Shown: positions 1 through 64,000 of the stretch, one piece after another
Layout of the letters: the number at the start of each line of letters is the position of its first letter
Numbering within the stretch: position 1 is the first letter of the stretch
The notes under the pieces: generated by a model
What the model was told of the DNA's origin: nothing
What the model saw: only the letters and a program-made list of their open reading frames with translations
Databases searched by the model: none
Source of the DNA: Escherichia coli
GTDB taxonomy: Bacteria; Pseudomonadota; Gammaproteobacteria; Enterobacterales; Enterobacteriaceae
Strand: one strand, 5' to 3'
DNA length: 64,000 bases
Assembly: GCF_050920415.1 (NCBI RefSeq)
Contig: NZ_CP169309.1
Program-made: the position numbers and the translations under genes

Positions 1-122
1 TGACCCACAAGATCGAAATTTGCCGCTTCGCCATATGGCAATTCTCCCTTCGGCAACCATAATTTTTGTTCATGGCTGACGACCCACCAGCCGTGATCTA
101 ATTTTTCAATTATACGATCCAT
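1..122 (-). CDS. nudC: NAD-capped RNA hydrolase / NADH pyrophosphatase NudC, 5' part only (runs off window start)
   Basis: Minus-strand translation from ATG at 122-120 reads [40 protein letters not shown], the NudC N-terminus; divergent from rsd as in E. coli. Confidence 0.8.
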
Positions 123-216
123 AGCTCTTGCACTACCTTTGCATCACTGGCATGTTTAACATGGTTTTTACATTTCTCACTGAGCAGTTTTTGAATACAA
201 ACTTGCGGAGTCAATC

Positions 217-693
217 ATGCTTAACCAGCTCGATAACCTGACGGAGCGCGTCAGAGGAAGTAACAAACTGGTTGATCGCTGGCTACATGTACGTAAGCAT
301 CTGCTCGTGGCTTACTACAATCTGGTTGGCATTAAGCCTGGCAAAGAATCGTACATGAGGCTAAACGAAAAAGCCCTTGATGATTTTTGTCAGAGCCTGG
401 TCGATTACTTGTCTGCCGGACATTTCAGTATTTATGAGCGCATTCTTCATAAACTGGAAGGCAATGGGCAACTCGCACGCGCCGCGAAGATTTGGCCACA
501 ACTCGAAGCCAATACCCAACAGATTATGGATTACTACGATTCCAGCCTGGAAACCGCTATCGATCATGATAATTACCTTGAGTTTCAACAGGTTTTATCT
601 GACATCGGCGAGGCCCTGGAAGCGCGCTTTGTGCTGGAAGATAAGCTGATTCTGCTGGTGCTTGACGCCGCCCGCGTCAAACATCCTGCTTGA
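217..693 (+). CDS. rsd: Regulator of sigma D (anti-sigma-70 factor) Rsd, 158 aa
   Basis: ORF track 217..693; full-length recognisable Rsd sequence. Confidence 0.93.
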   Translation: MLNQLDNLTERVRGSNKLVDRWLHVRKHLLVAYYNLVGIKPGKESYMRLNEKALDDFCQSLVDYLSAGHFSIYERILHKLEGNGQLARAAKIWPQLEANTQQIMDYYDSSLETAIDHDNYLEFQQVLSDIGEALEARFVLEDKLILLVLDAARVKHPA

Positions 694-749
694 GTTCTGC
701 GCTGTTAACGCGTAATTTACATTCAACGCCCCGTTTGCGGGGCTAATTT

Positions 750-860
750 CTTGTCGGAGTGCCTTAACTGGCTGAGACCGTTTATTCGGGATCCGCGGAA
801 CCTGATCAGGCTAATACCTGCGAAGGGAACAAGAGTTAATCTGCTATCGCATCGCCTTTG
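750..860 (+). promoter_or_regulatory. TPP (thi-box) riboswitch in the thiC leader
   Basis: Conserved thi-box core CTGAGA...ACCTGATCAGGCTAATACCTGCGAAGGGAA at about 770-830, immediately upstream of thiC. Confidence 0.8.
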
Positions 861-922
861 CGGCGATCGTCTCTTGCTTCATCCGTCGTCTGACAAGCCA
901 CGTCCTTAACTTTTTGGAATGA

Positions 923-2820
<1,898 letters not shown>

Positions 2821-2821
<1 letters not shown>

Positions 2822-3456
2822 TGTATCAGCCTGATTTTCCTCACGTACCTTTTCGTTTAGGACTGTACCCGGTAGTGGACAGCGTACAGTGGATCGAACG
2901 TCTGTTGGATGCAGGCGTGCGTACTCTCCAGCTGCGCATCAAAGATCGGCGCGATGAAGAGGTGGAAGCCGATGTCGTAGCAGCAATTGCGCTGGGCCGC
3001 CGCTATAACGCACGGCTGTTTATCAACGATTACTGGCAGCTGGCGATTAAGCATCAGGCGTATGGCGTCCATTTGGGGCAGGAAGATTTGCAATCTACCG
3101 ATCTCAATGCCATCCGCGCGGCAGGCCTGCGGCTGGGCGTTTCGACACATGATGATATGGAGATCGACGTCGCGTTGGCAGCACGTCCTTCTTATATCGC
3201 GCTAGGACATGTGTTCCCGACGCAAACCAAACAGATGCCTTCTGCACCGCAGGGGCTGGAACAGCTGGCACGGCATGTTGAGCGCCTGGCGGATTATCCC
3301 ACCGTGGCGATTGGCGGTATCAGTCTGCCGCGCGCGCCTGCGGTGATAGCAACGGGTGTCGGCAGTATCGCCGTTGTCAGCGCCATTACTCAAGCCGCAG
3401 ACTGGCGTTTGGCAACAGCACAGTTGCTGGAAATTGCAGGAGTTGGCGATGAATGA
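2821..3456 (+). CDS. thiE: Thiamine-phosphate synthase ThiE, 211 aa
   Basis: ORF track 2818..3456; start moved to ATG 2821, which overlaps the thiC stop (TGATG) and gives the canonical MYQPDFP N-terminus. Confidence 0.9.
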
Positions 3457-4204
3457 CCGTGACTTTATGCGTTATAGCCGCCAAATCCTGCTCGACGATA
3501 TCGCTCTTGACGGGCAGCAAAAACTGCTCGACAGCCAGGTGCTGATTATCGGTCTGGGTGGGTTGGGTACACCTGCTGCGCTATACCTGGCGGGAGCTGG
3601 TGTCGGGACGCTGGTACTGGCAGATGACGACGATGTGCATTTGAGCAATCTGCAACGACAAATCCTCTTTACGACTGAAGATATCGATCGCCCGAAATCG
3701 CAGGTCAGCCAACAGCGACTGACACAGTTGAATCCCGACATTCAACTGACAGCATTACAACAACGGTTAACGGGTAAGGCGTTAAAAGATGCGGTAGCAC
3801 GGGCCGATGTGGTACTCGACTGTACCGACAACATGGCGACTCGCCAGGAGATTAATACCGCCTGCGTAGCACTTAACACACCGCTTATCATCGCCAGCGC
3901 GGTCGGATTTGGTGGTCAGTTGATGGTGCTGACACCGCCCTGGGAACAGGGGTGTTACCGCTGCCTGTGGCCGGATAACCAGGAGCCAGAACGCAACTGC
4001 CGCACGGCGGGCGTGGTTGGCCCGGTGGTCGGGGTCATGGGCACGTTACAGGCACTGGAAGCAATTAAGCTATTGAGTGGTATAGAGACCCCTGCGGGAT
4101 ATCTTCGACTGTTTGACGGTAAATTAAACCAATGGCGCAACCTGGCGTTGCGCCGTGCCAGCAGTTGCCCAGTATGCGGAGGAAGCAATGCAGATCCTGT
4201 TTAA
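3449..4204 (+). CDS. thiF: ThiS adenylyltransferase ThiF, 251 aa
   Basis: ORF track 3356..4204 is N-terminally extended; known ThiF begins [12 protein letters not shown] at ATG 3449, overlapping the thiE stop. Confidence 0.9.
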
Positions 4205-4388
4205 CGATCAACCGATGCAGTGCGTCGCCGGACTAACTGTTCACGAACTGCTGGAGCAACTCGATCAACAACAAGCAGGTGCGGCACTGGCAATTAATCA
4301 GCAAATCGTCCCGCGGGAGCAATGGGCGCAACATATCGTGCAGGATGGCGACCAGATCCTGCTTTTTCAGGTTATTGCAGGGGGTTGA
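4188..4388 (+). CDS. thiS: Sulfur carrier protein ThiS, 66 aa, C-terminal GG
   Basis: ORF track 4155..4388; start set to MQILFND; ubiquitin-like fold ending in GG. Confidence 0.88.
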
Positions 4389-4389
4389 G

Positions 4390-5160
4390 ATGTTACGTAT
4401 TGCGGGCAAAACGTTTGATTCACATCTGTTTACCGGCACCGGGAAATTCGCCTCTTCACAATTGATGGTGGAGGCGATCCGCGCTTCCGGCAGCCAACTG
4501 GTGACGCTGGCGATGAAACGTGTCGACTTGCGCCAACACAACGATGCTATCCTCGATCCACTTATCGCGGCGGGTGTGACACTACTGCCAAATACTTCTG
4601 GGGCGAAAACTGCGGAAGAAGCCATTTTCGCCGCTCATCTGGCACGTGAAGCGTTAGGCACAAACTGGCTAAAATTAGAGATTCACCCTGACGCCCGCTG
4701 GCTGTTGCCCGATCCCATCGAAACCCTGAAAGCCGCCGAAATGTTGGTGCAACAGGGATTTGTCGTGCTGCCTTACTGCGGTGCCGATCCAGTGTTGTGC
4801 AAACGTCTGGAGGAAGTGGGCTGTGCAGCAGTAATGCCGCTCGGCGCACCAATTGGCTCTAATCAGGGACTGGAAACCCGCGCCATGCTGGAGATTATTA
4901 TCCAGCAAGCCACGGTTCCGGTGGTCGTTGATGCTGGCATTGGCGTTCCCAGCCATGCCGCGCAGGCGCTTGAAATGGGAGCCGATGCGGTGTTAGTGAA
5001 TACGGCGATTGCCGTCGCGGACGATCCCGTCAACATGGCGAAGGCATTTCGTCTGGCGGTAGACGCCGGCCTGCTGGCACGTCAGTCCGGGCCGGGCAGT
5101 CGCAGTCATTTTGCTCATGCCACTAGCCCGCTGACCGGATTTCTGGAGGCATCGGCATGA
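4390..5160 (+). CDS. thiG: Thiazole synthase ThiG, 256 aa
   Basis: ORF track 4279..5160 is extended; known start [11 protein letters not shown] at 4390, one nt after the thiS stop. Confidence 0.92.
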
Positions 5161-6290
5161 AAACCTTCAGCGATCGCTGGCGACAACTGGACTGGGACGA
5201 CATCCGCCTGCGTATCAACAGCAAAACGGCTGCTGACGTAGAGCGGGCGCTCAATGCCTCGCAACTCACTCGCGACGATATGATGGCATTGCTATCACCT
5301 GCCGCCAGTGAATACCTGGAACCACTGGCTCAACGGGCGCAGCGTCTGACCCGTCAGCGATTTGGCAACGTCATCAGCTTCTACGTCCCGCTTTATCTCT
5401 CTAATCTTTGCGCTAACGACTGCACTTACTGCGGATTTTCCATGAGCAATCGCATCAAGCGTAAAACGCTGGATGAAGCGGATATCGCCAGGGAAAGCGC
5501 CGCTATCCGGGAGATGGGCTTTGAACATCTATTGCTGGTCACTGGTGAACATCAGACGAAAGTGGGGATGGATTACTTTCGTCGTCATCTCCCTGTCCTG
5601 CGTGAACAGTTCTCTTCACTACAGATGGAAGTACAGCCACTGGCGGAAGCGGAATACGCCGAGTTAAAGCAACTTGGTCTGGATGGGGTGATGGTTTATC
5701 AGGAGACATATCACGAGGCGACATACGCCCACCATCATCTGAAAGGGAAAAAACAGGACTTCTTCTGGCGGCTGGAAACGCCGGATCGGCTGGGCCGTGC
5801 GGGGATAGATAAGATAGGCCTCGGCGCGCTAATCGGCCTTTCCGACAGCTGGCGCGTTGACTGCTATATGGTTGCCGAACATTTGCTATGGCTGCAACAA
5901 CATTACTGGCAAAGCCGTTACTCTGTCTCCTTCCCGCGCCTGCGCCCGTGTACTGGCGGGATTGAGCCAGCGTCGATTATGGATGAACGCCAGTTAGTGC
6001 AAACTATCTGCGCCTTCCGCCTACTTGCGCCGGAGATTGAACTGTCACTCTCCACGCGGGAATCACCGTGGTTTCGCGATCGCGTTATTCCGCTGGCGAT
6101 CAATAACGTCAGCGCCTTCTCGAAAACGCAACCAGGTGGTTATGCCGACAATCATCCCGAGCTGGAACAGTTCTCACCGCACGACGATCGCAGACCAGAA
6201 GCGGTGGCCGCCGCGTTAACCGCTCAGGGTTTGCAGCCGGTGTGGAAAGACTGGGACAGCTATCTGGGACGCGCCTCGCAAAGGACATGA
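5157..6290 (+). CDS. thiH: 2-iminoacetate synthase (tyrosine lyase) ThiH, radical SAM, 377 aa
   Basis: ORF track; [10 protein letters not shown] radical-SAM motif; overlaps thiG stop by 4 nt. Confidence 0.93.
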
Positions 6291-6340
6291 GACAAAATGT
6301 AAGAACGTAAATTTATTCCGAGCAGCTACGGAAGATGAAA

Positions 6341-6377
6341 AACGCAAGGTTGTTGAAAGCGTTGCGTTTTTTTATGT
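6341..6377 (+). terminator. Putative rho-independent terminator of the thi operon
   Basis: Inverted repeat AACGCAA...TTGCGTT followed by a T7 run, about 50 nt after the thiH stop. Confidence 0.5.
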
Positions 6378-6539
6378 TAGTACCGTCAGCAGGAATGTTG
6401 TCCAGGGCGAAAAGCTTCTTCCTCGTTTCGCCCTGCCTTTCTTAAAAATTCCGTAATGCAAAGTCTGAAGCCATCGCCTGTTGAGCAATGAAAGAGATCT
6501 GATTGTAAGAGAGTAAATACTCAACTATCATAGAGACGA

Positions 6540-6707
6540 AAATAAGAACACATGTTCTCATCTTCCAGGATGCAGCAGACTGAAGAAATTCAGACATCCC
6601 GCAACCTGCGATTATCGCAAGGTCAAGGCAAAGTCCGGTAATGGCGTTCTGAATACCAGAGATAATTCTCTGGCGAAACCCACCTTAAGGTGGGTTTTGT
6701 TATTTTG
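6540..6707 (+). ncRNA. Candidate small RNA in the thiH-yjaZ intergenic region (possibly SroH-like)
   Basis: About 400 nt ORF-free spacer; plus-strand hairpin AACCCACC-TTAA-GGTGGGTT followed by a T-rich tract at 6678-6707; recalled from memory that an sRNA is annotated at this locus in K-12; 5' end not determinable from sequence. Confidence 0.3.
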
Positions 6708-7239
6708 ATGGCTGAGGAAGCTGCTTATTTCTCAATAAGTTGTAGGCAATGGTGAAAAATTTCACTGATTTACCTTTCTGTTTTTCAGAAATGGGATAAG
6801 CGCTAGTTACATGCAAACGAAGTTTTTTCTTTTCCCTGAAAGCCCTGAACGCAACAAAGTAAAATGCCTTGTCTCCTCCGTTTAAATCCACTTCAATCAC
6901 GGCATAGCTACCATACCCAGCATGAATAACGTTGCTTTCTGGCAGCGCCAAAATGGTTCTTTTTAAGTGTATGCGCGCTAAGTTATAACGGTGCTGGCAG
7001 AAGGGACGAGATTCTTTAGGCGCGTGGTACATTAACGATTGTTTTTCTTCGTTAGTCTGATGTTCATAATCTTTTGTGAAGCAGTGAAGAGAGTAGGTAA
7101 CCCAGAAGCGATACTCTAAAGGCTCTTTGCCCTCATGATGCTGAACGTAGACAGCCTGATGAGCATCAAGAAATGATAAATCACGAATATCACCATCCGG
7201 ATGTCCAAAAGGTCGCCACTTCTCCACTTCCTGTTTCAT
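6700..7239 (-). CDS. yjaZ: YjaZ/HtrC family protein, 179 aa
   Basis: ORF track; sequence recognisable as E. coli YjaZ. Confidence 0.88.
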   Translation of the reverse strand: MKQEVEKWRPFGHPDGDIRDLSFLDAHQAVYVQHHEGKEPLEYRFWVTYSLHCFTKDYEHQTNEEKQSLMYHAPKESRPFCQHRYNLARIHLKRTILALPESNVIHAGYGSYAVIEVDLNGGDKAFYFVAFRAFREKKKLRLHVTSAYPISEKQKGKSVKFFTIAYNLLRNKQLPQPSK

Positions 7240-7403
7240 TATCGTTCCTTAAGAAAGTCACACAGGAATAGTATCGAATTCTTGCCGAGCTTGACTCAAT
7301 TAGTTCAGTCAGTTTCAGGATATTAGTCATCTCTACATTGATTATGAGTATCCAGAAATTCATTAAATATTCTGACAAATGCTCTTTCCCTAAACTACCC
7401 CCA

Positions 7404-7431
7404 TAAAAAAACCCGCCGAAGCGGGTTTTTA
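7404..7431 (-). terminator. rpoC rho-independent terminator
   Basis: Minus strand: AAAAACCCGC-TTCG-GCGGGTTTTTTT, about 20 nt after the rpoC stop. Confidence 0.8.
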
Positions 7432-7451
7432 CGTTATTTGCGGATTAACGA

Positions 7452-10400
7452 TTACTCGTTATCAGAACCGCCCAGACCTGCGTTCAGCAGTTCTGCCAGG
7501 CTGGCAGATGCGTCTTCTGCAGTCACCTGCGGTGCAGCCGGAGCTTCACCCGCAGCACGGCGACGCATACGATCCTGGTGGTACGCGTAACCGGTACCTG
7601 CCGGGATCAGACGACCCACGATAACGTTCTCTTTCAGGCCGCGCAGTTCGTCGCGTTTGCCCGCAACGGCTGCTTCGGTCAGCACGCGAGTGGTCTCCTG
7701 GAACGATGCCGCGGAGATGAAGGACTCGGTTGCCAGAGACGCTTTGGTGATACCCAGCAGATCGCGGGAGTAAGTTGCACCCACTTTGCCGTTCGCTTCC
7801 AGTTCGCGGTTTGCGATCTTGACGCGAGAGTATTCAACCTGTTCGCCTTCCAGGAAGTCGGAGCTGCCCGCGTTAACGATGGTAGCTTTACGCAGCATCT
7901 GACGAACGATAACTTCGATGTGTTTATCGTTAATCTTAACGCCCTGCAGACGGTATACGTCCTGTACTTCATTAACGATGTAACGAGTCACAGCATGAAC
8001 ACCACGCAGACGCAGAATGTCATGCGGCGCTTCCGGACCGTCGGAAATTACGTCACCACGTTCTACACGTTCACCTTCGAACACGTTGAGCTGACGCCAT
8101 TTCGGAATCATCTCTTCATACGGCTCGCTACCGTCTACCGGGGTGATAACCAGACGACGTTTACCTTTGGTTTCTTTACCGAAGGAAACCACACCGCTGA
8201 TTTCAGCCAGGATTGCCGGCTCTTTCGGACGACGTGCTTCGAACAGGTCCGCAACGCGTGGCAGACCACCGGTGATGTCCTTGGTACCGCCAGATTCTTG
8301 CGGAATACGCGCCAGGGTGTCACCGGAGCTGATCTGTACGCCATCTTCCAGCTGAACAATCGCTTTACCCGGCAGGAAGTACTGCGCAGGCATGTCGGTA
8401 CCCGGGATCAGAACGTCGTTACCCTGAGCATCAACGATTTTCAGTGCCGGACGCAGATCTTTACCACCTGCGGTACGTTCTGCGGAATCCAGAACCACCA
8501 GCGAAGACAGACCGGTCAATTCGTCGGTCTGACGAGTAATGGTCTGGCCGTCGATCATGTCAGTAAAGCGTACAAAACCGCTTACTTCGGTGATAACCGG
8601 CATGGTGTGCGGGTCCCAGTTTGCAACGGTCTCGCCGCCAGCAACCTGTTCGCCATCGCCTTTCGCCAGTACTGCACCGTAAGGCACTTTATAGCTTTCT
8701 TTGGTACGACCGAATTCGTCGATCAATTTCAGTTCGGTGTTACGGGAAGTGATAACCAGTTTACCGCTGGAGTTCACAACCGACTTCACGTTGCTGAGCT
8801 TGATGCTACCTTTGTTTTTCACCTGGATGCTGGATTCAGCAGCCGCACGAGATGCCGCACCACCGATGTGGAACGTACGCATGGTCAGCTGTGTACCCGG
8901 TTCACCGATGGACTGTGCCGCGATAACACCGATTGCTTCACCTTTGTTGATGATGTGGCCACGTGCCAGGTCACGACCGTAGCAGTGCGCACATACACCA
9001 AAGTCGGTGTCACAAGATACAACAGAACGTACTTTAACCGCGTCGACAGAGTTCTCTTCCAGCAGGTCACACCACTGTTCGTGCAGCAGCGTGTTGCGCG
9101 GAACGAGGATATCAGCAGTACCCGGCTTCAGAACGTCTTCAGCAGTTACACGACCCAGTACGCGATCGCGCAGCGGCTCTTTAACGTCACCACCTTCGAT
9201 AACCGGAGTCATCATGATACCTTCATGAGTACCACAATCGTCTTCGGTAACCACCAGGTCCTGCGCCACGTCAACCAGACGACGAGTCAGGTAACCGGAG
9301 TTCGCAGTTTTCAGTGCGGTATCCGCCAGACCTTTACGAGCACCGTGGGTTGAGATGAAGTACTGGAGTACGTTCAGACCTTCACGGAAGTTCGCGGTGA
9401 TTGGCGTTTCGATGATGGAGCCATCCGGCTTCGCCATCAGACCACGCATACCCGCCAGCTGACGAATCTGTGCCGCAGAACCACGCGCACCGGAGTCGGC
9501 CATCATGTAGATGCTGTTGAAGGAAACCTGCTTCTCTTCCTGACCGTCACGGTTAATAACGGTTTCAGTTTGCAGATTATCCATCATCGCTTTGGATACA
9601 CGATCGTTCGCCGCAGCCCAGATATCGATAACTTTGTTGTAGCGTTCGCCCGCAGTTACCAGACCAGACTGGAACTGCTCCTGAATCTCAGCAACTTCAG
9701 CTTCTGCCTCGGAGATGATTTCGTGTTTCTTCTCCGGGATGACCATGTCATCGATACCAACAGATGCACCAGAACGCGCTGCATATGCAAAGCCGGTGTA
9801 CATGATCTGGTCCGCAAAAATAACGGTCGGTTTCAGACCGAGAATGCGGTAGCAGGTGTTCAGCATTTTGGAGATTGCTTTCTTACCCAGCGCCTGGTTG
9901 ACGATGGAGTAAGGCAGACCTTTCGGTACAATCATCCACAGAATAGCACGGCCAACGGTCGTATCTTTCAGGCTGGTTTTCGCTACTAATTCACCGTTAG
10001 CATCTTTTTCATACTCGGTGATACGCACTTTAACGCGCGCATGCAGAGAAGCCAGACCAGAGCGATACAGACGTTCTGCTTCTTTCGGGCCAGTCAGCAC
10101 CATGCCTTCGCCTTTGGCGTTAACACAGTCGCGGGTCATGTAGTACAGACCCAGTACAACGTCCTGAGACGGAACGATGATTGGTTCGCCGTTCGCCGGG
10201 GACAGGATGTTGTTGGTAGACATCATCAGCGCACGCGCTTCCAGCTGGGCTTCCAGCGTCAGCGGTACGTGAACAGCCATCTGGTCACCATCGAAGTCGG
10301 CGTTATATGCCGCACAAACCAGCGGGTGCAGCTGGATAGCTTTGCCTTCGATCAGTACCGGTTCAAATGCCTGGATACCCAGACGGTGCAGAGTCGGTGC

Positions 10401-11675
10401 ACGGTTCAGCAGTACCGGGTGTTCGCGGATAACTTCGTCCAGGATATCCCAAACGACAGCTTCTTCGCGCTCAACCATTTTCTTCGCAGCTTTAATGGTG
10501 GTAGCAAGACCACGCAGTTCCAGCTTGCCGTAGATGAACGGTTTGAACAGTTCCAGTGCCATTTTCTTCGGCAGACCGCACTGATGCAGACGCAGGTATG
10601 GACCTACGGTGATTACAGAACGACCGGAGTAGTCAACACGCTTACCGAGCAGGTTCTGACGGAAACGACCCTGTTTACCTTTGATCATGTCGGCCAAAGA
10701 TTTCAGAGGACGCTTGTTAGAACCAGTGATCGCACGACCACGACGACCGTTATCCAGCAGGGCGTCTACCGCTTCCTGCAGCATACGTTTTTCGTTACGT
10801 ACGATGATGTCCGGCGCAGCCAGATCCAGCAGACGTTTCAGACGGTTGTTACGGTTAATGACGCGACGATACAGATCGTTCAGGTCAGAAGTCGCGAAAC
10901 GACCACCATCCAGCGGAACCAGCGGACGCAGATCTGGCGGCAGTACCGGCAGAACGGTCAGGATCATCCACTCTGGTTTGTTACCAGACTGAACGAACGC
11001 TTCCAGCAGTTTGATACGCTTGGTCAGCTTTTTACGCTTGGTTTCGGAGTTGGTTTCGTTCAGCTCTTCACGCAGCTGTTCGCACTCTTGCTCCAGATCC
11101 ATGCTCTTCAGCAGAGCCTGGATTGCTTCCGCACCCATTTTCGCGTCGAATTCGTCACCGAACTCTTCCAGCGCGTCCAGATACTGCTCTTCAGTCAGGA
11201 TCTGCTGACGCTCCAGGTTGGTCATACCGCCTTCGATAACCACATAGGATTCGAAGTACAGTACGCGTTCGATATCGCGCAGCGGCATATCGAGCAGCAG
11301 GCCGATACGGGACGGCAGCGATTTCAGGAACCAGATGTGCGCAGTCGGGGAAGCCAGTTCGATGTGGCCCATACGCTCACGGCGTACTTTAGTCTGGGTC
11401 ACTTCAACGCCGCACTTCTCACAGATGACGCCACGGTGTTTCAGGCGCTTGTACTTACCGCACAGGCACTCGTAATCTTTTACCGGCCCAAAGATACGGG
11501 CGCAGAAAAGGCCGTCACGTTCTGGTTTGAACGTACGGTAGTTGATGGTTTCCGGCTTTTTAACTTCACCGAAAGACCATGAACGGATCATGTCTGGCGA
11601 AGCCAGAGCAATTTTGATCGCATCAAACTCTTCGGTTTTAGTCTGCGCTTTCAGAAACTTTAATAAATCTTTCAC
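7452..11675 (-). CDS. rpoC: RNA polymerase beta' subunit RpoC, 1407 aa
   Basis: ORF track; full-length recognisable RpoC (NADFDGD catalytic motif). Confidence 0.98.
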
Positions 11676-11751
11676 GGATTTGCTCCCGTCGGAGTTAGCA
11701 CAATCCGCTGCCGGGTTTTACCCCGACAGCAGTGACCTGTTTGAGCGAGAA

Positions 11752-14700
11752 TTACTCGTCTTCCAGTTCGATGTTGATACCCAGCGAACGAATCTCTTTC
11801 AACAATACGTTGAAGGATTCTGGCATGCCCGGCTCCATCTGATGGTTGCCGTCCACGATGTTTTTATACATCTTGGTACGACCGTTCACGTCATCAGACT
11901 TAACGGTGAGCATTTCCTGCAGGGTGTATGCTGCGCCGTATGCTTCCAGCGCCCACACTTCCATCTCCCCGAAACGCTGACCACCGAACTGTGCCTTACC
12001 ACCCAGCGGCTGCTGAGTAACCAGGCTGTAAGAACCGGTGGAACGCGCGTGCATCTTGTCGTCGACCAGGTGGTTCAGTTTCAGCATGTACATGTAACCC
12101 ACGGTTACCGGACGTTCGAACTGTTCACCAGTGCGACCGTCGTACAGGCGGATCTGACCAGAAGTCGGCAGGTCGCCAAGTTTCAGCAGTTCTTTAATTT
12201 CTGCTTCTTTCGCACCGTCGAAGACCGGCGTTGCGATTGGCATACCTTTGCGCAGGTTTTCAGCCAGACGCATAACTTCTTCATCGCTGAAGGTACTCAG
12301 GTCAACTTTCTGACGAACGTCAGCGCCCAGATCGTAAGCACGCTGGATGAATTCGCGCAGTTTCGCGACTTCTTGCTGCTGTTTCAGCATGGCGTTGATC
12401 TTGTCGCCGATACCTTTCGCAGCCATACCCAGGTGGGTTTCGAGGATCTGACCGATGTTCATACGAGACGGTACGCCCAGCGGGTTCAGTACGATGTCTA
12501 CCGGCGTACCGTTTTCATCGTAAGGCATATCTTCGATCGGGTTGATCTTAGAAATTACACCCTTGTTACCGTGACGACCTGCCATCTTGTCACCAGGCTG
12601 GATACGGCGTTTAACCGCCAGATATACCTTAACAATCTTCAGCACGCCCGGTGCCAGATCATCGCCCTGGGTGATTTTGCGGCGTTTCGCTTCGAGTTTC
12701 TTCTCGAACTCGTGTTTCAGTTCGTCATACTGCTCAGCCAGCTGTTCCAGCTGATTTTGTTTCTCTTCGTCGGTCAGGCCCAGCTCCAGCCAGCGATCGC
12801 GCGGCAGTTTGTCGAGCTTCTCAGCTTCAACGCCACCGGCTACCAGCACAGCACGGATACGGCTGAACAGACCCGCTTCGAGGATCTGCAGTTCTTCAGA
12901 CAGGTCTTTCTTCGCCTGTTTGAGCTGCATTTCTTCGATTTCCAGCGCACGTTTGTCTTTTTCTACGCCATCGCGAGTAAAGACCTGAACGTCGATAACC
13001 GTACCGGATACACCGTTTGGTACGCGCAGAGAAGAGTCTTTAACGTCAGACGCTTTCTCACCGAAGATCGCACGCAGCAGTTTTTCTTCTGGGGTCAGCT
13101 GAGTTTCACCTTTCGGCGTTACCTTACCAACCAGAATGTCGCCACCGGTTACTTCCGCACCAATGTAAACGATACCGGATTCATCCAGTTTGGAGAGCGC
13201 AGCTTCACCCACGTTCGGGATGTCAGCGGTGATCTCTTCTGGCCCCAGCTTGGTGTCACGGGACACACATGCCAGTTCCTGAATGTGAATGGTGGTGAAA
13301 CGATCTTCCTGAACAACACGCTCGGATACGAGGATGGAGTCTTCGAAGTTGTAACCATTCCACGGCATGAACGCTACACGCATGTTCTGACCGAGCGCCA
13401 GTTCACCGAGATCGGTGGACGGACCGTCTGCCAGCACGTCGCCGCGCTCTACCGGTTCACCCAGAGACACACACGGCATCTGGTTGATACAGGTGTTCTG
13501 GTTAGAACGGGTGTATTTGGTCAGGTTGTAGATGTCGATACCCGCTTCGCCCGGATACATCTCGTCTTCGTTAACTTTGATAACGATACGGGAAGCATCC
13601 ACGTACTGAACGACACCACCACGTTTAGCAACCGCAGTTACACCGGAGTCAACGGCAACAGCACGTTCCATACCCGTACCAACCAGCGGCTTATCAGCAC
13701 GCAGAGTCGGAACGGCCTGACGTTGCATGTTCGCACCCATCAATGCACGGTTGGCGTCATCGTGTTCAAGGAACGGGATCAGGGACGCACCGACGGATAC
13801 CACCTGCTGGGTGGATACGTCCATGTAGTCAACCTGGTCGCGGCTGAACAAGCTGGATTCGCCTTTGCTACGGCAAGTTACCAGGTCTTCTACGAAGTGG
13901 CCTTCTTCATCCAGGTTGGAGTTCGCCTGGGCGATAACGTAGTTGCCTTCTTCGATAGCAGACAGGTAGTGAATTTCGTCGGTTACAACACCGTCGATCA
14001 CTTTACGGTACGGCGTCTCAAGGAAGCCATATTCGTTAGTCTGTGCGTACACGGACAGGGAGTTGATCAGACCGATGTTCGGGCCTTCAGGAGTTTCGAT
14101 TGGACATACGCGACCGTAGTGAGTCGGGTGTACGTCTCGAACTTCGAAGCCTGCACGTTCACGGGTCAGACCGCCTGGGCCGAGTGCGGAGATACGACGC
14201 TTGTGCGTAATCTCAGACAGCGGGTTGTTCTGGTCCATAAACTGAGACAGCTGGCTGGAACCAAAGAACTCTTTCACTGCTGCGGAAATCGGTTTGGCGT
14301 TGATCATATCCTGAGGCATCAGGGTATCCAGATCGCCCAGAGACAAACGCTCTTTCACCGCACGCTCTACACGTACCAGGCCAACGCGGAACTGGTTTTC
14401 CGCCATTTCGCCAACGGAACGGATACGACGGTTACCGAGGTGGTCGATATCATCGACTTCGCCTTTACCGTTACGGATATCGATGAGCTTTTTCATAACA
14501 TCAATGATGTCGTCTTTGCTCAGGATACCGGAACCTTCGATTTCGTCGCGCAGCAGAGAACGGTTGAACTTCATACGACCAACCGCAGACAAGTCATAGC
14601 GGTCTTCGGAGAAGAACAGGTTCTCGAACAGGCTTTCAGCGGCTTCACGAGTCGGCGGCTCGCCAGGGCGCATCATGCGGTAGATTTCTACCAGTGCGCT

Positions 14701-15780
14701 CAGACGATCGTTAGTTGGGTCGACACGTAAGGTTTCAGAGATATACGGGCCGTGATCCAGATCGTTGGTGAACAGCGTTTCGATACGCTTGTGACCAGAC
14801 TGGCTCAGCTTAGCCAGCAGATCCAGGCTCAGCTCCATGTTCGCAGCACAGATCAGCTCACCAGTAGACTCATCAATGTAGTCTTTAGCAACCACTTTAC
14901 CTGCGATGTACTCAACCGGGACTTCGATCAGTTTGACGTCGTCTTTTTCCAGCTGGCGAATGTGGCGCGCAGTAATGCGGCGGCCTTTTTCTACGTACAC
15001 TTTACCGTTAGCTTCGATGTCAAAAGATGCGGTTTCACCACGCAGGCGTTCCGGCACCAGTTCCATCTGCAGCTTGTTATCACGGATTTCAAAGATAACT
15101 TTTTCAAAGAACAGGTCGAGGATCTGCTCTGTGGTGTAGTTCAGGGCACGCAGAATGATGGTCGCAGGCAGTTTACGGCGACGGTCGATACGTACGAACA
15201 GGTTGTCCTTCGGATCGAATTCGAAGTCCAGCCAGGAACCACGGTAAGGGATGATGCGCGCGTTATACAGCACTTTACCCGAAGAGTGGGTTTTACCTTT
15301 GTCGGAGTCAAAGAAGACGCCCGGACTACGGTGCAGCTGGGAAACGATAACACGCTCAGTACCGTTGATAACAAAGGTACCGTTGTCCGTCATGAGCGGA
15401 ATTTCGCCCATGTAGACTTCTTGTTCTTTAATGTCTTTTACGGTGCCTTCCGGCGCTTCGCGCTCATAGATCACCAGACGCAGTTTAACGCGCAGCGGTG
15501 CGGAATAGGTCACGCCACGGATTTGACATTCCTGGACGTCAAACACCGGTTCGCCAAGGCGGTAGCTGACGTATTGCAGCTCGGAATTACCGCTGTAGCT
15601 CTGAATCGGGAATACGGAACGGAAAGCAGCTTCCAGACCATACTGCCCTTCAGGATCTTGCTCGATAAATTTCTGAAACGAGTCAAGCTGGATAGAAAGG
15701 AGATAAGGTACATCCAGAACTTGTGGACGTTTACCAAAATCCTTACGAATACGTTTTTTCTCGGTATAGGAGTAAACCAT
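11752..15780 (-). CDS. rpoB: RNA polymerase beta subunit RpoB, 1342 aa
   Basis: ORF track 11752..15813 has an 11-codon extension; canonical start [16 protein letters not shown] at 15780; rifampicin-resistance region looks wild type. Confidence 0.97.
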
Positions 15781-16025
15781 AGGGTTCCTCAGCTCGCTGA
15801 CAAGTCGACCCATCTGTCCATTGAGCGGACAGTTTGTGCAACACTATTTTGTTGACCGGAAAATGGAACACTTTCCGCAATGCCTGTTGCTATCACGCTT
15901 AAACCATTTCATTGCGATTTACACAGAACGGGCGTCCTGTCGCAGTATATTAAGTCGTCGATAGAAACAAGCATTGAAAGGCACAGCAGTAGTCAAACAG
16001 TGTGAAACGCTACTGGCGCCTTACA

Positions 16026-16060
16026 GCGCAAAAAGGCTGGTGACTAAAAAGTCACCAGCC
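16026..16060 (-). terminator. rplL-rpoB intergenic attenuator (partial terminator)
   Basis: Minus strand: GGCTGGTGACTTTTTAGTCACCAGCC followed by TTTTTGCG, about 40 nt after the rplL stop; matches the known L7/L12-beta attenuator position. Confidence 0.7.
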
Positions 16061-16099
16061 ATCAGCCTGATTTCTCAGGCTGCAACCGGAAGGGTTGGC

Positions 16100-16465
<366 letters not shown>

Positions 16466-16531
16466 TTAAATTGTTCCTGAATATCAGAATAAGTTTATAC
16501 GTAAGCGAATGCGTTAAAAAGATAACTGCGA

Positions 16532-17029
16532 TTAAGCAGCTTCTTTCGCATCGCGTACAGCAGCCAGAGTACGAACCAGTTTGCCAGCCGAAGCTTCTTT
16601 CATGGTTGCCATCAGGCGTGCAATTGCTTCTTCGTAGGTCGGCAGAGTTGCCAGGCGGTCGATCTGAGACGCCGGGATCAGCTCACCTTCAAAGGCAGCG
16701 GCTTTGACCTCAAATTTTGCATTCGCTTTCGCGAACTCTTTGAACAGACGAGCAGCTGCGCCCGGGTGTTCCATAGAGTATGCAATCAGGGTCGGACCAA
16801 CAAACGCGTCTTTCAGGCACTCGAACGGAGTACCTTCAACAGCACGGCGCAGCAGGGTGTTACGAACAACACGCATGTATACGCCAGCTTCGCGACCTGC
16901 TTTACGCAGTTCAGTCATTTTATCTACAGTTACGCCACGGGAATCCGCAACTACTGCAGACAGCGCGCCTTTGGCTACTTCGCTGACTTCAGCAACAATC
17001 GCTTGTTTGTCTTGAAGATTTAAAGCCAT
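16532..17029 (-). CDS. rplJ: 50S ribosomal protein L10, 165 aa
   Basis: ORF track; recognisable sequence. Confidence 0.97.
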
Positions 17030-17441
17030 TAGCTTTGCTCCTGGATGTTTGCCAGAGAAAATCTCTGGAACTCACTTCACTCCTCCAAACGGAGAGAGCG
17101 TCTTAATTACGGTGAGCAGAAACAAGCCAGAATATAAAAGAATAATCTTAGCGTTCTGTCACCGTCTACGCAGGGGATTAAGTTTCTTGCGAAACTCCTG
17201 CGGTCTTCGACGGAGGCCTGGATAGGCCAGGCTCCAACGAACAAATCTTTTCTATCCGTCGCTATTCAGCTTGTAGCGGCGTTGGCTTCCTTCGTTCGCA
17301 CCAATCACATAGTTAGCTATGCTCCTGGCGACTCACTCAGTTGCCGCCTTGCTACAACCCGAATATCTCGGATATACGTCTGCATTAAGCATTATACGTG
17401 GGGGTAAGATTGTAGACAAAATCACCGCCCACGTAAAGGCA
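17030..17441 (-). promoter_or_regulatory. rplJ leader (long 5' UTR with L10-L12 autoregulatory target and promoter)
   Basis: About 410 nt ORF-free leader between rplA and rplJ, in the position where E. coli has the L10(L12)4 translational operator; assignment from established operon knowledge. Confidence 0.6.
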
Positions 17442-18737
<1,296 letters not shown>

Positions 18738-19283
18738 TTAGGCTTTTTCAACCTGGCTGAAGTCCAGCTCTACCGGGGTCGCACGACCGAAGATAGAAAC
18801 AGACACTTTCAGACGAGATTTCTCGTAATCCACTTCTTCAACAACACCGTTGAAGTCAGCGAACGGACCATCATTAACACGGACCATTTCACCCGGTTCA
18901 AACAACGTTTTCGGACGCGGCTTATCACCAACCTGCTGCAGGCGGTTCATAATCGCATCGACTTCTTTATCGCTGATTGGCGCAGGACGATCGGAAGTAC
19001 CGCCGATGAAGCCCATCACACGCGGTACGCTGCGCACCAGGTGCCAGCTCGCGTCGTTCATCACCATCTGAACGAGGACGTAGCCAGGGAAGAATTTACG
19101 TTCGCTTTTGCGACGCTGACCGCCACGGATTTCAACCACTTCTTCGGTTGGTACCATGACTTCACCAAACAAATCTTCCATGTTGTGTAATTTGATATGC
19201 TCACGCAGCGACGTTGCTACGCGGCCTTCAAAACCGGAAAACGCCTGAACGACGTACCAGCGCTTTTTAGGAGCTTCAGACAT
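18738..19283 (-). CDS. nusG: Transcription termination/antitermination factor NusG, 181 aa
   Basis: ORF track; recognisable sequence. Confidence 0.97.
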
Positions 19284-19284
19284 C

Positions 19285-19668
19285 TCAGAACCTCAGGCCA
19301 GTGATAAAGGATACCAGGCGAACCAGAATACCATCCAGTCCCCACAGGATCAGTGACATTACTGCGGTAACCGCAGCCACAATCAGCGTGGTGTGCAATG
19401 TTTCCTGGCGAGTCGGCCAAATGACCTTACGGACTTCGGTACGCGCTTCACGGGCAAAAGCAACGGTTGCTTTTCCTTTTGTCGTTAACAGCGCGACACC
19501 ACCCGCTGCAGCAATCAGAATTACTACGGCCAGCGCACGCAGCGGCAGCATAATGTCGCGATAAAGGTAGTTGCCGACAATTGCTACCAGGAGCAATGCC
19601 ACCACAACGACCCACTTCATCGCTTCCAGGCCGCGCCCGCTTCCTTGAGCTTCGGTATTCGCACTCAT
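19285..19668 (-). CDS. secE: Preprotein translocase subunit SecE, 127 aa
   Basis: ORF track; three-TM SecE; one nt gap to nusG. Confidence 0.95.
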
Positions 19669-19850
19669 AAACCAACCTGTCAGAAGTATTCTACAAACAT
19701 TTTCACCCCGCGATCGCGAGGCAAACCAAATCGAAACGCGTATTAGCTTTTCGGATTATACGCCCTCAACAGAGCCTGTCTCAGCAATGATTATGACAAA
19801 GAAAATCACTGATGAGCCAGGTTCTGGTACGAAAGCGTGCAAAAAGGGCA

Positions 19851-19878
19851 TCAAATGATGCCCTTTTAGTGCGCATTG
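19851..19878 (-). terminator. tufB rho-independent terminator
   Basis: Minus strand: GGGCATCATTTGATGCCC followed by TTTTTGCAC, about 25 nt after the tufB stop. Confidence 0.7.
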
Positions 19879-19897
19879 CGTCAAATGTTATCGGCAA

Positions 19898-21118
<1,221 letters not shown>

Positions 21119-21196
21119 TCACCACATCAACCAGGCAACATGCCCGACTTGTTGAATGCAATAAACAGAAGGAAAAAACAGGGAGGAGAAAAGAAG

Positions 21197-21272
21197 TGGT
21201 GCTGATAGGCAGATTCGAACTGCCGACCTCACCCTTACCAAGGGTGCGCTCTACCAACTGAGCTATATCAGC
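21197..21272 (-). tRNA. thrT: tRNA-Thr (anticodon GGU)
   Basis: Minus-strand sequence GCTGATATAGCTCAGTTGGTAGAGC...CCTTGGTAAGGG...ACCA; cloverleaf with GGT anticodon and encoded CCA. Confidence 0.93.
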
Positions 21273-21278
21273 ACATCT

Positions 21279-21353
<75 letters not shown>

Positions 21354-21469
21354 ATCCTGGAACTCGGCTACCTGATTTTCATTCTGCACTGAATATCGAG
21401 AGAAGCTCTCTTTATTCGAGCCGGTAAGCGAACTTATCGTCTCGGGCTACGCCATCGCGTGGCCGAAAT

Positions 21470-21554
<85 letters not shown>

Positions 21555-21562
21555 GGACTTGA

Positions 21563-21638
<76 letters not shown>

Positions 21639-21999
21639 ATCAAGTAGCGCGCATTCTATGGAGACATGCGAGTTCATGCAACTAAAAAATTGCATAATTT
21701 GTTTTATTGGTCACATTTTATGCGACACGATGAAGAAACAGTCGAACAGAGGGCAAATTAGCACACTTTTTCAACATCATTGTTCTCAACAATGCGCTCC
21801 TTCTAAAGCGCAATTCTTTTTATCAGATGGAATATCTGTCACATTGCTTTTCAACGATAGCTTCCTGGGAGAGATTTTTTCTTATTATTCCTCCCCATCT
21901 GGTGTTACCCTCCTGCCCATTAACCCATTCAACAGAACTGTGACGCGCCATGGCAAATATCGTTTTGCCGATAGAGCTATGACCGCCAGAAACATGCTT

Positions 22000-22950
22000 A
22001 TGAGTATAAAAGAGCAAACGTTAATGACGCCTTACCTACAGTTTGACCGCAACCAGTGGGCAGCTCTGCGTGATTCCGTACCTATGACGTTATCGGAAGA
22101 TGAGATCGCCCGTCTCAAAGGTATTAATGAAGATCTCTCGTTAGAAGAAGTTGCCGAGATCTATTTACCTCTGTCACGTTTGCTGAACTTCTATATAAGC
22201 TCGAATCTGCGCCGTCAGGCAGTTCTGGAACAGTTTCTTGGTACCAACGGGCAACGCATTCCTTACATTATCAGTATCGCAGGTAGCGTCGCGGTGGGGA
22301 AAAGTACAACCGCCCGTGTATTGCAGGCACTATTAAGCCGTTGGCCGGAGCATCGTCGTGTTGAGCTGATCACTACAGATGGCTTCCTTCACCCTAATCA
22401 GGTGCTGAAAGAACGTGGTCTGATGAAGAAGAAAGGCTTCCCGGAATCGTATGATATGCATCGCCTGGTGAAGTTTGTTTCCGATCTCAAATCCGGCGTG
22501 CCAAACGTTACGGCACCTGTTTACTCGCATCTTATTTATGATGTGATCCCGGATGGAGATAAAACGGTTGTTCAGCCTGATATTTTAATTCTTGAAGGGT
22601 TAAATGTCTTACAGAGCGGGATGGATTATCCACACGATCCACATCATGTTTTTGTTTCTGATTTTGTCGATTTTTCGATATATGTTGATGCACCGGAAGA
22701 CTTACTTCAGACGTGGTATATCAACCGTTTCCTGAAATTCCGCGAAGGGGCTTTTACAGACCCGGATTCCTATTTTCATAACTACGCGAAATTAACTAAA
22801 GAAGAAGCGATTAACACTGCCATGACATTGTGGAAAGAGATCAACTGGCTGAACTTAAAGCAAAATATTCTACCTACTCGTGAGCGCGCCAGTTTAATCC
22901 TGACAAAGAGTGCTAATCACGCGGTAGAAGAGGTCAGACTACGCAAATAA
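22000..22950 (+). CDS. coaA: Pantothenate kinase CoaA, 316 aa
   Basis: ORF track 21658..22950 is a 114-codon over-extension running into the tRNA promoter region; canonical start [15 protein letters not shown] at 22000; GKST P-loop. Confidence 0.92.
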
Positions 22951-22978
22951 TTTAAAGGGGAGCTAATGCTCCCCTTTC

Positions 22979-23944
22979 TTATTTTTCTGCACTACGCAGG
23001 GATATTTCACCGCCCATCCAGGGTTTTATTATTCCATCCTGCTCAAGCAATAAAGCGCCTTGTTTGTCTATTCCGCGTGAAATGCCAAATATTTCTTTAT
23101 CACCAATGATAAGTTTCACTGGGCGATTAATAAAATTATCCAGTTTTTCCCAGCGCGACAGATAAGGTGCCAATCCTTCTTGCTCGAAGAGTTCCAGCGC
23201 CGCACGTAATTCACGTATTAGCATGGCCGCCAACGCATTACGATCGAGATTGATCCCAGCTTCCTGCAGCGTGATCCACCCCTGATTAACGATATTCTCT
23301 TCAACACGACGCATTGCCATGTTGATCCCGGCACCAATGACTATTTGCGCCGCATCGCCGGTTTTGCCAGTCAGCTCCACAAGAATACCTGCCAGCTTGC
23401 GATCCTGCAGATAGAGGTCATTCGGCCATTTAACACGAACTTTATCAGCGCCCAACTTGCGTAATACTTCCGCCATCACGATACCGATAACCAGACTTAA
23501 ACCAATCGCCGCAGCCGGGCCTTGTTCCAGACGCCAGAACATCGACAAATATAAGTTTGCGCCAAAAGGTGAAAACCATTTCCGACCTCGGCGACCACGT
23601 CCTGCCTGCTGGTATTCAGCAACGCAGGCATCACCCGATTTAAGCTCTCCGATACGATCAAGAAGGTACTGATTCGTGGAGTCAATAACTGGCAGCACGG
23701 CTACACTACCGCTATCCAGCTGACTCAATATCTGTTCAGCATTAAGTAACTGGATGGGCTCAGGCAGGCTGTATCCTTTACCCGGAACGGTAAAGACATC
23801 AACGCCCCAGTCACGCAGTGTTTGAATATGTTTATTAATGGCCGCCCGGCTCATTCCTAACGTTTCACCCAGCTGCTCACCAGAGTGAAATTCGCCATTC
23901 GCTAATAGCGTGATTAATTTTAGCGGAACGGTATTATCCTTCAT
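22979..23944 (-). CDS. birA: Biotin-[acetyl-CoA-carboxylase] ligase / bio operon repressor BirA, 321 aa
   Basis: ORF track; N-terminal HTH plus GRGRRGR biotin-binding loop. Confidence 0.95.
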
Positions 23945-24969
23945 GAAATCGTCTCCACTGCGCTAACTTCACCTGATGTACCAATAAAGCGAACTTCTGG
24001 CTCAAGCCAGACATTAAATTTTTCACCCACTTTCTGTCTTACATGATGTGCCAGGTGCACAATATCTTCGCTTTTTGCATTGCCTTCATTAATGAGAACT
24101 AACGCCTGTTGACGGTGTACCGCAGCCCCACCAATTTGTGTTCCTTTTAGCTGGCACTGATCGATAAGCCAACCAGCGGCCAGTTTTACTGAACCATCCG
24201 TCTGGGGATAATTTGGTGCTGTTGGAAATTGTGCCAGTAATGCTTTAGCCGTTTCGGCAGATACAACAGGGTTTTTGAAGAAACTACCGGCATTGCCATT
24301 CACTTTTGGATCAGGGAGTTTGGTGGTGCGCATATGACACACCGCATCAAATACTTGCTGTGGCGTTACGGTTGTAGGATCCAGACGAGTTAAGTCACCA
24401 TACGTTAGTACAGGTTGCCACTCTTTTGGCAGGCGCAGACCTACGGCTACAATGGCGAAGCGGTCCTGGTATTCATGTTTAAAAATACTGTCGCGATAGC
24501 CAAAACGGCACTCTTTGGCAGTTAAGCGCACTTGCTTGCCTGTCGCCAGTTCAACACAGTCAACATAAGCGCAAACTCGCTGTAATTCTACGCCATAAGC
24601 ACCAATATTCTGGATAGGTGATGAGCCGACACAACCAGGAATTAACGCCAGATTTTCCAGACCTGGCATACCTTCCTGCAAAGTGTATTTTACCAGGCGA
24701 TGCCAGTTTTCTCCGGCTCCTACATGTAAATACCACGCATCAGGTTCATCATGAATTTCGATACCTTTGATCCGGTTGATGATCACCGTGCCGCGATAGT
24801 CTTCCAGAAAAAGTACATTACTTCCTTCACCCAGAATAAGAACGGGTTGCCCTTCTGCGGTTGCATGCTGCCAGGCATTGAGTAGTTGTTGTTCGTCTTC
24901 GGCACATACAATGTGCTGAGCATTATGATCAATGCCAAATGTGTTCCAGGGTTTTAAGGAGTGGTTCAT
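23941..24969 (-). CDS. murB: UDP-N-acetylenolpyruvoylglucosamine reductase MurB, 342 aa
   Basis: ORF track; recognisable sequence; 4 nt overlap with birA. Confidence 0.95.
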
Positions 24970-25055
24970 AGCTGCTTTCCTGATGCAAAAACGAGGCTAG
25001 TTTACCGTATCTGTGGGGGGATGGCTTGTAGTTATGACGACAGGAAGAGTTTGTA

Positions 25056-25089
25056 GAAACGCAAAAAGGCCCAGTCTTCCGACTGGGCC
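25056..25089 (-). terminator. rRNA operon terminator (single hairpin, T1/T2-like)
   Basis: Minus strand: GGCCCAGTCGGAAGACTGGGCC followed by TTTTTGCGTTTC, about 15 nt after the 5S 3' end. Confidence 0.75.
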
Positions 25090-25103
25090 TTCTGCTTAAT
25101 TTG

Positions 25104-25223
25104 ATGCCTGGCAGTTCCCTACTCTCGCATGGGGAGACCCCACACTACCATCGGCGCTACGGCGTTTCACTTCTGAGTTCGGCATGGGGTCAGGTGGGAC
25201 CACCGCGCTAAGGCCGCCAGGCA
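25104..25223 (-). rRNA. rrfB: 5S ribosomal RNA (120 nt)
   Basis: Minus strand begins TGCCTGGCGGCC and ends CTGCCAGGCAT; full match to the E. coli 5S sequence as recalled. Confidence 0.95.
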
Positions 25224-25316
25224 AATTCTGTTTCATCAGACCGCTTCTGCGTTCTGATTTAATCTGTATCAGGCTGAAAATCTTCTCTCAATCCGCCAAA
25301 ACATCTTCGGCGTTGT

Positions 25317-28218
<2,902 letters not shown>

Positions 28219-28412
28219 TCACAACCCGAAAATGTTTCTTTCGATTCATCATCGTGTTGCGAAAATTTGAGAGACTCACGAACAACTTTCGTTGTTCAGT
28301 GTTTCAATTTTCAGCTTGATCCAGATTTTTAAAGAGCAAATATCTTAAACATGACTCGTAAGTCATCTTTAACGATATCAAGGTCGGCGACTTTCACTCA
28401 CAAACCAGCAAG

Positions 28413-28488
28413 TGGCGTCCCCTAGGGGATTCGAACCCCTGTTACCGCCGTGAAAGGGCGGTGTCCTGGGCCTCTAGACGAAGGGGAC
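28413..28488 (-). tRNA. gltT: tRNA-Glu (anticodon UUC) in the 16S-23S spacer
   Basis: Minus-strand sequence GTCCCCTTCGTCTAGAGGCCCAGGACACCGCCCTTTCACGGCGG...GACGCCA. Confidence 0.93.
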
Positions 28489-28658
28489 ACGAAAATTGCT
28501 TATCACGCGCTGCGTGATATTTTCGTGTAGGGTGAGCTTTCATTAACAGAAAGCGAACGGCCTTATTCTCTTCAGCCTCACTCCCAACGCGTAAACGCCT
28601 TGCTATTCACTTTTCATCGACAATCTGTGTGAGCACTGCAAAGAACAGTTCTTTAAGG

Positions 28659-30200
<1,542 letters not shown>

Positions 30201-30369
30201 AAAAGTTTGATGCTCAAAGAATTAAACTTCGTAATAAATTACGTGTTCACTCTTGAGACTTGGTATTCATTTTTCGTCTTGCGACGTTAAGAATCCGTAT
30301 CTTCGAGTGCCCACACAGATTGTCTGATAAATTGTTAAAGAGCAGTGCCGCTTCGCTTTTTCTCAGCGG

Positions 30370-30535
30370 CGCGGGGTGTGCATGATACGCTTTCCCGCTC
30401 CAGAGTCAAGCATTTTTTTGCTTTTCTCTGTCGAGATTCTCAGGAGAATCTCGCTGACCCGGCGGCGTGTTTGCCGTTGTTCCGTGTCAGTGGTGGCGCA
30501 TTATAGGGAGTTATTCCGGCCTGACAAGAGGAAAT
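30370..30535 (-). promoter_or_regulatory. rRNA operon tandem promoters P1 and P2
   Basis: Minus strand: P1 TTGTCAGG...TATAATGCGCCACCACTGACACGG (-35 at 30522-30527, -10 at 30500-30505); P2 about 120 nt downstream with TTGACT -35. Confidence 0.8.
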
Positions 30536-30572
30536 TTAAAATAATTTTCCGACCGCGCAACATTCAACCAAA

Positions 30573-31430
30573 TCAGTCTAAAACTGCCAGTTTTTCGAGC
30601 GTTTCGAAGCCGTAGCGCTGTAAAACGGGCAATAATTGTTCAGCTTCTGGCGTCATTGCCATACAAAAGGCAATATTCGCATCGGCGGATTTTGCATCCG
30701 GGGCTTCATGTTCTAACAACCATGCCGTTCGGCGAGCAATCGCTGCGCCAGAATCCACCAGCCGTGTTCCCTCTGGCAGCACTTGTAACAGTTCTTCTTG
30801 TAGTAGAGGGAAGTGGGTACACCCCAGAACAACGGTATCTGGTGGCTCTTTCATTCTTAACCACGGGCGCAAGATACGCTTTAGTGCATCCAGAGAAACA
30901 TCTTCGCCATGCAGCTTCGCTTCAGCCAACTCAACCATCTCTGCCGAGCCCAGCATTTCTATCTGGCATTCATTAGCGAAACGCGCGATCAGCTCATGAG
31001 TATAAGAACGTTTAACTGTTCCGCGGGTTGCCAGTAATCCGACAATGCCATTAGCTGTCAGACGTGCCGCTGGCTTAATCGCCGGCACGACACCAACAAC
31101 CGGGAAGTCGAACTTTTCGCGTAATGCAGGAAGTGAAACGGTACTGGCGGTGTTGCAAGCGACCACTGCCAGCGCAAGGGGATAGCGTTCTTGCACTGCG
31201 GTGACAATTGCCACCACTCGCTCAACAATAAACTCTTCGCTTTTTTCGCCATACGGGAAAGCGACGTTATCGAAAGCATAAATGTAATGGAGATCCGGTA
31301 AGAGATGCCGGATCTCGTCATAGACCGACAACCCACCGACGCCGGAGTCAAACACCAGCACGGTGGGACGTGGTTCAGAAGGTGTAGCTGCCAGACAAGG
31401 TGTATTCCCGTCCTGCAGTTTGGTAGCCAT
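30573..31430 (-). CDS. murI: Glutamate racemase MurI, 285 aa
   Basis: ORF track 30573..31442; start set to MATKLQDGN; 5' end overlaps the btuB 3' end. Confidence 0.93.
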
Positions 31431-33219
31431 AGACTGTCTCATAATCTTTGTCGAACAGGTTGGCTATTTTACCACGAACTGTCAGGTGAGAGGTGACCGG
31501 ATACGCAACCGCAAGATCCCACAAGCTCACACCGCCCATTTTCACGGTTTGATACGGCCAGGAGGAGTAATCCTTATCATAGCGAGTGCCTAAATACTGA
31601 TAAGTAATACCCCAGTCGAAGTCATACAACTGCCAGTCGAGCTGGTATTTCACCTGCTGTTTAGCACGGCGTAACAACGGCGTGTCGGTAATTGCATTGT
31701 GCGCATCGACATAATCATAACTCACAGTATGCGTCAGTGGTCCGGTATCAAAATTGGCGATCGCCTCGACGCCCTTAATTCGCGCTTTCCCTTCGTTATA
31801 GTATTTCAGGGTGTGATCATCGTAATCGATCAAGTCACTGACATCGTTACGATATCCAGAAATACGCCAGTTCACCCCAGCGGTTAAGCCTTCAAACGCG
31901 CCTTCCCACTGTTTGCTTTTCTCAGGTTCCAGATTTGGATTTCCGTAGAAGCCATACAGTTGTCCAAGATTTGGTGCCTTATAAGATGTCCCGTAGGAAG
32001 CAATGAAGCGATAGCCTTCGATGAATTCCCAACCAGCGCTGGTTTGCCAGGTTCCATGACGACCAAACTGTGAGTTATCGTCGCTGCGTGCTGCGCCTTC
32101 AAAGGTAAAATCGCCGACTTGTTGCAGCCCGGTCAGATAGATGCCGGTATTACGTTGATCATATCCATCCTCAACATAACCTGTACCCGGCGTCGTAGTC
32201 TGTTTCTGCCAGTCGACACCCGCACCAATACTACCGTGACCAACGATGACATTGTTTGCCCACTGGACGGTGTATTGCTTCATCTCATCGAGCGTCGCCG
32301 ACGAATCATAACGACCATAATGCGGATCGTAGTTGTAATCTTTGCTATGGCTATAGCTGGTAATGAGTTGTGATTTAATCAGTTCGCCGTTATAGCGCAG
32401 CCCGGCGTCCCAACTTTGGCTATAGAGTTTACGGGTATCGAGCAACGGTGAGCCGGGAGAATAATATGCGTCATAATTGGTACGGTTATCATAGCCATAG
32501 CCGCGCACAAAACCGCTCCAGACATCAGTAAAGTTATGCTCCAGCGCGCCATAAAGCGTTTTACTTAAAAAACCATCGTTATCTGGCTGAGCTTGCGTTC
32601 CGGTATTACCATAGGCGACAACATCATAACCATGAGTATGGGCATAATCGCCCAACAGCGTTACCCGTGTCTTATCTCCCAGTTGTTGCTGTGTAGAAAC
32701 ATCATAGTTCTGATAGCTATTGCTTCCCCACCCTGCTGAAATTTCCGTTCCGGGTTGATCGCGCGTCGTGATGATATTCACGACCCCACCTATTGCATCG
32801 GAACCATAGACGGCGGAGCGCGGCCCACGGATATATTCAACACGCTGGACAAGCGCAATAGGGAACTGGCTAAGGTCGGCAGAACCACTCACCCCCGCCA
32901 GATTCAGGCGGACGCCATCAATTAATACCAGCACATGACTGGCATTTGTACCGCGAATAAAAATAGATGAGAGCTGACCTGAACCGCCGTTTTGGGTGAT
33001 ATCGACACCCGGAAGACGGCGCAGCACATCATTGACCGAGGTCGACTGCCAGCGGTCGATATCCTGACGCGTCACAACGGTGGTTGGTGCAAGCACAGTG
33101 CTGCGCGGCTGTTCAAAACGGTTAGCAGTAACGACGAGAGTATCCGGGCTGGTATCCTGTGCCCAAGCGGAAAAGGCTGTGACAGAACACGCCGTCAGCA
33201 GCGAAGCTTTTTTAATCAT
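31375..33219 (-). CDS. btuB: TonB-dependent vitamin B12 outer-membrane transporter BtuB, 614 aa
   Basis: ORF track 31375..33264; canonical start [20 protein letters not shown] (signal peptide); TonB box [10 protein letters not shown]-terminal ...SGSYTF. Confidence 0.95.
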
Positions 33220-33224
33220 TGTAA

Positions 33225-33460
33225 AGCATCCACAATAGAAGAAGGATGCCGCAGGCTTCATCAATATTACGCGATGATGAGAACCAGATGCGACGTTAGC
33301 CGGCAGGTCTTCGGGCTTGGAGGGGTATATAAAATACTAAGAGATGATGACTTCCCACCGGATGGCAGTGTCCGCATAACGCAATCATCGCACCTTTCCT
33401 TACCGCTGCGCGTCAGCTCCAGATTTGCACTGGATTCCCTATTAACTCACAGGACCGGCG
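33225..33460 (-). promoter_or_regulatory. Cobalamin (B12) riboswitch in the btuB leader
   Basis: Minus-strand leader GCCGGTCCTGTGAGTTAATAGGGAATCCAGTGCGAATCTGGAGCTGACGCGCAGCGGTAAGGAAAGGTGCGATGATTGCG... matches the known btuB B12 element. Confidence 0.8.
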
Positions 33461-33587
33461 AGTGGATGCTACAGGTTGTAACAAGTTGCTGTCCAGACGT
33501 AGCTCACAAATAGGAATACATCAAGATCTGGACATCTGATGAGCAATCCCTACAATCGCCGCGTACATTTCATTTTCAGGATACATC

Positions 33588-34688
33588 ATGACCCCCGAAC
33601 ACCTTCCAACAGAACAGTATGAAGCGCAGTTAGCCGAAAAAGTGGTACGTTTGCAAAGTATGATGGCGCCGTTTTCTGACCTGGTTCCGGAAGTGTTTCG
33701 CTCGCCGGTCAGTCATTACCGGATGCGTGCGGAGTTCCGCATCTGGCACGATGGCGATGACCTGTACCACATTATTTTTGATCAACAAACCAAAAGCCGC
33801 ATCCGTGTAGATAGCTTCCCCGCCGCCAGTGAACTTATCAACCAGTTGATGACGGCGATGATTACGGGTGTGCGTAATAATCCCGTTCTGCGCCACAAGC
33901 TATTCCAGATTGATTACCTCACCACGCTGAGCAATCAGGCGGTGGTTTCCCTGCTGTACCATAAAAAGCTGGATGACGAATGGCGTCAGCAGGCGGAAGC
34001 TTTGCGCGATGCGTTGCGCGCACAAAATTTAAATGTGCATCTGATTGGTCGGGCAACGAAAACCAAAATCGCGCTGGATCAAGATTACATCGACGAACGT
34101 CTGCCGGTCGCAGGGAAAGAGATGATCTACCGTCAGGTAGAAAACAGCTTTACCCAGCCGAACGCGGCGATGAATATTCAGATGCTGGAATGGGCGCTGG
34201 ACGTCACCAAAGGCTCAAAAGGCGATTTACTGGAGCTGTACTGCGGCAACGGTAACTTCTCATTAGCCCTGGCGCGCAATTTTGATCGGGTATTAGCCAC
34301 CGAAATCGCCAAGCCTTCGGTCGCTGCCGCGCAATACAACATTGCCGCTAACCATATTGATAACGTCCAAATTATTCGTATGGCGGCAGAAGAATTTACT
34401 CAGGCGATGAATGGTGTGCGCGAGTTTAATCGCCTGCAAGGGATCGACTTGAAGAGTTATCAGTGCGAAACCATTTTTGTCGACCCACCGCGCAGCGGTC
34501 TGGACAGTGAAACCGAGAAAATGGTGCAGGCGTATCCACGTATTCTGTATATCTCCTGCAATCCGGAAACGTTATGCAAGAATCTGGAAACATTAAGCCA
34601 GACGCACAAGGTTGAACGTCTGGCTCTGTTTGATCAGTTCCCCTACACGCACCATATGGAGTGCGGCGTATTACTGACCGCGAAGTAA
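33588..34688 (+). CDS. trmA: tRNA/tmRNA (uracil-C5)-methyltransferase TrmA, 366 aa
   Basis: ORF track; recognisable sequence. Confidence 0.95.
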
Positions 34689-34693
34689 AATCT

Positions 34694-34720
34694 ATGCCGG
34701 ATGCGCCAGCATCCGGCATG
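34694..34720. terminator. Bidirectional hairpin between convergent trmA and yijD
   Basis: Perfect palindrome ATGCCGGATGC-GCCAG-CATCCGGCAT, 5 nt after the trmA stop and 8 nt after the yijD stop. Confidence 0.5.
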
Positions 34721-34727
34721 ATACCGA

Positions 34728-35087
34728 TTACTCAGCAACTTCCTGCTTACGGTTACGCATCTTCGCGCCAATCCAGAACACCATAATGACGGACAGTACT
34801 GCCGGGAAGAAGTTAGAGCCGATATCCGGATATTCCGCACGAACTACCGTGCTGTACAGCAGTACGCCGAGAATAAAACAAGCAGCAGCCAGACCCGGCA
34901 AGCCTACCGGCATAGTGCGATTAAGATAACGTTGATGCAGGCAGTAAACTGTCAGCACCAGGGAAATAATCGGGAATACAGAAAATGGCACAATGGAGCT
35001 AAACAGCGCTGCGAAAGTACCATTAATCGATAAGCCAGCAACTAACGCCAGCAGCAGCGTACCTCTATCTTGATTTGCTTGTTTCAT
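34728..35087 (-). CDS. yijD: Inner-membrane protein YijD, 119 aa
   Basis: ORF track; hydrophobic; start overlaps the fabR stop. Confidence 0.88.
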
Positions 35088-35791
35088 TACTCGTCCTTCA
35101 CATTTCCCGGAATAATTGCGGTTTTCTCTTGTTCACGGCGATACCAGTAATAAGCCCCTTTCGAAATCATTCGCAGTTGCAGTACCAGTCGCTCTTCTAA
35201 TTGCCGACGTTGTTCGACGCCGACGTCCAACGCCTCGGCACCCGCACTGAAGACAATCGTCACCATGGCTTCGGCTTGCGCTTCAGTAAACGCACGCGGC
35301 ATATGGTTTTCGAGTTCCAGATAGTCCGCAAGTTCCGCAATGAAGTGCTGAATTTCACGCGCAACGGCGGCACGAAACGCAGCGGAGGTGCCGGAGCGTT
35401 CCCGCAATAATAACCGGAAGGCGTTAGGATTATTACCGATGAACTCCATAAATGTGGAGACCGAGGTGCGGATCACACTCCCACCTTTGGCGATACGCTG
35501 ACGCGCCTGGCGCATGAGTTGGCGCAGCATTAAACCGCTCTCATCAACCATGGTCAGACCGAGTTCGTCTACGTCGCGAAAATGCCGATAAAAAGAGGTG
35601 GGAGCAATGCCCGCTTCACGCGCCACTTCACGCAAACTCAGGCTGGCGAAGCTGCGTTCAGCACTTAATTGGCTAAATGCGGCTTCCACCAACGAACGGC
35701 GGGTTTTTTCTTTTTGTTGCGCTCTTACGCCCATCACGATGTCTGAATCCTTGCCAAAAGTACTGCTGGCACTATACCAGAGAATGAACAT
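35087..35791 (-). CDS. fabR: TetR-family unsaturated fatty-acid biosynthesis repressor FabR
   Basis: ORF track 35087..35830; start uncertain between Met at 35791 (234 aa) and Met at 35734 (215 aa). Confidence 0.85.
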
Positions 35792-36068
35792 ACTGGATTG
35801 CTCCAGTGTTGTGAATGAACCGTAACGCAATAAAACATATTTACTGCAATTCTTTGGCCGGTTCTTTTACGAACATCGGAAACCTGCCGCTTAAACGGTG
35901 AGTATTGGCGATAAAAATCCAATAAAACGTTCAAGGCAAAAGTAAGAAACAGACAAAGCAAAGGCCGCTCACGATATAGCCAGATAAATGACGGGGATCA
36001 ATTGGCTTACCCGCGATAAAATGTTACCATTCTGTTGCTTTTATGTATAAGAACAGGTAAGCCCTACC

Positions 36069-37469
36069 ATGCCACATTCCTACGATTACGATGCCATAGT
36101 AATAGGTTCCGGCCCCGGCGGCGAAGGCGCTGCAATGGGCCTGGTTAAGCAAGGTGCGCGCGTCGCAGTTATCGAGCGTTATCAAAATGTTGGCGGCGGT
36201 TGCACCCACTGGGGCACCATCCCGTCGAAAGCTCTCCGTCACGCCGTCAGCCGCATTATAGAATTCAATCAAAACCCACTTTACAGCGACCATTCGCGAC
36301 TGCTCCGCTCTTCTTTTGCCGATATCCTTAACCATGCCGATAACGTGATTAATCAACAAACGCGCATGCGTCAGGGATTTTACGAACGTAATCACTGTGA
36401 AATATTGCAGGGGAACGCTCGCTTTGTTGACGAGCATACGTTGGCGCTGGATTGCCCGGACGGCAGCGTCGAAACACTAACCGCTGAAAAATTTGTTATT
36501 GCCTGTGGTTCTCGCCCTTATCATCCAACAGATGTTGATTTCACCCATCCACGCATTTACGACAGCGACTCAATTCTTAGCATGCACCACGAACCGCGCC
36601 ATGTACTTATCTATGGTGCTGGAGTGATCGGCTGTGAATATGCGTCGATCTTCCGCGGTATGGATGTAAAAGTGGATCTGATCAACACCCGCGATCGTCT
36701 GCTGGCGTTTCTCGATCAGGAGATGTCAGACTCTCTCTCCTATCACTTCTGGAACAGTGGCGTAGTGATTCGTCACAACGAAGAGTACGAAAAGATCGAA
36801 GGCTGTGACGACGGTGTGATTATGCATCTGAAGTCGGGCAAAAAGCTGAAAGCCGACTGTCTTCTCTATGCCAACGGTCGTACCGGTAATACCGATTCGC
36901 TGGCGTTACAGAACATTGGGCTGGAAACTGACAGTCGTGGACAGCTGAAGGTCAACAGCATGTATCAGACCGCACAGCCGCACGTTTACGCGGTGGGCGA
37001 CGTGATTGGTTATCCGAGCCTGGCGTCGGCAGCCTATGACCAGGGGCGCATTGCCGCGCAGGCGCTGGTGAAAGGTGAAGCCACCGCACATCTGATTGAA
37101 GATATCCCTACCGGCATTTACACCATTCCGGAAATCAGCTCTGTAGGCAAAACCGAACAGCAGCTGACCGCGATGAAAGTGCCGTATGAAGTGGGCCGCG
37201 CCCAGTTTAAACATCTGGCACGTGCACAAATCGTTGGCATGAACGTGGGTACGCTGAAAATTTTGTTCCATCGGGAAACAAAAGAGATTCTGGGCATTCA
37301 CTGCTTTGGCGAACGCGCTGCCGAGATTATCCATATCGGGCAGGCGATAATGGAACAGAAAGGTGGCGGCAACACTATTGAGTACTTCGTCAACACCACC
37401 TTTAACTACCCGACGATGGCGGAAGCCTATCGGGTAGCCGCGTTAAACGGTTTAAACCGCCTGTTTTAA
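36069..37469 (+). CDS. sthA: Soluble pyridine nucleotide transhydrogenase SthA (UdhA), 466 aa
   Basis: ORF track; FAD-binding GSGPGG motif. Confidence 0.95.
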
Positions 37470-38369
37470 CACTTTATCGAAATGGCCATCCATTCTTGCG
37501 CGGATGGCCTCTGCCAGCTGCTCATAGCGGCTGCGCAGCGGTGAGCCCGGACGATAAACCAGGCCAATAGTGCGGCGTGGTTCCGGCTTAATACACGGCA
37601 AATAAACAACCCCATCGCGTTTGCGCTCCGGCGGCACAGCCAGTGCAGGCAGTAAAGTGATCCCGCTACCTGCCGCCACCATGTTGCGCAGAGTTTCCAG
37701 GCTGGTCGCGCGGAAGTGTGTATCTTCATCCGCCCCGGCTTCAAAGCAGAAACCCATTGCCTGATCGCGCAAACAGTGACCATCTTCCAGCATCAGCAGT
37801 TTTTCCCCTGCCAGATCGGCCATCGGTACGCATTCGCGGTTCGCCCACGGGTGATCTTCATAGATAGCCAGCAACATTGGCTCATCAAACAACGGCACTT
37901 CAATGAATGCTTCGCTCTCTTTCACCAGCGCGAGGATCACGCAATCGAGTTTGCCGCTGTCCAGTTGCGCCAGTAACTGGTGGGTCTGTGCTTCATGCAG
38001 ATACATTTCCAGCTTTGGAAAGGTCTGGTGCAGCATCGGAATAATATGCGGTAACAGGTAAGGCCCAACCGTGGGAATCAAACCAATATGCAGCGGCCCG
38101 GACATTGTCTCGCCCTGCTGGCTTGCCATCTCTTTAAGGACTTTCACCTCACGCAGCACGGTACGCGCCTGATCCACCAGCAGCATTCCCGCCTGGGTGA
38201 ACAACACTTTACGGCTGGTCCGCTCCAGCAACATCACGCCCAGCTCATCTTCCAGCTTACGAATTTGCCCGCTAAGCGTCGGCTGGCTAACGTGGCAGGA
38301 ATCTGCCGCACGCCGAAAATGACGGTGTTCAGCCAATGCCACCAGGTACTCAAGATCACGAATATTCAT
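37452..38369 (-). CDS. oxyR: LysR-family hydrogen peroxide sensor/regulator OxyR, 305 aa
   Basis: ORF track 37452..38399; canonical start [18 protein letters not shown] at 38369; redox cysteines present (HCLRDQ and CIKPEP contexts); 18-nt convergent overlap with sthA. Confidence 0.95.
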
Positions 38370-38464
38370 TATCCATCCTCCATCGCCACGATAGTTCATG
38401 GCGATAGGTAGAATAGCAATGAACGATTATCCCTATCAAGCATTCTGACTGATAATTGCTCACA
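38370..38464. promoter_or_regulatory. Divergent oxyR/oxyS promoter region with OxyR operator
   Basis: 95 nt between the oxyR start and the oxyS 5' end; repeated ATAG-type elements; assignment from the known oxyR-oxyS architecture. Confidence 0.6.
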
Positions 38465-38578
38465 GAAACGGAGCGGCACCTCTTTTAACCCTTGAAGTCA
38501 CTGCCCGTTTCGAGAGTTTCTCAACTCGAATAACTAAAGCCAACGTGAACTTTTGCGGATCTCCAGGATCCGCTTTTT
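38465..38578 (+). ncRNA. oxyS: OxyS small regulatory RNA
   Basis: Sequence GAAACGGAGCGGCACCTCTTTTAACCCTTGAAGTCACTGCCCGTTTCGAGAGTTTCTCAACTCGAATAACTAAAGCCAACGTGAACTTTTGCGGATCTCCAGGATCCGCTTTTTTTT recognised, including the terminal hairpin and U-tract. Confidence 0.88.
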
Positions 38579-38620
38579 TTTATTCTACAGGCCCACAGCA
38601 AGAGAGCCTGATAGTAACAG

Positions 38621-39904
38621 TTACTCAATCCGATCTTTGACAATAAAGAAGTAACACAGCGCCCCGGTGAACGTCACACAGGCCGCGATAACCAGCGCCA
38701 GATTAAACGAGTGCGTGGTATCCACTACCCAACCGGTTACGATCGGAGCAAAGGAAGCAAAAACAAAACTGCCAAAGTTTTGAATCCCGGCGATGGAAGC
38801 CACTTTTGTTTCTGACACCATCACCTGCACCAGTCCCCATGCAGATGTTCCCGCGAAATGCACGCAGAACAGCGCCATTGAGATAAACGCTACAGCCTGG
38901 GCTGGCGAGGAGGATTGCACGACCAGCAACGTGCCTAATGCCGACATCATCAAACCGCAAACAATAGCCGTTTTACGCGTCTTCGCCAGGTCGTAGCCTT
39001 TTTTCGCCAGCCGATCGACAACAATACCGTTAACCCACATCCCGACCGCCGCCGCGAGGAAAGGAATCGCCGCCACCCAACCGGTTTTCGCCAGACTGAA
39101 GCCTTGCTCGGCTTGTAAATAACCGGGTAACCACGCGATGTAGAGCCAACCGGTATAATTGACGCCAGAGAAACCTAAAATCATCCCCCAGGTTGTCCGA
39201 TGCTTAAACAGCGCCAGCCACTCGCTAAATTGTAATTGTGGACGCGGTTTAACCGGCGCGGAGAGATAGGTCCGTTCTTCGTCGGTCAGGACAAACTGCG
39301 CCCGGTTGCGATACCACGCGTACCAACAGATCCCAACCAGAATCCCCGCCACGCCGATGATGACGAACATTGCCCGCCAGCCCCATGCCAGCTGCATCAA
39401 TACAAGAGCAGGAGGCGCAATAGCCTGACCGATAACGGTAGATGAGTTAAAAATCCCCAGCGCCGTGCCGCGTTCTTTTTGCGCATACCAGTCGGTGATC
39501 GACTTTACTCCCGCAGGCATAAATGGCGCTTCGCCAATACCCAGACCGATACGCATTAAAATAAAGTGGCTAAAAGAATTAACCATTCCTGTTAATGCCT
39601 GCATTAATGACCAGAATATTAAGCCTGCGCCTAAAACTATTCGTGGGCCAAAGCGGTCTAGCAAAATACCGGAAGGGAGTTGTGAAAAACCATAAGACAG
39701 AGAAAATGCAGAAAGCAAAACGCCAAATTCTGTCGCCGATAATCCTAACTCGCCACGAATCGCTTCGCCTGCCACGCTCAATGACGAACGGTCGAGGAAA
39801 TTAACGATCCCCGCCATAAATAATAAAACCAGCGTTACTGTCTGAATACGACGAATCCGTTGCGGTTTATTACCCGCAACACTGGTTGACACATCAACGT
39901 CCAT
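38621..39904 (-). CDS. MFS transporter, anion:cation symporter (ACS) family; putative sugar-acid (hexonate/hexuronate-type) permease, 427 aa
   Basis: ORF track; 12-TM hydrophobicity pattern; N-terminal NFLDR motif and overall similarity to DgoT/ExuT/GudP-type permeases; not at this locus in K-12 as I recall it. Confidence 0.8.
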   Translation of the reverse strand: MDVDVSTSVAGNKPQRIRRIQTVTLVLLFMAGIVNFLDRSSLSVAGEAIRGELGLSATEFGVLLSAFSLSYGFSQLPSGILLDRFGPRIVLGAGLIFWSLMQALTGMVNSFSHFILMRIGLGIGEAPFMPAGVKSITDWYAQKERGTALGIFNSSTVIGQAIAPPALVLMQLAWGWRAMFVIIGVAGILVGICWYAWYRNRAQFVLTDEERTYLSAPVKPRPQLQFSEWLALFKHRTTWGMILGFSGVNYTGWLYIAWLPGYLQAEQGFSLAKTGWVAAIPFLAAAVGMWVNGIVVDRLAKKGYDLAKTRKTAIVCGLMMSALGTLLVVQSSSPAQAVAFISMALFCVHFAGTSAWGLVQVMVSETKVASIAGIQNFGSFVFASFAPIVTGWVVDTTHSFNLALVIAACVTFTGALCYFFIVKDRIE

Positions 39905-39970
39905 TTTTAGCTCCTTGAGCGGAATTAATCGATTTGCTGACTATTCAGAAAATAATTAAGCGAACCGTTA

Positions 39971-41185
39971 TTACCAGTTCCACAATGTGCCATCTTCCAG
40001 TCGTGCGACGGGGAGATACGCCGGGTCATACGGATATTTCGCCGCCAGTTTCTCATCGAAAGAAATACCCAGCCCCGGTTCATCGCCTGGGTGCATATAA
40101 CCTTCATCGAAGCGCCAGCTGTGCGGGAAGACTTCAAGCATTTGTTCGGAATAGCCCATGTACTCCTGAACGCCAAAGTTTGGCACCCAGAGGTCAAAAT
40201 GCAGCGCCGCCGCATGACAAACAGGCGATAAATCTGAAGGGCCATGCGAACCGGTACGTACCTGATAAAGCGATGCAAAATCGGCAATCCGTCGCATCCC
40301 GGTAATGCCGCCTGCATGGGTAATCGTCGTGCGAATATAGTCAATCAGCTGCTCTTCGATTAACTGCTTGCAGTCCCAGATACTGTTAAACACTTCACCG
40401 ACCGCAATCGGCGTCACAGTATGCTGGCGAATCAGACGAAAACATTCCTGGTTCTCGGCAGGCGTCGGATCTTCCATCCAGAACAGGCGGTAATCCTCAA
40501 TGCTCTTCCCAAAGCGCGCCGCTTCGATAGGAGTCAGGCGATGGTGCATGTCATGCAACAGATGTTCGTTAAAACCGAACTTATTACGCACCGCTTCAAA
40601 TAACTTCGGTGTAAAATCGAGATACTTTTCTGAAGACCACAACTGCTCTTCCGGCCACAGGCCTTTGGTTGCCGGTTCATACGCCAGTCCTTTGCCCTTC
40701 GCCAGGCCATAAGTGGTTTGCATACCCGGTACACCGCACTGCACACGAATCGCCTTAAAGCCCATCAGCTGGTGCTTTGCATAGTCTTCAAGGACTTCAT
40801 CAATCGTGCGCCCGGTGGTGTGGCAATAAACCATCACGCCTTCACGAGAAGCCCCACCAAGCAGTTGATACAATGGCATATTTGCCGCTTTGGCTTTGAT
40901 ATCCCACAACGCCATATCAATGGCAGAAATGGCCGACATCGTGACGGGGCCACGTCGCCAGTAAGCACCTTTATAAAAGAATTGCCAGATATCTTCGATA
41001 CGGCTGGCATCGCGGCCAATTAATTGTGGACAAAGATGATCTTTCAGATAAGAAGCGACCGACAATTCGCGACCATTTAATGTGGCATCTCCCAATCCAC
41101 AAAGTCCGCTTGCAGTGGTTATTTTAAGCGTAACGAAATTACGTCTTGGGCAAGTAACAAAAACATCTGCAGCAATAATTTTCAT
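39971..41185 (-). CDS. Enolase-superfamily dehydratase, D-mannonate dehydratase (ManD)/RspA subgroup, 404 aa
   Basis: ORF track 39971..41245; start moved to ATG at 41185-41183 ([13 protein letters not shown]), preceded by RBS CAGGAG; hallmark RspA/ManD blocks [54 protein letters not shown]. Confidence 0.85.
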
Positions 41186-41670
41186 TATTGCAATCTCCTG
41201 TGTTGTAAATAGATGCTTCAAACTTAATTTTACGCCTACTACCATACAAGAGAGAAAGAGCGATTATTCAACCGTGATCACATTAAAAATAAAAATTTCC
41301 GCCGAGGAGAAAAAACACCCTCAAAAACCACCTGAATAATTAACCATTATCGTTAAAACAACACGTTAAATAATCACATAACAAACTCCATTAATCATTA
41401 AATATGAGCGCAGCAATAGAAATGAATTATATTCAATTAATTAAAATATGTATTGATTGATGTATTGAAAATATGATTTTCATGGGGAGAGTGAAGGTAA
41501 AGAAGACGCAAGAATAAAAAGGAATATGACAAATAATAGTTCTGGTTGGGCGTTAAATTTAAGGTCACCAGAATGCTGACAAATTTCTGCCTGAGGCAGT
41601 CCGCCTACGTAGTGTCGCTACTTTATAGGCGTGGTAAGCTCCCCATTTTCAGGGGAGCAATATAAACCAA
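41186..41670 (-). promoter_or_regulatory. AT-rich upstream region of the accessory operon (putative promoter)
   Basis: About 485 nt ORF-free, locally very AT-rich (e.g. 41340-41560), between the argH stop and the dehydratase start; no promoter elements assigned. Confidence 0.4.
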
Positions 41671-43044
41671 TTACCCCAACCGCGCCTGCGCAAAAGCAAT
41701 CGCCTGCGCCACCTGCTGCGGGGAGACGCCGCCTTTTGCCGCACGCTTGTCGAGGCACGATTGCAGCGACAGAATCGGATAGACATCTTCGCCAATCACC
41801 TCGCTGAATTTCTGCAACTCACTGAGCGGCAGTTCTTCCAGCGGTTTGCCCTGACGAATGGCTTCCACCACCGCTTCACCAACAATATGGTGCGCCTCGC
41901 GGAACGGCACACCTTTCGCCACCAGGTAATCCGCCAGTTCAGTGGCGTTCGCATACCCCTGCTGCGCCGCTTCCTGGCAACGTGGGCGTTTCACCTGAAT
42001 CCCGTCCAGCACCAGCGCCGCCATATGCAGGCAGTCCAGCCAGGTATCGAGCGCATCGAACAGACCTTCTTTGTCTTCCTGCATATCTTTGTTATAGGCC
42101 AACGGCAGACCTTTCAGCGTCATCATCATGCCGGTCAACGCGCCCTGAACACGACCGCATTTACCGCGAATCAACTCCAGCGCATCCGGGTTTTTCTTCT
42201 GCGGCATTAATGATGAACCGGAAGTAACACGATCAGAAAGCTCCACAAAACCCGCTTCGCCGGTGTTAAAGAAAATCAGATCTTCGGCAAAACGCGACAA
42301 ATGCACCATACCGATAGCGGCGGCAGATAGCAGTTCCAGCACGTGGTCGCGGTCAGAAACGCTGTCGAGACTGTTACGGGTCGCCGAGGCAAAGCCCAGC
42401 CAGCCTGCTAACTGTTCACGGTCGATTTCATAGGCCGTTCCCGCCAGGGCGCCACAGCCTAGCGGGCTGACATCCAGACGCTTAAGCGCATCCTGCAAAC
42501 GGCTTTCATCACGCGCCAGCATCTCAACATAGGCCAGGCACCAGTGCGCAAACGTCACCGGCTGGGCGCGTTGCAGGTGAGTGTAACCAGGCATTACCGC
42601 GTCCTGATTATTCTGCGCGGTTTCCACCAGCGCCGATTGTAACTGTCGGTTAGCCGTCAGCAACTCGCTAACGGTATCCTTGCACCACAGTTTCAGGTCA
42701 GTCGCTACCTGATCATTACGGCTACGCCCGGTATGCAGTTTTTTGCCTAACTGGCCCACTTTGTCGATCAGTTTGCCTTCCACCCAGCTATGGATATCTT
42801 CGGCGTCGCTTTCAAGAATTTGTTGTGGCCTGGCGCGAACATCTTCCAGCAGCACATTGAGCGCCTCTTCCAGTTGCACCTGTTCTTCTGCGGTTAACAC
42901 GCCTACCGTTACCAGCGCTTTGGACCAGGCCACAGAGCCAACAATATCCTGCTCCGCCAGACGGTAATCAAAGCGCAGTGAGTCGTTGAATTGTTTAAAC
43001 CGTTGATCTGCTGCCTGGGTAAAACGCCCGCCCCAAAGTGCCAT
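41671..43044 (-). CDS. argH: Argininosuccinate lyase ArgH, 457 aa
   Basis: ORF track; recognisable sequence. Confidence 0.96.
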
Positions 43045-43104
43045 AACTCTGTTTCCTTATTTTGAAATTCAATGCCAGAAAGCTACGTCTCTGGCCAACA
43101 AAAC

Positions 43105-43881
43105 TTAAGCTAAAATCCGCGTACCCATCGGCATACCGTTAAACAGTGCCGGAAGCTGTTCCGCATGACGCCAGGAGGCAATATCTACCGGGCGACCCAG
43201 CGTGCGCGCAGCGTCCAGCGCCGCGTTCACTTTCACTATCATGCCGTCAGTAATAATGCCCTGCTCAATCAGTTGTTCTGCTTTCGCTGCGGTCATTTCG
43301 GCAATACGTTGCCCTTTGCCGTCGAGAATACCGCTGACATCAGAGAGCAAAATCAGATCCGCGCCCAGCGTTGCCGCCAGCGCCGTCGCCGCCTGGTCAG
43401 CATTGACGTTCATCAGTTGCCCTTCGTCCGTTACGCCAATGGAGCTGACCACTGGTAGATAACCGTTTTCCAGCAACGTGTTGATAAGCTTAGGCGAACC
43501 TGGCTGCGCCAGTCCAACATGGCCTAACTCTTCATCGAGCTGGGTCACTTTTACGCTGTCGCCGTCACCGAGAAACAAACCTACGGCTGCAATCTGATGT
43601 TTCTTCGCCCATGCCAGCAGGGTTTTATTTGCCGTTCCCGCCAGCGCTCCGGTGATAATGTCTATCTGATCCGCAGGCGTCACCCGCAGGCCGTTTTTCT
43701 TTTTCACCGGCAGATTCAGTCCTTTCATCAGCTCATCCACCACGCAGCCGCCGCCGTGGACAATCACCAGCGGACGCTGATGTGACTCGCGATAATTCAC
43801 CAGGGCGCTAAACAGACGTTCCAGCGCCTCTTCACTATCCAGCAGTACGCCGCCCAGTTTGATAATTAATGGATTCATCAT
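43105..43881 (-). CDS. argB: Acetylglutamate kinase ArgB, 258 aa
   Basis: ORF track 43105..43914; start set to [11 protein letters not shown]. Confidence 0.93.
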
Positions 43882-43888
43882 TGCACCC

Positions 43889-44893
43889 CTAAATAAGAGA
43901 CTGCGTTTCCGCATAGCCGAAACGAATATTGGCGCACTGTACCGCTTGTGCTGCCGCGCCTTTCAATAAGTTGTCTTCGGTCGCCACAATAATCAGATGT
44001 TCCCCCTGAACGGCAAAACCGATATCGCAGAACGGCAGCCCGACGACATTTTTCAGCGCCGGAACGCCTTTGTCATACAACCGTACCAGCGGTTTATGGG
44101 CATACGCCTGCTGTAACGCTTGCGCGACTTGCGCCTGGTTCACGCCAGGCTTCAGGCGGCAGGTAATGGTTTCGAGAATGCCGCGCGGGAAATTGCCCAG
44201 ATGCGGGGTAAAAATAACGTCAGCACCGAGATGCGTGGCGATCTCCGGCTGGTGGCGATGGGTAAAGACACCATACGGTTGCAGGCTAACTTCACAAAAA
44301 CTATTTGAAATCGCTGCCTTACGTCCTGCTCCGCTCACACCACTGGTGGCGTTGATAACCGGCCACTGATTGAGGTCAAGAAGATCGGCATCAATCAACG
44401 GTTTCAGCGCCAATTGCGCCGCCGTCGGATAACAGCCAGGCACCGCAATTAAGTTCGCTTCTTTTAATTTATGACCGCACCACTCCGCCAGACCGTAAGC
44501 TGCCTGTTCCAACAGTTCCGGGTATTGATGGCTAAAGCCGTAATATTTTTCATAGAAGGTGGCGTCGTTAACACGAAACGCGCCGGAAAGGTCGAACACC
44601 ACACAGCCCGCTTCAAGAAATTGTGGCGCTAAATCGTGACTAACTTCATGGGCAGTAGCAAGAAACACCACGTCCACCCCTGGGCTAAACTCACTGATAT
44701 CCGACATCGGCTGCAACGGCAGATCAACGATGCCTTTTAGCTGCGGATGCAAATCGGAGATTAACTTTCCCGCATCATTGCTTTGCGCTGAAACAGTCAA
44801 AGCGGTTATGTTCATATGCGGATGGCGATTTACATAGGTCACTAGCTCTGCGCCAGCGTAACCGCTGGCACCCACAATCAGCGTATTCAACAT
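43889..44893 (-). CDS. argC: N-acetyl-gamma-glutamyl-phosphate reductase ArgC, 334 aa
   Basis: ORF track; recognisable sequence. Confidence 0.95.
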
Positions 44894-45046
44894 CGGGGCT
44901 ATTCACCTTCTTATGTCTGGTTGCCTGGTTAAACGTAAAACATTCACCTTACGGCTGGTGGGTTTTATTACGCTCAACGTTAGTGTATTTTTATTCACAA
45001 ATACTGCATGAATATTGATACTATCATGACCAGAGGTGTGTCAACA
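44894..45046. promoter_or_regulatory. Divergent argE / argCBH control region with ArgR operators (ARG boxes)
   Basis: Palindromic AT-rich ARG-box-like repeats TTATTCACAAATACTGCATGAATATTGATA at about 44985-45030 between divergent argC and argE. Confidence 0.65.
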
Positions 45047-46198
45047 ATGAAAAACAAATTACCGCCATTTATCGAGATTTACCGTGCTCTGATTGCCACA
45101 CCTTCAATAAGCGCCACGGAAGAGGCACTCGATCAAAGCAATGCAGATTTAATCACTCTGCTGGCGGACTGGTTTAAAGATTTGGGCTTCAATGTGGAAG
45201 TGCAGCCCGTGCCGGGAACTCGCAACAAATTTAATATGCTGGCAAGTACCGGACAGGGAGCTGGCGGTTTGCTGCTGGCGGGGCATACCGATACGGTGCC
45301 ATTTGATGACGGCCGCTGGACGCGCGATCCGTTTACGCTGACGGAGCATGACGGCAAGCTTTACGGCTTAGGCACCGCCGACATGAAAGGCTTTTTTGCG
45401 TTTATCCTCGATGCACTACGCGATGTCGACGTCACGAAACTGAAAAAACCGCTCTACATTCTGGCGACTGCCGATGAAGAGACCAGTATGGCAGGAGCGC
45501 GTTATTTTGCCGAAACTACCGCCCTGCGCCCGGATTGCGCCATCATTGGCGAACCGACGTCGCTGCAACCGGTACGCGCGCATAAAGGCCATATCTCGAA
45601 CGCCATCCGTATTCAGGGCCAGTCGGGGCACTCCAGCGATCCAGCACGCGGAGTTAACGCGATCGAATTGATGCACGACGCCATCGGGCATATTTTGCAA
45701 TTGCGCGATAATCTGAAAGAACGTTATCACTACGAAGCATTTACCGTGCCATACCCTACGCTCAACCTCGGGCATATTCACGGTGGCGATGCATCTAACC
45801 GTATTTGCGCTTGCTGTGAGTTGCATATGGATATTCGTCCGCTGCCAGGCATGACACTCAATGAACTTAATGGTTTGCTCAACGATGCATTGTCTCCGGT
45901 GAGCGAGCGCTGGCCGGGTCGTCTGACGGTCGACGAGCTGCATCCACCGATTCCTGGCTATGAATGCCCACCGAATCATCAACTGGTTGAAGTGGTTGAG
46001 AAATTGCTCGGAGCAAAGACCGAAGTAGTGAACTACTGTACCGAAGCGCCGTTTATTCAGACGTTATGCCCGACGCTGGTGCTGGGACCTGGCTCAATTA
46101 ATCAGGCTCATCAGCCTGATGAATACCTGGAGACACGGTTTATCAAGCCCACCCGCGAACTGATCACCCAGGTGATTCACCATTTCTGCTGGCATTAA
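45047..46198 (+). CDS. argE: Acetylornithine deacetylase ArgE, 383 aa
   Basis: ORF track 45008..46198; canonical start [15 protein letters not shown] at 45047, preceded by a GAGGTG RBS. Confidence 0.94.
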
Positions 46199-46201
46199 AA
46201 C

Positions 46202-46252
46202 GTAGGCCAAACAATGTCGGATGCGATGCTTGCGCATCTTATCCGACCTACA
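46202..46252. repeat. REP (repetitive extragenic palindromic) element
   Basis: GTAGGCC...CGGATGCGATGCTTGCGCATCTTATCCGACCTAC imperfect palindrome just after the argE stop. Confidence 0.6.
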
Positions 46253-46499
46253 CCTTTGGTGTTACTCAAGGCGATTTTTTAACATTTCCATAAGTTACGC
46301 TTATTTAAAGCGTCGTGAATTTAATGGCGTAAATTCCTGCTATTTATTCGTTTGCTGAAGCGATTTCGCAGCATTTGACGTCATCGCTTTTACGTGGCTT
46401 TATAAAAGACGACGAAAAGCAAAGCCCGAGCATATTCGCGCCAATGCGACGTGAAGGATACAGGGCTATCAAACGATAAGATGGGGTGTCTGGGGTAAT

Positions 46500-49151
46500 A
46501 TGAACGAACAATATTCCGCATTGCGTAGTAATGTCAGTATGCTCGGCAAAGTGCTGGGGGAAACCATCAAGGATGCGTTGGGAGAACACATTCTTGAACG
46601 CGTTGAAACTATCCGTAAGTTGTCCAAATCTTCACGCGCTGGCAATGATGCTAACCGCCAGGAGTTGCTCACCACTTTACAAAATTTGTCGAACGACGAG
46701 CTGCTGCCCGTTGCGCGTGCGTTTAGTCAGTTCCTGAATCTGGCTAACACCGCCGAGCAATACCACAGCATTTCGCCGAAAGGCGAAGCAGCCAGCAATC
46801 CGGAAGTGATCGCCCGCACCCTGCGTAAACTGAAAAACCAGCCGGAACTGAGCGAAGACACCATAAAAAAAGCAGTGGAATCGCTGTCGCTGGAACTGGT
46901 CCTCACGGCTCACCCAACCGAAATTACCCGTCGTACGCTGATCCACAAAATGGTGGAAGTGAACGCCTGCTTAAAACAGCTCGACAACAAAGATATCGCC
47001 GACTACGAACATAACCAGCTGATGCGCCGCCTGCGCCAGTTGATCGCCCAGTCATGGCATACCGATGAAATCCGTAAGCTGCGCCCAAGCCCGGTAGATG
47101 AGGCCAAATGGGGCTTTGCCGTAGTAGAAAACAGCCTGTGGCAAGGCGTACCGAATTACCTGCGCGAACTGAACGAACAACTGGAAGAGAACCTCGGCTA
47201 CAAACTACCCGTCGAATTTGTTCCGGTGCGTTTTACCTCGTGGATGGGCGGCGACCGCGACGGAAACCCGAACGTCACTGCCGATATCACCCGCCACGTC
47301 CTGCTGCTCAGCCGCTGGAAAGCCACCGATCTGTTCCTGAAAGATATTCAAGTTCTGGTTTCTGAACTGTCGATGGTTGAAGCAACTCCGGAACTGCTGG
47401 CGCTGGTCGGCGAAGAAGGTGCCGCAGAACCGTATCGCTATCTGATGAAAAACCTGCGTTCCCGCCTGATGGCGACACAGGCATGGCTGGAAGCGCGCCT
47501 GAAAGGTGAAGAAGTACCAAAACCAGAGGGTCTGCTGACGCAGAACGAAGAACTGTGGGAGCCGCTCTACGCTTGCTACCAGTCCCTTCAGGCGTGTGGC
47601 ATGGGTATTATTGCCAACGGCGATCTGCTCGACACCCTGCGCCGCGTGAAATGTTTCGGTGTACCGCTGGTCCGTATTGATATCCGTCAGGAGAGCACCC
47701 GTCATACCGAAGCGCTGGGCGAACTGACCCGCTACCTCGGCATCGGCGACTACGAAAGCTGGTCAGAGGCCGACAAACAGGCGTTCCTGATCCGCGAACT
47801 GAACTCCAAACGCCCTCTTATGCCGCGTAACTGGCAACCGAGCGCCGAAACGCGCGAAGTACTTGATACCTGTCAGGTAATTGCTGAAGCACCGCAAGGT
47901 TCCATTGCCGCCTACGTGATCTCGATGGCAAAAACGCCGTCCGACGTACTGGCTGTACACCTGCTGCTGAAAGAAGCGGGTATTGGATTTGCGATGCCGG
48001 TTGCACCGCTGTTTGAAACCCTTGATGACCTGAACAACGCCAACGATGTCATGACCCAGTTGCTCAATATCGACTGGTATCGCGGCCTGATTCAGGGCAA
48101 ACAGATGGTGATGATTGGCTATTCCGACTCAGCAAAAGATGCGGGGGTGATGGCGGCTTCCTGGGCGCAATATCAGGCACAGGATGCATTAATCAAAACC
48201 TGCGAAAAAGCGGGTATTGAACTGACGCTGTTCCACGGCCGCGGCGGTTCCATTGGTCGCGGCGGCGCACCTGCCCATGCGGCGCTGCTGTCACAACCGC
48301 CAGGAAGCCTGAAAGGCGGCCTTCGCGTGACCGAACAGGGCGAGATGATCCGCTTTAAATATGGTCTGCCAGAAATCACCGTTAGCAGCCTGTCGCTGTA
48401 CACCGGGGCGATTCTGGAAGCCAACCTGCTGCCACCGCCGGAGCCGAAAGAGAGCTGGCGTCGCATTATGGATGAACTGTCAGTCATCTCCTGCGATCTC
48501 TACCGTGGCTACGTACGTGAAAACAAAGATTTTGTGCCGTACTTCCGCTCCGCTACGCCGGAACAAGAGCTGGGCAAACTGCCGTTGGGTTCACGTCCGG
48601 CGAAACGTCGCCCGACCGGCGGCGTCGAGTCACTGCGCGCCATTCCGTGGATTTTTGCCTGGACACAAAACCGCCTGATGCTCCCCGCCTGGCTGGGTGC
48701 AGGTACGGCGCTGCAAAAAGTGGTCGAAGATGGCAAGCAGAGCGAACTGGAAGCCATGTGCCGCGACTGGCCATTCTTCTCGACGCGTCTCGGCATGCTG
48801 GAGATGGTCTTCGCCAAAGCAGACCTGTGGCTGGCGGAATACTATGATCAACGTCTGGTAGACAAAGCATTGTGGCCGTTAGGTAAAGAGTTACGTAATC
48901 TGCAAGAAGAAGACATCAAAGTGGTGCTGGCGATTGCCAACGATTCTCACCTGATGGCCGATCTGCCGTGGATTGCGGAGTCTATTCAGCTGCGAAATAT
49001 TTACACCGACCCACTGAACGTATTGCAGGCCGAGTTGCTGCACCGCTCCCGCCAGGCAGAAAAAGAAGGCCAGGAACCGGATCCTCGCGTCGAGCAAGCG
49101 TTAATGGTTACTATTGCCGGGATTGCGGCAGGTATGCGTAATACCGGCTAA
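46500..49151 (+). CDS. ppc: Phosphoenolpyruvate carboxylase Ppc, 883 aa
   Basis: ORF track; recognisable sequence, C-terminal ...GMRNTG. Confidence 0.97.
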
Positions 49152-49166
49152 TCTTCCCCTCCTGCA

Positions 49167-49196
49167 AACCCTCGTGCTTTTGCGCGAGGGTTTTCT
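49167..49196 (+). terminator. ppc rho-independent terminator
   Basis: AACCCTCG-TGCTTTTG-CGCGAGGGTTTTCT about 15 nt after the ppc stop. Confidence 0.65.
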
Positions 49197-49332
49197 GAAA
49201 TACTTCTGTTCTAACACCCTCGTTTTCAATATATTTCTGTCTGCATTTTATTCAAATTCTGGATATCCCTTCAGATATCCTTAAGGAATTGTCGTTACAT
49301 TCGGCGATATTTTTTCAAGACAGGTTCTTACT

Positions 49333-51066
49333 ATGCATTCCACAGAAGTCCAGGCTAAACCTCTTTTTAGCTGGAAAGCCCTGGGTTGGGCACTGCTCTA
49401 CTTTTGGTTTTTCTCTACTCTGCTACAGGCCATTATTTACATCAGTGGTTATAGTGGCACTAACGGCATTCGCGACTCGCTGTTATTCAGTTCGCTGTGG
49501 ATGATCCCGGTATTCCTCTTTCCGAAGCGGATTAAAATTATTGCCGCAGTAATCGGCGTGGTGCTATGGGCGGCCTCTCTGGCGGCGCTGTGCTACTACG
49601 TCATCTACGGTCAGGAGTTCTCGCAGAGCGTTCTGTTTGTGATGTTCGAAACCAACACCAACGAAGCCAGCGAGTATTTAAGCCAGTATTTCAGCCTGAA
49701 AATTGTGCTTATCGCGCTGGCCTATACGGCGGTGGCAGTTCTGCTGTGGACACGCCTGCGCCCGGTCTATATTCCAAAGCCGTGGCGTTATGTTGTCTCT
49801 TTTGCCCTGCTTTATGGCTTGATTCTGCATCCGATCGCCATGAATACGTTTATCAAAAACAAGCCGTTTGAGAAAACGTTGGATAACCTGGCATCGCGTA
49901 TGGAGCCTGCCGCACCGTGGCAATTCCTGACCGGCTATTATCAGTATCGTCAGCAACTAAACTCGCTAACAAAGCTACTGAATGAAAATAATGCCTTGCC
50001 GCCGCTGGCTAATTTCAAAGATGAATCGGGTAACGAACCGCGCACCTTAGTGCTGGTGATTGGCGAGTCGACCCAGCGTGGACGCATGAGTCTGTACGGT
50101 TATCCGCGTGAAACCACGCCGGAGCTGGATGCGCTGCATAAAACCGATCCGAATCTGACCGTGTTTAATAACGTGGTGACGTCTCGTCCGTACACCATTG
50201 AAATCCTGCAACAGGCGCTGACTTTTGCCAATGAAAAGAACCCGGATCTGTATCTGACGCAGCCGTCGCTGATGAACATGATGAAACAGGCGGGTTATAA
50301 AACCTTCTGGATCACCAACCAGCAAACGATGACCGCCCGCAATACCATGCTGACGGTATTTTCGCGCCAGACCGACAAGCAGTACTACATGAACCAGCAA
50401 CGTACGCAGAGTGCGCGTGAATACGACACCAACGTGCTGAAGCCGTTCCAGGAAGTGCTGAATGACCCTGCGCCGAAGAAACTGATCATCGTTCATCTGC
50501 TGGGTACGCATATCAAATACAAATACCGCTACCCGGAAAATCAGGGCAAGTTTGATGGCAATACCGATCATGTTCCGCCGGGACTAAGCGCAGAAGAGCT
50601 GGAGTCATATAACGATTATGATAACGCTAACCTGTATAACGATCATGTGGTTGCCAGCCTGATTAAAGACTTTAAAGCAGCAGACCCGAACGGTTTCCTG
50701 GTTTACTTCTCTGACCACGGTGAAGAGGTTTACGACACGCCGCCGCACAAAACTCAGGGGCGTAATGAGGACAACCCGACGCGTCATATGTACACCATTC
50801 CGTTCCTGCTGTGGACGTCAGAAAAATGGCAAGCGACTCATCCGCGTGATTTCTCGCAGGATGTTGATCGTAAATACAGCCTGGCGGAACTGATCCACAC
50901 CTGGTCAGATTTGGCGGGCTTATCTTACGACGGTTACGATCCAACCCGTTCAGTGGTGAATCCGCAGTTCAAAGAAACTACCCGCTGGATTGGTAACCCG
51001 TACAAGAAAAACGCGCTGATCGATTACGACACTCTGCCGTATGGCGATCAGGTGGGTAATCAGTAA
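49333..51066 (+). CDS. eptC: Phosphoethanolamine transferase EptC (YijP), 577 aa
   Basis: ORF track; N-terminal multi-TM domain plus periplasmic sulfatase-like domain; matches YijP. Confidence 0.92.
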   Translation: MHSTEVQAKPLFSWKALGWALLYFWFFSTLLQAIIYISGYSGTNGIRDSLLFSSLWMIPVFLFPKRIKIIAAVIGVVLWAASLAALCYYVIYGQEFSQSVLFVMFETNTNEASEYLSQYFSLKIVLIALAYTAVAVLLWTRLRPVYIPKPWRYVVSFALLYGLILHPIAMNTFIKNKPFEKTLDNLASRMEPAAPWQFLTGYYQYRQQLNSLTKLLNENNALPPLANFKDESGNEPRTLVLVIGESTQRGRMSLYGYPRETTPELDALHKTDPNLTVFNNVVTSRPYTIEILQQALTFANEKNPDLYLTQPSLMNMMKQAGYKTFWITNQQTMTARNTMLTVFSRQTDKQYYMNQQRTQSAREYDTNVLKPFQEVLNDPAPKKLIIVHLLGTHIKYKYRYPENQGKFDGNTDHVPPGLSAEELESYNDYDNANLYNDHVVASLIKDFKAADPNGFLVYFSDHGEEVYDTPPHKTQGRNEDNPTRHMYTIPFLLWTSEKWQATHPRDFSQDVDRKYSLAELIHTWSDLAGLSYDGYDPTRSVVNPQFKETTRWIGNPYKKNALIDYDTLPYGDQVGNQ

Positions 51067-51214
51067 ATGACCTTTGTATCGCGTCTGGCACTATTTGCCG
51101 GATGCGATACTGGCACAATGTTTACATCGAACTCCCATCAGGCCACACTTTTCAGGTGGCCTTTTTTCATAATGCCAGTTACTGTTTTCCCGTCTATGTA
51201 CCTAAGGGAATAAC

Positions 51215-52066
51215 ATGTATCACGACGTCAGCTATCTGCTCTCCCGCCTGATCAACGGCCCGCTGTCGCTGCGCCAGATTTACTTTGCCAGCAGCAACGG
51301 TCCGGCGCCCGATCTTGCGTATCAGGTCGATTTTCCACGGCTGGAAATAGTGCTGGAAGGTGAATTTGTTGATACCGGCGCTGGCGCAACGTTAGTTCCC
51401 GGCGATGTGCTGTACGTTCCCGCTGGCGGCTGGAATTTCCCACAATGGCAAGCCCCCGCGACCACCTTTAGCGTGCTGTTTGGCAAACAGCAACTCGGTT
51501 TCAGCGTCGTGCAATGGGATGGCAAACAGTATCAAAATCTGGCGAAGCAACACGTCGCCCGACGCGGCCCGCGCATTGGTTCTTTTCTGCTACAAACGCT
51601 CAATGAAATGCAAATGCAGCCACAGGAGCAGCAAACGGCAAGGCTTATCGTCGCCAGCCTGCTTAGCCACTGCCGCGATTTGCTTGGCAGCCAAATCCAG
51701 ACCGCCTCACGCAGCCAGGCACTATTCGAAGCTATTCGCGATTATATCGACGAACGCTATGCCTCCGCGCTTACCCGCGAATCTGTCGCACAGGCGTTCT
51801 ATATTTCGCCAAATTACCTCTCGCACCTGTTTCAAAAAACGGGGGCCATTGGTTTTAACGAATACCTGAATCACACGCGACTGGAACACGCTAAGACGTT
51901 ATTGAAAGGCTATGACCTGAAGGTAAAAGAAGTGGCGCACGCCTGCGGCTTTGTTGACAGCAACTACTTCTGCCGTCTGTTTCGTAAAAACACCGAACGC
52001 TCGCCGTCGGAATATCGTCGGCAATACCATAGCCAACTGACAGAAAAATCGACTACTCCAGAATAA
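51215..52066 (+). CDS. yijO: AraC/XylS-family transcriptional regulator YijO, 283 aa
   Basis: ORF track; C-terminal AraC-type HTH. Confidence 0.9.
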   Translation: MYHDVSYLLSRLINGPLSLRQIYFASSNGPAPDLAYQVDFPRLEIVLEGEFVDTGAGATLVPGDVLYVPAGGWNFPQWQAPATTFSVLFGKQQLGFSVVQWDGKQYQNLAKQHVARRGPRIGSFLLQTLNEMQMQPQEQQTARLIVASLLSHCRDLLGSQIQTASRSQALFEAIRDYIDERYASALTRESVAQAFYISPNYLSHLFQKTGAIGFNEYLNHTRLEHAKTLLKGYDLKVKEVAHACGFVDSNYFCRLFRKNTERSPSEYRRQYHSQLTEKSTTPE

Positions 52067-52394
52067 GATGGGTTTGCTGCGGCGCAGAAAGCACTTTGCG
52101 CACCGCGCTCATTACCCGCTGCGGCTCACGCAGGAATGCGTAGATGCTGCATTGCACATAGCGGCAATGTTCAAATCGCTCGGCACCGGCAAGCTCGATA
52201 TCCGTAATTAACAGCGCAACATCCGCCCGACGGATATCCTCGTCCGCTAAACGATTCTCCGTCCCCAGCGCGCCCTGAGTTTCAATGCTGACGCCCCACT
52301 TCTCTAACTGGCACAACTTTTCCAGCCGTTCCGCCGCCATATAAGTATGCGCCACGCCACTGACGCAGGCGGTTACTGCCACCAGGTATGCCAT
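52053..52394 (-). CDS. frwD: PTS fructose-like EIIB component FrwD, 113 aa
   Basis: ORF track 52053..52481 is extended; start set to MAYLVAVTACVSGVAHTYMAAE (active-site Cys); 14 nt convergent overlap with yijO. Confidence 0.88.
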   Translation of the reverse strand: MAYLVAVTACVSGVAHTYMAAERLEKLCQLEKWGVSIETQGALGTENRLADEDIRRADVALLITDIELAGAERFEHCRYVQCSIYAFLREPQRVMSAVRKVLSAPQQTHLILE

Positions 52395-52395
52395 T

Positions 52396-53274
52396 TTAAC
52401 CTCCCACGGTAACCTGAAATCCGGCCCGTTCTGCCATGTCACGCATCGTTGCCACATCAGCTGACGACGGCGCAGCAACATCTTTCATCGACCATGTTTT
52501 CCCCAGCAGACGGTATTTCGGTTCGCCGTACTGATGAAACGGCAACAGATGGATCTGCCTGATATTCAGCGGGATCAGCACGTCCAGCGCCTGCTGCATA
52601 TTCTCCCGACTGAGCGTGAAACCTGGGATCAGCGGTAAACGCGGTATCACGTTGACACCCTCACTCACCAGCAAACGCAGGTTCTCCAGCACGCGCGGCA
52701 GGTTCATCTTCACCACATCCCGCGCCTGAGTTGCATCCATTATTTTTAAATCGAACAACACTTCATCGCACAATTTCGCCAGCGGTAACAGCTTGCTGGC
52801 TGGCGCGTCTCCGGCAGTTTCGATGGCGCATGACACGCCCCACAATCGCAGCCGTTGCAAAAAACGGGTAGCAAACTCCGCCTGCATTAGCACTTCACCG
52901 CCAGAAAGCGTGACGCCGCCGCCAGACGTGCGAAAGAAAATGTCATCTTTCATCACTTCCCGTTCCAGCGCGTCGAGGCTGATATCACGACCAATCCGTT
53001 CAAACGCGCCGGAGGGACATTCATCCGCATCGCGCAAACATTTCGCGCAGTGCAGACATTTCGCCTCTCTGCGTACCGTCTGGATTTTGCCGGAGATCGA
53101 CTCCGGATTAGCACACCACGGGCAAAGATGCGGACAGCCTTTAAAAAATACCACCGTACGAATGCCCTCGCCGTCATTCAGTGAATAACGCTGAATGTTG
53201 AAAATGCGCGCCACATCATCGCGGCGCGTTTCCACAACGTTACAGCTGATGCGCTGTCCGGCGGATGATGTCAT
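52396..53274 (-). CDS. pflC: Glycyl-radical enzyme activating protein PflC (radical SAM), 292 aa
   Basis: ORF track 52396..53301; start set to MTSSAGQRISCN; CPHLCPWC radical-SAM motif. Confidence 0.9.
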   Translation of the reverse strand: MTSSAGQRISCNVVETRRDDVARIFNIQRYSLNDGEGIRTVVFFKGCPHLCPWCANPESISGKIQTVRREAKCLHCAKCLRDADECPSGAFERIGRDISLDALEREVMKDDIFFRTSGGGVTLSGGEVLMQAEFATRFLQRLRLWGVSCAIETAGDAPASKLLPLAKLCDEVLFDLKIMDATQARDVVKMNLPRVLENLRLLVSEGVNVIPRLPLIPGFTLSRENMQQALDVLIPLNIRQIHLLPFHQYGEPKYRLLGKTWSMKDVAAPSSADVATMRDMAERAGFQVTVGG

Positions 53275-55537
53275 CCTGGATCTCCTTCGACAATTCGACA
53301 AAGAAGGCGCTGTATCCGGCTACGCGCACCACCAGCCCGGCATAGTCCTGTGGGCGCTGTTGGGCTTCCCGCAACGTGTCAGCGTTCACCACGTTAAACT
53401 GAATATGCTGTAACTTAAGCTGGGTAAATGCCCGTAAGAAGTCGGCTAGTTTGCGTAATCCCGCTTCACCTTCCAGGGTCGCCGGAGTGAATTTCACGTT
53501 CAGCAATGTACCGTTAGAAAGCAGCGTGTTATCGAGCTTGCTGACTGATTTCAGTACCGCCGTTGGTCCTTGTGCGTCCTGGCCCAGCATGGGTGACAAG
53601 CCTCCGTCTGCCAGTTGTTCCCCGGCAAAACGACCGTCTGGCGTCGCACCAACCACCGCTCCCAACGGGACATGAGCAGAAACGGTATACGATCCTGGCG
53701 TGAAGTAGCCACCGCGCGGGTTCTGGTAATTTTCCACTTCTTTGCAGTAATGACGCAGGAGTTCGGCGCTAATGTTATCCACCTCGTCGATATCGTTACC
53801 GTATTTCTCAAAGCGGTTAATTAAGCGAGCGCGGACTTTTTCGCCTTCTGGCGTTGCGAAGTTGGCTTTTAATACCGACAGCAATTCGTCAAAACTTAAA
53901 CGCTGTTGCTCAAAAACCATCCCTTTCAACGCATGGAGAGAATCGCTCAGGTTGGCGATACCGATCCCCTGTACGCCGGAGAAGTTATAACGCGCGCCGC
54001 CATCGGTAATATCGCGGCCATTTTCCAGACAATCGCTGATAAACGACGAGAGCAGCGGTACAGGAGCCCAGTCACGATGGCCGATATCACAAATATTGCT
54101 GCCTTCAACCATCAGGGTGATGTAGTGGCTGATCTTGACGCGGATCTGTTCCAGCAAACCTTCATAACTCAGCGCGGCATTGCCTTCATTTTCATGCAAG
54201 CAGATTTCCATCACTTTCAGCAGGTTAAACATCGCGATGTCATGCAAGCCGTAGGTTCTGCCAGGAATAGATAATTCCACGCAGCCCACTACGGAATAGT
54301 CGCGCGCATCTTCCAGCGAAACGCCACGGTTGAGGAACGCTGGCACCACCACTTCATCGTTAAAGATTTGCGGAATCCCCGTGCCGAGGCGGATGGTTTC
54401 TGCGGTTTTCATCAGGAAAGGCGTGTCGATCAAGGCGTTAGTGCGCACGCCGAGGTTCGGTTGCGGCAATTGCACGCTTTGATAAGCATCGAGACAGAGG
54501 AACGAAAGCACGTTCACTGCGCTACGTCCGTTCTCGGTTAACCCACCGAGCAGGGCGGTATAGCCGGTTGGGAAACCTGCGAAATAACGCGCGCTGCTGG
54601 TGGAGCGCAACAGCACGATGTCATTGCATTTCACCCATAAAGATTCGAGCAGTTCTTTCAGGAACGCCGGATCTTCGCCCTGGGTTAATGATGCCTGATA
54701 GAAAGGCAACATATACTGGTCGAAGCGCCCTAAAGACAGCGAGCTGGCGTTGGATTCGTATTGCAGAATGATGTTCATGTACCAGAACAACTGACACGCC
54801 TGCCAGAATGTCTGCGGCTTATGTTCGGCGTTATGGCGGGAGTTCTCCGCGATAGTCAGCAGTTCTTCGCGACGCTGGGCATCGGTGCAGTTTGCCGCCA
54901 TCGTTTCCGCCAGTTCGGCGTAACGCAAAATGTGTTTCTGCGAGGCTTCGAGCAATAACAGCGCAGCCTGATAAAAGTGATTCTCCGGCTGTTGCTGGCA
55001 ATGTTGCTGCATCTGCGCCACCAGCTCACCCAGCCCGTGATTCAGCAGGCGCGGGTAATCAATAATGATGTGCCCCTGGCCTTTATCTGTCTGGTTGATA
55101 CTGAAAATCTGCGTGCTGGTCGCGGCTTTTACTTCATCCGTCATCTGCCCGTTAATAAAATCTTTCATCGAGCGTTTTTCCCAGTATGGGAACAGCTCTT
55201 CGCGGTAGATACGTTTATCTTCTTCACTAATGGCGAAGCGGTCCTGCGGTCGCGTCGGAAATTGATCCAGCTCTTTCAGCAGCCAGTAAGGGTCCATTTC
55301 CGGCGACATAATCCCGGCGCGCGGTTTTACGGTACGGTTACCAGCAATCAGTTCTTCATCACGAATCGAAATTTCAACATGTTCAAGGATATACGCTGTT
55401 GCTTTCGCCCGGCGCAATATCACTGGATCGCCTTCGGTTTGCCGATGGCTGGCGGTATAAAGCAGCGCCCGCTCCAGCGAGATTTCACGGGTATTAGCAA
55501 ACAGTGCAGTTTTAAGGCGAGAGATACGATTCGTCAT
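53240..55537 (-). CDS. pflD: Pyruvate formate-lyase-like glycyl radical enzyme PflD, 765 aa
   Basis: ORF track; C-terminal glycyl-radical motif RVAGYSA; active-site region [13 protein letters not shown]. Confidence 0.93.
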   Translation of the reverse strand: MTNRISRLKTALFANTREISLERALLYTASHRQTEGDPVILRRAKATAYILEHVEISIRDEELIAGNRTVKPRAGIMSPEMDPYWLLKELDQFPTRPQDRFAISEEDKRIYREELFPYWEKRSMKDFINGQMTDEVKAATSTQIFSINQTDKGQGHIIIDYPRLLNHGLGELVAQMQQHCQQQPENHFYQAALLLLEASQKHILRYAELAETMAANCTDAQRREELLTIAENSRHNAEHKPQTFWQACQLFWYMNIILQYESNASSLSLGRFDQYMLPFYQASLTQGEDPAFLKELLESLWVKCNDIVLLRSTSSARYFAGFPTGYTALLGGLTENGRSAVNVLSFLCLDAYQSVQLPQPNLGVRTNALIDTPFLMKTAETIRLGTGIPQIFNDEVVVPAFLNRGVSLEDARDYSVVGCVELSIPGRTYGLHDIAMFNLLKVMEICLHENEGNAALSYEGLLEQIRVKISHYITLMVEGSNICDIGHRDWAPVPLLSSFISDCLENGRDITDGGARYNFSGVQGIGIANLSDSLHALKGMVFEQQRLSFDELLSVLKANFATPEGEKVRARLINRFEKYGNDIDEVDNISAELLRHYCKEVENYQNPRGGYFTPGSYTVSAHVPLGAVVGATPDGRFAGEQLADGGLSPMLGQDAQGPTAVLKSVSKLDNTLLSNGTLLNVKFTPATLEGEAGLRKLADFLRAFTQLKLQHIQFNVVNADTLREAQQRPQDYAGLVVRVAGYSAFFVELSKEIQDDIIRRTAHQL

Positions 55538-55587
55538 GAGGAACTCCTGTGGGGAAGCGAACCCGCCCTTGCGAGCGGGATAAGGAC

Positions 55588-64000: not shown

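Follow-up and report, generated by a model that had tools for sequence, protein, structure and literature searches.

Comparative analysis of the spacer between thiH and yjaZ shows that the small RNA gene sroH and the protein gene yjaZ of Escherichia coli form a self-contained, horizontally mobile two-gene unit, and the two products are very probably functionally coupled. SroH itself was already known, having reportedly first been described in 2003 by Vogel et al. in an RNomics screen of E. coli; what the comparison adds is its partnership with YjaZ and a pseudoknotted fold. The unit was analysed in a stretch of 64,000 nucleotides of E. coli contig NZ_CP169309.1 (assembly GCF_050920415.1), designated the window, to which all positions refer. 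No literature linking SroH to YjaZ or HtrC was found, and an earlier description elsewhere is possible given incomplete coverage.

The sroH gene and its flanking elements

The sroH gene lies on the thiH strand in the spacer between thiH (ORF 5157-6290, plus strand) and yjaZ (formerly htrC; ORF 6700-7239, minus strand), and the gene order around it is identical in K-12 W3110. Its identification is virtually certain, as Rfam model RF00372 (sroH), with a curated gathering score of 80 bits, matched positions 6538-6698 of the plus strand over its full length (model 1-161 of 161; 201.1 bits, E = 2.1e-49). With the U-rich tail to about 6707, the gene was assigned to 6538-6707. The minimum free energy of the folded RNA is -58.8 kcal/mol (z = -5.6), and the signal is considered to be beyond chance because of the Rfam E-value of 2e-49 and because none of 200 shuffled sequences was equally stable. 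Of 3,741 E. coli records, 3,733 have a copy of at least 99 % identity, and the gene is mostly left out of RefSeq annotations of E. coli genomes. The initial annotation, which named SroH for this locus from the raw sequence and proposed the Rfam comparison, was borne out by the full-length match. The transcript size that it guessed (150-300 nt) agrees with a model length of 161 nt plus tail, and the spacer holds only short ORFs (29-51 aa), as had been stated; the interval flagged, 6378-6707, encloses the RNA, which itself occupies only 6538-6707. The annotation itself was routine, a known small RNA being correctly recognised from raw sequence, and it held nothing on a tie to yjaZ. The SroH transcript is described as primary and as bearing 3' poly(A) tails (PMC5389530), and a legend in a further report gives it as more abundant in stationary phase (bioRxiv 10.64898/2025.12.22.696124).

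Upstream of sroH, the intrinsic terminator of the thiCEFSGH operon (6337-6377, plus strand) follows directly 3' of the thiH stop at 6290 and consists of a hairpin at 6337-6372 (-16.5 kcal/mol, z = -4.6) and a U run; it had been placed at about 6341-6377, so that its presence and its end at about 6377 stand and its hairpin starts slightly earlier. A second hairpin on the same strand, CAGGGCGAAA / TTTCGCCCTG (6403-6435; inverted repeat I4; -15 kcal/mol, z = -3.3), lies outside the sroH-yjaZ module and is retained in the module-less ST131 strain CU568-3. The candidate sroH promoter (6503-6531, plus strand) is sigma-70-like, with a -35 element TTGTAA at 6503-6508, a 17-nt spacer and a -10 element TATCAT at 6526-6531; it has 9 of 12 consensus matches in a consensus scan and ends 7 nt upstream of the first position of the Rfam match (6538). 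In most homologues the promoter is placed about 30 nt further downstream, and many homologues have near-consensus promoters facing the SroH strand.

A terminator scan placed the intrinsic terminator of sroH, designated P6, at 6674-6707 of the plus strand (CGAAACCCACC-UUAA-GGUGGGUUUUG followed by UUAUUUUG). Its core, AAACCCACC-TTAA-GGTGGGTTT at 6676-6697, extends to a 13-bp stem at 6672-6701 with UUAUUUUG next (-19.5 kcal/mol, z = -5.2), and the consensus model shows 11 bp at 6674-6699, of which 7 covary. The second plus-strand terminator that had been proposed is present and strong, the start then given (6678) being 1-2 bases late. The two genes share this terminator back to back: the U-rich tail includes the yjaZ stop codon at 6700-6702 (TTA in plus-strand letters), as first noted, and this stop is found 0-3 nt past the stem in all 34 aligned homologues, with the TTA complement at the same position. 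Read on the minus strand, the hairpin shrinks to 9 bp (-13.8 kcal/mol) and CGCC stands after it in place of a U-tract, so it is oriented for the plus strand, in agreement with the initial annotation. It resembles bidirectional intrinsic terminators in being a single hairpin between convergent genes, flanked by A-rich sequence on its 5' side and U-rich sequence on its 3' side, but differs from them in its unequal sides and in a spacing to the yjaZ stop that is fixed across phyla.

Co-occurrence and spread of sroH and yjaZ

Loci were collected from the protein side and from the RNA side. All 35 testable loci with a close YjaZ, ranging from enterobacterial plasmids to cyanobacteria, adjoin the same RNA, which in 34 of them is convergent on yjaZ and ends at its stop; in the exception, L027, the RNA lies beside yjaZ but is co-directional with it. 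The Rfam search of the nearest loci gave the same RNA, on the opposite strand and ending at the yjaZ stop, in 11 of 11, and wherever a locus was testable and its YjaZ reached about 40 % identity or more, model R1 detected the RNA at 81-174 bits. A DNA pattern made from the RNA only occurred 90 times: 75 occurrences have an abutting convergent yjaZ, 5 are cut by contig ends and 10 are orphans. Among the testable RNA-defined loci yjaZ is therefore alongside in 75 of 85, convergent in every one of the 75, and the remaining 10 are intact orphan RNAs. Beside distant YjaZ-like proteins (26-37 % identity), a diverged RNA with the same architecture was found in the same place at every locus read. Essentially all occurrences of the protein come with the RNA, and the RNA is at times intact beside a deleted or broken yjaZ, an asymmetry between the protein-defined and RNA-defined sets that is partly built in because each search needs an intact query feature. 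No third gene recurred beside the pair when 1,048 flanking ORFs from 131 loci were clustered, except for the E. coli-specific thi and rpoC neighbours.

In the window, sroH with its candidate promoter and yjaZ with its presumed promoter lie in a variable, AT-rich segment of about 950 bp (6453-7399). The segment was delimited by alignment with the genome of CU568-3, an ST131 strain in which it is missing and rpoC comes directly after thiH. The segment is present in 3,728-3,739 of 5,426 E. coli genomes (about 69 %) and absent from about 31 %; its GC content is 41 %, as against 55 % for thiH and 54 % for rpoC. It includes the yjaZ upstream region (7240-7399, minus strand), which has 35 % GC and is likewise missing in ST131. 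No tandem repeats were detected by TRF in 6380-7450, and no terminal repeats marking the segment as a transposable unit were found. Besides the E. coli chromosome, about 100 plasmids carry the unit, and it is also found in Aeromonas, Marinomonas, Pseudomonas, Psychrobacter, Pasteurellaceae and many cyanobacteria, nearly always with the two genes tail to tail. Plasmid carriage of the module was found in 104 records, 50 of them conjugative, and its neighbours include RelE and PIN toxin genes and restriction-modification genes. The SroH RNA was also found on 3 IMG/VR contigs, and no YjaZ homologue was found among 50,697 phage records.

The two genes decay unequally. Among 32 testable RNA clusters, 7-8 have only a deleted, truncated or frameshifted yjaZ, and in O157:H7 a 71-nt deletion removes the most conserved YjaZ motif, with the adjoining sroH 100 % identical. 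About 310 E. coli genomes have sroH and lack the yjaZ segment that is deleted in O157:H7.

The conserved fold of SroH

The conserved part of SroH comprises about 140 nt (6568-6707) and folds compactly into five stems, the terminator and a pseudoknot, with four single-stranded motifs that are invariant. It is preceded by a 5' extension (6538-6567, plus strand) with a small hairpin (GAAC-ACAU-GUUC, 6546-6557), which is specific to E. coli and not conserved outside Escherichia: nothing upstream of GGAUGC is conserved in alignments A3 and A5, and plasmid homologues match E. coli only from about 6567 onward. Stem P1 (GGAUG 6568-6572 / CAUCC 6595-6599) is 99-100 % paired and encloses the invariant loop CAGCAGA (6573-6579) and stem P2 (CUGAA 6580-6584 / UUCAG 6589-6593), all four consensus-model pairs of which are changed on both sides. 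Stem P3 (CGC 6600-6602 / GCG 6644-6646), in which all three pairs covary, encloses P4 and the conserved junction GGUC-AAGGCAAAGU-CCGGUAA (6621-6641); the closing pairs of P4 (ACC 6604-6606 / GGU 6621-6623) are invariant and its inner stem is different in each lineage. The pseudoknot is formed between CAGA (6576-6579) and UCUG (6648-6651), the latter held in the invariant junction UUCUGAAUA (6647-6655). It is paired in 100 % of A5 and is kept by compensatory variants, namely CGGA/UCCG in L035 and CAGG/CCUG in the type 2 RNAs (described from raw sequences), with CAGA/UCUG again in L049. Hairpin P5 (CCAGAGA / UCUCUGG, 6656-6673), whose seven pairs are all changed on both sides across homologues, lies between this junction and the terminator.

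Over the consensus fold, 99.0 % of cells are paired and 23 of 33 pairs are changed on both sides, with a covariation of 0.48, as against at most 0.09 in slid controls, that was reached by none of 500 shuffles; an independent metagenome set gave 98.5 % paired and a covariation of 0.40. The counts of G.U versus A.C pairs across homologues (64:3 and 67:1) place the conserved structure on the plus (SroH) strand. Stems, the pseudoknot or junctions account for nearly all conserved nucleotides, and the motifs GCAGCAGAC, GGUCGAGG, CCGGUAA and UUCUGAAUACC show hardly any variation from E. coli to cyanobacteria, in units whose proteins are just 45-50 % identical. The Rfam copy used here differs in that RF00372 has the terminator hairpin alone as its consensus structure and contains neither the multi-stem pseudoknotted fold nor the YjaZ link, and its gathering score of 80 leaves out the homologues of cyanobacteria, Aeromonas, Marinomonas, Psychrobacter and Pasteurellaceae (41-79 bits). 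A rebuilt family could include a true secondary structure and far more members. SroH has a conserved pseudoknotted fold and does not look like a loose base-pairing small RNA.

YjaZ and the proposed action of the pair

YjaZ is a basic protein of 179 aa (pI 9.4; median pI 9.1), which has lost its sole functional label, htrC (PMC11551758). It matches NCBIfam NF007263 over its full length (427.5 bits; cut-off 324), and all homologues carry the precomputed label PF27200; no match was found in the Pfam copy used, PADLOC, PHROGs or PDB sequence profiles, and no Pfam toxin family matched any of 28 YjaZ members or 10 distant relatives. An exhaustive profile search gave 685 YjaZ clusters, all stand-alone and with no informative domain fusions. 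The AF2 model (pLDDT 88) is that of a soluble alpha/beta protein, and its best structural neighbours almost all belong to the RelE/ParE/HigB superfamily (HigB2 being the top Foldseek match), whose alpha-alpha-beta4-alpha topology is seen in the C-terminal two thirds. This RelE-like fold signal is weak and was not sustained, and in profile comparison hhalign gave a probability of 0.2 % against a RelE.

There is roughly an even chance that SroH works mainly through the YjaZ protein. In this reading the folded RNA would most probably be bound by the basic YjaZ protein, and would then either inhibit it in the manner of an RNA antitoxin or be an obligatory RNA subunit of it. That the coupling consists of direct RNA-protein binding is rated slightly below even, and that SroH would be an inhibitor rather than a cofactor is put forward tentatively, at well below even. 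Recognition by the protein is favoured over antisense pairing because the RNA motifs are near-invariant despite 45-50 % protein identity, because there is no excess complementarity to the yjaZ start, and because adjacency outlives convergence in L027 and YjaZ is basic. An inhibitor role would agree with the decay of yjaZ beside a perfect RNA, and with plasmid carriage and the toxin and restriction-modification gene neighbours. K-12 sroH deletion mutants are viable, envelope-stress sensitivity being the only effect reported for them (cited in PMC5389530), which makes a potent toxin, expressed at its native level, less likely.

The pair is like the type III toxin-antitoxin systems ToxIN, CptIN and TenpIN in that a structured, pseudoknotted RNA is genetically paired with one protein, in its plasmid-borne and patchy distribution, and in the terminator between the RNA and the protein gene. 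Type III antitoxins are encoded as tandem repeats ahead of the toxin gene, on its strand, and the toxin cuts them into units. In contrast, SroH is single copy in all homologues, has no tandem repeat and is convergent on its partner, with only L027 co-directional, and YjaZ is not similar to ToxN/AbiQ. Type I pairs with a convergent 3' overlap are known from Bacillus subtilis (txpA/RatA and bsrG/SR4), and type I pairs with enzyme toxins from E. coli (SymE/SymR and RalR/RalA). With type I, the pair shares an RNA gene that converges on the protein gene with overlapping 3' ends and a strong promoter, as well as the occurrence of orphan RNAs and decayed protein genes. It differs in that type I toxins are small and usually hydrophobic peptides, whereas YjaZ has 179 aa, is basic and is modelled as soluble; the certain overlap with yjaZ is the terminator only, its full extent depending on read-through, with no pairing to the start region found, and the sequence and tertiary fold of SroH are kept across phyla, which is not required for antisense pairing.

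The explanation that competes best with protein recognition, although rated rather improbable, is that SroH is a cis-antisense regulator of yjaZ, with convergent transcripts and a shared terminator as in the 3'-overlapping type I pairs. A yjaZ mRNA extending into or past the hairpin would be complementary to SroH, and either the resulting duplex would be degraded, for example by RNase III, or yjaZ transcription would suffer interference from the strong sroH promoter. A stop codon fixed in position past the stem, as in 34 of 34 homologues, would also be predicted by a 3'-overlap antisense mechanism, and the convergent arrangement is kept in 75 of 75 RNA-defined loci with yjaZ; in addition, the hairpin has no U-tract on the yjaZ strand, which makes read-through into antisense SroH plausible, and near-consensus promoters, found in many homologues, are frequent in antitoxin RNAs. 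However, a pure cis-antisense RNA needs no sequence conservation because its complementarity is automatic, and here four single-stranded motifs and a pseudoknot are kept across phyla. RNAduplex pairing of SroH with yjaZ -80 to +40 was no better than that of shuffled sequences (mean z = +0.38; 1 of 61 below -2), in a crude test on whole sequences (n = 61). L027 keeps the RNA beside yjaZ on the same strand, and the ten orphan RNAs are structurally intact without any yjaZ.

SroH is probably not a classical base-pairing small RNA, and it is considered quite unlikely that it is an Hfq-associated, trans-acting regulator (for example of kbl or envelope targets) whose adjacency to yjaZ reflects only a shared mobile segment. 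Such a role would agree with the enrichment of SroH in Hfq PAR-CLIP, although the authors of that study call it not an established Hfq target (bioRxiv 10.1101/2020.06.29.178624), with its binding to kbl mRNA in vitro by EMSA (PMC6172242), and with the reported envelope-stress sensitivity of the deletion mutant (cited in PMC5389530). The 3' end of the RNA, too, is formed by a Rho-independent terminator and a U-rich tail, but this tail is interrupted (UUUUGUUAUUUUG), and almost the whole RNA lies in covarying stems and the pseudoknot, with no obvious free seed. Moreover, the same RNA is kept with YjaZ in cyanobacteria, Pseudomonas and Marinomonas, which have unrelated target repertoires, and SroH overexpression gave no biofilm or motility phenotype (PMC4606813).

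It is less likely still that the fold is that of a ligand-sensing (aptamer-like) or catalytic RNA which YjaZ processes or responds to. The compact pseudoknot and invariant junction nucleotides are typical of aptamers and small ribozymes, but no Rfam riboswitch or ribozyme model matched, permissive thresholds included, and the RNA is not in a 5' leader and has a constitutive terminator with no competing stem, and hence no expression platform. The idea that no separate RNA gene exists, so that the hairpin would simply terminate yjaZ and the conserved sequence would belong to its 3'UTR or encode a small protein, can practically be dismissed: the hairpin does immediately follow the yjaZ stop and E. 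coli has a 29-aa ORF (6552-6641), but the U-tract is on the plus strand only, the promoters face the plus strand and transcripts have been published (PMC5389530). The G.U to A.C counts rule out an element of the yjaZ strand, and with it the objection, foreseen in the initial annotation, that the hairpin serves yjaZ only. A small protein starting from the invariant ATG of the RNA core was likewise rejected, the ORF not being conserved because the peptides vary from 4 to 54 aa in homologues and have only MQQT in common.

As for recognition of SroH by YjaZ, the pair may represent an undescribed class of two-component RNA-protein module that has spread horizontally across Gammaproteobacteria, Cyanobacteria and beyond and has at least two co-diverged subtypes, a reading held at somewhat less than even probability. 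Its RNA, single-copy, pseudoknotted and about 130 nt long, would be transcribed from a promoter of its own towards the gene of a basic protein (about 180 aa), sharing a terminator with it, and would bind and restrain YjaZ, in a way that falls outside types I and III, or else act as an essential subunit. The co-occurrence, the fold and the subtypes on which this reading builds are themselves shown by the comparison of homologous loci. Should the pair prove to be an addiction or defence module, its RNA-protein architecture would fit neither type I nor type III toxin-antitoxin systems. SroH, which has stood as 'function unknown' in listings over two decades, and YjaZ are thereby turned from two separate puzzles into a single question open to a concrete and inexpensive experiment. 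The sroH-yjaZ pair is present in most laboratory strains of E. coli.

sroH and its neighbours in the window

The spacer between thiH, which ends at 6290 on the plus strand, and the convergent yjaZ (formerly htrC; minus strand, 6700-7239) is 100% identical to that of E. coli strain MFDS1022581 and 98.6% identical to that of K-12. The identification of a SroH RNA in this spacer by the initial annotation was borne out by a full-length plus-strand match to the Rfam sroH family (RF00372) at 6538-6698, with a score of 201.1 bits (E = 2e-49) against a gathering score of 80 bits. A candidate promoter, TTGTAA-17-TATCAT, ends at 6531 on the same strand, 7 nt upstream of the match. Read on the plus strand, the 3' hairpin forms 13 bp (-19.5 kcal/mol) and runs into UUAUUUUG; read on the minus strand, it forms 9 bp and runs into CGCC. 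The tail of the plus-strand terminator contains the yjaZ stop codon (6700-6702), which agrees with the overlap proposed earlier. The interval first assigned to the RNA, 6378-6707, does contain it, but the RNA occupies 6538-6707 and not the entire interval. The gene is a member of the Rfam sroH family and has every testable defining feature; sroH itself was already known, and its recognition here is ordinary and correct. It is absent from the RefSeq/PGAP annotation of K-12 W3110 and of most matches in the E. coli genome set, in which the features annotated under the match are none or yjaZ alone. The thi operon terminator is a plus-strand hairpin at 6337-6372 followed by Us, and a second, perfect 10-bp hairpin (CAGGGCGAAA / TTTCGCCCTG; 6403-6435), which may be a back-up terminator, lies between it and the sroH-yjaZ segment and is kept even in ST131 strains that lack this segment. 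The other Rfam matches at gathering threshold were all as expected for this E. coli region: the TPP riboswitch of the thiC leader (745-845), P26 (16034-16095), four tRNAs (21200-21638), a full rRNA operon with StyR-44 and one tRNA in the rRNA spacer (25106-30200), a cobalamin riboswitch (33285-33474) and OxyS (38465-38574).

E. coli is polymorphic for the presence of the whole sroH-yjaZ segment (~6453-7399). Of 5,426 complete genomes, 3,739 (~69%) carry sroH, and its identity is 99% or higher in 3,733 of the 3,741 records that match it; in ~1,700 of 5,420 genomes, the match is confined to the 162 nt of the spacer nearest thiH. Absence of sroH from phylogroups B2 and D and some Shigella has been reported (PMC3318445). 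The GC content of the segment is 41%, compared with 54-55% in the flanking genes, and no terminal or tandem repeats were found at the segment. In ST131 strain CU568-3, rpoC directly follows thiH and the missing stretch corresponds to ~6453-7399; the left ST131 junction retains ~27 nt of loosely similar sequence, which suggests a deletion rather than a state that never had the segment.

Co-occurrence of the RNA with yjaZ

YjaZ is a basic protein of ~180 aa (median pI 9.1), for which no match was found in the copies searched of Pfam, PADLOC and PHROGs or in PDB sequence profiles. Its superfamily comprises 685 clusters at 50% identity, nearly all stand-alone proteins. A 1,019-aa protein from the exhaustive profile search (P0185) matched YjaZ profile positions 28-74 in 17 separate stretches, with scattered partial Pfam matches, and is more likely an artefact of repeats or low complexity than a true relative. 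YjaZ homologues (NF007263, PF27200) are patchily distributed, occurring on plasmids of Raoultella, Klebsiella, Enterobacter and Serratia and also in E. fergusonii, Pantoea, Aeromonas, Oceanimonas and cyanobacteria. The RNA has matches in 104 plasmid records, of which 50 are conjugative.

Fifty-seven loci from species-representative genomes were chosen by YjaZ protein only. A permissive RF00372 scan placed the RNA opposite yjaZ, directly past its stop, in all 11 of the nearest loci (195-41.5 bits), and a covariance model, R1, was built from these. Wherever YjaZ was at least ~40% identical and the locus testable, R1 matched over its full length at 81-174 bits; such loci include 19 from cyanobacteria, Psychrobacter, Lonepinella, a Woeseiaceae MAG and a Streptococcus MAG; curated RF00372 scored 43-79 bits, under its gathering score, in ten scanned loci of this kind. 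The sole rearranged module observed is that of a Thiomargarita MAG (L027), where ~100 nt are inserted into the P2 loop of the RNA (2640-2870) and yjaZ follows immediately downstream in the same orientation. For the reverse test, a DNA pattern for the RNA alone retrieved 3 viral and 86 metagenomic loci. A convergent yjaZ homologue with its C-terminus abutting the RNA was present in 75 of 90 occurrences, five were interrupted by a contig end, and ten were orphan RNAs that retain the stop-codon remnant TTGTTA and are intact, as judged from their scores of 100-157 bits. Orphans adjoin a classical RelE-family toxin gene on four related metagenome contigs (L066, L112, L123, L130), a PIN-like DUF5615 gene (L129), and the start of a C5 DNA methyltransferase gene (L094/L103), neighbours which indicate that the module inhabits regions with many toxin-antitoxin and restriction-modification genes. 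Comparison of flanking genes revealed no third gene recurring beside the pair. One metagenome contig of very high coverage (L100; cov ~3984) carries two identical modules, at 3321-3499 and 5783-5961, ~2.5 kb apart.

Predicted fold of SroH and its type 2 relatives

SroH has a conserved pseudoknotted fold as predicted from these alignments, with plus-strand stems P1 (6568-72/6595-99), P2 (6580-84/6589-93), P3 (6600-02/6644-46), P4 (6604-06 ... 6621-23), P5 (6656-62/6667-73) and the terminator P6 (6674-84/6689-99). In 34 genome-derived sequences 99.0% of cells were paired, both sides had changed in 23 of 33 pairs, and the covariation score was 0.482 against 0.18 in shuffles (none of 500 reached 0.482) and at most 0.091 in slid controls; 39 distinct sequences from metagenomes, used as an independent set, gave 98.5% pairing and 0.402 against at most 0.083, both alignments being model-fitted and thus biased toward the model's own structure. 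Most helices were already supported by RNAalifold on a plain MAFFT alignment. G.U pairs outnumber A.C pairs by 64:3 and 67:1, which assigns the fold to the SroH strand. The pseudoknot CAGA (6576-79)/UCUG (6648-51) is paired in all sequences, with compensatory variants CGGA/UCCG in locus L035, CAGG/CCUG in type 2 RNAs and CAGA/UCUG in locus L049, and the adjacent G.A is replaced by A.G in three sequences and by A-U in one. Almost no variation is seen in the single-stranded motifs GCAGCAGAC, GGUCGAGG, CCGGUAA and UUCUGAAUACC, with partner proteins only 45-50% identical. A sigma-70 match of at least 9/12, its -10 ending 8-9 nt before P1, was found in at least 17 of 33 homologues, a position that predicts a ~130-nt RNA; the E. 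coli promoter lies ~30 nt farther upstream, giving an extra lineage-specific 5' hairpin.

The diverged type 2 RNAs accompany distant YjaZ-like proteins (26-37% identity) of Pseudomonas, Vibrio, Pantoea, Erwinia, Enterobacter, Izhakiella, Pseudoalteromonas and Thermosynechococcus. The same architecture and convergent position were seen in every such locus inspected, so RNA and protein have diverged together. Their layout is GGGUG-GUUACAGG-[P2]-CACCC-CGY-[P4]-...GGUAAC-RCG-UCCUGCCCC-[P5]-CUGAG-[terminator]. By R1 they score only 13-33 bits or are missed; those of L038-L056, from all these genera but Enterobacter, fall under the Rfam sroH gathering score, and no other Rfam family matched in L011, the single locus scanned.

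Proposed relationship between SroH and YjaZ

SroH is carried as of unknown function in the available literature. Its primary transcript is 3'-polyadenylated, and a pcnB mutant accumulates full-length and processed forms (PMC5389530); the same article cites envelope-stress sensitivity of an sroH deletion. Binding of SroH to kbl mRNA was seen in a single in vitro assay (PMC6172242). The RNA was enriched in Hfq PAR-CLIP yet termed 'not an established Hfq target' (bioRxiv 10.1101/2020.06.29.178624), and it increases in stationary phase (bioRxiv 10.64898/2025.12.22.696124). The htrC designation of yjaZ has since been retracted (PMC11551758). Rfam and the searchable literature yielded no account of the conserved fold, of the two subtypes or of the near-obligate YjaZ partnership, and the latter no text naming sroH and htrC together or SroH as an antitoxin; fold, subtypes and partnership make the function of SroH directly testable.

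The comparisons establish SroH as a structured RNA with its own predicted promoter and terminator, genetically locked to yjaZ. It would act through YjaZ, and direct recognition of the RNA by the YjaZ protein is favoured. The main rival, antisense control of yjaZ via the shared terminator, draws support from the yjaZ stop, fixed 0-3 nt past the terminator stem in 34/34 homologues, and from the hairpin being a poor terminator for yjaZ; against it, and for direct recognition, are the invariance of loops and junctions across phyla, needless for cis-antisense pairing, the lack of excess SroH pairing around the yjaZ start (mean z = +0.38, n = 61), and the RNA-yjaZ adjacency left intact by the L027 inversion.

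An antitoxin-like role of SroH as inhibitor of YjaZ is suggested by the orphan RNAs amid toxin-antitoxin and restriction-modification genes and by asymmetric decay, in part a product of both search designs, in which 7-8 of 32 testable RNA clusters had no yjaZ other than deleted, truncated or frameshifted copies and no intact close yjaZ homologue without the RNA was found among testable loci. In O157:H7 strain Rafaela_II (L151), sroH matches the window copy at 100% identity, and an internal 71-nt deletion in yjaZ (~6769-6839 in window terms) removes the invariant REKKKLRLHVTSAYP region, the most conserved YjaZ motif, and causes a frameshift; this allele is the 147-aa 'protein HtrC' in RefSeq, and ~310 E. 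coli genomes have sroH without the deleted stretch. The viability of K-12 sroH deletions argues against inhibition. The module differs from type III toxin-antitoxin systems in repeats and gene order and from type I systems in toxin type and start-site pairing; it belongs to neither, and in its working would be somewhat toxin-antitoxin-like.

Follow-up and report, generated by a model that had tools for sequence, protein, structure and literature searches.

A single hairpin between the rrnB 5S rRNA gene and murB is a common allele of this spacer in Escherichia coli

In E. coli K-12, the ends of the rrnA, rrnB and rrnD operons (in rrnD, after rrfF) share a module in which the 5S rRNA gene is followed by a terminator (T1), a spacer of about 120 nt, an 18-nt copy of the 5S 3' end and a second terminator (T2). 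The T1 sequence is GGCTCAGTCG[A/G]AAGACTGGGCC, the 5S copy is AACTGCCAGGCATCAAAT and T2 is GGCCATCCTGACGGATGGCC, with a variant at rrnD. As rrnB T1 we denote the first terminator past rrfB, which we take to be the naming of Brosius et al. 1981. The rrnG operon ends in a T2-type hairpin alone, located directly past 5S, and rrnE ends in a different single hairpin; rrnC and rrnH run on into tRNA genes. At rrnB of K-12, 5S and murB are 300 nt apart (rrfB end at 4171756, murB start at 4172057). We found no description in the literature of strain-to-strain variation of the rrnB terminator, and K-12 T1/T2 were met there only as parts of constructs.

The window analyzed here, a stretch of 64,000 nt of an E. 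coli genome, contains an rrnB operon on the minus strand in the order 16S, tRNA-Glu, 23S and 5S, as identified using Rfam and ARAGORN. The ends of the 5S gene (25104 and 25223) were set from an alignment with K-12 rrfB and direct reading of the sequence. The features of the operon and of the region between it and murB are:

28659-30200, minus strand: 16S rRNA (Rfam/ARAGORN operon call)
28413-28488, minus strand: tRNA-Glu (Rfam/ARAGORN operon call)
25317-28218, minus strand: 23S rRNA (Rfam/ARAGORN operon call)
25104-25223, minus strand: 5S rRNA (rrfB), the last rrnB gene (Rfam 5S_rRNA match at 25106-25221, 93.2 bits)
25090-25103, minus strand: AU-rich linker CAAATTAAGCAGAA, 14 nt, from the mature 5S 3' end to the hairpin (reading and K-12 alignment)
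25068-25089, minus strand: predicted terminator hairpin, GGCCCAGTC, GGAA loop, GACTGGGCC (fold; 9-bp perfect stem)
25063-25067, minus strand: T5 tract (U-tract), directly 3' of the stem (direct reading)
25040-25062, minus strand: 3' flank GCGTTTCTACAAACTCTTCCTGT, specific to the locus and the same as the sequence past K-12 rrnB T2
24995-25031, minus strand: conserved block CTACAAGCC...ATACGGTAAACTAGCC upstream of murB, downstream of the indel
23941-24969, minus strand: murB, the first gene past the predicted terminator (ORF list; RefSeq annotation of matching genomes)

On the transcribed strand, the spacer reads 5S, CAAATTAAGCAGAA, GGCCCAGTC GGAA GACTGGGCC, TTTTT and GCGTTTCTACAAACTCTT, followed by murB, whose ATG lies at 24969; the T5 tract is followed by GCGTTT. 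Direct reading gave a 5S-murB distance of 134 nt, and pairwise alignment with the K-12 spacer revealed one 166-column gap, with no K-12-type tandem of T1 and T2 in this spacer. The spacer has one hairpin, whose core is T1-like (20/22 nt) and whose flanks are both those of K-12 T2. An initial annotation of this DNA had reported a single hairpin and a distance of about 134 bp against about 300 in K-12, and had likened the stem to T1 and both flanks to T2. These observations were confirmed: the stem-loop differs from K-12 rrnB T1 at 2 of 22 positions, the linker CAAATTAAGCAGAA and the 3' sequence TTTTTGCGTTTCTACAAACTCTT are identical to the K-12 T2 flanks, K-12 T2 has the same T5 tract, and K-12 rrnB does have both T1 and T2, as stated there. 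In the following, L denotes the K-12 tandem, S1 the window type, and S2 a single hairpin with a T2 core.

Some further features of the operon were noted. The 5S gene of the window differs from K-12 rrfB by two adjacent bases at 25211-25212 (5S positions 12-13, GGCCTTAGC vs GGCAGTAGC), and the same two positions vary in strain E69, Kosakonia and Superficieibacter. One base of the 23S-5S spacer, at 25234, also differs from K-12. Rfam matches at gathering level included StyR-44 between tRNA-Glu and 23S (28226-28334, minus strand, 121.6 bits) and, elsewhere in the window, 'Pseudomonas sRNA P26' (16034-16095, minus strand, 74.5 bits).

The hairpin begins 14 nt past the 5S 3' end, on the minus strand and ahead of murB. 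The stem consists of nine perfect pairs, seven of which are G-C, and two A-U pairs are able to extend it. The 81-nt hairpin region folds at -28.7 kcal/mol (z = -4.19), and none of 200 shuffled sequences folds as well. The predicted energy of the core is -18.8 kcal/mol, compared with -15.8 for T1 and -14.7 for T2. Thus, a stable GC-rich stem-loop, a 3' T run and a position on the transcribed strand at the 3' end of the unit, all typical of intrinsic terminators, are found together.

To this we added a comparison of 11 S1/T1-type hairpins, a small sample of sequences related to each other. All of its 121 cells (100%) are paired, and three of the 11 pairs have compensatory changes on both sides: A-U is replaced by G-C in E. 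albertii and C-G by U-A in E. whittamii, while Phytobacter massiliensis has A-U in place of G-C. When the 3' partners of these 11 hairpins were slid by 1-3 columns as a control, pairing fell to 15-63%. The pairing of the stem, the T5 tract and the position therefore fit a canonical intrinsic terminator, and the hairpin at 25068-25089 together with T5 is predicted to act as such a Rho-independent signal. By analogy with K-12 9S RNA, RNase E may process the 3' end of the 5S precursor within the linker between 5S and the hairpin.

A rule-based scan for consensus terminators and promoters in 24500-25500 flagged nothing, and so not the hairpin either. This terminator scan likewise missed K-12 T2, whose flanks are identical to those of the hairpin, probably because the T tract is consumed by the stem extension; we regard such a result as a limit of the rule and did not count it against the terminator. 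When Rfam was searched permissively with the window spacer and with the K-12 T1-T2 region, all matches lay far below the gathering scores.

We then analyzed the distribution of the alleles in 5,426 complete E. coli genomes. The L-form query extended from the K-12 5S end to the murB start, and L was called when one match covered at least 80% of it. By this measure, the L form is present at murB in 2,513 of the 5,426 genomes (46%), and in the remaining genomes the match is split into two pieces, which span 233-235 nt rather than 401. In this search, 2,365 records fall within the 90-95% identity band, which is an upper estimate for S1; all 25 rows sampled from it were two-piece matches of 234-235 nt at murB, and the five loci fetched from the 93-95% identity class (O157:H7 Sakai, ST131 strain 2822, APEC O1:K1:H7, EC28 and SA186) were all S1. 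A second query, a 64-mer composed of the hairpin and the murB-specific flank, which cannot seed on T1 or T2, matched 2,963 genomes, with query coverage of at least 80% in 2,139 of the 5,426. Roughly 2,100-2,400 of the 5,426 complete genomes (39-44%) carry S1.

Since rrn regions are classic sites of repeat collapse, and many draft contigs break here, a collapsed assembly had to be considered for the short spacer, and the initial annotation had raised this worry itself. A 481-nt stretch of the window (23S end, 5S, spacer and murB) has full-length, one-piece matches in complete genomes, two strains being 100% identical and the other matches listed 99.6-99.8%. In 2013C-4282, one of the two identical strains, the locus was examined, and the motif AACTGCCAGGCATC occurs once, in a region identical to that of the window. 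These matches argue against an artefact, and the fact that independent laboratories have obtained over 2,000 complete genomes with S1 refutes it; we regard the probability of a misassembly as negligible. The lone hairpin is real and represents an ordinary, common E. coli allele, not a private event or an assembly error.

To place the alleles in a wider context, the pattern of the murB N-terminus was used to scan species-representative genomes, which yielded 20 loci, a thin sample in which many draft contigs (that of E. albertii too) break at or before the rrn repeat and which lacks E. fergusonii and Salmonella enterica subsp. enterica. E. whittamii is short at murB and has an S1-like core (GGCTCAGTC GAAA GACTGAGCC). 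E. albertii has an S1-like hairpin (GGCCCGGTC GAAA GACCGGGCC) beside the murB flank on a contig that is cut at the hairpin, so that short and long forms cannot be told apart. Short forms with T2-like cores are found at murB in Escherichia sp. E1V33 and in 'E. coli' E69, which is listed as a species representative of its own. In other genera, short forms with T2-like cores were detected in Superficieibacter, Kosakonia, Kluyvera cryocrescens, Phytobacter ursingii and a Citrobacter, an S1-like core in Phytobacter massiliensis, and the long cassette at murB in Kluyvera genomosp. 3, Salmonella diarizonae and Phytobacter diazotrophicus. A 1,245-nt contig labeled 'MAG: Flavobacterium psychrophilum' (QFQM01000754.1) has a 5S end, a terminator and a murB start which closely resemble those of Phytobacter and Kosakonia, and is probably mis-binned.

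All three of the resolvable non-coli Escherichia are short at murB, and S1 is present in ST131, APEC O1 and O157:H7 Sakai, which we take to represent phylogroups B2 and E. Based on these two observations, we lean toward the short form as the ancestral state at rrnB in E. coli, with the K-12 tandem acquired by conversion. On the other hand, the long cassette occurs at murB in the three genomes of other genera named above and is therefore old in the family, so that loss rather than gain could apply, and the core of two Escherichia outgroups is T2-like and not S1-like.

A recent collapse in the lineage of this strain, in which a K-12-like tandem would have lost about 166 nt through recombination between the AACTGCCAGGCATCAAAT motifs or between the two hairpins, might explain the short spacer. 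K-12 indeed has two 18-nt direct repeats, 168 nt apart, T1 and T2 have GGCCTTT in common, and a deletion-type product, S2, occurs in other strains. In O20:H12 strain Res13-Lact-PEB17-18, for example, the S2 spacer is 168 nt shorter than that of K-12 and otherwise K-12-like, and the identity bands of the L-query search place S2-like forms at about 10% of genomes. However, deletion between the AACTGCCAGGCATCAAAT repeats, the event proposed in the initial annotation, would leave the T2 core GGCCATCCTGACGGATGGCC, whereas the core in the window is GGCCCAGTCGGAAGACTGGGCC. A deletion between the GGCCTTT motifs would keep the T1 5' flank, from which the window differs at five positions. We found that no single deletion from a K-12-like tandem yields the window sequence, and a single-step origin of this kind was rejected. 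In addition, both the carriage of S1 by some 40% of complete genomes, among them those of Sakai, ST131 and APEC strains, and the S1-like hairpins beside murB in E. whittamii and E. albertii speak against a recent event, making such a collapse very improbable. S2 itself may equally be read as the state before insertion of the cassette.

The K-12 module differs from a single terminator by a cassette of 168 nt, comprising T1, the spacer and the 18-nt 5S copy, which is variably present across rrn operons. Its occurrence in the 5,426 complete genomes is:

rrnA-mobB, long form: 1,167 genomes (21.5%)
rrnB-murB, long form: 2,513 genomes (46%)
rrnD-yhdZ, long form: 3,852 genomes (71%)
Cassette spacer anywhere in the genome: 3,975 genomes
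Cassette spacer absent from the genome, e.g., CFT073: 1,451 genomes (27%)

In strains with the exact S1 of the window, the cassette was found after rrnD in RIVM_C036569 and after rrnE, beside yjaB, in isolate AF34. In K-12, the cassettes of rrnB and rrnA are identical at 214 of 215 positions, and the two sequences part immediately past the T tract of T2, as a conversion tract would predict. The cassette of rrnD is distinct (202/215), yet those of K-12 and RIVM_C036569 match at 213 of 215 positions. Taken together, the distribution of the cassette is consistent with the pattern expected from concerted evolution through gene conversion and unequal recombination among rrn ends.

S1 is also found at other operons: in ATCC 25922 it forms the sole terminator of rrnA, and in strain C2 that of rrnE, and ST131 genomes contain three copies. 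This observation, together with the near identity of the K-12 rrnA and rrnB cassettes and the composition of S1 itself (a T1-type core in T2 flanks), favors gene conversion, which had also been suggested in the initial annotation; here, the S1 cassette would have been copied from another rrn operon, or a T1-type core swapped into a single terminator of T2 type. As a general process conversion is plausible. However, the exact 64-mer of the window occurs only once, at rrnB, in most genomes of the window type, which leaves these genomes with no donor today, and the S1-like hairpins of E. whittamii, E. albertii and Phytobacter massiliensis suggest that the combination is old and not a recent mosaic. 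We therefore consider this origin only tentatively; it also overlaps with the explanation that we prefer, that of a long-standing allele, as it concerns the remote origin of S1 and not its identity.

Several additional observations were made on the cassette and on other rrn ends. Between Kluyvera genomosp. 3 and K-12 the cassette (458-625 of the K-12 rrnB locus sequence) matches at 204 of 216 positions, almost at the level of 5S, and the unique DNA past T2 is unalignable by eye. Such conservation suggests either constraint or homogenization along with the rrn operon. At rrnD of K-12 and RIVM_C036569, the 18-nt 5S remnant has the same G-to-A variant (CCAGACATC) as the adjacent rrfF 3' end, i.e., the remnant co-varies with the 5S end of its own operon. 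Past rrnE, strain C2 and isolate AF34 contain a REP-like sequence and then yjaB, and lack yjaA, which is next to rrnE in K-12; the rrnE terminator is S1 in C2 and the T1-T2 cassette in AF34, and not the CCCCGGTCC hairpin of K-12. In BLR(DE3), the best match to K-12 rrnB T1-T2 is not beside murB, covers 5S to T2 only and has no murB annotation over it, and BL21 has two copies of the cassette spacer; rrnB of B strains is probably not of the K-12 tandem type, and the cassette would sit at a different operon.

A relationship of the T1-T2 spacer to the tyrT/RtT repeats was considered and rejected, as a 27/32-nt match to the tyrT-tyrV spacer and a 17-bit RtT match, below threshold, are too weak. The likeness (GAACGTTGC..GCAACGGCCCGRAGGGTG) lies at 561-590 of the K-12 rrnB locus and 1601-1632 of the K-12 tyrT-tyrV locus, and may represent a small element shared by the ends of stable-RNA operons, or chance. 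It is also conceivable, although we consider it doubtful, that the cassette is a selected functional unit (it might insulate the genes downstream, for instance, or yield a processed RNA) that is shuffled by inter-operon recombination and is not neutral baggage, with S1, whose stem is stronger, as the alternative single-terminator solution.

The explanation that we consider very likely as a whole is that the window has a single intrinsic terminator which is one of several long-standing alleles of the rrnB-murB spacer. The hairpin at 25068-25089 with its T5 tract would be the sole rrnB terminator here, ending transcription 17-40 nt past 5S and ahead of the block upstream of murB. At least three alleles exist: L, with T1, the spacer of about 120 nt, the 18-nt 5S copy and T2; S1, with one hairpin whose CAGTCGGAAGACTG core lies in T2-type flanks; and S2, with one hairpin and a T2 core. 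The 168-nt cassette is an optional module, carried by different rrn operons in different lineages. Recombination among the seven operons, whose 5S and terminator flanks are almost identical, presumably shifts it from one to another or removes it. For rrnB, the short arrangement is the probable ancestral state in Escherichia, with the K-12 tandem probably having arisen later by conversion from a different operon. The anatomy of the locus, the frequencies of the alleles, their distribution over operons and species and the covariation of the stem were observed directly; termination itself, the recombination mechanism and the direction of change are what we infer from them.

The indel leaves the block at 24995-25031 upstream of murB untouched, as this block lies farther downstream. 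Within it, the motif A[CT]G[GT]TA[AC]ACTA (ACGGTAAACTA) is conserved upstream of murB at all 20 enterobacterial loci. The block is probably the murB promoter; a sigma-70 scan of 24500-25500 did not flag it.

For the biology of the operon, the difference from K-12 matters little, as the predicted element is a canonical intrinsic terminator and single-hairpin rrn ends already exist at rrnG and rrnE of K-12. The allele is present in thousands of public genomes and offers nothing mechanistically new. In practice, the K-12 rrnB T1-T2 region, which serves as the reference and is part of many expression vectors, is one allele among others, and differences from K-12 at rrn ends should not be read as misassemblies or as events peculiar to one strain. 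The variable placement of the cassette provides an example of concerted evolution at rrn 3' ends and could serve as a lineage marker. The only mildly novel aspect is the shuffling of the T1-spacer cassette at the level of the population combined with its strong conservation.

Comparison with the known terminators summarizes the position of the window hairpin. Like K-12 rrnB T1, it lies directly after 5S; besides matching at 20 of 22 nt, the two stem-loops share the same 9-bp stem register and a GNRA-type tetraloop, and the GGAA loop of the window is that of K-12 rrnA and rrnD T1. Unlike T1 of K-12 rrnB, it has other flanks (5' flank, TTAAGCAGAAGGCC vs AAAACGAAAGGCT; 3' flank, TTTTTGCG vs TTTCGTTTTATCTG), a C-G pair in place of the U.G wobble of K-12 T1, by which the core gains about 3 kcal/mol in stability, and neither the spacer nor a second terminator downstream. 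With K-12 rrnB T2 it shares the 14-nt 5' flank, the T5 tract, its distance from murB and, except for one substitution, the whole 3' flank to murB. However, its inner stem-loop is CAGTCGGAAGACTGG instead of the T2 sequence ATCCTGACGGATG, which is 2 nt longer, and it follows a real 5S gene, whereas K-12 T2 follows an 18-nt remnant.

The K-12 rrnG and rrnE ends are similar to the window in their general plan of 5S, a short AU-rich linker, one GC-rich hairpin and a T tract, and rrnG also has the T2-type flanks. Unlike the window, the core of rrnG is that of T2 and the rrnE stem (CCCCGGTCC...) is unrelated, and both are at other loci. The closest counterparts are the S1 spacers of Sakai, ST131 (JJ1886 and 2822), APEC O1:K1:H7, EC28 and SA186, which represent the same allele at the same locus with a length of 130-131 nt, and which differ from the window only by minor variants: an A to G change in the stem of Sakai that gives a G.U pair, T4 instead of T5 in ST131, and TTTAGCGAAAGG in the 5' flank of the B2 strains.

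Follow-up and report, generated by a model that had tools for sequence, protein, structure and literature searches.

A rare lineage allele of the rrnB P1-P2 promoter region in an Escherichia coli chromosome, probably spread by gene conversion among rrn operons

The segment at positions 30370-30535 of the E. coli DNA analysed here (a stretch of 64,000 nucleotides, called the window below) contains on its minus strand both promoters of the rrnB operon, P1 and P2. We propose, with a probability of about 0.9, that it is a lineage allele of the standard rrnB P1-P2 promoter, which has been spread by gene conversion and most likely works as it does in K-12. The promoter itself is already known, and the case is an ordinary one. 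According to this proposal, ordinary point mutation would have given rise, in a small E. coli lineage, to a natural variant of the P2 core and of the spacer between P1 and P2, which would have been spread and reshuffled through gene conversion between the four operons of rrnA/B/C/G type. P1, with its UP element, near-consensus hexamers, 16-bp spacer and G+C-rich discriminator, would drive most rRNA synthesis in fast growth, with P2, 118 bp downstream, providing a basal and slow-growth component. The boxB and boxA elements would then load the antitermination complex (for these rrn antitermination elements, see also PMC10250234).

The window is part of an E. coli chromosome, in an orientation reversed with respect to K-12. 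Rfam and ARAGORN together place a complete rrn operon on its minus strand, consisting of 16S rRNA (28659-30200), tRNA-Glu (28413-28488), 23S rRNA (25317-28218) and 5S rRNA (25106-25221). Synteny with an annotated sister genome and with K-12 puts murI directly upstream of the operon, with btuB also on that side, and murB, birA, coaA and thrU-tyrU-glyT-thrT-tufB downstream of it. Given these neighbours, the operon is rrnB. The promoter region is directly 5′ of the 16S-tRNA-23S-5S operon at the rrnB locus, which is the location of the rrnA/B/C/G subtype, and, judged by its place and its motifs, what is present here is the usual E. coli rrnB tandem promoter, P1-P2, with its leader, of that subtype. 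A scan of 30200-30700 for terminator-like sites returned none, and the promoter region has no match in Rfam at the gathering threshold.

A consensus scan identifies exactly two sigma-70-type sites in the region, namely P1 and P2. The P1 core (30500..30527, minus strand) has a -35 hexamer TTGTCA at 30527-30522, a 16-bp spacer and a -10 hexamer TATAAT at 30505-30500, all as in K-12, and scores 11 of 12 consensus matches in window and K-12 alike. Upstream of it is the A+T-rich UP element (30528..30550, minus strand, placed by alignment to K-12), which spans -59 to -38 from the P1 start and has a single difference from K-12, an A>G change in its outermost base, 30550 (-59). This G is also found in rrnA, rrnB and rrnC of MFDS1022581, the E. 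coli genome with the best match to the promoter region, and in other Escherichia species. Downstream, the G+C-rich discriminator GCGCCACC and the start A (30491..30499, minus strand) align to K-12 with full identity; we take 30491 to be the P1 start, after the work on the start of K-12 rrnB P1, and the UP numbering follows from it. For nt 1-88 of the P1 transcript, RNA folding predicts a pair of adjoining hairpins, one of nt 2-38 (30454..30490, minus strand) and the other of nt 39-60 (30432..30453, minus strand), the latter with the sequence CGAGAUUCU / CCUG / AGAAUCUCG and a hypervariable stem.

Between the second hairpin and P2, the alignments mark out an A-rich, UP-like stretch, ACAGAGAAAAGCAAAAAAATGC (30410..30431, minus strand); UP function at P2 is known from published work. 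The P2 core (30382..30409, minus strand) is composed of a -35 hexamer TTGACT at 30409-30404, a 16-bp spacer and a -10 hexamer TATCAT at 30387-30382, with 10 of 12 consensus matches in both window and K-12. The P1-to-P2 hexamer distance is 118 bp in the window and 119 bp in K-12, so that P2 has the make-up of the rrnA/B/C/G subtype: about 120 bp downstream, TTGACT, 16 bp, a TATTAT-like -10 and GCACACC. The P2 discriminator and start region, GCACACC (about 30381-30374), is followed by what we take, from the rrn antitermination literature, to be the boxB stem-loop (30370-30347) and boxA, TGCTCTTTAACAA (30344-30332), all on the minus strand and all as in K-12 rrnB, with 30332-30381 identical in the alignment. 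The 16S leader (30201..30331, minus strand), which runs to the mature 16S 5′ end at 30200, has two differences from K-12 rrnB.

When aligned to the MG1655 rrnB sequence (upstream of rrsB, b3968), the window differs at 16 positions in 30150-30640, over 411 bp compared: 30211, 30236, 30384, 30391, 30400, 30415, 30419, 30425, 30431, 30433, 30436, 30449, 30451, 30550, 30577 and 30615. Eleven of them are within 30370-30535, and all eleven are inside 30384-30451. The initial annotation, made from the letters alone, had reported several substitutions in this segment relative to K-12 rrnB, and the alignment bears it out: the minus strand contains ...CTCTGGAGCGGGAAAGCGTATCATGC... exactly as quoted there, and the K-12 string set against it, ...CTCTGTAGCGGGAAGGCGTATTATGC..., is correct for rrnB of MG1655. 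Its further statements, that the P1 core is intact and that the P2 region and the leader downstream are altered, agree with what we find. There is no difference from K-12 rrnB in 30452-30549, which covers the P1 core, the UP element from -58 and nt 1-39 of the P1 transcript; the changes at P2 affect the -10, two spacer bases and the upstream A-tract; and the two leader positions are 30236 and 30211.

At P2, the T>C change at 30384 falls on the fourth base of the -10 hexamer (-9) and converts TATTAT to TATCAT, and the spacer variants are 30391 G>A, at about -16, and 30400 T>G, at about -25. The changes at 30415, 30419 and 30425 leave the A-tract 5′ of P2 1 bp shorter and rearranged, from AGAGAAAGCAAAAATAAATGC to AGAGAAAAGCAAAAAAATGC. 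Five positions (30431, 30433, 30436, 30449 and 30451) are in or adjoin the inverted repeat between P1 and P2; in the blastn alignment 30431 only borders the second hairpin stem, and the other four are stem bases. Positions 30577 and 30615 are upstream of -59, around the 3′ end of murI; it is upstream of P1 that the rrnA/B/C/G subtype has its Fis sites, control by ppGpp/DksA and iNTP being a further mark of the subtype. In the leader, 30211 G>A gives the base present in K-12 rrnC, rrnD, rrnE, rrnG and rrnH, and 30236 C>T, at -36 relative to mature 16S, affects a loop base of the small palindrome CGTAAT-T[C/T]-ATTACG. To sum the comparison by element, the window shares with K-12 rrnB the locus, the P1 core, the UP element from -58, the discriminator, nt 1-38 of the P1 transcript, the P2 -35, the P2 discriminator, boxB, boxA, the hexamer match counts and the 16-bp spacers, whereas it differs in the P2 -10, two P2 spacer bases, the A-tract, four hairpin-stem bases, the UP base at -59, two leader bases and two murI bases.

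Window and K-12 diverge by 2.55% over the 48.9 kb aligned, a mean of 1.78 differences per 70-bp window, against which the 70 bp of 30384-30453 hold 11. The aligned part has only seven such clusters, this one among them, and all seven are in non-coding or rrn-flanking DNA. The clustering exceeds the background but is typical of the least constrained non-coding segments.

The promoter regions of all seven K-12 rrn operons were aligned with that of the window, as the initial annotation had suggested, and it is identical to none of them. That the allele is a copy of a K-12 operon is ruled out by the same count (0/7). It has 15-16 differences from K-12 rrnA, rrnB and rrnC, and 9 from rrnG, the closest K-12 operon; rrnD, rrnE and rrnH have a different P1-P2 promoter type. 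The similarity to K-12 rrnG, which is downstream of clpB, extends over the right inverted-repeat arm and the greater part of the A-tract: the two have in common the right arm GAGAATCTC, AGAGAAAAGC and the overall spacer length. Unlike the window, however, K-12 rrnG has a left arm GGGG, CTCAAC in place of CTCGAC, AAAGAAATG in its A-tract, a K-12-type P2 (T, G, TATTAT) and other sequence upstream of P1. The A at 30391 is the state of K-12 rrnC. The window sequence is therefore a mosaic of states that segregate among the K-12 paralogs, together with a few that are absent from K-12.

Strain divergence, one of the two origins offered by the initial annotation, is well supported by a search of 5,426 complete E. 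coli genomes. None of them matches the 411-bp promoter region exactly, the best being MFDS1022581 with one mismatch, and the 106-bp variable segment is exact in that genome only (106/106). About 20 further genomes are at least 95% identical over the 106-bp segment, in the range of 95-99%. Likewise, an exact copy of the 62-bp haplotype of the P2 core, which combines G at -25 with A at -16 and C at -9, is present in 1 of the 5,426. MFDS1022581 is 99.955% identical to the whole 64-kb window and matches its unique flank of 5,961 bp at 100%, where the identity to K-12 is 97.5%. A graded series of rrnB alleles links that of the window to common E. coli forms, with 7 differences from the window in AR_0077 (a representative of the 98.3%-identity class, in the lower half of the promoter-region match list), 6 in N96, 5 in 2017-02-2CC, 3 in Z0117EC0005 and 1 in MFDS1022581.

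The altered -10 is not itself rare. Exact copies of a 49-mer in which TATCAT and GGGAAAGCG are linked are present in 509 of the 5,426 genomes, and spot checks place TATCAT at rrnG (type strain ATCC 11775 and an O157 strain), rrnA (PAR) and rrnC (RM14723), always linked to A at -16 and on differing spacer backgrounds. The P2 allele GGGAAAGCGTATCATGC of these same operons is identical to the window throughout the right half of P2, where both have TATCAT and the -16 A, but has T at -25 and other hairpin and A-tract versions, and occurs in operons other than rrnB. TATCAT is thus a common polymorphism, one that passes from operon to operon, and the only rare thing is its combination with the -25 G. 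The spacer and P2 of the window are, as far as these comparisons tell, a rare natural allele of a small E. coli lineage.

The second origin suggested by the initial annotation was homogenisation with another rrn operon, and here MFDS1022581 is informative. Its rrnA, rrnC, rrnE and rrnG operons were located, and the four promoter regions of rrnA/B/C/G type were aligned with their K-12 counterparts. All four (rrnA, rrnB, rrnC and rrnG) have the window-type, GAGATTCTCCTGAGAATCTCGACAGAGAAAAGCAAAAAAATG-type spacer, with private changes in rrnC (TTCTTC) and rrnG (GAGG and two extra A), and TATCAT in rrnB only, rrnA, rrnC and rrnG having TATTAT. K-12 rrnA, rrnB and rrnC share another spacer. Paralogs within a genome differ by 1-6 bases in MFDS1022581 (A/B/C/G) and by 0-3 in K-12 (A/B/C), and orthologs between MFDS1022581 and K-12 differ by 15-16 (rrnB), 14 (rrnA), 15 (rrnC) and 7 (rrnG). 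In addition, the same variant is found at different operons according to the strain: the window spacer allele is at rrnA, adjacent to hemG, in N96, and at rrnG, adjacent to clpB, in 2017-02-2CC. Since paralogs are much closer than orthologs and the allele occupies different operons, gene conversion among the rrn paralogs is indicated, and from these sister genomes we infer concerted evolution of the spacer among the rrnA/B/C/G operons. Gene conversion among rrn operons is a known property (for example, PMC6002687). The suggestion of homogenisation therefore stands as far as exchange between paralogs is concerned; as to its source, the allele is not a copy of any K-12 operon but a mosaic, the right half of which resembles rrnG and other Escherichia.

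What would these changes do to the promoter? Since P1 is unchanged, it is expected to act as K-12 rrnB P1, and should behave accordingly in this strain. For P2, the -35 hexamer, the 16-bp spacer length and the G+C-rich discriminator underlie rrn-type regulation, and they are unchanged here. The changed -10 base replaces one non-consensus base by another, the consensus being A, and an A-tract abutting the P2 -35 is retained in the window. We infer from this that promoter strength and regulation are essentially unchanged. In published work, the K-12 rrn promoter regions are heterogeneous and somewhat differently regulated (PMC4696680), and P1 and P2 both respond to iNTP, P2 being the less responsive to growth rate (PMC3113569). 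The initial annotation had added a concern that single changes in this region affect growth-rate control, for which we find no support at the level of sequence: hexamer counts, 16-bp spacers and G+C-rich discriminators are as in K-12, and the changed P2 positions are naturally polymorphic. At the same time, the T:A to C:G change inside the -10 could have a modest quantitative effect, as could the altered A-tract upstream of P2, with its 1-bp change of phasing; the kinetics of the open complex or the contacts of alpha-CTD might then be measurably different.

It is in this connection that an adaptive explanation has to be weighed, according to which the P2 changes alter the strength of rrnB P2, or its response to growth rate or ppGpp, in this lineage and so give operon-specific rRNA expression. 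It would account for the concentration of differences on P2 and the DNA upstream of it (11 in 70 bp against the mean of 1.78), for a -10 change that is private to rrnB in MFDS1022581 and the window, with TATTAT kept in the other MFDS1022581 operons, and for a full P2 haplotype found in a single one of the 5,426 genomes; population frequency is in any case no proof that the combination is neutral. It would also fit the differential regulation that is reported among K-12 rrn promoters (PMC4696680). Nevertheless, we consider such retuning unlikely, because P2 has as many consensus matches as in K-12, a spacer of equal length and the same discriminator, the K-12 base at the altered -10 position is already non-consensus, and TATCAT occurs in 509 genomes at various operons. 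Moreover, all four bases are found at -25 when strains and genera are compared, the A at -16 is the majority or ancestral state, and other non-coding stretches of the window are as divergent as this one. A lineage allele that functions as K-12 rrnB does is the reading that we retain.

The polarity of the changes was assessed with a degenerate P2 pattern scanned against GTDB representatives, one genome per species. Only 8 stretches were returned, because most draft genomes lack assembled rrn promoters; they are enough for polarity and too few for statistics. They come from E. albertii, several non-coli Escherichia lineages and Intestinirhabdus alba, and all have A at -16 and TATTAT, with T at -25 (A in Intestinirhabdus). 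All of the Escherichia matches have an A-tract of the AGAGAAAAGCAAAAAA(A)TGC type, and most have the right arm GAGAATCTC(G/A)AC; one non-coli Escherichia representative has exactly the window sequence between the right arm and the P2 -35, both included. The K-12 rrnA/B/C spacer GAGAACTCCGGCAGAGAAAGCAAAAATAAATGC and the G at -16 are absent from all other Escherichia representatives recovered. By parsimony, the A-tract, right arm and -16 A of the window would be ancestral-like, and its -25 G, -10 C and GAGA left arm would have arisen within its own lineage. As for the K-12 rrnA/B/C spacer, it is probably a derived form within E. coli, and with K-12 derived, part of the apparent substitution in the window would lie on the K-12 side. 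In the Yersinia consensus (Rfam RF02849, Ysr197), the base at -25, G in the window, is C, and that at -16 is A, so that these positions vary freely across genera.

This resemblance to other species raises the question of whether the spacer allele entered E. coli by recombination from another Escherichia, as the identity of the right arm and A-tract, GAGAATCTCGACAGAGAAAAGCAAAAAAATGC, with one operon of a non-coli Escherichia representative might indicate. We regard such introgression as very unlikely: no outgroup representative joins the left arm of the window, GAGATTCTC, to GAGAATCTCGACAGAGAAAAGCAAAAAAATGC, or has the -25 G or TATCAT; intermediate alleles exist within E. coli; and the unique flanks are ordinary E. 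coli, with the identities to K-12 and MFDS1022581 given above. Retention of an ancestral allele is the simpler account of the resemblance. The textbook K-12 rrnB P1-P2 sequence is one allele among several, and on our preferred reading gene conversion reshuffles the P1-P2 spacer and P2 core from one rrn operon to another, P1 remaining invariant; caution is due in taking K-12 rrnB P2 as "the" E. coli sequence. The natural series of alleles (T, A or G at -25, G or A at -16, TATTAT or TATCAT, and the A-tract and hairpin versions) would be suited to testing what P2 and the hairpin need.

Window and MFDS1022581 differ at 29 positions over the 64 kb, and 25 of these are in the rrnB operon (26619-30236), several as 1-nt indels; position 30236 is the sole one in the promoter region, MFDS1022581 having no T there. 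Although this concentration, together with a 30236 base unique to the window relative to MFDS1022581, is what a sequencing, assembly or polishing artefact of the repeated rrn region might leave, such an error is extremely improbable, given that the 106-bp segment is exact in the independent MFDS1022581 assembly and within 1-3 bases in more than 12 other genomes, at rrnB, rrnA and rrnG, that the 30236 T form occurs in some operon of 17 of the 5,426 genomes, E. coli 042 included, and that the indels are in MFDS1022581, which has frameshifted genes, and not evidently in the window. The 16S gene of the window rrnB is identical to that of MFDS1022581 rrnE (1542/1542) and differs from that of MFDS1022581 rrnB at 12 positions (V1 nt 79-93, V6 nt 1002-1038, 1-nt indels), a mismatch which points to a recent conversion between paralogs or to a difference in assembly or polishing. 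Several genes of the MFDS1022581 record, for example tatB, are frameshifted, which hints at assembly errors in it.

Within the leader, it is the stem between the two promoters that is hypervariable. The z-scores of the fold are -5.8 for the window, -4.8 for K-12 rrnB, -2.6 for K-12 rrnG and -5.6 for E. albertii. In an alignment of 14 distinct Escherichia alleles, the first hairpin has 12 pairs, 11 of them invariant, and is 100% paired. The second has 9 pairs, with 96% of cells paired and 2 pairs changed on both sides, and nearly all of the variation in nt 1-60 is in its stem. Pair 41-58 occurs as A-U, G-C and G-U, pair 43-56 as G-U, A-U and G-C, and pair 40-59 as G-C and A-U, with no A.C mismatch in the second stem across the 14 alleles. 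Its covariation score is 0.128, against 0.099 +/- 0.011 in shuffles (reached in 1 of 500), and slid controls are only 27-46% paired. The two left-arm G>A changes of the window convert G-U pairs to A-U, double changes in the second stem occur in E. albertii, and in Intestinirhabdus alba the second hairpin is absent.

The maintenance of pairing in a hypervariable stem suggests selection for pairing, in a small sample of related sequences and for a structure derived from those same sequences. It is tempting to propose that the 9-bp hairpin of nt 39-60 is a selected element of rrnA/B/C/G-type leaders, either as RNA or as a DNA palindrome, but we put this forward only as a tentative idea, with the odds rather against it. 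If it were so, the hairpin could act on the 5′ end of P1 transcripts, by stabilising or folding it, or could affect RNA polymerase traffic across P2 through pausing or occlusion. In the searchable literature, we found no description of a hairpin between P1 and P2.

The Rfam family RF02849 (Ysr197, "Yersinia sRNA 197"), the only family to match the promoter region below the gathering threshold, deserves a comment of its own. The model aligns end to end with 30322-30574 of the window, minus strand, and contains recognisable P1 -10, P2 -35/-10 and boxA sequences; the match scores 78.5 bits (E = 7e-19) where the gathering score is 167, so this region is homologous but not a member by the Rfam criterion, and the alignment is poor in the hairpin region. 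Ysr197 is annotated as an sRNA gene, whereas its counterpart in the window is promoter DNA and pre-rRNA leader. As far as the alignment goes, Ysr197 looks like the Yersinia counterpart of the rrn promoter and leader region.

Some other features of the window-K-12 alignment may be recorded. It is interrupted at 38581-41671, and the part at 40400-41670, which is flanked by oxyR/OxyS and argH, carries in the annotation of MFDS1022581 manD and a pseudogene of an MFS transporter, K-12 having neither there. The 70-bp stretches most divergent from K-12 are at 25030-25101, with 15 differences, and at 33965-34034, with 14. The former is just 3′ of the 5S gene and corresponds to the rrnB terminator region, and the latter, at about 33.97 kb, is beyond the cobalamin riboswitch of btuB and probably within trmA.

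Follow-up and report, generated by a model that had tools for sequence, protein, structure and literature searches.

A conserved candidate promoter inside btuB may supply the essential murI gene downstream of a B12 riboswitch in Enterobacterales

In the Escherichia coli sequence analysed here, a stretch of 64,000 nt referred to below as the window, the genes for the vitamin B12 receptor (btuB) and for glutamate racemase (murI) overlap on the minus strand. The murI reading frame starts with ATG at 31430..31428 (MATKLQ...) and ends at 30573, btuB stops with TGA at 31377..31375, and by their ORF coordinates the 3' end of btuB and the 5' end of murI share exactly 56 nt, which murI reads in the +1 frame relative to btuB. 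The coding features are:

31375..33219, minus strand: btuB coding sequence, 614 aa, TonB-dependent vitamin B12 receptor (ORF list, PGAP, NCBIfam NF007926)
30573..31430, minus strand: murI coding sequence, 285 aa, glutamate racemase, essential (NCBIfam NF002034, PDB 2JFN)
31375..31430, minus strand: dual-coding overlap; in btuB the last 18 codons and the stop, in murI (+1 frame) the first ~19 codons

Both products match their families well above threshold. BtuB is covered over residues 1-614 by the NCBIfam equivalogs NF007926 (1105.9 bits, cut-off 836) and TIGR01779 (901.8 bits, cut-off 599.7). MurI matches NF002034 (515.6 bits, cut-off 408; residues 24-283), a family tested also as TIGR00067, and is ~99% identical to PDB 2JFN, a protein of 285 aa that begins MATKLQ. 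The arrangement is a same-strand, out-of-frame overlap: two genuine coding sequences lie in different frames, and the start codon of the downstream gene is conserved. The 3.2-kb btuB-murI region is 100% identical to that of E. coli strain MFDS1022581, in which the PGAP annotation agrees with the window (locus L001: btuB 1882..3726, murI 3671..4528, 56-nt overlap) and gives the gene order trmA / cobalamin riboswitch / btuB / murI / 16S rRNA; the region is covered to at least 80% in 5,050 of 5,426 complete genomes. The btuB-murI pair of E. coli K-12 (b3966/b3967) is the same locus and agrees with the window in the 56-bp overlap, in the MurI start (MATKLQ, as in PDB 2JFN) and in the context of trmA, riboswitch-btuB-murI and rrn operon. 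The window comes from another strain and differs from K-12 in a few MurI substitutions and in an additional, non-conserved in-frame ATG at -12. The pair has been described as “well-characterized overlapping ORFs” of 56 bp, both of which are translated according to Ribo-seq (PMC8921622), and the absence of btuB from the Keio collection has been attributed to the overlap (bioRxiv 10.1101/2025.12.01.691526).

The extent of the overlap is a stable property of the locus. A single scan of a genome collection gave 80 Enterobacteriaceae species loci, or 81 with the window, and the overlap is exactly 56 nt long in 80 of these 81 sequences. The murI ATG is present in all 81, which demands that a BtuB tyrosine codon be TAT and not TAC. 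The first protein search returned close Enterobacteriaceae only; more distant lineages were reached through a search of 50%-identity representatives and another in which the Proteus protein served as query. In this way trmA-btuB-murI with a 56-nt overlap was found also in Proteus, Providencia, Xenorhabdus, Photorhabdus and two Serratia species, with MurI proteins of no more than ~66-70% identity, bringing the tally to 86 of the 87 Enterobacterales species loci examined. The sole exception, in Citrobacter amalonaticus AUH_CA_2023_1 (locus L071), shows an apparent frameshift in a G7 homopolymer, which is probably an error of long-read sequencing. Because the ATG, with its TAT tyrosine codon, and the 56-nt length are both conserved, the overlap is no accident of annotation. 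The arrangement is absent from the next-closest MurI homologs (45-53% identity), in which murI follows metF or argGH. Two other start codons were considered and rejected. The first is the additional ATG, 12 nt upstream of the murI start:

31440..31442, minus strand: alternative in-frame ATG, giving MRQSM-MATKLQ, 289 aa and a 68-nt overlap; not conserved

It results from a strain-level polymorphism (GATTAT vs GATTAC) and was seen in only 2 of the 81 loci, the window and one other (L004), the remaining 79 Enterobacteriaceae loci reading ACG. Since it is limited to two loci, MATKLQ is the conserved start of murI. The second, a GTG at -45, is in a frame closed by TAG in the window and in most species. 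The extra ATG does lie downstream of the -28 transcript start described below, so it could be used where it occurs.

In alignments, the two frames of the overlap differ in their rate of change. Read as BtuB, it encodes the final C-terminal beta-strand, which is well conserved. Read as MurI, it encodes about residues 1-20, which diverge much faster; Proteus reads MAIVRQDENTSSQEVTTSD, and E. coli differs. The glutamate racemase family models leave out MurI residues 1-23, their match running from residue 24 to 283; the other solved MurI homologs all align from residue 20-26 onward; and most of the 50%-identity cluster representatives also lack the residues encoded by the overlap. TraDIS shows that insertions are tolerated in this stretch of murI. 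The simplest reading is that the MurI N-terminus may be a lineage-specific extension, gained via a start codon inside btuB, and it is apparently dispensable. The case resembles N-terminal extension by overprinting, in which the start codon migrates upstream, in that MurI residues ~1-20 are outside the family models, the MurI frame is less conserved than the BtuB frame, and distant murI genes do not adjoin btuB; the direction and timing of the event are inferred.

At its other end, btuB carries the signals that make its own expression conditional on B12:

33285..33474, minus strand: cobalamin (AdoCbl) riboswitch aptamer in the btuB 5' leader (Rfam RF00174, PGAP feature)
33466..33495, minus strand: btuB promoter-like site TGGACA-18-TAGCAT (consensus scan)
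33010..33139, minus strand: region of AdoCbl-dependent Rho termination in K-12 (btuB +81..+210), mapped by position (PMC11162775)

The Rfam match (33474..33285) is full-length, over model positions 1-189, and scores 87 bits against a gathering score of 31.5. Judged from the promoter-like site, the riboswitch leader of ~240 nt begins at about 33460, and a G-to-T up-mutation has been described in the btuB -35 element (PMC10802341). According to published work, btuB is no longer translated once AdoCbl has bound, and Rho then ends transcription between +81 and +210 of the ORF (PMC11162775); in the window, C exceeds G in the composition of nucleotides 31-180 of the btuB ORF. An earlier ChIP study, conducted without added AdoCbl, saw no Rho effect at btuB (PMC5499598). 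RNA 3' ends have been mapped at -75 and +40 of btuB, with none further before rrsB (PMC7815308). Because of the AdoCbl- and Rho-dependent termination and these early 3' ends, transcripts from the btuB promoter are an unreliable supply of an essential enzyme. The same logic is known from other riboswitch units with Rho-dependent polarity (thiMD, ribB, lysC, mgtA), where, as at btuB, the ligand blocks translation initiation and exposes the RNA to Rho, and transcription of everything downstream is lowered. Unlike in those units, the distal gene here is functionally unrelated and essential, and is apparently insulated by a promoter of its own placed after the termination zone. Among the 11 papers examined that name both genes, none reports a measurement of murI expression with and without B12.

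A preliminary description of this DNA had pointed to the 56-nt overlap, to the riboswitch upstream of btuB and to the arrangement being already known. These points are borne out, respectively, by the ORF coordinates and PGAP annotation, by the Rfam match, and by the literature (PMC8921622) together with PGAP. Its concern that B12-dependent attenuation of btuB could affect murI, unless murI has an internal promoter, is legitimate in view of the termination data (PMC11162775; PMC7815308).

The btuB sequence that precedes the murI start is constrained beyond what it encodes. We aligned 79 intact btuB genes by codon and scored codon identity among the sequences sharing the same amino acid. Across 310 windows, each 17 codons long, this score has a background of 0.47±0.054 and never exceeds 0.68. 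In the overlap itself it is 0.96, as dual coding predicts. The 17 codons directly upstream of it, which encode nothing else, score 0.88, or ~7 SD above background, and define the following feature:

31431..31481, minus strand: constrained block inside btuB, 51 nt with near-invariant synonymous sites; proposed murI promoter and 5' leader

From 31481 to 31431 the sequence is almost invariant per nucleotide, third codon positions included, and the block is retained in Morganellaceae and Yersiniaceae. Synonymous variation returns upstream of ~31483 and downstream of the btuB stop. Part of the block must be the ribosome-binding region of murI, which would be conserved even without a promoter.

Within the block and its immediate surroundings we recognize these elements:

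31466..31474, minus strand: extended -10 element TGgTAAAAT (TGnTAnAAT), -44..-36 from the murI ATG, in 87/87 loci
31458, minus strand: published murI 5' end, -28 from the ATG, K-12 position ~4,165,400 (PMC2760140, Table S1)
31437..31440, minus strand: weak Shine-Dalgarno-like GAGA, 7 nt upstream of the murI ATG, read from the sequence

The motif TGnTAnAAT is found at -44..-36 in every one of the 87 Enterobacterales loci, which represent three families, as TGGTAAAAT in 81, TGGTAGAAT in five and TGCTAAAAT in one. It varies solely at n and at hexamer position 3, both of which are tolerated in an extended -10 element. The BtuB residues written over the motif do change (RGK, RGR, RAK, CGR, HGK) while the motif stays, which places the constraint on the DNA and not on the protein. 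A single other match to TGnTAnAAT occurs in the 160 kb of btuB scanned. The 9-mer occurs in the window at chance frequency (5 observed vs 6.7 expected), so the evidence for a promoter is the conservation pattern and the position, not the motif alone. The candidate promoter has no recognisable -35, and a single-sequence sigma70 scan does not call the site; it does have the TG at -15/-14 and the hexamer T-12, A-11 and T-7 of extended -10 sigma70 promoters. Because synonymous variation resumes at ~31483, the start of the constrained block coincides with the expected start of an extended -10 promoter without a -35. In known promoters of this class the -35 is dispensable, and the murI site resembles them also in having a 5' end 8 nt downstream of the hexamer, its activity and -35 independence being predictions from sequence.

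That 5' end is documented in a published transcription start survey (Mendoza-Vargas 2009; PMC2760140). Table S1 of that study lists murI -28 by HTPS 454 with a frequency of 2, a sigma70 -10 box tcgtGGTAAAATagcc (PATSER 4.9), “-10 ext (TG)” as yes, and the comment “New; upstream gene 1”; the box is the one in the conserved motif, and the K-12 position of the 5' end was derived from the coordinates of PMC7815308. From the sequence we had predicted a start at about -29 before this entry was found. As the -28 end consists of two reads from a 454 method without 5'-triphosphate selection, it could be a processing site. Another murI entry of that table is a 5' end within the gene, at +178 (~31252, minus strand; frequency 2, low-quality class 5), with the box tttcGATAACGTcgct and a -10 at about 31263..31270. 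Downstream of the -28 position, GAGAC is invariant in an alignment of 11 species, and the 28-nt leader and the murI start codon are unpaired in the centroid fold. Another promoter-like sequence inside btuB, TTATCA-16-TATGAT (31603..31576, minus strand; 9/12 matches, ~150 nt upstream of murI), was rejected as a murI promoter; the loop-coding stretch around it is poorly conserved (0.3-0.6 for amino acids) and its synonymous identity is at background level, so that the match is probably fortuitous. On the opposite strand of the constrained block, reading of the sequence and an Rfam scan gave no convincing antisense promoter or RNA family, and two further articles (PMC12164975, PMC8624392) contain no information on a native murI promoter.

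The preliminary description had held that the regulatory consequences of the overlap are not obvious from sequence. This no longer applies once related genomes are compared, given the extended -10 element in all 87 loci. It had also named a strong independent promoter within btuB as the finding that would make the overlap regulatorily irrelevant. What we find comes close to this, namely an order-wide motif and a -28 end (PMC2760140), the latter from two reads without triphosphate selection, and the evidence as a whole largely answers the concern about attenuation.

We consider it probable that murI has its own constitutive extended -10 promoter inside btuB, supplemented by conditional read-through from btuB, and that the overlap has little or no regulatory role. 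According to this explanation, murI would be transcribed by two routes. The first would be read-through from the btuB promoter, conditional on B12, OmrA/B and Rho; it would be lost when the AdoCbl-bound leader riboswitch blocks btuB translation and Rho ends the untranslated RNA early in btuB. The second would start from a constitutive sigma70 extended -10 promoter without a -35 (31474..31466), set within the btuB codons for ...VRGKI.... Transcription is predicted to begin at ~31458 and to give a 28-nt, largely unstructured leader with the weak GAGA, followed by the murI ATG at 31430. By this route, the supply of the essential glutamate racemase would depend neither on B12 nor on the sRNAs OmrA/B nor on translation of btuB. 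The 56-nt overlap would have little or no regulatory role; the BtuB C-terminal beta-strand would dictate its sequence and MurI would read it in +1. The present analysis itself shows the gene anatomy, its conservation throughout the order, the constraint on synonymous sites and the pattern of the motif; the literature supplies the 5' end at -28, the termination by Rho within btuB and the finding that btuB can be disrupted without loss of viability. The explanation would further have the -28 end be that of a primary transcript, and the promoter be B12-independent and alone sufficient for viability.

The pair could instead be a single operon, in which murI depends on the btuB promoter, leaky read-through is enough, the constrained block is a translation-initiation region and the -28 end a processing product. 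We regard this as unlikely. The genes are indeed co-directional, with no terminator between them: no terminator-like site was found near the junction, the only two, at 31882 and 33203, lying inside btuB, in a number that does not exceed that in shuffled sequences. The literature, too, speaks of a btuB-murI operon, and promoter/RBS up-mutations raised the “btuB-murI transcript” ~300-fold, though the RT-qPCR in that study reports btuB (PMC10802341). A btuB transcript that is subject to AdoCbl-dependent Rho termination and ends early would, however, starve an essential gene, and on a long mRNA the ribosomes translating btuB would cross the murI start. The small read number of the -28 start and its detection without triphosphate selection fit a processing product, and a ribosome-binding region would be conserved anyway, but the conservation reaches -51, past the ribosome footprint, and ends exactly at the start of the extended -10, where the pattern of variation in TGnTAnAAT suits contacts of RNA polymerase and not a ribosome-binding site.

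The viability of nonsense, deletion and insertion alleles of btuB also speaks against a single operon. In TraDIS, a densely hit, non-essential btuB adjoins an insertion-free murI, and cells survive the loss of the first ~1 kb of btuB. Insertions located within the overlap itself, past the candidate promoter, are tolerated mainly in one orientation, with a bias of ~10-fold. In Intestinirhabdus alba BIT-B35 (L041, 1712..3556), btuB has a nonsense change, CAA to TAA, at codon 392, followed by an intact 3' block and an intact murI. The change represents a natural null allele or else an assembly error; if real, it argues that murI needs no btuB translation. The insertion and deletion genetics are supportive, not decisive, because transposons and the kan cassette can supply outward transcription.

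A functional coupling, by which the overlap would tie MurI synthesis to BtuB translation through opening or re-initiation, so that B12 would modulate the D-glutamate supply, is very improbable. The exact length of 56 nt kept across the order might be taken as its signature, yet a fixed length follows trivially when two conserved proteins share a sequence that does not tolerate indels. Translation of both ORFs in Ribo-seq is likewise compatible with coupling. The junction is not of the ATGA or TGATG stop/start type: the btuB stop lies ~53-56 nt downstream of the murI ATG, against 1-4 nt in termination-reinitiation, which rules out coupling of this classical kind. RNA structure around the murI start is not significant, either for 31500..31390 (z = -0.8) or for the short leader (z = -0.6), and coupling or occlusion based on structure was dropped for this reason. 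The nonsense allele and the viable btuB deletion speak against coupling as well, as do the poor conservation and the insertion tolerance of the MurI N-terminus. Finally, that the extra conservation has no regulatory content and reflects BtuB constraint (codon usage or folding of the last beta-strands), local recombination or low mutation is hardly credible: the BtuB C-terminal strands are highly conserved (amino-acid conservation 0.9-1.0), but the measure is conditional on identical amino acids and so reports synonymous sites, other BtuB segments with amino-acid conservation of 0.85-0.93 have synonymous identity at background (~0.45-0.55), and the motif is kept while amino acids change within it and the rare isoleucine codon ATA is used in the block.

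Upstream of the constrained block, btuB has a different pattern of variation. Between 31540 and 32000, several segments with very low amino-acid conservation (0.24-0.5) and indels alternate with conserved strands. As BtuB is a receptor for phages and colicins, these blocks fit surface loops that are subject to diversifying selection. In C. amalonaticus (L071, 1675..3560), BtuB is only 52% identical to that of E. coli over residues 1-580, and identity jumps to 85% in the last 55 codons, which comprise the promoter block and the overlap. This pattern suggests recombination between divergent btuB alleles, the boundary falling immediately before the murI signals.

One further possibility, to which we assign a low probability, is that the internal promoter insulates murI incompletely. 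MurI synthesis would then consist of a constitutive floor from murIp and read-through sensitive to B12, OmrA/B and Rho, or read-through would occlude murIp, or the embedded signals would shape btuB alleles. If read-through occludes murIp, B12 would raise murIp firing; with either mechanism, cobalamin availability would have a weak influence on the D-glutamate supplied to peptidoglycan across Enterobacterales. Under the same reading, a promoter, a leader and a second frame in ~107 nt would constrain the BtuB C-terminal strands, and a recombination boundary would be fixed for hypervariable btuB alleles, as in C. amalonaticus.

The region beyond murI contains the signals of the rRNA operon. A near-consensus promoter, TTGTCA-16-TATAAT (30527..30500, minus strand), begins 46 nt after the end of murI, and a second promoter-like site, TTGACT-16-TATCAT (30409..30382, minus strand), follows; both precede the 16S rRNA (30200..28659). 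No terminator-like site is predicted after murI. Because of this, and because no 3' end lies between btuB +40 and rrsB (PMC7815308), murI transcription may run into the rRNA operon promoters. Other Rfam matches in the window are a TPP riboswitch (745..845, plus strand), sroH (6538..6698, plus strand), “Pseudomonas sRNA P26” (16034..16095, minus strand, 74.5 bits) and OxyS (38465..38574, plus strand).

Internal promoters for an essential cell-envelope gene are familiar from the dcw cluster, in which ftsZ has promoters inside ddlB, ftsQ and ftsA. The likeness to murI is that the promoter lies within the preceding ORF, so that the essential distal gene does not depend solely on the operon promoter. 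The murI candidate differs from the ftsZ promoters in its position, within the final ~30 codons of a gene for an outer-membrane barrel, in being an extended -10 without a -35, and in being followed by an out-of-frame overlap.

In conclusion, the overlap, the riboswitch, the Rho-dependent polarity and the -28 start entry are all already in the literature. To these we add order-wide comparative support for an internal promoter and a constrained segment, 31375..31481; this is a refinement and no new kind of element. The locus explains why btuB resists clean deletion and why murI appears as an artefactual match in phage-receptor screens. When btuB is manipulated, at least its last ~110 nt (31375..31481), with promoter, leader and murI start, should be left intact. 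The model predicts that synonymous mutations in the -10 element make E. coli B12-sensitive or D-glutamate-dependent. More broadly, the locus would be an example of an essential gene placed behind a gene under riboswitch and Rho control, and probably insulated from it by a promoter written in the synonymous sites of its upstream neighbour.

What the first reader, a model, noticed from the sequence alone, without database searches (positions are those of the whole stretch)
37452..37469. 18 nt convergent overlap of sthA and oxyR 3' ends
The two stop codons sit 18 nt into each other's coding sequence, so neither gene can have a separate downstream terminator. Transcripts must end inside the partner gene or be processed, which allows mutual antisense interference between the transhydrogenase and the peroxide regulator.
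Basis: seen in the sequence. Interest (0 to 1): 0.2.

Follow-up and report, generated by a model that had tools for sequence, protein, structure and literature searches.

The report
Known sthA–oxyR tail-to-tail gene overlap
The ends of the E. coli genes sthA and oxyR really do overlap by 18 bases, but this is in the reference annotation, has been noted in papers, and is one of about 75 such overlaps in E. coli, so it is ordinary.

Summary
Confirmed and already known. sthA (+, 36069-37469) and oxyR (-, 37452-38369) share 18 nt (TTAAACCGCCTGTTTTAA). The codons are in register, and each TAA stop reads as Leu TTA on the other strand. E. coli K-12 has the same annotation.

The overlap is old. 77 of 79 Enterobacteriaceae species have exactly 18 nt and two have 27 nt. 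Erwinia, Hafnia, Edwardsiella and Serratia also have 18 nt. Pectobacterium has 9 nt, and Dickeya has a 116-nt spacer.

No canonical terminator lies near the overlap. Published data show that both transcripts end inside the partner gene:
- The sthA 3' end maps to 37514, 5 nt after hairpin 37484-37509. That hairpin has compensatory base changes across species.
- Rho-dependent regions map to about 37350 (oxyR sense) and 37844 (sthA sense).
- An RNase III-cleaved dsRNA cluster covers 37404-37748.
- The pair is listed among E. coli "excludons".

The one new observation is a second hairpin (37359-37403). It is conserved only in the oxyR-sense orientation, and synonymous variation in the last 45 sthA codons is suppressed. 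It probably marks the oxyR mRNA 3' end.

No regulatory effect of the antisense overlap has been shown. Low interest.

The parts
36069..37469 (+). sthA (udhA) coding sequence, soluble pyridine nucleotide transhydrogenase, 466 aa, stop TAA at 37467-37469
   Evidence: ORF; RefSeq annotation; 100% identical to K-12 SthA by tblastn
37452..38369 (-). oxyR coding sequence, 305 aa (true start MNIRDLEY at 38369), stop TAA at 37454-37452
   Evidence: ORF (listed with a 10-aa upstream extension); RefSeq annotation; K-12
37452..37469 (.). 18-nt tail-to-tail CDS overlap, TTAAACCGCCTGTTTTAA, codons in register; each stop is read as Leu TTA on the other strand
   Evidence: conserved in 77 of 79 Enterobacteriaceae species and in Erwinia, Hafnia, Serratia and Edwardsiella
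37484..37509 (+). Hairpin H1: 8-bp stem GGCCATCC/GGATGGCC with a 10-nt loop and no U tract. It starts 15 nt after the sthA stop and lies inside oxyR codons E-A-I-R...M-D-G-H. Proposed 3' stem-loop of sthA mRNA.
   Evidence: -15.1 kcal/mol. 97.6% of cells paired in 73 distinct sequences; 3 of 8 pairs have double compensatory changes; 0 of 500 shuffles reach the covariation score. The loop is hypervariable.
37514..37514 (+). Published dominant 3' end of sthA mRNA (K-12 4159345, minus strand there), 45 nt past the stop and 5 nt past the H1 stem
   Evidence: Adams 2021 Supplementary file 1, two entries with read counts 78428 and 54987; coordinate mapped via K-12 sequence
37359..37403 (-). Hairpin H3, in the oxyR-sense RNA 49-93 nt past the oxyR stop and antisense to sthA codons K-G-G-G-N-T...V-N-T-T-F. 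Followed by UUUCUGUU. Proposed oxyR 3' stem-loop or weak terminator.
   Evidence: -15.6 kcal/mol, z -2.4. 99.6% paired in the oxyR sense against 85.8% in the sthA sense. All six 4-fold sites in the stem lack purines in every species, against 7% of other sthA 4-fold sites.
37406..37437 (-). Hairpin H2 (CTACCCGA/TCGGGTAG) in the oxyR-sense RNA; weaker evidence
   Evidence: 96% paired, no compensatory changes
37342..37350 (-). Published end region of oxyR transcripts: Rho termination region K-12 4159509 (= 37350) and the operon end quoted from Conway et al. (= 37342)
   Evidence: Adams 2021 Supplementary file 2, Rho score 5.1, p 3e-16; Huang 2020 Table S1 overlap region 4157161-4157540 in U00096.2 coordinates
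37721..37844 (+). Region where sthA read-through transcripts end inside antisense oxyR: operon end 37721, Rho region 37844. The sthA-sense RNA is C-rich and G-poor here.
   Evidence: Huang 2020 Table S1; Adams 2021 Supplementary file 2, Rho score 5.8; GC skew -0.09 to -0.26 over 37600-37900
37404..37748 (.). Published p19-captured, RNase III-derived dsRNA cluster labelled 'oxyR sthA, 3', Convergent'
   Evidence: Huang 2020 mBio Table S1, clusters 268 and 345, U00096.2 4157134-4157478; duplex reads in Table S3

Best explanation
This is a real, ancient and ordinary tail-to-tail overlap of two unrelated housekeeping genes that abut with no intergenic DNA.

Because there is no spacer, the signals that make each mRNA's 3' end are written into the partner's coding sequence.
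- sthA transcripts run 45 nt into oxyR and end just after a conserved, U-tract-less stem-loop (H1). The most likely route is Rho-dependent termination further downstream, followed by 3'-to-5' exonuclease trimming back to the hairpin (inferred).
- oxyR transcripts run about 100-110 nt into sthA and end just after a second conserved stem-loop (H3), which has a U-rich tail. This is either weak intrinsic termination or Rho-dependent termination with hairpin protection (inferred).

As a by-product, the two mature mRNAs are complementary over roughly 170 nt or more. They form duplex RNA that RNase III cuts (shown in the literature). Any effect of this on SthA or OxyR levels is probably small (inferred).
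For: Overlap and annotation.

Conservation: 77 of 79 Enterobacteriaceae species have exactly 18 nt and two have 27 nt. Erwinia, Hafnia, Serratia and Edwardsiella also have 18 nt.

No canonical intrinsic terminator within about 1 kb on either side of the overlap.

sthA 3' end: Term-seq places it 5 nt after H1, and Rho regions are reported on both strands. H1 is stable and shows compensatory changes: A-U to G-C in 9 distinct sequences, G-C to A-U in 2, C-G to U-A in 1. OxyR Ile-to-Val changes are matched by synonymous Asp GAT-to-GAC changes. Dar & Sorek 2018 describe exactly this class: Rho-dependent transcripts ending just after stable stem-loops without a U tract.

oxyR 3' end: H3 pairs in 99.6% of cells in the oxyR sense against 85.8% in the sthA sense. 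Its six 4-fold sites never carry a purine, against 7% of other such sites. Third-position entropy in the last 45 sthA codons is 0.56-0.65, against about 1.05 for the rest of the gene.

dsRNA cluster and operon ends. Excludon listing.

Dickeya, where the genes are separated, has a classical terminator across the sthA stop and a degraded H3.
Against: The roles of H1 and H3 are inferred from position, conservation and other people's 3'-end data, not from mutants.

H1's strand cannot be assigned from wobble pairs: 98.8% paired in one orientation against 97.7% in the other.

H3 shows no double compensatory changes, only one-sided wobble-compatible changes.

Adams 2021 lists no dominant Term-seq 3' end for oxyR.

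The shuffle controls do not correct for phylogeny.

H1 is absent in Pseudocitrobacter and in one Enterobacter sp.. It is replaced by non-homologous hairpins in other families. The nearest public genome carries a stem-weakening SNP at 37503.

The Dickeya contrast is a single lineage.
Confidence: 0.7

Rival explanations
1. Functional excludon. The overlap is kept because convergent transcription and RNase III cleavage of the duplex make sthA and oxyR expression mutually antagonistic. This would couple NADPH/NADH balancing to the peroxide regulator. It is the stronger form of the first reader's reading.
For: Overlapping transcripts and RNase III-derived dsRNA exist at this locus. The pair is in the E. 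coli 'excludome'. The overlap has been held at exactly 18 nt across at least four Enterobacterales families. The JBC 2022 authors raise the same idea.
Against: No expression effect has been reported. The values listed for SthA and OxyR in the rnc-mutant proteomics table are small (1.17-1.37 and 0.67-1.26). Huang 2020 found 3' (convergent) overlaps much poorer in dsRNA than 5' overlaps. Dickeya and Pectobacterium have loosened or lost the overlap. Conservation of the 18 nt is explained more simply by double coding constraint on 15 shared coding bases.
Confidence: 0.15
2. The hairpins are coding by-products. H1 and H3 reflect amino-acid and codon-usage constraints of OxyR and SthA. Transcript ends are set only by Rho and/or head-on RNA polymerase collisions, not by these structures.
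For: Both helices sit in conserved protein segments. H3 arises from a quasi-palindromic peptide, K-G-G-G-N-T / V-N-T-T-F. H3 has no double compensatory change. Rho-sensitive regions are reported on both strands. Collision-assisted termination at convergent genes is described in bioRxiv 10.1101/2022.10.23.513370.
Against: In H1, the synonymous Asp GAT/GAC choice tracks the paired Ile/Val codon with no A.C combination seen. In H3, six of six 4-fold sites exclude purines, against 7% of other such sites in the same gene, while the loop 4-fold site takes all four bases. The published sthA 3' end falls exactly 5 nt after H1.
Confidence: 0.12
3. Artefact: a sequencing or annotation error has misplaced one of the stop codons.
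For: None found.
Against: The same arrangement is present in K-12, in 5425 complete E. coli genomes and in 77 of 79 other species. Both C-terminal peptides are conserved.
Confidence: 0.01

Closest known systems
Convergent (tail-to-tail) overlapping gene pairs of bacteria; 75 pairs in E. coli according to Huvet & Stumpf 2014 (PMC4161906)
   Same: Two real genes on opposite strands share their last few codons. The overlap is short and arises from where the stop codons sit. Such pairs are more conserved than non-overlapping neighbours.
   Different: Nothing essential. This is one of those 75 pairs. The overlap itself was pointed out in JBC 2022 (PMC9460512), which counts it as 12 nt without the stop codons.
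Excludons (overlapping transcription of neighbouring opposite-strand genes with RNase III processing); ExcludonFinder 2025 (PMC12288877)
   Same: Convergent transcripts overlap, RNase III-derived dsRNA is documented, and the pair is explicitly listed in the E. coli excludome.
   Different: The defining outcome, mutually exclusive expression, has not been shown for oxyR-sthA.
3' stem-loops of Rho-dependent transcripts (Dar & Sorek 2018, PMC6061677)
   Same: H1 is a stable stem-loop without a U tract. The steady-state 3' end lies immediately downstream of it. A Rho-sensitive, C-rich and G-poor region lies further downstream.
   Different: Here the stem-loop lies inside, and antisense to, another gene's coding sequence, so it evolves under double constraint. 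Protection from PNPase and RNase II was not tested for this transcript.
Bidirectional intrinsic terminators shared by convergent genes (the work cited)
   Same: Convergent genes with little or no spacer need termination in both directions.
   Different: There is no single shared hairpin flanked by A and U tracts. Two separate hairpins sit about 100 nt apart, one in each gene. Neither passed the canonical terminator scan.

Membership tests
Convergent overlapping gene pair | Two genuine protein-coding genes on opposite strands whose 3' ends share nucleotides | tested here: met
Convergent overlapping gene pair | The overlap is conserved in orthologous pairs and is not an annotation accident | tested here: met
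   77 of 79 Enterobacteriaceae species plus four other genera have 18 nt. Exceptions: Dickeya and Pectobacterium.
Excludon | Transcripts of the two neighbouring genes overlap | not testable with these tools
   Taken from the literature only: Adams 2021, Huang 2020 quoting Conway et al., ExcludonFinder. All report overlap.
Excludon | The duplex is processed by RNase III | not testable with these tools
   Literature only: p19-captured dsRNA clusters 268 and 345 in Huang 2020.
Excludon | Mutually exclusive expression: activating one gene represses the other | not testable with these tools
   No report found. The values listed for both proteins in the rnc-mutant proteomics table are small.
Rho-dependent 3'-end stem-loop (Dar & Sorek class) | An energetically stable stem-loop that is not followed by a U-rich tract | tested here: met
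   H1 is -15.1 kcal/mol and is followed by UCUGCCAG. It was not called as an intrinsic terminator.
Rho-dependent 3'-end stem-loop (Dar & Sorek class) | The steady-state 3' end lies immediately downstream of the stem, with Rho-sensitive read-through beyond it | not testable with these tools
   Literature: 3' end 5 nt after the stem, and a Rho region 330 nt further on. The C-rich skew downstream was computed here.
Rho-dependent 3'-end stem-loop (Dar & Sorek class) | The stem-loop protects the transcript from PNPase and RNase II | not tested
   Needs mutants.
Canonical intrinsic or bidirectional terminator | A G+C-rich hairpin with a 3-8 nt loop followed by a run of U (and preceded by a run of A if bidirectional) | tested here: not met
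   The scan found none between 36373 and 38554. H1 has no U tract. H3 has AAA/UUU flanks and a UUUCUGUU tail, but its apical loop is 13 nt and its stem is interrupted.
Known Rfam RNA family | A match to a curated covariance model | tested here: not met
   Only OxyS (38465-38574) matched in 35000-40000 at E up to 1.

The most novel reading that the evidence does not exclude
The two embedded stem-loops, H1 in oxyR and H3 in sthA, would be selected insulators of a conserved Enterobacterales excludon. They would set how far each polymerase invades the partner gene, so that sthA induction tunes OxyR levels (or the reverse) through collision and RNase III cleavage. This would link pyridine-nucleotide balance to peroxide sensing.
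Probability: 0.1. Interest if true: 0.4.

Novelty: already known. Interest (0 to 1): 0.15.

Why it matters
It matters little beyond this locus. The overlap is in the reference annotation. Its possible regulatory meaning has been raised in print (JBC 2022). Genome-wide studies have already catalogued the transcript overlap, the dsRNA and the excludon listing.

The comparative analysis here adds a small worked example of 3'-end-forming RNA structures encoded inside, and antisense to, a neighbour's coding sequence. They leave a measurable footprint on synonymous sites: the last 45 codons of sthA. This is relevant to anyone recoding or deleting either gene. A 'clean' deletion of oxyR removes the sthA mRNA 3' stem-loop. 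Synonymous recoding of the sthA 3' end may alter oxyR mRNA.

Tried and rejected
- Canonical promoter and terminator scan of 35800-38800. Only the OxyS terminator and one weak site inside sthA were found, and nothing near the overlap.
- Rfam scan at E up to 1. Only OxyS matched.
- Other 3'-end datasets:
  - The id tried for Ju et al. 2019 (PMC6814526) is not held.
  - The Dar & Sorek supplements are not held.
  - The SMRT-Cappable-seq supplements do not mention either gene.
  - The nanopore and RNase III cleavage-site supplements are not held.
- Assigning H1 to one strand from G.U wobble pairs was inconclusive: 98.8% against 97.7%.
- H2 (37406-37437) was considered as part of an oxyR 3' structure. 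It has 96% pairing, real mismatches and no compensatory changes, so it is kept only as 'possible'.
- 4-fold-site statistics for H1 could not be computed, because the amino acids in its stem vary.
- The Brenneria look-up found no record.
- The Pectobacterium gene call (314 aa, 43-nt overlap) was rejected as a frameshifted product. In the OxyR-homologous frame the overlap is 9 nt.
- The 12-nt palindrome CGGTTTAAACCG at 37448-37459 was rejected as a feature, because most other species have CGGCTTAAACCG.
- Outgroups beyond Enterobacterales were not sampled. I relied on the JBC 2022 statement that the arrangement is absent from A. vinelandii and P. fluorescens.

Full report
OBSERVATION. The window is Escherichia coli. 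The 8.8-kb stretch compared differs at only two bases from strain MFDS1022581. sthA runs 36069-37469 on the + strand and ends TAA at 37467-37469. oxyR runs 38369-37452 on the minus strand and ends TAA, which is TTA at 37452-37454 on the + strand. The shared 18 nt are TTA AAC CGC CTG TTT TAA. This reads L-N-R-L-F-stop for SthA. Its reverse complement, TTA AAA CAG GCG GTT TAA, reads L-K-Q-A-V-stop for OxyR. The two frames are in exact codon register, and each gene's TAA is the other gene's Leu TTA. The K-12 MG1655 reference has the identical arrangement: oxyR 4158490..4159407 and sthA 4159390..4160790.

IS IT UNUSUAL? No. [quoted passage not shown] This particular overlap was pointed out in J Biol Chem 2022 (PMC9460512). 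That paper calls it a 12-nucleotide overlap, not counting stops, and speculates about transcriptional regulation.

A scan of one genome per species with SthA returned 80 Enterobacteriaceae loci.
- In the 79 loci that hold both genes, they are always convergent. 77 have exactly 18 nt of overlap.
- Two have 27 nt (Enterobacter soli, Pluralibacter gergoviae). There, a synonymous change of the sthA Leu codon destroys the oxyR stop.
- Outside the family, Erwinia, Hafnia, Serratia and Edwardsiella also have 18 nt.
- Pectobacteriaceae differ. In Pectobacterium, a synonymous sthA CTG-to-TTA change creates an earlier oxyR stop, leaving 9 nt of overlap. The deposited gene call there is frameshifted.
- In Dickeya, the genes are separated by a 116-nt AT-rich repetitive spacer. 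A diverged copy of the 18-mer sits at each gene end, and a classical hairpin-plus-U terminator spans the sthA stop.
- The SthA tail ALNGLNRLF is invariant in all of these species. The OxyR tail is LKQAV wherever the 18-nt overlap exists and differs elsewhere.

The overlap therefore predates the split of several Enterobacterales families. A sequencing error is excluded.

WHERE THE TRANSCRIPTS END. A consensus scan finds no intrinsic terminator between 36373 and 38554. Rfam finds only OxyS, at 38465-38574. Published maps fill the gap.
- Adams et al. 2021 (eLife, PMC7815308) list a dominant 'primary' 3' end for sthA at K-12 4159345. This maps to window 37514, 45 nt past the stop and inside oxyR. 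It appears in two entries with read counts of 78428 and 54987, similar to the OxyS 3' end (63516).
- The same paper's bicyclomycin experiment reports a Rho termination region at 4159509 on the oxyR strand. This maps to window 37350, 102 nt past the oxyR stop, with Rho score 5.1.
- It reports a second Rho region at 4159015 on the sthA strand. This maps to window 37844, 375 nt past the sthA stop, with Rho score 5.8.
- Huang et al. 2020 (mBio, PMC7373196) list a p19-captured, RNase III-derived dsRNA cluster labelled 'oxyR sthA, 3', Convergent' at window 37404-37748, in both growth phases. They quote operon ends equivalent to window 37721 for sthA and 37342 for oxyR.
- ExcludonFinder (NAR 2025, PMC12288877) lists oxyR-sthA among 165 convergent excludons found in at least half of 58 RNA-seq datasets.

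The two RNAs do meet as duplex in vivo.

WHAT THE SEQUENCE ADDS: H1.
- Fifteen nt after the sthA stop lies an 8-bp hairpin, GGCCATCC (37484-37491) and GGATGGCC (37502-37509), with a 10-nt loop and a free energy of -15.1 kcal/mol. It is followed by UCUGC, not a U tract.
- The published 3' end is the C five nt after the stem.
- Across 73 distinct Enterobacteriaceae sequences, 97.6% of cells pair and the loop is hypervariable.
- Three of the eight pairs show double compensatory changes: A-U to G-C nine times, G-C to A-U twice, C-G to U-A once. No shuffle out of 500 reached the observed covariation score.
- In oxyR terms, Ile-to-Val (ATC to GTC) is always matched by the synonymous Asp change GAT to GAC. 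Two G.U intermediates occur and no A.C combination occurs.
- This fits the class described by Dar & Sorek 2018 (PMC6061677): Rho-dependent transcripts whose steady-state 3' ends sit just after stable stem-loops without U tracts, which protect against PNPase and RNase II.
- The sthA-sense RNA downstream (37600-37900) is C-rich and G-poor, as expected for Rho loading.
- Caveats. H1 is missing in Pseudocitrobacter and in one Enterobacter sp. Other families have different hairpins in the same 60 nt. Wobble pairs do not tell which strand is selected. The nearest public genome has a stem-weakening synonymous SNP at 37503.

WHAT THE SEQUENCE ADDS: H3.
- On the oxyR-sense strand, 49-93 nt past the oxyR stop, the sthA codons K-G-G-G-N-T...V-N-T-T-F form a 15-pair interrupted hairpin (37359-37403). 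Its free energy is -15.6 kcal/mol with z -2.4, against z -0.9 for the sthA-sense strand.
- It is followed by UUUCUGUU. The published oxyR transcript ends (37342-37350) lie 9-17 nt beyond its base.
- Across 79 species it pairs in 99.6% of cells in the oxyR sense but only 85.8% in the sthA sense. Every variable position is a purine opposite U on the oxyR-sense strand.
- All six 4-fold degenerate sites in the stem carry only pyrimidines on the + strand in every species. Only 7% of the other 140 conserved-residue 4-fold sites of sthA show this. The 4-fold site in the loop takes all four bases.
- Third-position entropy over the last 45 sthA codons is 0.56-0.65, against about 1.05 for the rest of the gene.
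- A comparable hairpin persists in Erwinia, Hafnia, Serratia and Pectobacterium. It is weaker in Edwardsiella and weakest in Dickeya, the one lineage with a spacer.
- H3 has no double compensatory changes, and Adams et al. list no dominant oxyR 3' end. Its role as the oxyR 3' stem-loop or weak terminator is therefore an inference, which I put at about 55%.
- A neighbouring hairpin, H2 (37406-37437), is less well supported.

MECHANISM, WITH STATUS.
- Shown in the sequence or the literature: the overlap, its age, the absence of an intergenic terminator, the sthA 3' end inside oxyR, Rho-sensitive regions on both strands, and RNase III-derived dsRNA.
- Inferred: H1 is the protective 3' stem-loop of a Rho-terminated sthA mRNA. 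H3 is the corresponding element, or a weak intrinsic terminator, for oxyR. Both are kept by selection acting on synonymous or conservative sites of the partner gene.
- Not shown: any regulatory consequence. The rnc-mutant proteomics table lists values of 1.37 and 1.17 for SthA and 1.26 and 0.67 for OxyR. I read these as fold changes and did not resolve which tab is which condition. Huang et al. found convergent 3' overlaps much poorer in dsRNA than divergent 5' overlaps.
- My best reading is that the antisense contact is a tolerated by-product limited by H1, H3 and Rho, rather than a control device.

COMPARISON AND VERDICT. The feature is a member of the well-known class of convergent overlapping gene pairs. 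It has already been catalogued as an excludon candidate. The defining excludon property, mutually exclusive expression, is untested. It is not a shared bidirectional intrinsic terminator. Novelty: already known. Interest: low (0.15). The only modest addition is the comparative evidence for two 3'-end stem-loops embedded in the partner's coding sequence. This has a practical implication: deleting or recoding one gene may disturb the other's mRNA.

Noticed in passing
window 38621-41200 (approx.): An MFS transporter gene, annotated as a pseudogene with an internal stop in the nearest genome, and manD (D-mannonate dehydratase) lie between oxyS and argH. K-12 has argH directly next to oxyS, so this is a strain-variable insertion.
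   Followed up: partly
window 37503: The nearest public genome (NZ_CP169399.1) differs from the window at only two positions in 8.8 kb. One is G (window) against T at 37503. It is synonymous in oxyR (ATC/ATA Ile) and breaks a C-G pair of hairpin H1.
   Followed up: partly
L084 3908-4023 (Dickeya dianthicola): The 116-nt spacer that separates sthA and oxyR is AT-rich and made of repeats of AAATCAAT(C/T)GTTTT(G/A)TT-like units. It is flanked by diverged copies of the 18-mer, as if an insertion with duplication had split an ancestral overlap. sthA there ends in a classical hairpin-plus-U terminator spanning its stop.
   Followed up: partly
L088 2865-3809 (Pectobacterium zantedeschiae CP139172.1): oxyR is frameshifted near residue 250 in this record (tblastn frames -2 then -1). 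The called 314-aa product is therefore either a pseudogene or an assembly error.
   Followed up: partly
L083-L087, about 4940-5700: In Erwinia, Dickeya, Hafnia, Serratia and Edwardsiella, the gene divergent from oxyR is a 243-244 aa peroxiredoxin-glutaredoxin fusion (AhpC-TSA + Glutaredoxin Pfam hits). E. coli has oxyS at that position.
   Followed up: no
window 37511-37538: A second strong hairpin (CUGCCAGCUGCUCAUAGCGGCUGCGCAG) lies just after the mapped sthA 3' end, in the conserved OxyR segment RYEQLAEA. It recurs in Erwinia. It may matter for read-through transcripts.
   Followed up: no
window 37448-37459: A perfect 12-nt palindrome, CGGTTTAAACCG, is centred next to the oxyR stop. Among the sequences compared, most other species have CGGCTTAAACCG, so it is probably incidental.
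   Followed up: yes

Follow-up and report, generated by a model that had tools for sequence, protein, structure and literature searches.

The junction between argH and oxyS in Escherichia coli raises the question of whether transcripts of an accessory operon stop before they reach the gene for the oxidative-stress regulator OxyR. In the 64,000-nt stretch of E. coli DNA analyzed here (hereafter, the window), two genes, manD and an MFS transporter gene, lie between argH and oxyS (Table 1). The original prediction was that this operon faces oxyS head-on and is codirectional with oxyR, with no evident terminator between them, so that its transcripts could continue as antisense RNA across oxyS and into oxyR. 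The coordinates and strands indeed bear out the head-on and codirectional arrangement.

Table 1. Features of the argH–oxyR locus in the window, with the basis of each assignment.
Feature	Coordinates	Strand	Basis
sthA	36069-37469	+	NCBIfam score above curated cutoff
oxyR coding sequence, 305 aa	37452..38369	-	NCBIfam NF008361, 632.8 bits; RefSeq annotation of near-identical strain
oxyR–oxyS divergent promoter/operator region	38370..38464		identical to K-12
oxyS sRNA gene with its own intrinsic terminator	38465..38581	+	Rfam RF00035; terminator scan
Spacer of 39 nt, MFS stop to oxyS T tract	38582..38620	-	alignments, terminator scans
MFS transporter gene, 427 aa, intact in window	38621..39904	-	TIGR00893, 275 bits
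manD, enolase-superfamily D-mannonate dehydratase, rspA paralogue	39971..41185	-	NF043051
argH–manD spacer, AT-rich, 485 nt	41186..41670	-	composition, terminator and motif scans
argH, last gene of argCBH	41671..43044	-	NF008964/TIGR00838

OxyR, SthA, ArgH, and ManD all score above the curated NCBIfam cutoffs, and the gene identities agree with the RefSeq annotation of a strain that differs by one base in 3.5 kb. The Rfam match to OxyS (38465–38574, plus strand; 139.5 bits against a gathering score of 75) covers model positions 1–110, i.e., the window holds a full-length member of the RF00035 family, divergent from oxyR. Beyond argH, argB and then argC follow, all on the minus strand. The oxyR–oxyS region contains two promoter-like sites on the minus strand according to the scan (38455->38426 and 38439->38410), as well as what is taken here to be the classical OxyR operator (38390–38440), a position reportedly given by Toledano et al. 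in 1994. A hairpin of -30.6 kcal/mol (38365–38423) is predicted to enclose the oxyR Shine-Dalgarno sequence and AUG in transcripts that exceed the proximal oxyR mRNA in length. Module-positive strains fall into two haplotypes of the oxyR leader/operator, CCATG...GGCGATGG and CCGCG...GGCAATGG, which also differ by TATTCT versus TATGCT; the window carries the K-12 haplotype. At the far end of oxyR, the sthA and oxyR coding sequences converge with an 18-nt overlap (37452–37469), and neither gene has a positive-scoring intrinsic terminator. The other Rfam matches mentioned here are ordinary for E. coli: sroH (6538–6698), the 'P26' element in the rplL–rpoB spacer (16034–16095), and StyR-44 in the rrn operon (28226–28334).

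Direct reading and the terminator scan place the stem of the oxyS terminator at 38555–38573, followed by a T8 tract at 38574–38581. The stop codon of the MFS gene (38621–38623) is separated by 39 nt from the end of the T tract and by 47 nt from the stem, so the distance of 43 nt given previously between stop and hairpin was approximately right. On the minus strand the order becomes A8-GCGGATCCTGGAGATCCGC-AAAAGTTC. The reversed hairpin, GCGGAUCCUGGAGAUCCGC, does form in the minus-strand fold as a stable GC-rich stem-loop of -11 kcal/mol, and its tail reads AAAAGUUC, in which, as had been predicted, there is no U tract. On the plus strand the arrangement is CTTTT-hairpin-TTTTTTTT; the 5′ flank is T-rich rather than A-rich, and the element does not have the makeup of a bidirectional intrinsic terminator.

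To quantify these features, a d'Aubenton-Carafa-style discriminant (d-score) was used, which combines the hairpin energy per nucleotide with a weighted U-tract score and was calibrated on two controls, the oxyS terminator (+43) and the K-12 argH terminator (+29). The best minus-strand d-score is -29 in 38680->38300 and -16.5 over the entire 41720->38300 region, from the argH stop to the oxyR start; the U tract 3′ of the stem and the positive score expected of an intrinsic terminator are both missing for the reversed oxyS hairpin. A pattern/consensus scan likewise found no terminator-like site on the minus strand from the MFS stop (38621) to oxyR. Two independent scans between argH and oxyR are thus negative, in line with the earlier claim that no other minus-strand intrinsic terminator is visible. 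In the 39-nt spacer (38582–38620), these scans show no terminator, and the sole hairpin there is a weak one of 5 bp. A cryptic terminator among the antisense OxyS hairpins was also considered. The best candidate, 38507–38469 followed by UUUCUGUG, has a d-score of -36.5 and was rejected because its mirror-image hairpin on the plus strand lies inside full-length OxyS (Rfam positions 1–110). By geometry and by the absence of terminator features, the module and oxyS are convergent transcription units with no barrier between them.

How unusual such an operon end is can be judged from the window itself. When the d-score was applied to all annotated gene ends in the first 50 kb, positive values were obtained for thiH, rpoC, rplL, nusG, tufB, coaA, birA, rrnB, oxyS, and ppc. 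About 8 of the 18 operon-terminal genes (~40%) have none, and the ends without a positive score are those of rsd, yjaZ, murI, trmA, yijD, sthA/oxyR, argE, argH, and the MFS gene. With this proportion of operon ends devoid of a predicted intrinsic terminator, absence alone is ordinary. The interest of the junction lies in its downstream neighbors and in the sequence that formerly stood there, not in the missing terminator by itself.

That former sequence can be recognized by comparison with K-12. Window and K-12 are identical across oxyR, the promoter region, and oxyS as far as the final T of the T8 tract (38581); beyond this position homology is lost entirely, to resume at the argH stop codon. 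The 39-nt spacer next to the T tract therefore derives from the module. The 61-nt argH–oxyS spacer of K-12-type genomes is thus exactly replaced by the manD–MFS module, terminator included; in K-12, this spacer holds an argH-strand terminator, GAGCCTGGCTTATCGCCGGGCTT followed by TTTTAT, which is the +29 control mentioned above. When the genome collection was scanned for the conserved OxyS linker, representatives of seven species were obtained. Those of E. coli, Citrobacter sedlakii, and Klebsiella spallanzanii, which lack the module, keep an argH-strand terminator beside the oxyS terminator, with d-scores of +29, +22, and +12.7, respectively. Its stem and loop sequences differ between genera, and the hairpin is still predicted. 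Since the argH terminator is kept across these module-free representatives, the back-to-back terminator pair is the ancestral state, and the module has displaced a cross-genus conserved argH terminator that insulates oxyS and oxyR in K-12-type genomes. E. albertii (L007, 1850–1890) has no module, yet its argH-strand terminator is degenerate, with a T6 tract kept, a poor stem, and a score of -18.6; this species may leak toward oxyS too. According to PMC8825220, the 3′ end of an ancestral peroxidase gene gave rise to oxyS, and families differ in what the oxyR–argH interval contains. This family-to-family variation fits a recombination-prone interval.

The module allele is frequent: of 5426 complete E. 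coli genomes, 1868 (~34%) carry it, among them strains listed as O103:H2 and ordinary clinical isolates, and 3506 have the K-12-type junction. Across the 1868 genomes the module junction is 96–100% identical with zero indels, and none of them carries a terminator-bearing variant of it. Outside E. coli, E. whittamii, Escherichia sp. E1V33, and Escherichia sp. MOD1-EC7003 share the module, its site, and its junction, and the module occurs with an essentially identical junction in a derivative of EPEC E2348/69 and four other E. coli strains; no terminator-bearing variant was seen in the junctions aligned or extracted from these five diverse strains and three other Escherichia species. The d-score scan covered the window, E. 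whittamii, E1V33, and MOD1-EC7003, none of which gives a positive score (the best of the three outside the window is -21.9), and the other module-positive E. coli strains were compared by junction sequence only. The 39-nt spacer differs at 1–2 of its 39 positions across E. coli, E. whittamii, and E1V33 and has strongly diverged in MOD1-EC7003; for E. whittamii and E1V33, 2/39 differences compare with a synonymous divergence of ~16%, so that the picture of constraint on the spacer is mixed.

Both module genes are under purifying selection; they retain 98.5–98.6% amino acid identity at about 94% nucleotide identity across Escherichia species. Relative to E. whittamii, the MFS gene shows 6 amino acid differences and 67 synonymous third-position differences (98.6% amino acid and 93.8% nucleotide identity). 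Such selection implies that the genes must be expressed under some condition. In strain MFDS1022581, otherwise identical, an A in place of G at window position 39643 creates a premature stop, and the MFS gene is annotated there as a pseudogene, unlike the intact copy of the window. The module was originally described as an acquired island. Its presence/absence polymorphism at a fixed site does agree with that description; recent mobile acquisition does not hold, given that the module is shared with E. whittamii and others and that neither mobility genes nor repeats accompany it. Annotation and profile search found two metabolic genes only, and no direct repeats were found at the module boundaries, so a classical mobile island was rejected. 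The composition of the module genes is not atypical either (coding GC 45–56%, like the flanks), AT-richness being confined to the spacer. The module is an old accessory presence/absence allele rather than a recently acquired mobile island.

The two genes look like a minimal uptake-plus-dehydration route that would convert a hexonate to 2-keto-3-deoxygluconate. ManD matches the ManD equivalog model NF043051 with 726 bits (cutoff 550) and, over its full length, is ~90% identical (by eye) to the RspA-type structures PDB 4il2 and 4e4f; manD shares 81% nucleotide identity with rspA. The MFS protein belongs to the D-galactonate/acid-sugar transporter subfamily, although its 275 bits against TIGR00893 are below the curated cutoff, hence it is subfamily-like only.

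Transcription could reach the junction from argCBH or from a promoter of the module itself. In the module allele, argH has no scoring intrinsic terminator; a hairpin just past its stop, GCTCCCCTGAAAATGGGGAGC, is followed by no U tract. The argH–manD spacer, with 30–38% GC, contains a C-rich, G-poor stretch at 41506–41429 (17 C and 2 G in 78 nt, C/G 8.5), which looks like a Rho loading site. Owing to this rut-like stretch, read-through from argCBH is likely stopped by Rho there, and it is unlikely to matter for the module. EPEC and E. whittamii have a REP-like element in this region (41429–41670), part of which has been lost from the window. The proximal part of the spacer is well conserved and presumably harbors a promoter for the module. 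A perfectly conserved 8-bp palindrome, GTGATCAC, is located at 41274–41281, and long invariant blocks common to E. coli and E. whittamii extend upstream of manD from the palindrome down to 41186; the palindrome and blocks are candidate operator/promoter sequences for some regulator. Scans of 41186–41670 detected no sigma-70-like promoter, no CRP site (≤2 mismatches), and no UxuR/ExuR-like palindrome (≤3 mismatches), and matches to the latter two across the window are at chance level. The annotation shows no regulator gene in the module. With no sigma-70, CRP, or UxuR/ExuR-like site found, module expression may be low.

A polymerase that leaves the MFS gene enters an untranslated gap of 251 nt, from the MFS stop to the oxyR start, composed of antisense OxyS and the oxyR leader. 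The gap RNA contains 48 C and 65 G, and in 78-nt windows its median C/G ratio is 0.71 and the highest 1.27, a value that ranks only at the 76th percentile of such windows across the 64 kb. It folds with -95.6 kcal/mol, compared with -71.6 ± 4.7 for shuffles (z = -5.1), as expected for the complement of a structured sRNA together with the oxyR leader. A rut site comprises ~80 nt of C-rich, G-poor, weakly structured RNA, and no such segment is present. Being G-rich and strongly folded, the gap would be a poor Rho substrate and, as judged from composition and predicted folding, seems to be the opposite of a Rho utilization site.

The following course of events can be proposed. In the ancestral layout, argH's own hairpin and U tract, placed back-to-back with the oxyS terminator, would stop argCBH transcription before oxyS and oxyR. 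The present allele, in which a two-gene hexonate module replaces the 61-nt spacer, would create an un-insulated operon boundary. On leaving the MFS gene, polymerase would meet just the reversed oxyS terminator (A8-hairpin-AAAAG), which should be unable to terminate intrinsically, and would then cross the G-rich structured gap, with its poor prospects for Rho loading, to the oxyR ribosome-binding site. A fraction of the transcripts would thus carry the entire complement of OxyS in a long 3′ UTR and extend onward into oxyR. Exonucleases may trim part of this RNA back to the reversed hairpin, leaving an apparent 3′ end near 38555; a minus-strand 3′ end mapped there would not alone disprove read-through. 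Given the arrangement of the genes, an ancestral terminator that has been lost, an intervening sequence devoid of terminator-like and rut-like elements, and an allele that is conserved and frequent, all observed here, read-through into anti-oxyS and oxyR is somewhat probable whenever the module is transcribed.

Several considerations weigh against read-through. In E. coli, most transcription that is untranslated or antisense is suppressed by Rho, which together with NusG can act at suboptimal sites; OxyR occupies the oxyR–oxyS operator in both redox states and, when bound there, could block an elongating polymerase. It is hence possible, though not probable, that transcription past the MFS stop is ended before oxyR by Rho with NusG or by an OxyR roadblock and that the RNA is then trimmed. 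The MFS mRNA would end near 38555, where the reversed hairpin (-11 kcal/mol) would suit as an exonuclease stop, and oxyR would be unaffected. All 251 nt of the gap are untranslated, which suits such a stop, and a 78-nt window around 38478–38388 reaches a C/G of 1.1–1.27, but most of the gap has more G than C and is strongly structured, as described above, and the oxyR start codon is close, leaving a short distance for Rho to load and catch up.

The module might also be essentially silent in ordinary conditions, either cryptic or silenced by H-NS, in which case hardly any polymerase would arrive at the junction; this account, which is not exclusive of the others, is rather doubtful. The GC content of the upstream spacer is typical of H-NS targets, the missing promoter, CRP, and UxuR/ExuR-like sites and the lack of a regulator gene point the same way, and a nonsense allele of the MFS gene exists in one near-identical strain. 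Close ManD paralogues of the RspA type are reportedly low-efficiency enzymes in cryptic pathways (said to stem from Wichelecki et al. in 2014). The strong purifying selection on both genes and the conserved proximal promoter region nevertheless argue for regular use of the module under some condition. An improbable explanation is a head-on collision, in which oxyS is strongly induced by peroxide and the converging polymerases stop each other within 38470–38620, so that interference is confined to oxidative stress and each unit is independent of the other at other times. The convergent geometry offers about 150 nt of potential overlap, and collision models have been invoked for oxyR P2 versus oxyS in K-12 (PMC7967276). 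Yet the argument is one of geometry only; at 110 nt the oxyS unit is short, its terminator is strong (d-score +43), and both promoters would have to be highly active simultaneously.

Returning to read-through, its predicted consequences are an anti-OxyS RNA, interference with the oxyS promoter, and oxyR mRNA made independently of the autoregulated oxyR promoter. Any physiological effect is likely to be small and conditional, and a physiologically meaningful coupling to OxyR/OxyS is unlikely. In the strongest form of such a coupling, induction of the hexonate module would lead to titration or destruction of OxyS by a full-length antisense RNA and would supply oxyR mRNA that escapes autorepression, and sugar-acid catabolism would set oxidative-stress readiness; this is very improbable. 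If it were true, oxidative-stress readiness would differ between module-positive and module-negative strains. The persistence of the allele across species without the gain of a terminator fits harmless as well as useful read-through. Collectively, the original reading of the junction is plausible and appears somewhat strengthened, and any regulatory coupling to the oxidative-stress response is speculative.

Should read-through occur, oxyS and oxyR would be insulated from neighboring transcription differently in K-12 and in the ~34% of E. coli with the module allele, EPEC E2348/69 among them. This would be a caveat on transferring K-12 OxyS/OxyR biology to other strains, and the two natural alleles would best serve as a ready natural experiment on the purpose of terminators between convergent units and on terminator insulation of the OxyR/OxyS node. 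Should it not occur, the locus would exemplify factor-dependent or roadblock termination at a sequence that looks unfavorable for Rho. Literature searches gave nothing on the manD–MFS module, on the junction it forms with oxyS, or on antisense RNA derived from it. Many bacterial operons show read-through or antisense overlap at their ends, and the phenomenon proposed here, arising at an un-insulated operon end, is of this well-known kind and incremental whether or not read-through takes place.

Several known systems resemble the junction in part. Like the bidirectional terminator between coaA and birA, it has a single GC-rich hairpin between two convergent units. In a bidirectional terminator, however, the stem is followed by a U tract whichever strand is read, and the coaA/birA hairpin (22957–22974) scores as a terminator on each (+33 and +9), whereas the oxyS hairpin has T8 on one side and AAAAG on the minus strand. 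With respect to the module itself, the ManD equivalog match and the ~90% identity to RspA-type structures relate it to rspAB and the hexonate modules of the ManD subgroup. The partner in rspAB is the RspB dehydrogenase; here, manD is paired with an MFS transporter and is located at the argH–oxyS locus.

A precedent for overlapping transcription in this direction exists at the locus itself: in a re-analysis of K-12 start sites, the oxyR P2 start was placed 41 bp inside oxyS, and its use coincides with less OxyS (PMC7967276). In both that case of cis-antisense and the present one, a transcript in the oxyR direction overlaps oxyS, by 41 nt for P2. The antisense RNA predicted here from the sequence would cover OxyS over its full 110 nt, and its source would be an accessory operon instead of an oxyR promoter. 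The closest comparison is the K-12-type junction, at which the locus is the same, oxyR and oxyS are identical, the sequence matches up to the T8 tract, and the upstream operon is also head-on to oxyS and codirectional with oxyR. In K-12, Citrobacter, and Klebsiella, an argH-strand hairpin and U tract in the 61-nt spacer form back-to-back convergent terminators with oxyS, whereas the window has a 3.1-kb manD–MFS module in the place of this spacer and no equivalent terminator after the MFS gene.

Follow-up and report, generated by a model that had tools for sequence, protein, structure and literature searches.

What fills the roughly 3 kb between oxyS and argH in this Escherichia coli chromosome, how did it come to lie there, and what could it do for the cell? 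We addressed these questions in the window, the whole stretch of 64,000 nucleotides analysed here (assembly GCF_050920415.1, contig NZ_CP169309.1). A preliminary description had recorded an insertion of about 3 kb between the oxyS terminator and the argH stop codon, at a site where the core gene order leaves only tens of base pairs.

Anatomy and distribution of the argH-oxyS islet

Alignment to E. coli K-12 MG1655, which matches window positions 37059-38581 and 41671-43394, bears out both statements: an islet of 3089 bp (38582-41670) stands in place of a 54-bp spacer. The left flank is the core oxyS sRNA gene with its terminator (38465-38581, plus strand). OxyS matches Rfam RF00035 at 38465-38574 (+, 139.5 bits), and the terminator is composed of a hairpin at 38555-38573 and a T8 run. 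K-12 homology stops at the end of this run, which places the left junction at 38581/38582. The right junction is the stop codon (41671-41673) of the core gene argH (41671-43044, minus strand), where K-12 homology resumes.

The features of the islet all lie on the minus strand. Read from argH, they are a variable, AT-rich distal upstream segment of about 30% GC (41390-41670), a promoter-proximal segment of 204 bp common to every islet variant (41186-41389), the dehydratase gene manD (39971-41185, 404 aa), an intercistronic spacer of 66 nt (39905-39970), an intact gene for a 427-aa MFS permease (38621-39904), and a 39-bp spacer from the MFS stop codon to the oxyS terminator (38582-38620). The preliminary description of a minus-strand operon, dehydratase then permease with 66 nt between them, preceded by 0.5 kb of AT-rich DNA, thus stands with small refinements of the coordinates. 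The region upstream of manD measures 485 bp (41186-41670), with a GC content of 30-38% in 300-bp windows, and the GC content of the islet coding sequences is similar to that of the host. We placed the true manD start (MKIIAAD) at 41185, whereas the mechanical ORF list extends to 41245; RefSeq annotates the start there in a near-identical genome, which differs by 2 SNPs in 15 kb, and the PDB homologues begin at the equivalent point.

Two further elements, both missing from the preliminary description, lie close to argH. A degenerate REP element in the distal segment (around 41588-41636) is complete in the B2 strain clone D i14 and has a 13-bp deletion in the window copy. A predicted hairpin at 41638-41658 follows argH directly and has no T-run. 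Small ORFs in the AT-rich region are short and unconserved, and an Rfam search of 37000-43500 returned OxyS only. None of the hallmarks of a mobile genomic island (an integrase or transposase gene, a tRNA or an attachment site, direct repeats at the flanks) was found: the ORF survey yielded no integrase or transposase, the tRNA scan of 34000-46000 was empty, and the repeat search gave no direct or inverted repeats bracketing the islet edges. This agrees with the earlier reading of edges free of integrase, IS element, tRNA and direct repeat.

The islet is part of the accessory, non-core E. coli genome, as had been proposed. It occurs in 1860 of the 5426 complete genomes (~34%), and the K-12-type empty site in 3554 of the 5426; K-12 itself lacks the islet. 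All matches are chromosomal (2477/2477), and full-length copies occupy the same locus wherever their context was examined. The bearers include B2 extraintestinal lineages, for example clone D i14, which we take to be CFT073-like. The promoter-proximal 204 bp are common to 1865 genomes, including 147 with a nested 9.6-kb module that wholly replaces the distal segment. Outside E. coli, Escherichia sp. E1V33, E. whittamii and Escherichia sp. MOD1-EC7003 have the same islet in the identical position, and Citrobacter sp. R56 carries a decayed version there, in which only the first 32 and the last 33 codons of manD are left. The argH-oxyS site is multi-state: it can be empty, hold manD-MFS, hold manD-MFS with the 9.6-kb sugar module, carry a Citrobacter chitinase, or bear IS insertions.

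Age and origin

We compared the divergence of the islet genes with that of the flanking core genes. In four inter-species comparisons the islet dS tracks that of the flanks, and within Escherichia the islet dN/dS is 0.011-0.062 over dS of up to 0.37, like sthA, oxyR and argH. Therefore, the islet is old, has co-diverged vertically with its surroundings and is under purifying selection. Salmonella, Citrobacter L032 and Escherichia sp. E4694 retain a spacer of the K-12 type, including the argH terminator hairpin, which indicates that the empty state is ancestral and the islet an ancient replacement of the spacer. We lean, with slightly better than even confidence, towards a joint explanation in which the islet replaced the spacer before the Escherichia radiation and has persisted as a presence/absence polymorphism. 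An old or recombination-mediated acquisition had been suggested previously; this is supported, and sharpened by the same site of occupation in three other Escherichia species and by the flank-like dS.

The same gene pair is found in other enteric genera, which points to an origin in the rsp locus; there, this locus has the order ynfA-[MFS, ManD]-rspB-ydfJ-like-ydfI-rspR-ydfG-dcp. Homologues of the permease (82-89% aa identity) and of ManD (91-93%) lie within this locus in Enterobacter, Pluralibacter, Klebsiella, Raoultella, Lelliottia, Siccibacter and Atlantibacter. The islet manD and rspA are ancient paralogues (dS ~2). The islet thus looks like a satellite of the core system for sugar acids, rsp (RspR/CRP).

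Since several Escherichia species and one Citrobacter share both the islet and its site, it could also be ancestral to all enterics, with the K-12 state having arisen by deletion. We consider this very improbable, and the alignment of outgroup spacers led us to reject it. The islet ends carry nothing that corresponds to the argH hairpin of the K-12-type spacer (GCCnGGC...GCCGGGCTTTTTT), which Salmonella, Citrobacter and Escherichia sp. E4694 have conserved, so that deletion of the islet could not have regenerated this hairpin. A recent, horizontally acquired island delivered by a mobile element, which the ~30% GC of the AT-rich upstream segment and the patchy occurrence among strains might suggest, is effectively refuted by the lack of integrase, IS, tRNA and flanking repeats, the host-like coding GC, the exclusively chromosomal matches with full-length copies at one locus wherever their context was examined, the agreement of islet and flank dS in four inter-species comparisons, and the host REP element embedded in the islet.

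The encoded proteins and their promoter

Both protein identities given in the preliminary description, an enolase-superfamily dehydratase and an ACS-family MFS permease, prove correct. Against the NCBIfam equivalog model NF043051 (cutoff 550), ManD reaches 726.3 bits over residues 1-404, and against NF011654 (cutoff 430) it reaches 800.8 bits, whereas the galactonate dehydratase model scores it below its cutoff. It is ~90% identical to PDB 4IL2 (RspA) and 4E4F (mannonate dehydratase), which we take to come from E. coli CFT073 and Pectobacterium, respectively. In alignments with both, R147, Y159, D212, H214, E238 and E264 of ManD are identical; in ManD enzymes, Asp, Glu and Glu reportedly serve as Mg2+ ligands, a Tyr-Arg dyad as the base and a His as the acid. 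On family models and catalytic residues alike, the protein is a member of the ManD subgroup of the enolase superfamily, and RefSeq names it 'D-mannonate dehydratase ManD'. Judged by its identity to K-12 RspA (91.3% aa, 80.4% nt), it is also a paralogue of RspA. The closest characterised enzymes, the CFT073 RspA and the Pectobacterium ManD, are said to be 'low-efficiency' ManDs for which no physiological role was found. Our literature searches found no paper on CFT073 c4920/c4921, and nothing specific on manD as an accessory gene or on RspB with gulonate.

The permease matches Pfam MFS_1 (PF07690) over residues 28-365, with E of ~1e-53 to 2e-53, in keeping with the MFS fold of 12 TM helices. 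Its best NCBIfam match, TIGR00893, reaches 275.3 bits, under the trusted cutoff of 395, and we therefore describe it as ACS-like and not as a certified member of that model. The best PDB match is DgoT (6E9N, 197 bits, ~30% identity), and D38, R39 and E125 of the permease align with D46, R47 and E133 of DgoT, of which D46 and E133 are reported to be proton-coupling and R47 carboxylate-binding. RefSeq names the protein 'MFS transporter', and its homologues are named just as generically in the sources; the genes neighbouring its distant homologues (42-43% identity, Allorhizobium and Bryobacteraceae) are uninformative. An orthologous relationship to E. coli YdfJ was ruled out, as blastp gave no match to K-12 YdfJ at E <= 1e-5, and the YdfJ-like transporters in the rsp loci of other genera match the metabolite:H+ symporter model TIGR00883. 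The permease gene of the nearest genome has a nonsense mutation, R88*, at window position 39643.

Motif comparison identified an rsp-type box, CTTGTATGGTAGTAG (41237-41251, minus strand), which begins 64 nt upstream of the ATG of manD. The window holds no second copy, with 0.02 chance matches expected, and the same element stands at -65 in K-12 rspA and in 19/19 loci compared. Upstream lies a CRP-like site, TAATGTGATCACGGTTGAATAA (41264-41285, minus strand), with a poor right half and a TGTGA half-site (41278-41282) exactly 33 nt upstream of TTGTAT; the core of the box, TTGTATGGTAG, occupies 41237-41249. This spacing is kept in 18/19 loci from ~10 genera, K-12 rspA included. The motifs do not vary between Escherichia species and persist in Citrobacter, amid non-coding DNA that has diverged, and the promoter-proximal 204 bp hold blocks conserved with Citrobacter R56. 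A blastn comparison of the islet upstream region with that of K-12 rspA found no homology beyond the coding sequence, only short motifs being common to the two.

In K-12, RspR footprints on ATACnnGTAT and represses rspA, which is transcribed from a start 30 nt upstream of the ATG (PMC8249747). The islet signature TGTGA-33 nt-TTGTATGGTAGTAG overlaps the position of this footprinted box, and we regard the box CTTGTATGGTAGTAG as a putative -35 element (TTGTAT) combined with the right half of an RspR operator. A complete ATACnnGTAT is absent from the islet, which has the right half only: it reads TCTCTTGTAT, with TCTC and not ATAC in the left half; other genera, too, lack this half in their MFS-first rsp operons. 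Since the left half of the palindrome is unconserved, RspR binding may be weak or absent. Nevertheless, because the promoter is of the rsp type, the regulator of the islet is probably the core RspR, supplied in trans, together with CRP, and we infer that CRP would bind the TGTGA site. The rspR gene is present in 5416 of the 5426 E. coli genomes. The proposed promoter escaped a sigma-70 consensus scan, because its hexamers are too weak for the scan thresholds. A KdgR-like box noticed by eye at ~41466-41482 (TGAAAAT-ATG-ATTTTCA) was rejected; it has the wrong spacing, lies in the variable distal segment and is unconserved in other Escherichia islets.

Proposed role and comparison with known systems

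We propose, with confidence only a little above even, that this old, non-mobile 3.09-kb islet is a paralogue of the rsp module, with promoter, ManD and a proton-coupled ACS permease, and serves acid-sugar import under RspR/CRP control. Transcription would start from the rsp-type promoter, with a CRP site near -61.5 and a -35 TTGTAT overlapping the RspR-type operator, so that the core repressor RspR (YdfH), acting in trans, and catabolite repression would govern the islet. The MFS permease, an H+ symporter in this model, would take up an acid sugar, for which D-mannonate is the most parsimonious candidate; alternatively, L-gulonate might be imported and turned into D-mannonate by the core enzymes RspB and YdfI/UxuB. 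ManD would then convert D-mannonate to 2-keto-3-deoxy-D-gluconate (KDG). The islet was correctly said to have no kinase, aldolase or regulator of its own; these two enzymes would be the core KdgK and Eda, yielding pyruvate and glyceraldehyde-3-phosphate. The order L-gulonate, fructuronate, mannonate, KDG follows published pathway logic (PMC5788505). In Rouxiella, a 71%-identical MFS protein adjoins a UxuA of the classical type and a regulator resembling UxuR; there a non-orthologous enzyme has displaced the dehydratase, which points to mannonate as the substrate.

Several observations count against this proposal: the left half of the RspR palindrome is unconserved, the right half of the CRP-like site is poor, the closest characterised enzymes are reportedly of low efficiency, E. 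coli already has UxuA, the permease scores below the TIGR00893 cutoff and bears generic names only, two thirds of strains do without the islet, and there is decay, as in the R88* allele of the nearest genome and the gutted manD of Citrobacter R56. The absence of the islet from 65% of E. coli and the decay would also fit a cryptic relic of a duplicated rsp module, passively carried without a present role and being lost, and so would the redundancy with the core enzyme UxuA and the reportedly low-efficiency close homologues for which no role was demonstrated. We regard such a relic as unlikely, since dN/dS of 0.011-0.062 over dS to 0.37 is indistinguishable from that of the flanking housekeeping genes, the promoter motifs have been retained amid diverged non-coding DNA, and the catalytic and proton-coupling residues are intact.

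The same architecture might instead handle a different acid sugar, for instance D-gluconate, L-idonate or some other hexonate, in which case the mannonate label would be an over-annotation. The ManD subgroup is said to include D-gluconate dehydratases and promiscuous enzymes, and the permease is only ~30% identical to any characterised ACS transporter and below the TIGR00893 cutoff. Moreover, in other genera the pair is accompanied by RspB and YdfI and, in some of them, by UxaC-like and GPH transporter genes, which suggests a broader hexuronate/hexonate context. We give this a minor share of our confidence: the equivalog score lies far over its cutoff, ManD is ~90% identical to proteins deposited as D-mannonate dehydratases, and the Rouxiella permease is paired with UxuA, whose sole known substrate is D-mannonate.

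A further suggestion concerns termination. The terminator scan found no minus-strand intrinsic terminator in 38582-38620, which folds into only a weak hairpin without a T-run, and the operon is therefore without an intrinsic terminator of its own, whereas Citrobacter R56 has a proper one at the equivalent place. The oxyS 3' end lies 46 nt past the MFS stop codon. Since the islet displaced the ancestral argH terminator, transcription of the manD-MFS operon, once induced, or read-through from argCBH could continue antisense to oxyS, and the supply of sugar acids would then modulate the OxyS branch of the oxidative-stress response. We consider this a long shot; if true, the OxyS arm would be modulated by transcriptional interference or antisense pairing in a third of strains.

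The islet is real, and it is an ordinary accessory metabolic islet, a RefSeq-annotated gene pair of an already known type. If the role in acid-sugar import is right, D-mannonate or L-gulonate would have an additional way into the cell, controlled by RspR/CRP, in one third of strains, and a dedicated transporter would give the 'low-efficiency' ManD/rsp system a physiological context. The locus illustrates cleanly, in a natural setting, a presence/absence polymorphism of ancient date at an intergenic hotspot with several states, and an accessory operon that seems to be tied to a core regulator whose gene lies elsewhere. It does not change current concepts, and is mainly useful for strain-level metabolic models and for extending the RspR regulon.

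Comparison with known systems indicates what is shared and what is particular to the islet. The closest relative is the E. coli rspAB/RspR regulon: ManD and RspA (b1581) share 91% aa and 80% nt identity, the catalytic residues are identical, and the promoter signature lies at the same 64-65 nt from the ATG. However, rspAB is near-core and lies at ynfA-ydfJ, its second gene encodes the Zn-dehydrogenase RspB in place of an ACS-type MFS permease, and its conserved left half of the RspR palindrome is missing from the accessory islet (34%) at argH-oxyS. The rsp-locus pairs of Enterobacter, Klebsiella, Raoultella, Lelliottia, Siccibacter and Pluralibacter share both genes (82-93% aa), the promoter signature and, in some genera, the ManD-then-MFS order, but belong to a full locus with rspB, ydfJ-like transporters, ydfI and rspR, whereas the islet has only the pair and its promoter at another locus. 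The dgo operon likewise combines an ACS proton symporter, DgoT, with an enolase-superfamily dehydratase, DgoD, that gives a 2-keto-3-deoxy acid, and D46, R47 and E133 of DgoT are conserved in the permease. Unlike dgo, the islet has no kinase, aldolase or regulator in cis, its permease is ~30% identical to DgoT and its dehydratase is of another subgroup. Finally, the UxuA (uxuAB) route shares the predicted reaction and its product KDG, and in Rouxiella a homologous transporter (71% aa) stands beside UxuA; ManD is unrelated to UxuA in fold and family, and the Rouxiella cluster, unlike the islet, encodes its UxuR-like regulator in cis.

Anatomy of the islet

The window runs in reverse orientation to the K-12 map. 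Alignment to K-12 MG1655 covers window positions 37059-38581 and 41671-43394, and between these blocks 3089 bp (38582-41670) stand in place of the 54-bp argH–oxyS spacer of K-12. The insert of about 3.1 kb noted in the preliminary description is therefore real, with its junction shifted by 3 bp. On one side lie sthA (36069-37469, plus strand), oxyR (minus strand, end near 38369) and OxyS (38465-38574, plus strand; Rfam RF00035, 139.5 bits), and on the other argH (41671-43044, minus strand). The islet itself holds ORFs for an MFS permease (38621-39904, minus strand, 427 aa) and the dehydratase ManD (39971-41185, minus strand, 404 aa), 66 nt apart, followed by a 485-bp AT-rich stretch (GC 30–38% in 300-bp windows) up to argH. 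The dehydratase start was placed at 41185, and the mechanical ORF start at 41245 was not used. The feature had been read correctly: ORFs, composition and alignment confirm the two-gene minus-strand insert, its 66-nt gap and its AT-rich upstream part, while an ORF survey, tRNA scan and repeat search found no integrase or IS ORFs and no tRNA genes at the locus, and no direct or inverted repeats at the islet ends.

The dehydratase scores 726 bits against the NCBIfam ManD equivalog NF043051 (cutoff 550) and is labelled 'manD: D-mannonate dehydratase ManD' in RefSeq. It is ~90% identical to two solved structures: 4IL2, an E. coli CFT073 protein deposited as RspA, and 4E4F, a Pectobacterium protein deposited as mannonate dehydratase. 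Residues R147, Y159, D212, H214, E238 and E264 are conserved, and catalytic roles for these six are described in the N. aromaticivorans ManD literature. Islet ManD and K-12 RspA share 91.3% amino acid and 80.4% nucleotide identity with a dS of about 2, so they are ancient paralogues.

The permease is an MFS_1 protein whose best family model, TIGR00893 (ACS/D-galactonate-transporter), gives 275 bits, under the cutoff of 395. DgoT is its closest solved relative (197 bits), and D46, R47 and E133 of DgoT align with D38, R39 and E125 of the islet protein. Kinship with E. coli YdfJ was rejected, as blastp gave no hit to the K-12 protein at E ≤ 1e-5. Public sources give generic names only ('MFS transporter' in RefSeq). 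Between the window and the closest public genome, NZ_CP169399, there are 2 SNPs in 15 kb. G>A at window 39643 (MFS codon 88) creates the nonsense change R88* and a RefSeq pseudogene call for the permease, unlike the window copy, which is intact.

Two further differences were observed nearby. The argE-ppc spacer (window 46208-46210) is about 300 bp long in the window versus 597 bp in K-12, which has ~300 bp extra. Upstream of sthA, an M20 aminoacylase gene directly adjoins sthA in the B2 strain clone D i14 (L003 1-161, in that locus's own coordinates), and in Escherichia sp. E4694 an M20 aminoacylase and a sugar-type MFS gene lie between sthA and fabR (L033 7631-10156). The window lineage and K-12 lack these genes at the equivalent place (window about 35700-36068), which makes this another small accessory islet at a distance of a single gene.

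Distribution and age

At least 80% of the islet is found in 1860 of 5426 E. coli genomes, chromosomal in every case, and 3554 of the 5426 have the K-12-type empty site. The accessory status proposed earlier thus holds, the pair being absent from this site in K-12. The window allele (at least 99% identity) occurs in 159 genomes, other copies being ~97% identical. Window 13025-64000 is only 95.3–98.3% identical to K-12 over 51 kb (argH, 95.5%), indicating a strain lineage rather distant from K-12.

The site has other states. In 147 of the 5426 genomes, all among the 1860, a nested 9.6-kb module accompanies the islet and lies between argH and the promoter-proximal 204 bp of manD; in E. coli WP2-W18-ESBL-10 (L037 4364-13967) it replaces window 41390-41670. 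It encodes an araD-like L-ribulose-5-P 4-epimerase, an L-ribulose-5-P 3-epimerase, an FGGY kinase, a DeoR regulator and a 4-gene sugar ABC transporter, and looks like an L-xylulose/pentitol-type pathway. The same spacer of a Citrobacter braakii/freundii contig (L031 1074-3518) carries an 814-aa GH18 chitinase with a hint of CBM5/12, so this spacer is a hotspot at which integration has recurred across genera. One genome, E. coli E423 (L035 7311-8285), has an ISApl1 (IS30-like) transposase within an otherwise empty spacer.

A species-level genome scan with the islet permease as query located the islet at the argH–oxyR site in Escherichia sp. E1V33, E. whittamii, Escherichia sp. MOD1-EC7003 and Citrobacter sp. 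R56, the last retaining only the first 32 and last 33 codons of manD. Between the window and the B2 strain, dS is 0.09–0.11 for manD and the MFS gene and 0.08–0.22 for flanking genes; the corresponding ranges are 0.15–0.28 and 0.17–0.33 for E1V33, and 0.27–0.37 and 0.20–0.40 for E. whittamii. Four-fold-site divergence follows the same pattern, and permease divergence from Citrobacter is at least that of the flanks. Islet dN/dS (0.011–0.062) equals that of sthA, oxyR, argH and argB; thus purifying selection has acted on the islet while it diverged in step with its neighbours. The same-site islets and flank-like dS bear out the suggestion of an old or recombination-mediated acquisition.

The empty site is present in Salmonella enterica, another Citrobacter braakii/freundii contig (not the one with the chitinase) and Escherichia sp. 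E4694; all three have the specific argH terminator hairpin of K-12, GCCnGGC...GCCGGGCTTTTTT. This hairpin has no counterpart at the islet ends. The empty allele is thus ancestral in the enterobacteria; an old replacement of the spacer gave rise to the islet, and empty and occupied alleles have coexisted since. The kind is a known one, a non-mobile accessory metabolic islet that is old and under selection, and RefSeq already annotates it.

Putative function and possible transcriptional read-through

The most economical reading is that the permease would import D-mannonate and ManD would dehydrate it to KDG, which KdgK and Eda, the core enzymes that complete the KDG pathway, would process to its end. 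Rouxiella pairs a 71%-identical permease with the classical mannonate dehydratase UxuA, unrelated to ManD, and a UxuR-like regulator, which supports mannonate as the substrate. Alternatively, the substrate may be L-gulonate, with RspB and YdfI supplied by the rsp context; a route from L-gulonate through fructuronate and mannonate to KDG is documented elsewhere (PMC5788505). Against a strong role for the islet, two thirds of strains lack it, decay is seen in NZ_CP169399 and Citrobacter R56, and a literature search found no papers on the manD-permease pair. UxuA is also present in E. coli, and the nearest relatives among characterised enzymes are 'low-efficiency' ManDs that are not known to have a physiological function; both count in the same direction.

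In Escherichia islets, a terminator scan and folding revealed no intrinsic terminator downstream of the permease gene (window 38582-38620), whereas the Citrobacter R56 islet does possess one. In place of the ancestral argH terminator stand a hairpin lacking a T-run (window 41638-41658) and a REP remnant. argCBH, manD and the MFS gene share one direction and all face into oxyS. Since both terminators are missing, transcription of the manD-MFS operon could, speculatively, run antisense into oxyS.

The predicted rsp-type promoter and origin of the islet

No upstream homology between the islet and rspA was detected by blastn. Nevertheless, the islet carries an element, CTTGTATGGTAGTAG, at window 41237-41251, with its TTGTAT beginning 64 nt before the manD ATG; its core 13-mer occurs once in the window (0.02 matches expected by chance). 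The same element is found at -65 in K-12 rspA and precedes the leading gene in all MFS/ManD operons examined. Upstream of it comes a TGTGA, at a spacing of exactly 33 nt at 18 of the 19 loci and of 34 nt at the remaining one. DNase I footprinting has placed RspR on this region of K-12 rspA (box ATACnnGTAT), where it represses, and transcription starts 30 nt before the ATG (PMC8249747). With TTGTAT as the -35 hexamer, the TGTGA site would be centred near -61.5, a class-I CRP position. The right half of this CRP-like site is weak in the islet. The rspR gene is present in 5416 of 5426 genomes. Where the published RspR palindrome would lie, the islet reads TCTCTTGTAT and retains its right half alone, as do the rsp operons of other genera in which the MFS gene comes first. 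All islet variants have in common the 204 bp directly upstream of manD; the distal 281 bp vary and comprise AT-rich DNA, a degenerate REP element and the argH-proximal hairpin. This predicted rsp-type promoter is the main new point and appears not to have been described before.

Descent of the islet from an rsp module likewise appears to be undescribed. In neighbour-joining trees the islet genes form a separate old lineage, with the permease clustering with loci of ManD-then-MFS order. Orthologous permease (82–89% amino acid identity) and ManD (91–93%) genes lie inside the canonical rsp locus of Enterobacter, Pluralibacter, Klebsiella, Raoultella, Lelliottia, Siccibacter and Atlantibacter, in the order ynfFEDC-speG-ynfBA-[MFS, ManD]-(uxaC-like, GPH transporter)-rspB-ydfJ-like transporters-ydfI-rspR-ydfG-dcp. 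Enterobacter sp. kpr-6 has two ManD genes in a single rsp locus (L008 1243-2454 and 8712-9923), the second of which is paired with the MFS gene and has an unannotated 232-aa ORF in front of it; the two are each other's closest relatives, which indicates recent duplication or gene conversion. The rsp-locus orthologues and the trees together identify the islet as a paralogue of the leading part of an rsp-type operon, now detached from it, and the rsp locus of E. coli, unlike those of the seven genera, is without this permease.

Follow-up and report, generated by a model that had tools for sequence, protein, structure and literature searches.

An accessory island between argH and oxyS

The window, a 64,000-nt stretch of the E. 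coli chromosome, carries a two-gene accessory island next to the gene for the OxyS sRNA (Table 1). The island contains manD and a gene for an MFS transporter, and it lacks rspB, ydfI, and rspR. The oxyS gene is convergent with the MFS gene, with 46 nt between the oxyS 3′ end and the MFS stop codon. Among 5426 complete E. coli genomes, 1860 have the island at ≥80% coverage, CFT073 and ATCC 25922 being two of them; K-12 lacks it. A literature search on the island or the MFS transporter yielded nothing specific.

TABLE 1 Features of the island and its surroundings, in window coordinates
Feature	Coordinates	Strand	Basis or detail
OxyS sRNA gene; island boundary marker, outside the transporter system	38465..38574	+	Rfam RF00035, 139.5 bits
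Accessory island, about 3.09 kb, in place of the 54-nt argH-oxyS spacer of K-12	38582..41670		Boundary alignment versus K-12
MFS symporter CDS, ACS family (SLC17-like)	38621..39904	-	ORF and translation; Pfam MFS_1, TIGR00893; DgoT best PDB match; AF2 and Foldseek; 56% identity to LgoT
manD-MFS spacer, 66 nt, no promoter or terminator signal	39905..39970	-	Signal scan; RNA fold versus shuffles
Shine-Dalgarno AGGAG, 6 nt before the MFS ATG	39911..39915	-	Sequence reading; kept in the CFT073 allele and cryptic Escherichia clades
manD, enolase-superfamily D-mannonate dehydratase, RspA paralogue, 404 aa	39971..41185	-	NF043051 and RefSeq annotation
Island leader, AT-rich (34% GC), noncoding, argH stop to manD start	41186..41670	-	Sequence, GC values
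rspA-type promoter copy	41221..41282	-	TGTGATCAC (41274-41282), CTTGTATGGTAGTAG (41236-41250), possible -10 TAAGTT (41221-41226)

The dehydratase scored 726 bits against the ManD equivalog model NF043051, which has a cut-off of 550, and is 91.3% identical to K-12 RspA and 90.8% identical to PDB 4IL2. The latter, although labeled "RspA, CFT073," is not the island enzyme; it is 99.5% identical to K-12 RspA and is thus the RspA of the rsp locus. The dehydratase ORF can be read back to position 41245, a 20-codon 5′ extension that overlaps the promoter; the annotated start, which the family supports, is at 41185 and gives the 404-aa protein.

The MFS gene and its product

The MFS ORF starts with ATG, has no internal stops, and encodes 427 aa. 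An earlier note on this DNA had described the product as a 12-TM MFS protein of the ACS family, and the family models, the predicted structure, and the fold match all agree with that description. The Pfam model MFS_1 (PF07690), whose gathering score is 33.4, matched at 191.4 bits. The top NCBIfam match was the ACS-family model TIGR00893, with 275.3 bits, which is below that model's curated cut-off of 395 bits; the next was the OPA-family model TIGR00881, with 169 bits. TIGR00893 appears to be tuned to members that resemble DgoT and GudP.

The AlphaFold2 model of the protein (pLDDT, 89.7; pTM, 0.89) has 12 transmembrane helices, at residues 15-53, 57-85, 87-105, 111-139, 142-197 (two transmembrane segments), 236-265, 271-301, 306-329, 334-362, 365-397, and 401-420, plus two short cytoplasmic helices at 208-234. 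The helix count was taken from this model; the count from a Kyte-Doolittle scan was unusable. Solved structures ranked alike by sequence and by fold, with DgoT at the top and VGLUT and sialin behind it. By sequence, the D-galactonate:H+ symporter DgoT (6E9N) matched residues 13-424 with 197 bits; by fold, Foldseek placed DgoT first (TM, 0.80 to 0.88), and all of the top matches were MFS transporters. Databases give the protein the generic name "MFS transporter," and one Cedecea record is automatically named "L-galactonate transporter." The best reading of these data is that the gene probably encodes a proton-coupled symporter for sugar acids (hexonates) and belongs to the ACS/SLC17 branch within the MFS. 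The nearest genome has an annotated internal stop, R88*, in this gene; it is absent from the window, and we therefore rejected pseudogene status for the gene here.

Relationship to LgoT and DgoT

Over its full length the MFS protein is 56% identical to LgoT (YjjL, TC 2.A.1.14) versus 21 to 32% identical to DgoT, GarP, GudP, ExuT, and RhmT. In a neighbor-joining tree that did not include TtuB or Pht1, the MFS clade was sister to LgoT in all 200 bootstraps. This placement upheld the earlier assignment to the sugar-acid side of the ACS family, and the LgoT sister relationship in that tree led us to reject a tartrate- or phthalate-type placement. LgoT itself is an H+ symporter with strict specificity for L-galactonate (bioRxiv 10.64898/2026.05.20.726482).

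In DgoT, D46 and E133 function in proton coupling, and R47 and Y79 are carboxylate ligands (PMC6532931). Seven DgoT residues, D46, E133, R47, Y79, R126, W373, and N393, are conserved in the MFS protein as D38, E125, R39, Y71, R118, W356, and N376, respectively. The window protein and all mapped orthologues in its clade have D38, R39, and E125; among 21 aligned sequences, R39 and E125 were invariant and D38 was nearly so, ExuT carrying T. DgoT, an SLC17 homologue (6E9N/6E9O), is also the closest match among solved structures, and in dgoD-dgoT, too, the transporter gene directly follows the gene for an enolase-superfamily dehydratase. However, DgoT is only about 31% identical to the MFS protein, in which T, F, and T take the place of the DgoT hydroxyl-binding residues Q164, Q264, and S370, and F that of DgoT Y44. 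The island, by contrast, has no kinase, aldolase, or regulator gene.

With LgoT, the MFS protein shares the proton-coupling and carboxylate-binding residues and, in the pocket, F245 and T353 (F266 and T374 in LgoT). Nine of the 12 pocket positions mapped are identical between the two. The other three, Y55F, N148M, and S175T in LgoT numbering, are fixed in the MFS clade, where the corresponding F36, M129, and T156 are invariant in orthologues from 10 genera. On stereochemical grounds, the substrate would be expected to be, as for LgoT, a hexonate with an L-like configuration at C2.

The identity, the sister position in the tree, the shared F and T, and the name of the Cedecea record could also be explained if the MFS protein were a second L-galactonate transporter, equivalent in function to LgoT and redundant with it. 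This is very improbable, for three reasons. The three invariant differences in the pocket are at positions that tune ACS stereoselectivity. LgoT is linked to lgoD and lgoR, but neither gene was a neighbor of the MFS orthologue in any of 21 loci; the MFS clade is linked instead to ManD or UxuA and to rsp genes, its neighbors being ManD, UxuA, RspB, and YdfI. Finally, lgoT is in 4517 of the 5426 complete genomes (83%), whereas the island MFS gene is accessory (34%); from these counts, at least 951 genomes carry both.

Putative operon and its promoter

The spacer between manD and the MFS gene has exactly the length, and the two genes have the same orientation, that the earlier note had given. No sigma-70-like promoter was found within it, and it contains no stable terminator hairpin, the only terminator-like element being one weak stem at 39962-39980. 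Folding of the spacer RNA was no better than that of shuffled sequences (z = -0.75). A promoter and terminator separating the two genes had been named as evidence that would count against co-transcription; the signal scan and the folding revealed neither in the spacer. The spacer is conserved in Escherichia, and its equivalent in two Lelliottia species is only 19 nt. The common strand, the short spacer, the MFS gene's own ribosome-binding site, and the lack of an internal promoter or terminator together suggest that manD and the MFS gene are co-transcribed as a two-gene operon in which the MFS gene is second.

We give very little credence to the alternative that the MFS gene has a promoter of its own, within or close to the spacer, and is transcribed independently of manD. 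In favor of this alternative, 66 nt is enough for a minimal promoter, several genera have the MFS and dehydratase genes in the opposite order, and some loci have a spacer of 123 to 158 nt. Against these points stand the results of the signal scan, the short Lelliottia spacer, and the conserved PrspA core, which in every case lies ahead of the leading gene.

This core was evident in an alignment of 10 promoters, including K-12 PrspA, in which TGTGA and CTTGTATGGTAG were invariant at a fixed spacing. In all 10 aligned loci, a PrspA-like promoter precedes the first gene of the pair, whichever gene that is. Within the island copy, the element CTTGTATGGTAGTAG contains a -35-like TTGTAT and the right half of the RspR box; both the -10 and the -35 assignments are putative. 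The RspR box, ATACnnGTAT, and its footprint and transcription start site were defined in K-12 (PMC8249747). The box in the window reads TCTCTTGTAT. Neither its right half nor the flanking GGTAGTAG varies, but its left half has been lost (TCTC versus ATAC). Left halves are also degenerate, as ATTC, CTTC, and GTTC, in MFS-first operons that adjoin rspR. We considered TGTGATCAC as a full CRP site, but in most loci the match to the CRP consensus is confined to its left half, and we treat it as a conserved element. The operon would be driven by a duplicated rspA-type promoter about 40 to 100 nt upstream of manD, and the two genes may be regulated by RspR or CRP.

Orthologues in other genera

The earlier note had called the permease an orphan. 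This holds within the E. coli locus, but elsewhere the orthologues lie inside an RspR-regulated rspA-rspB-ydfJ-ydfI cluster. In at least nine other enterobacterial genera, orthologues with 82 to 92% identity are in rsp clusters with the layout ynfA / MFS-RspA-RspB (NF007489)-YdfJ-YdfI (fructuronate reductase family) / RspR, the MFS gene being the first or second gene of the cluster. We saw such clusters in Enterobacter, Pluralibacter, Klebsiella, Raoultella, Citrobacter, Siccibacter, Atlantibacter, and Lelliottia. The larger clusters include one or two further transporters (YdfJ-type MHS, GPH).

The rsp locus of E. coli itself (rspA-rspB / ydfJ-ydfI / rspR) resembles the island in that the ManD proteins are 91% identical and the island promoter is homologous to PrspA. 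The two differ in that the rsp locus has no ACS transporter of its own, only the MHS-type YdfJ, whereas the island has none of the other rsp genes and its RspR box is half degenerate.

Other arrangements were also found. In Rouxiella the order is GntR / MFS-UxuA, where the MFS orthologue has 69 to 71% identity and the partner, which scored 644 bits against TIGR00695, is a mannonate dehydratase that is not homologous to ManD. The Shimwellia MFS gene has no dehydratase nearby, and in Citrobacter sp. R56, ManD at the same site is cut down to a remnant. The neighbors of distant homologues with 40 to 42% identity (Allorhizobium, Bryobacteraceae) were uninformative. Taken across genera, the gene neighborhoods support a conserved functional link between the MFS clade and mannonate dehydratase.

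Likely substrate

We read the MFS protein as an H+-coupled hexonate symporter that takes up D-mannonate, its C5 epimer L-gulonate, or both, feeds the KDG pathway, and is encoded on one transcript with manD; we give this reading a probability of about 0.6. The route that we propose, L-gulonate to D-fructuronate to D-mannonate to KDG, is the one indicated by the rsp cluster in which the orthologues sit. Imported D-mannonate would be converted to 2-keto-3-deoxy-D-gluconate by ManD (or UxuA). L-Gulonate, once imported, would need prior conversion by RspB and YdfI/UxuB, whose genes lie outside the island. The same route was established experimentally in Haemophilus influenzae, where L-gulonate and D-mannonate are both ligands of the transporter's binding protein (PMC5788505). 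The H. influenzae pathway (GulD-UxuB-UxuA) has the chemistry proposed here, but uptake is by a TRAP system. Because the orthologues lie in the rspA-rspB-ydfJ-ydfI cluster, the transported compound may be L-gulonate, two enzymatic steps before the dehydratase, rather than D-mannonate, the direct substrate of ManD. In the larger clusters, the YdfJ-type MHS or GPH transporters could carry L-gulonate instead.

RspA-type ManDs are reportedly low-efficiency enzymes whose physiological role was never found, and consequently D-mannonate may not be the true intermediate of the pathway. If so, the MFS protein might import another sugar acid that is the true substrate of these dehydratases, such as L-idonate, D-gluconate, D-altronate, or a modified or deoxy hexonate, and the link to mannonate would be only approximate. 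The three clade-specific pocket positions and the solitary Shimwellia gene are consistent with this explanation. We nevertheless consider it unlikely, because the partner in Rouxiella is a bona fide UxuA-family mannonate dehydratase, the adjoining RspB and YdfI families fit the L-gulonate/D-mannonate route, and the closest relative, LgoT, takes an unmodified hexonate.

According to a recent systematic study, E. coli has six ACS transporters, a count that is K-12 centered. The product of the MFS gene would be a seventh ACS paralogue, as yet uncharacterized, whose gene about one-third of sequenced E. coli strains carry; among them are the uropathogen CFT073 and the reference strain ATCC 25922. 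The expected outcome, another hexonate permease, is incremental and would not be surprising. Nonetheless, the gene is a natural handle on the purpose of the RspA-type "mannonate dehydratases" and the rsp cluster, and its product, as a close but differently tuned relative of LgoT, could help to map how ACS/SLC17 pockets read sugar-acid stereochemistry.

A more tentative proposal, which we regard as possible although doubtful, is that the manD-MFS island acts, under RspR control, as a self-contained module for the salvage of D-mannonate or of L-gulonate, the latter being a product of the host glucuronate pathway. If this were true, the permease would be the missing entry point, and its absence or silence in some strains or conditions would explain why the L-gulonate pathway looks cryptic there. 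Knowledge of the substrate would then show what the low-efficiency RspA-type dehydratases, labeled "starvation-sensing" proteins since 1994, do in the cell.

Retention of the island in E. coli

The island could instead be a cryptic or decaying relic in E. coli, with an MFS gene that is intact yet unexpressed or unused, in which case the manD-MFS pairing would tell little about current physiology. The island is missing from two-thirds of strains and encodes no regulator, inactivated MFS alleles exist in some strains (R88* in NZ_CP169399.1 and a 276-nt deletion in IR53017), and the ManD remnant in Citrobacter sp. R56 is at the same site. In addition, the L-gulonate pathway of E. coli is said to be cryptic. 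We consider decay improbable, however. The window and CFT073 alleles of the MFS gene differ at 31 synonymous but only 2 nonsynonymous codons, which indicates strong purifying selection on the gene and retention of its function. The promoter core and the Shine-Dalgarno site are kept in both allele groups and in other Escherichia species, and the 90% cluster of the intact 427-aa form holds 5979 member sequences.

The island between argH and oxyS

The MFS gene, which encodes a permease of the ACS family, lies next to a dehydratase gene, manD, whose product is a paralogue of RspA. ORF and sequence reading confirmed the coordinates, the strand, and the 66-nt spacer reported for it in the earlier note. 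The mechanical ORF of the dehydratase reaches back to 41245, which is 20 codons too long, and the extension (41186-41245) overlaps a conserved promoter core; the real manD start is the ATG at 41185, with AGGAG ahead of it.

Gene order and sequence features around the MFS gene
Feature	Position or length	Strand	Remark
sthA		+	start of local gene order, next is oxyR
oxyR		-	between sthA and oxyS
oxyS sRNA gene	38465-38574	+	Rfam, 139.5 bits
MFS ORF	38621-39904	-	
manD-MFS spacer	66 nt		between MFS ORF and manD
manD	39971-41185	-	start per family models and RefSeq
CTTGTATGGTAG element	41236-41250		
TGTGA element	41274-41282		
Non-coding, manD to argH	485 nt		34% GC
argH, argB, argC		-	
argE		+	follows argH, argB, argC

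The window is E. coli chromosome, and region 37400-45000 found matches of ≥95% identity in 5425 of 5426 complete E. coli genomes, with ≥80% coverage in only 1716. In K-12, a spacer of 54 nt separates argH from the 3' end of oxyS. When the window was aligned with K-12, homology ended directly past the argH stop and picked up again at the run of A residues in the oxyS terminator; thus, about 3.09 kb (38582-41670) takes the place of the K-12 spacer. The cargo of this island is manD and the MFS gene only. It was present at ≥80% coverage in 1860 of the 5426 genomes, chromosomal every time, in two allele groups (≥99% and ∼97% identity), and the copies in strains CFT073 and ATCC 25922 are intact. The argH-oxyR site is also occupied in the Escherichia cryptic clades and E. 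whittamii. At this site Citrobacter sp. R56 (∼7650-7900 of its locus, L019) has an rspA-type promoter, a ManD remnant of ∼70 codons in which the N-terminus is fused to the C-terminus, and an intact MFS gene that is 92% identical; the transporter is retained there without its dehydratase.

Some strains have about 9 kb of extra DNA between argH and manD, which makes the argH-oxyS gap a variable integration hotspot. In E. coli WP2-W18-ESBL-10 (L036, 3852-12918) this segment encodes an araD-like epimerase, a DeoR regulator, a sugar ABC transporter, an L-ribulose-5-P 3-epimerase, and an FGGY kinase. A second variable site is nearby, between sthA and fabR (window 35831-36068 versus CFT073 [L037, 30897-33422] and loci L003-L005), where two genes, for an M20 aminoacylase and a citrate/H+-symporter-like MFS protein, are present in CFT073 and in the cryptic Escherichia clades and missing from the window.

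The MFS gene and its genomic link to the rsp system

Neighborhoods were scanned in one genome per species, giving 21 loci in which ORFs were mapped and neighbors annotated. Orthologues with 82-92% identity lie inside the rsp locus of Enterobacter, Pluralibacter, Klebsiella, Raoultella, Citrobacter, Siccibacter, Atlantibacter, and Lelliottia, in the order speG-ynfB-ynfA, then MFS, RspA, RspB-type, YdfJ-type MHS transporter(s), and YdfI, then an RspR-type GntR regulator. In those genera RspA is 94-95% identical to K-12 RspA, the RspB-type Zn oxidoreductase matches NF007489 (about 645 bits), and YdfI (671 bits) is of the fructuronate reductase family; some loci have uxaC and a GPH transporter in addition. 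The pair runs MFS to ManD in seven loci, and ManD to MFS in Escherichia, Siccibacter, Lelliottia, and Enterobacter sp. kpr-6. The K-12 rsp locus is the same except that it lacks the ACS gene. Because other genera carry the MFS gene in the rsp locus and K-12 does not, the E. coli island, whose ManD is 91.3% identical to K-12 RspA, appears to be a manD-MFS segment relocated from an rsp-type cluster. (Structure 4IL2, solved as "RspA of CFT073," was considered as the island ManD and ruled out; it is the rsp-locus protein. To our knowledge, the island ManD itself is uncharacterized.)

The most informative locus is that of Rouxiella badensis, in which an MFS orthologue of 69-71% identity is followed by UxuA (TIGR00695, 644 bits) and which also has a divergent GntR regulator. 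UxuA is the canonical D-mannonate dehydratase and is not homologous to ManD. That two unrelated mannonate dehydratases occur beside the same transporter argues that mannonate dehydration is the step it feeds. The gene had been called an orphan, but it is not truly one, since comparative genomics sets it in the RspR/rsp L-gulonate/D-mannonate system.

Two other loci were unusual. In Enterobacter sp. kpr-6 (L006), ManD is encoded twice within 7 kb: uxaC, a GPH transporter gene, and a YdfI-like gene accompany one copy, and the MFS gene accompanies the other. A locus labeled "Chryseobacterium sp." (L009) is a typical enterobacterial speG-ynfC-rsp locus and is probably mislabeled or contaminated.

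Family, mechanism, and relation to LgoT

The description of the protein as a 12-TM MFS member of the ACS family agreed with Pfam, NCBIfam, PDB matches, the AF2 model, and a fold search. It scored far over the threshold for Pfam MFS_1, and its top NCBIfam model was the ACS-family TIGR00893 (275 bits, under the curated cutoff of 395). By both sequence and fold the closest solved structures were DgoT, a D-galactonate:H+ symporter, and then the SLC17 proteins VGLUT and sialin; the AF2 model (pLDDT 89.7) had TM values of 0.80-0.88 to the DgoT structures 6E9N and 6E9O. We transferred the residue roles established for DgoT (PMC6532931) by alignment. The window protein keeps the equivalents of D46 and E133 (proton coupling), of R47 and Y79 (carboxylate binding), and of R126, W373, and N393, and conservation of these coupling and ligand residues makes H+-coupled carboxylate (sugar-acid) symport a well-supported prediction.

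For the phylogenetic placement proposed in the earlier note, we compared the six K-12 ACS proteins with the window protein. Identity was 56% for LgoT, 32% for GarP, 31% for DgoT, 29% for GudP, 23% for ExuT, and 21% for RhmT. The MFS protein and its orthologues are monophyletic and formed a clade with LgoT in 200 of 200 NJ bootstraps, which bears out its assignment as a sugar-acid permease. LgoT is a strictly L-galactonate-specific H+ symporter, as determined with proteoliposomes and growth complementation, and the ACS transporters of E. coli are stated to be six (bioRxiv 10.64898/2026.05.20.726482). The MFS gene is a seventh, absent from K-12, and its product is a new, uncharacterized member of a well-known family, with LgoT nearest. 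The two pockets have F245 (LgoT F266) and T353 (LgoT T374), both discriminating positions, in common, but where LgoT has Y, N, and S the MFS protein has F36, M129, and T156, respectively; these three residues are identical in orthologues of ten genera (69-92% identity). Because lgoT is found in 4517 of the 5426 genomes, at least 951 must have both it and the island, as expected of paralogues whose substrates are related yet distinct.

Candidate substrates

D-Mannonate is the C5 epimer of L-gulonate, which in turn is the C3 epimer of L-galactonate, and all three have the same C2 configuration. On these stereochemical grounds, an LgoT-like pocket would naturally suit either D-mannonate or L-gulonate. 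The route from L-gulonate through D-fructuronate and D-mannonate to 2-keto-3-deoxy-D-gluconate (KDG) is experimentally established in H. influenzae, in which a TRAP binding protein has L-gulonate and D-mannonate as ligands and both compounds induce the genes (PMC5788505). The minimal two-gene modules (manD-MFS in E. coli, MFS-uxuA in Rouxiella) favor D-mannonate itself because KDG is reached with nothing further. The large clusters with RspB and YdfI favor L-gulonate, as does the retained LgoT-like Thr, for whose position contact with the C5 hydroxyl has been proposed. Both compounds may be transported. However, RspA-type ManDs are reportedly of low efficiency and without an identified physiological role, and the L-gulonate pathway of E. 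coli is said to be cryptic (Wichelecki, 2014), so that the actual metabolite may be a different one. The MFS gene is of value mainly as a tractable way into the function of the rsp genes, and also into stereoselectivity in ACS/SLC17 pockets.

Transcription

It had been proposed that the MFS gene is co-transcribed with the dehydratase gene and supplies the enzyme's substrate. This reading is supported in part: a functional tie to the dehydratase is seen, and co-transcription is probable. The spacer gave no sigma-70-like match, its single weak terminator-like stem overlaps the manD stop codon, and in stability its RNA fold does not stand out from shuffled sequence (z = -0.75). The MFS ATG has a good Shine-Dalgarno site ahead of it. 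The spacer is conserved within Escherichia; two Lelliottia species have an equivalent of only 19 nt.

The island also has, upstream of manD, a sequence recognizable as a copy of the rspA promoter. When ten promoters were aligned, K-12 PrspA among them, TGTGA and CTTGTATGGTAG were invariant, at a fixed spacing, and always upstream of whichever of manD and the MFS gene is first. The K-12 repressor RspR, which represses rspA, has a 31-bp footprint centered on ATACnnGTAT (ATACTTGTAT) (PMC8249747). The island counterpart, TCTCTTGTAT, retains the right half and flank of this box; the left half is gone. Because the left half is likewise degenerate in MFS-first operons adjoining rspR, it is plausible that RspR acts on the island in trans.

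No U-tract terminator was found 3' of the MFS stop, up to the convergent oxyS. The MFS stop is 46 nt from the oxyS 3' end (region 38465-38620), and on the MFS strand the hairpin shared with oxyS is followed by AAAAGUU instead of a U-tract; a manD-MFS transcript may thus extend antisense across oxyS in the direction of the oxyR promoter. At 41600-41680, past the argH stop, the intrinsic argH terminator of K-12 is not present, and in its place are two stable hairpins without U-tracts (z = -3.3), so that some argH read-through into the island leader is possible.

Gene integrity

The MFS gene is intact in the window. In the nearest database genome (NZ_CP169399.1; L001, 4222-5505) it carries R88* (CGA→TGA) and has a pseudogene annotation, and in strain IR53017 (L035, 1522-2529) a 276-nt in-frame deletion leaves 335 aa; a few E. 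coli have variants of 388 and 399 aa. The window and CFT073 alleles differ by 31 synonymous and 2 nonsynonymous codons in the MFS gene and by 20 and 5, respectively, in manD, and 5979 sequences fall in the 90% cluster of the intact form, all of which counts against general decay.
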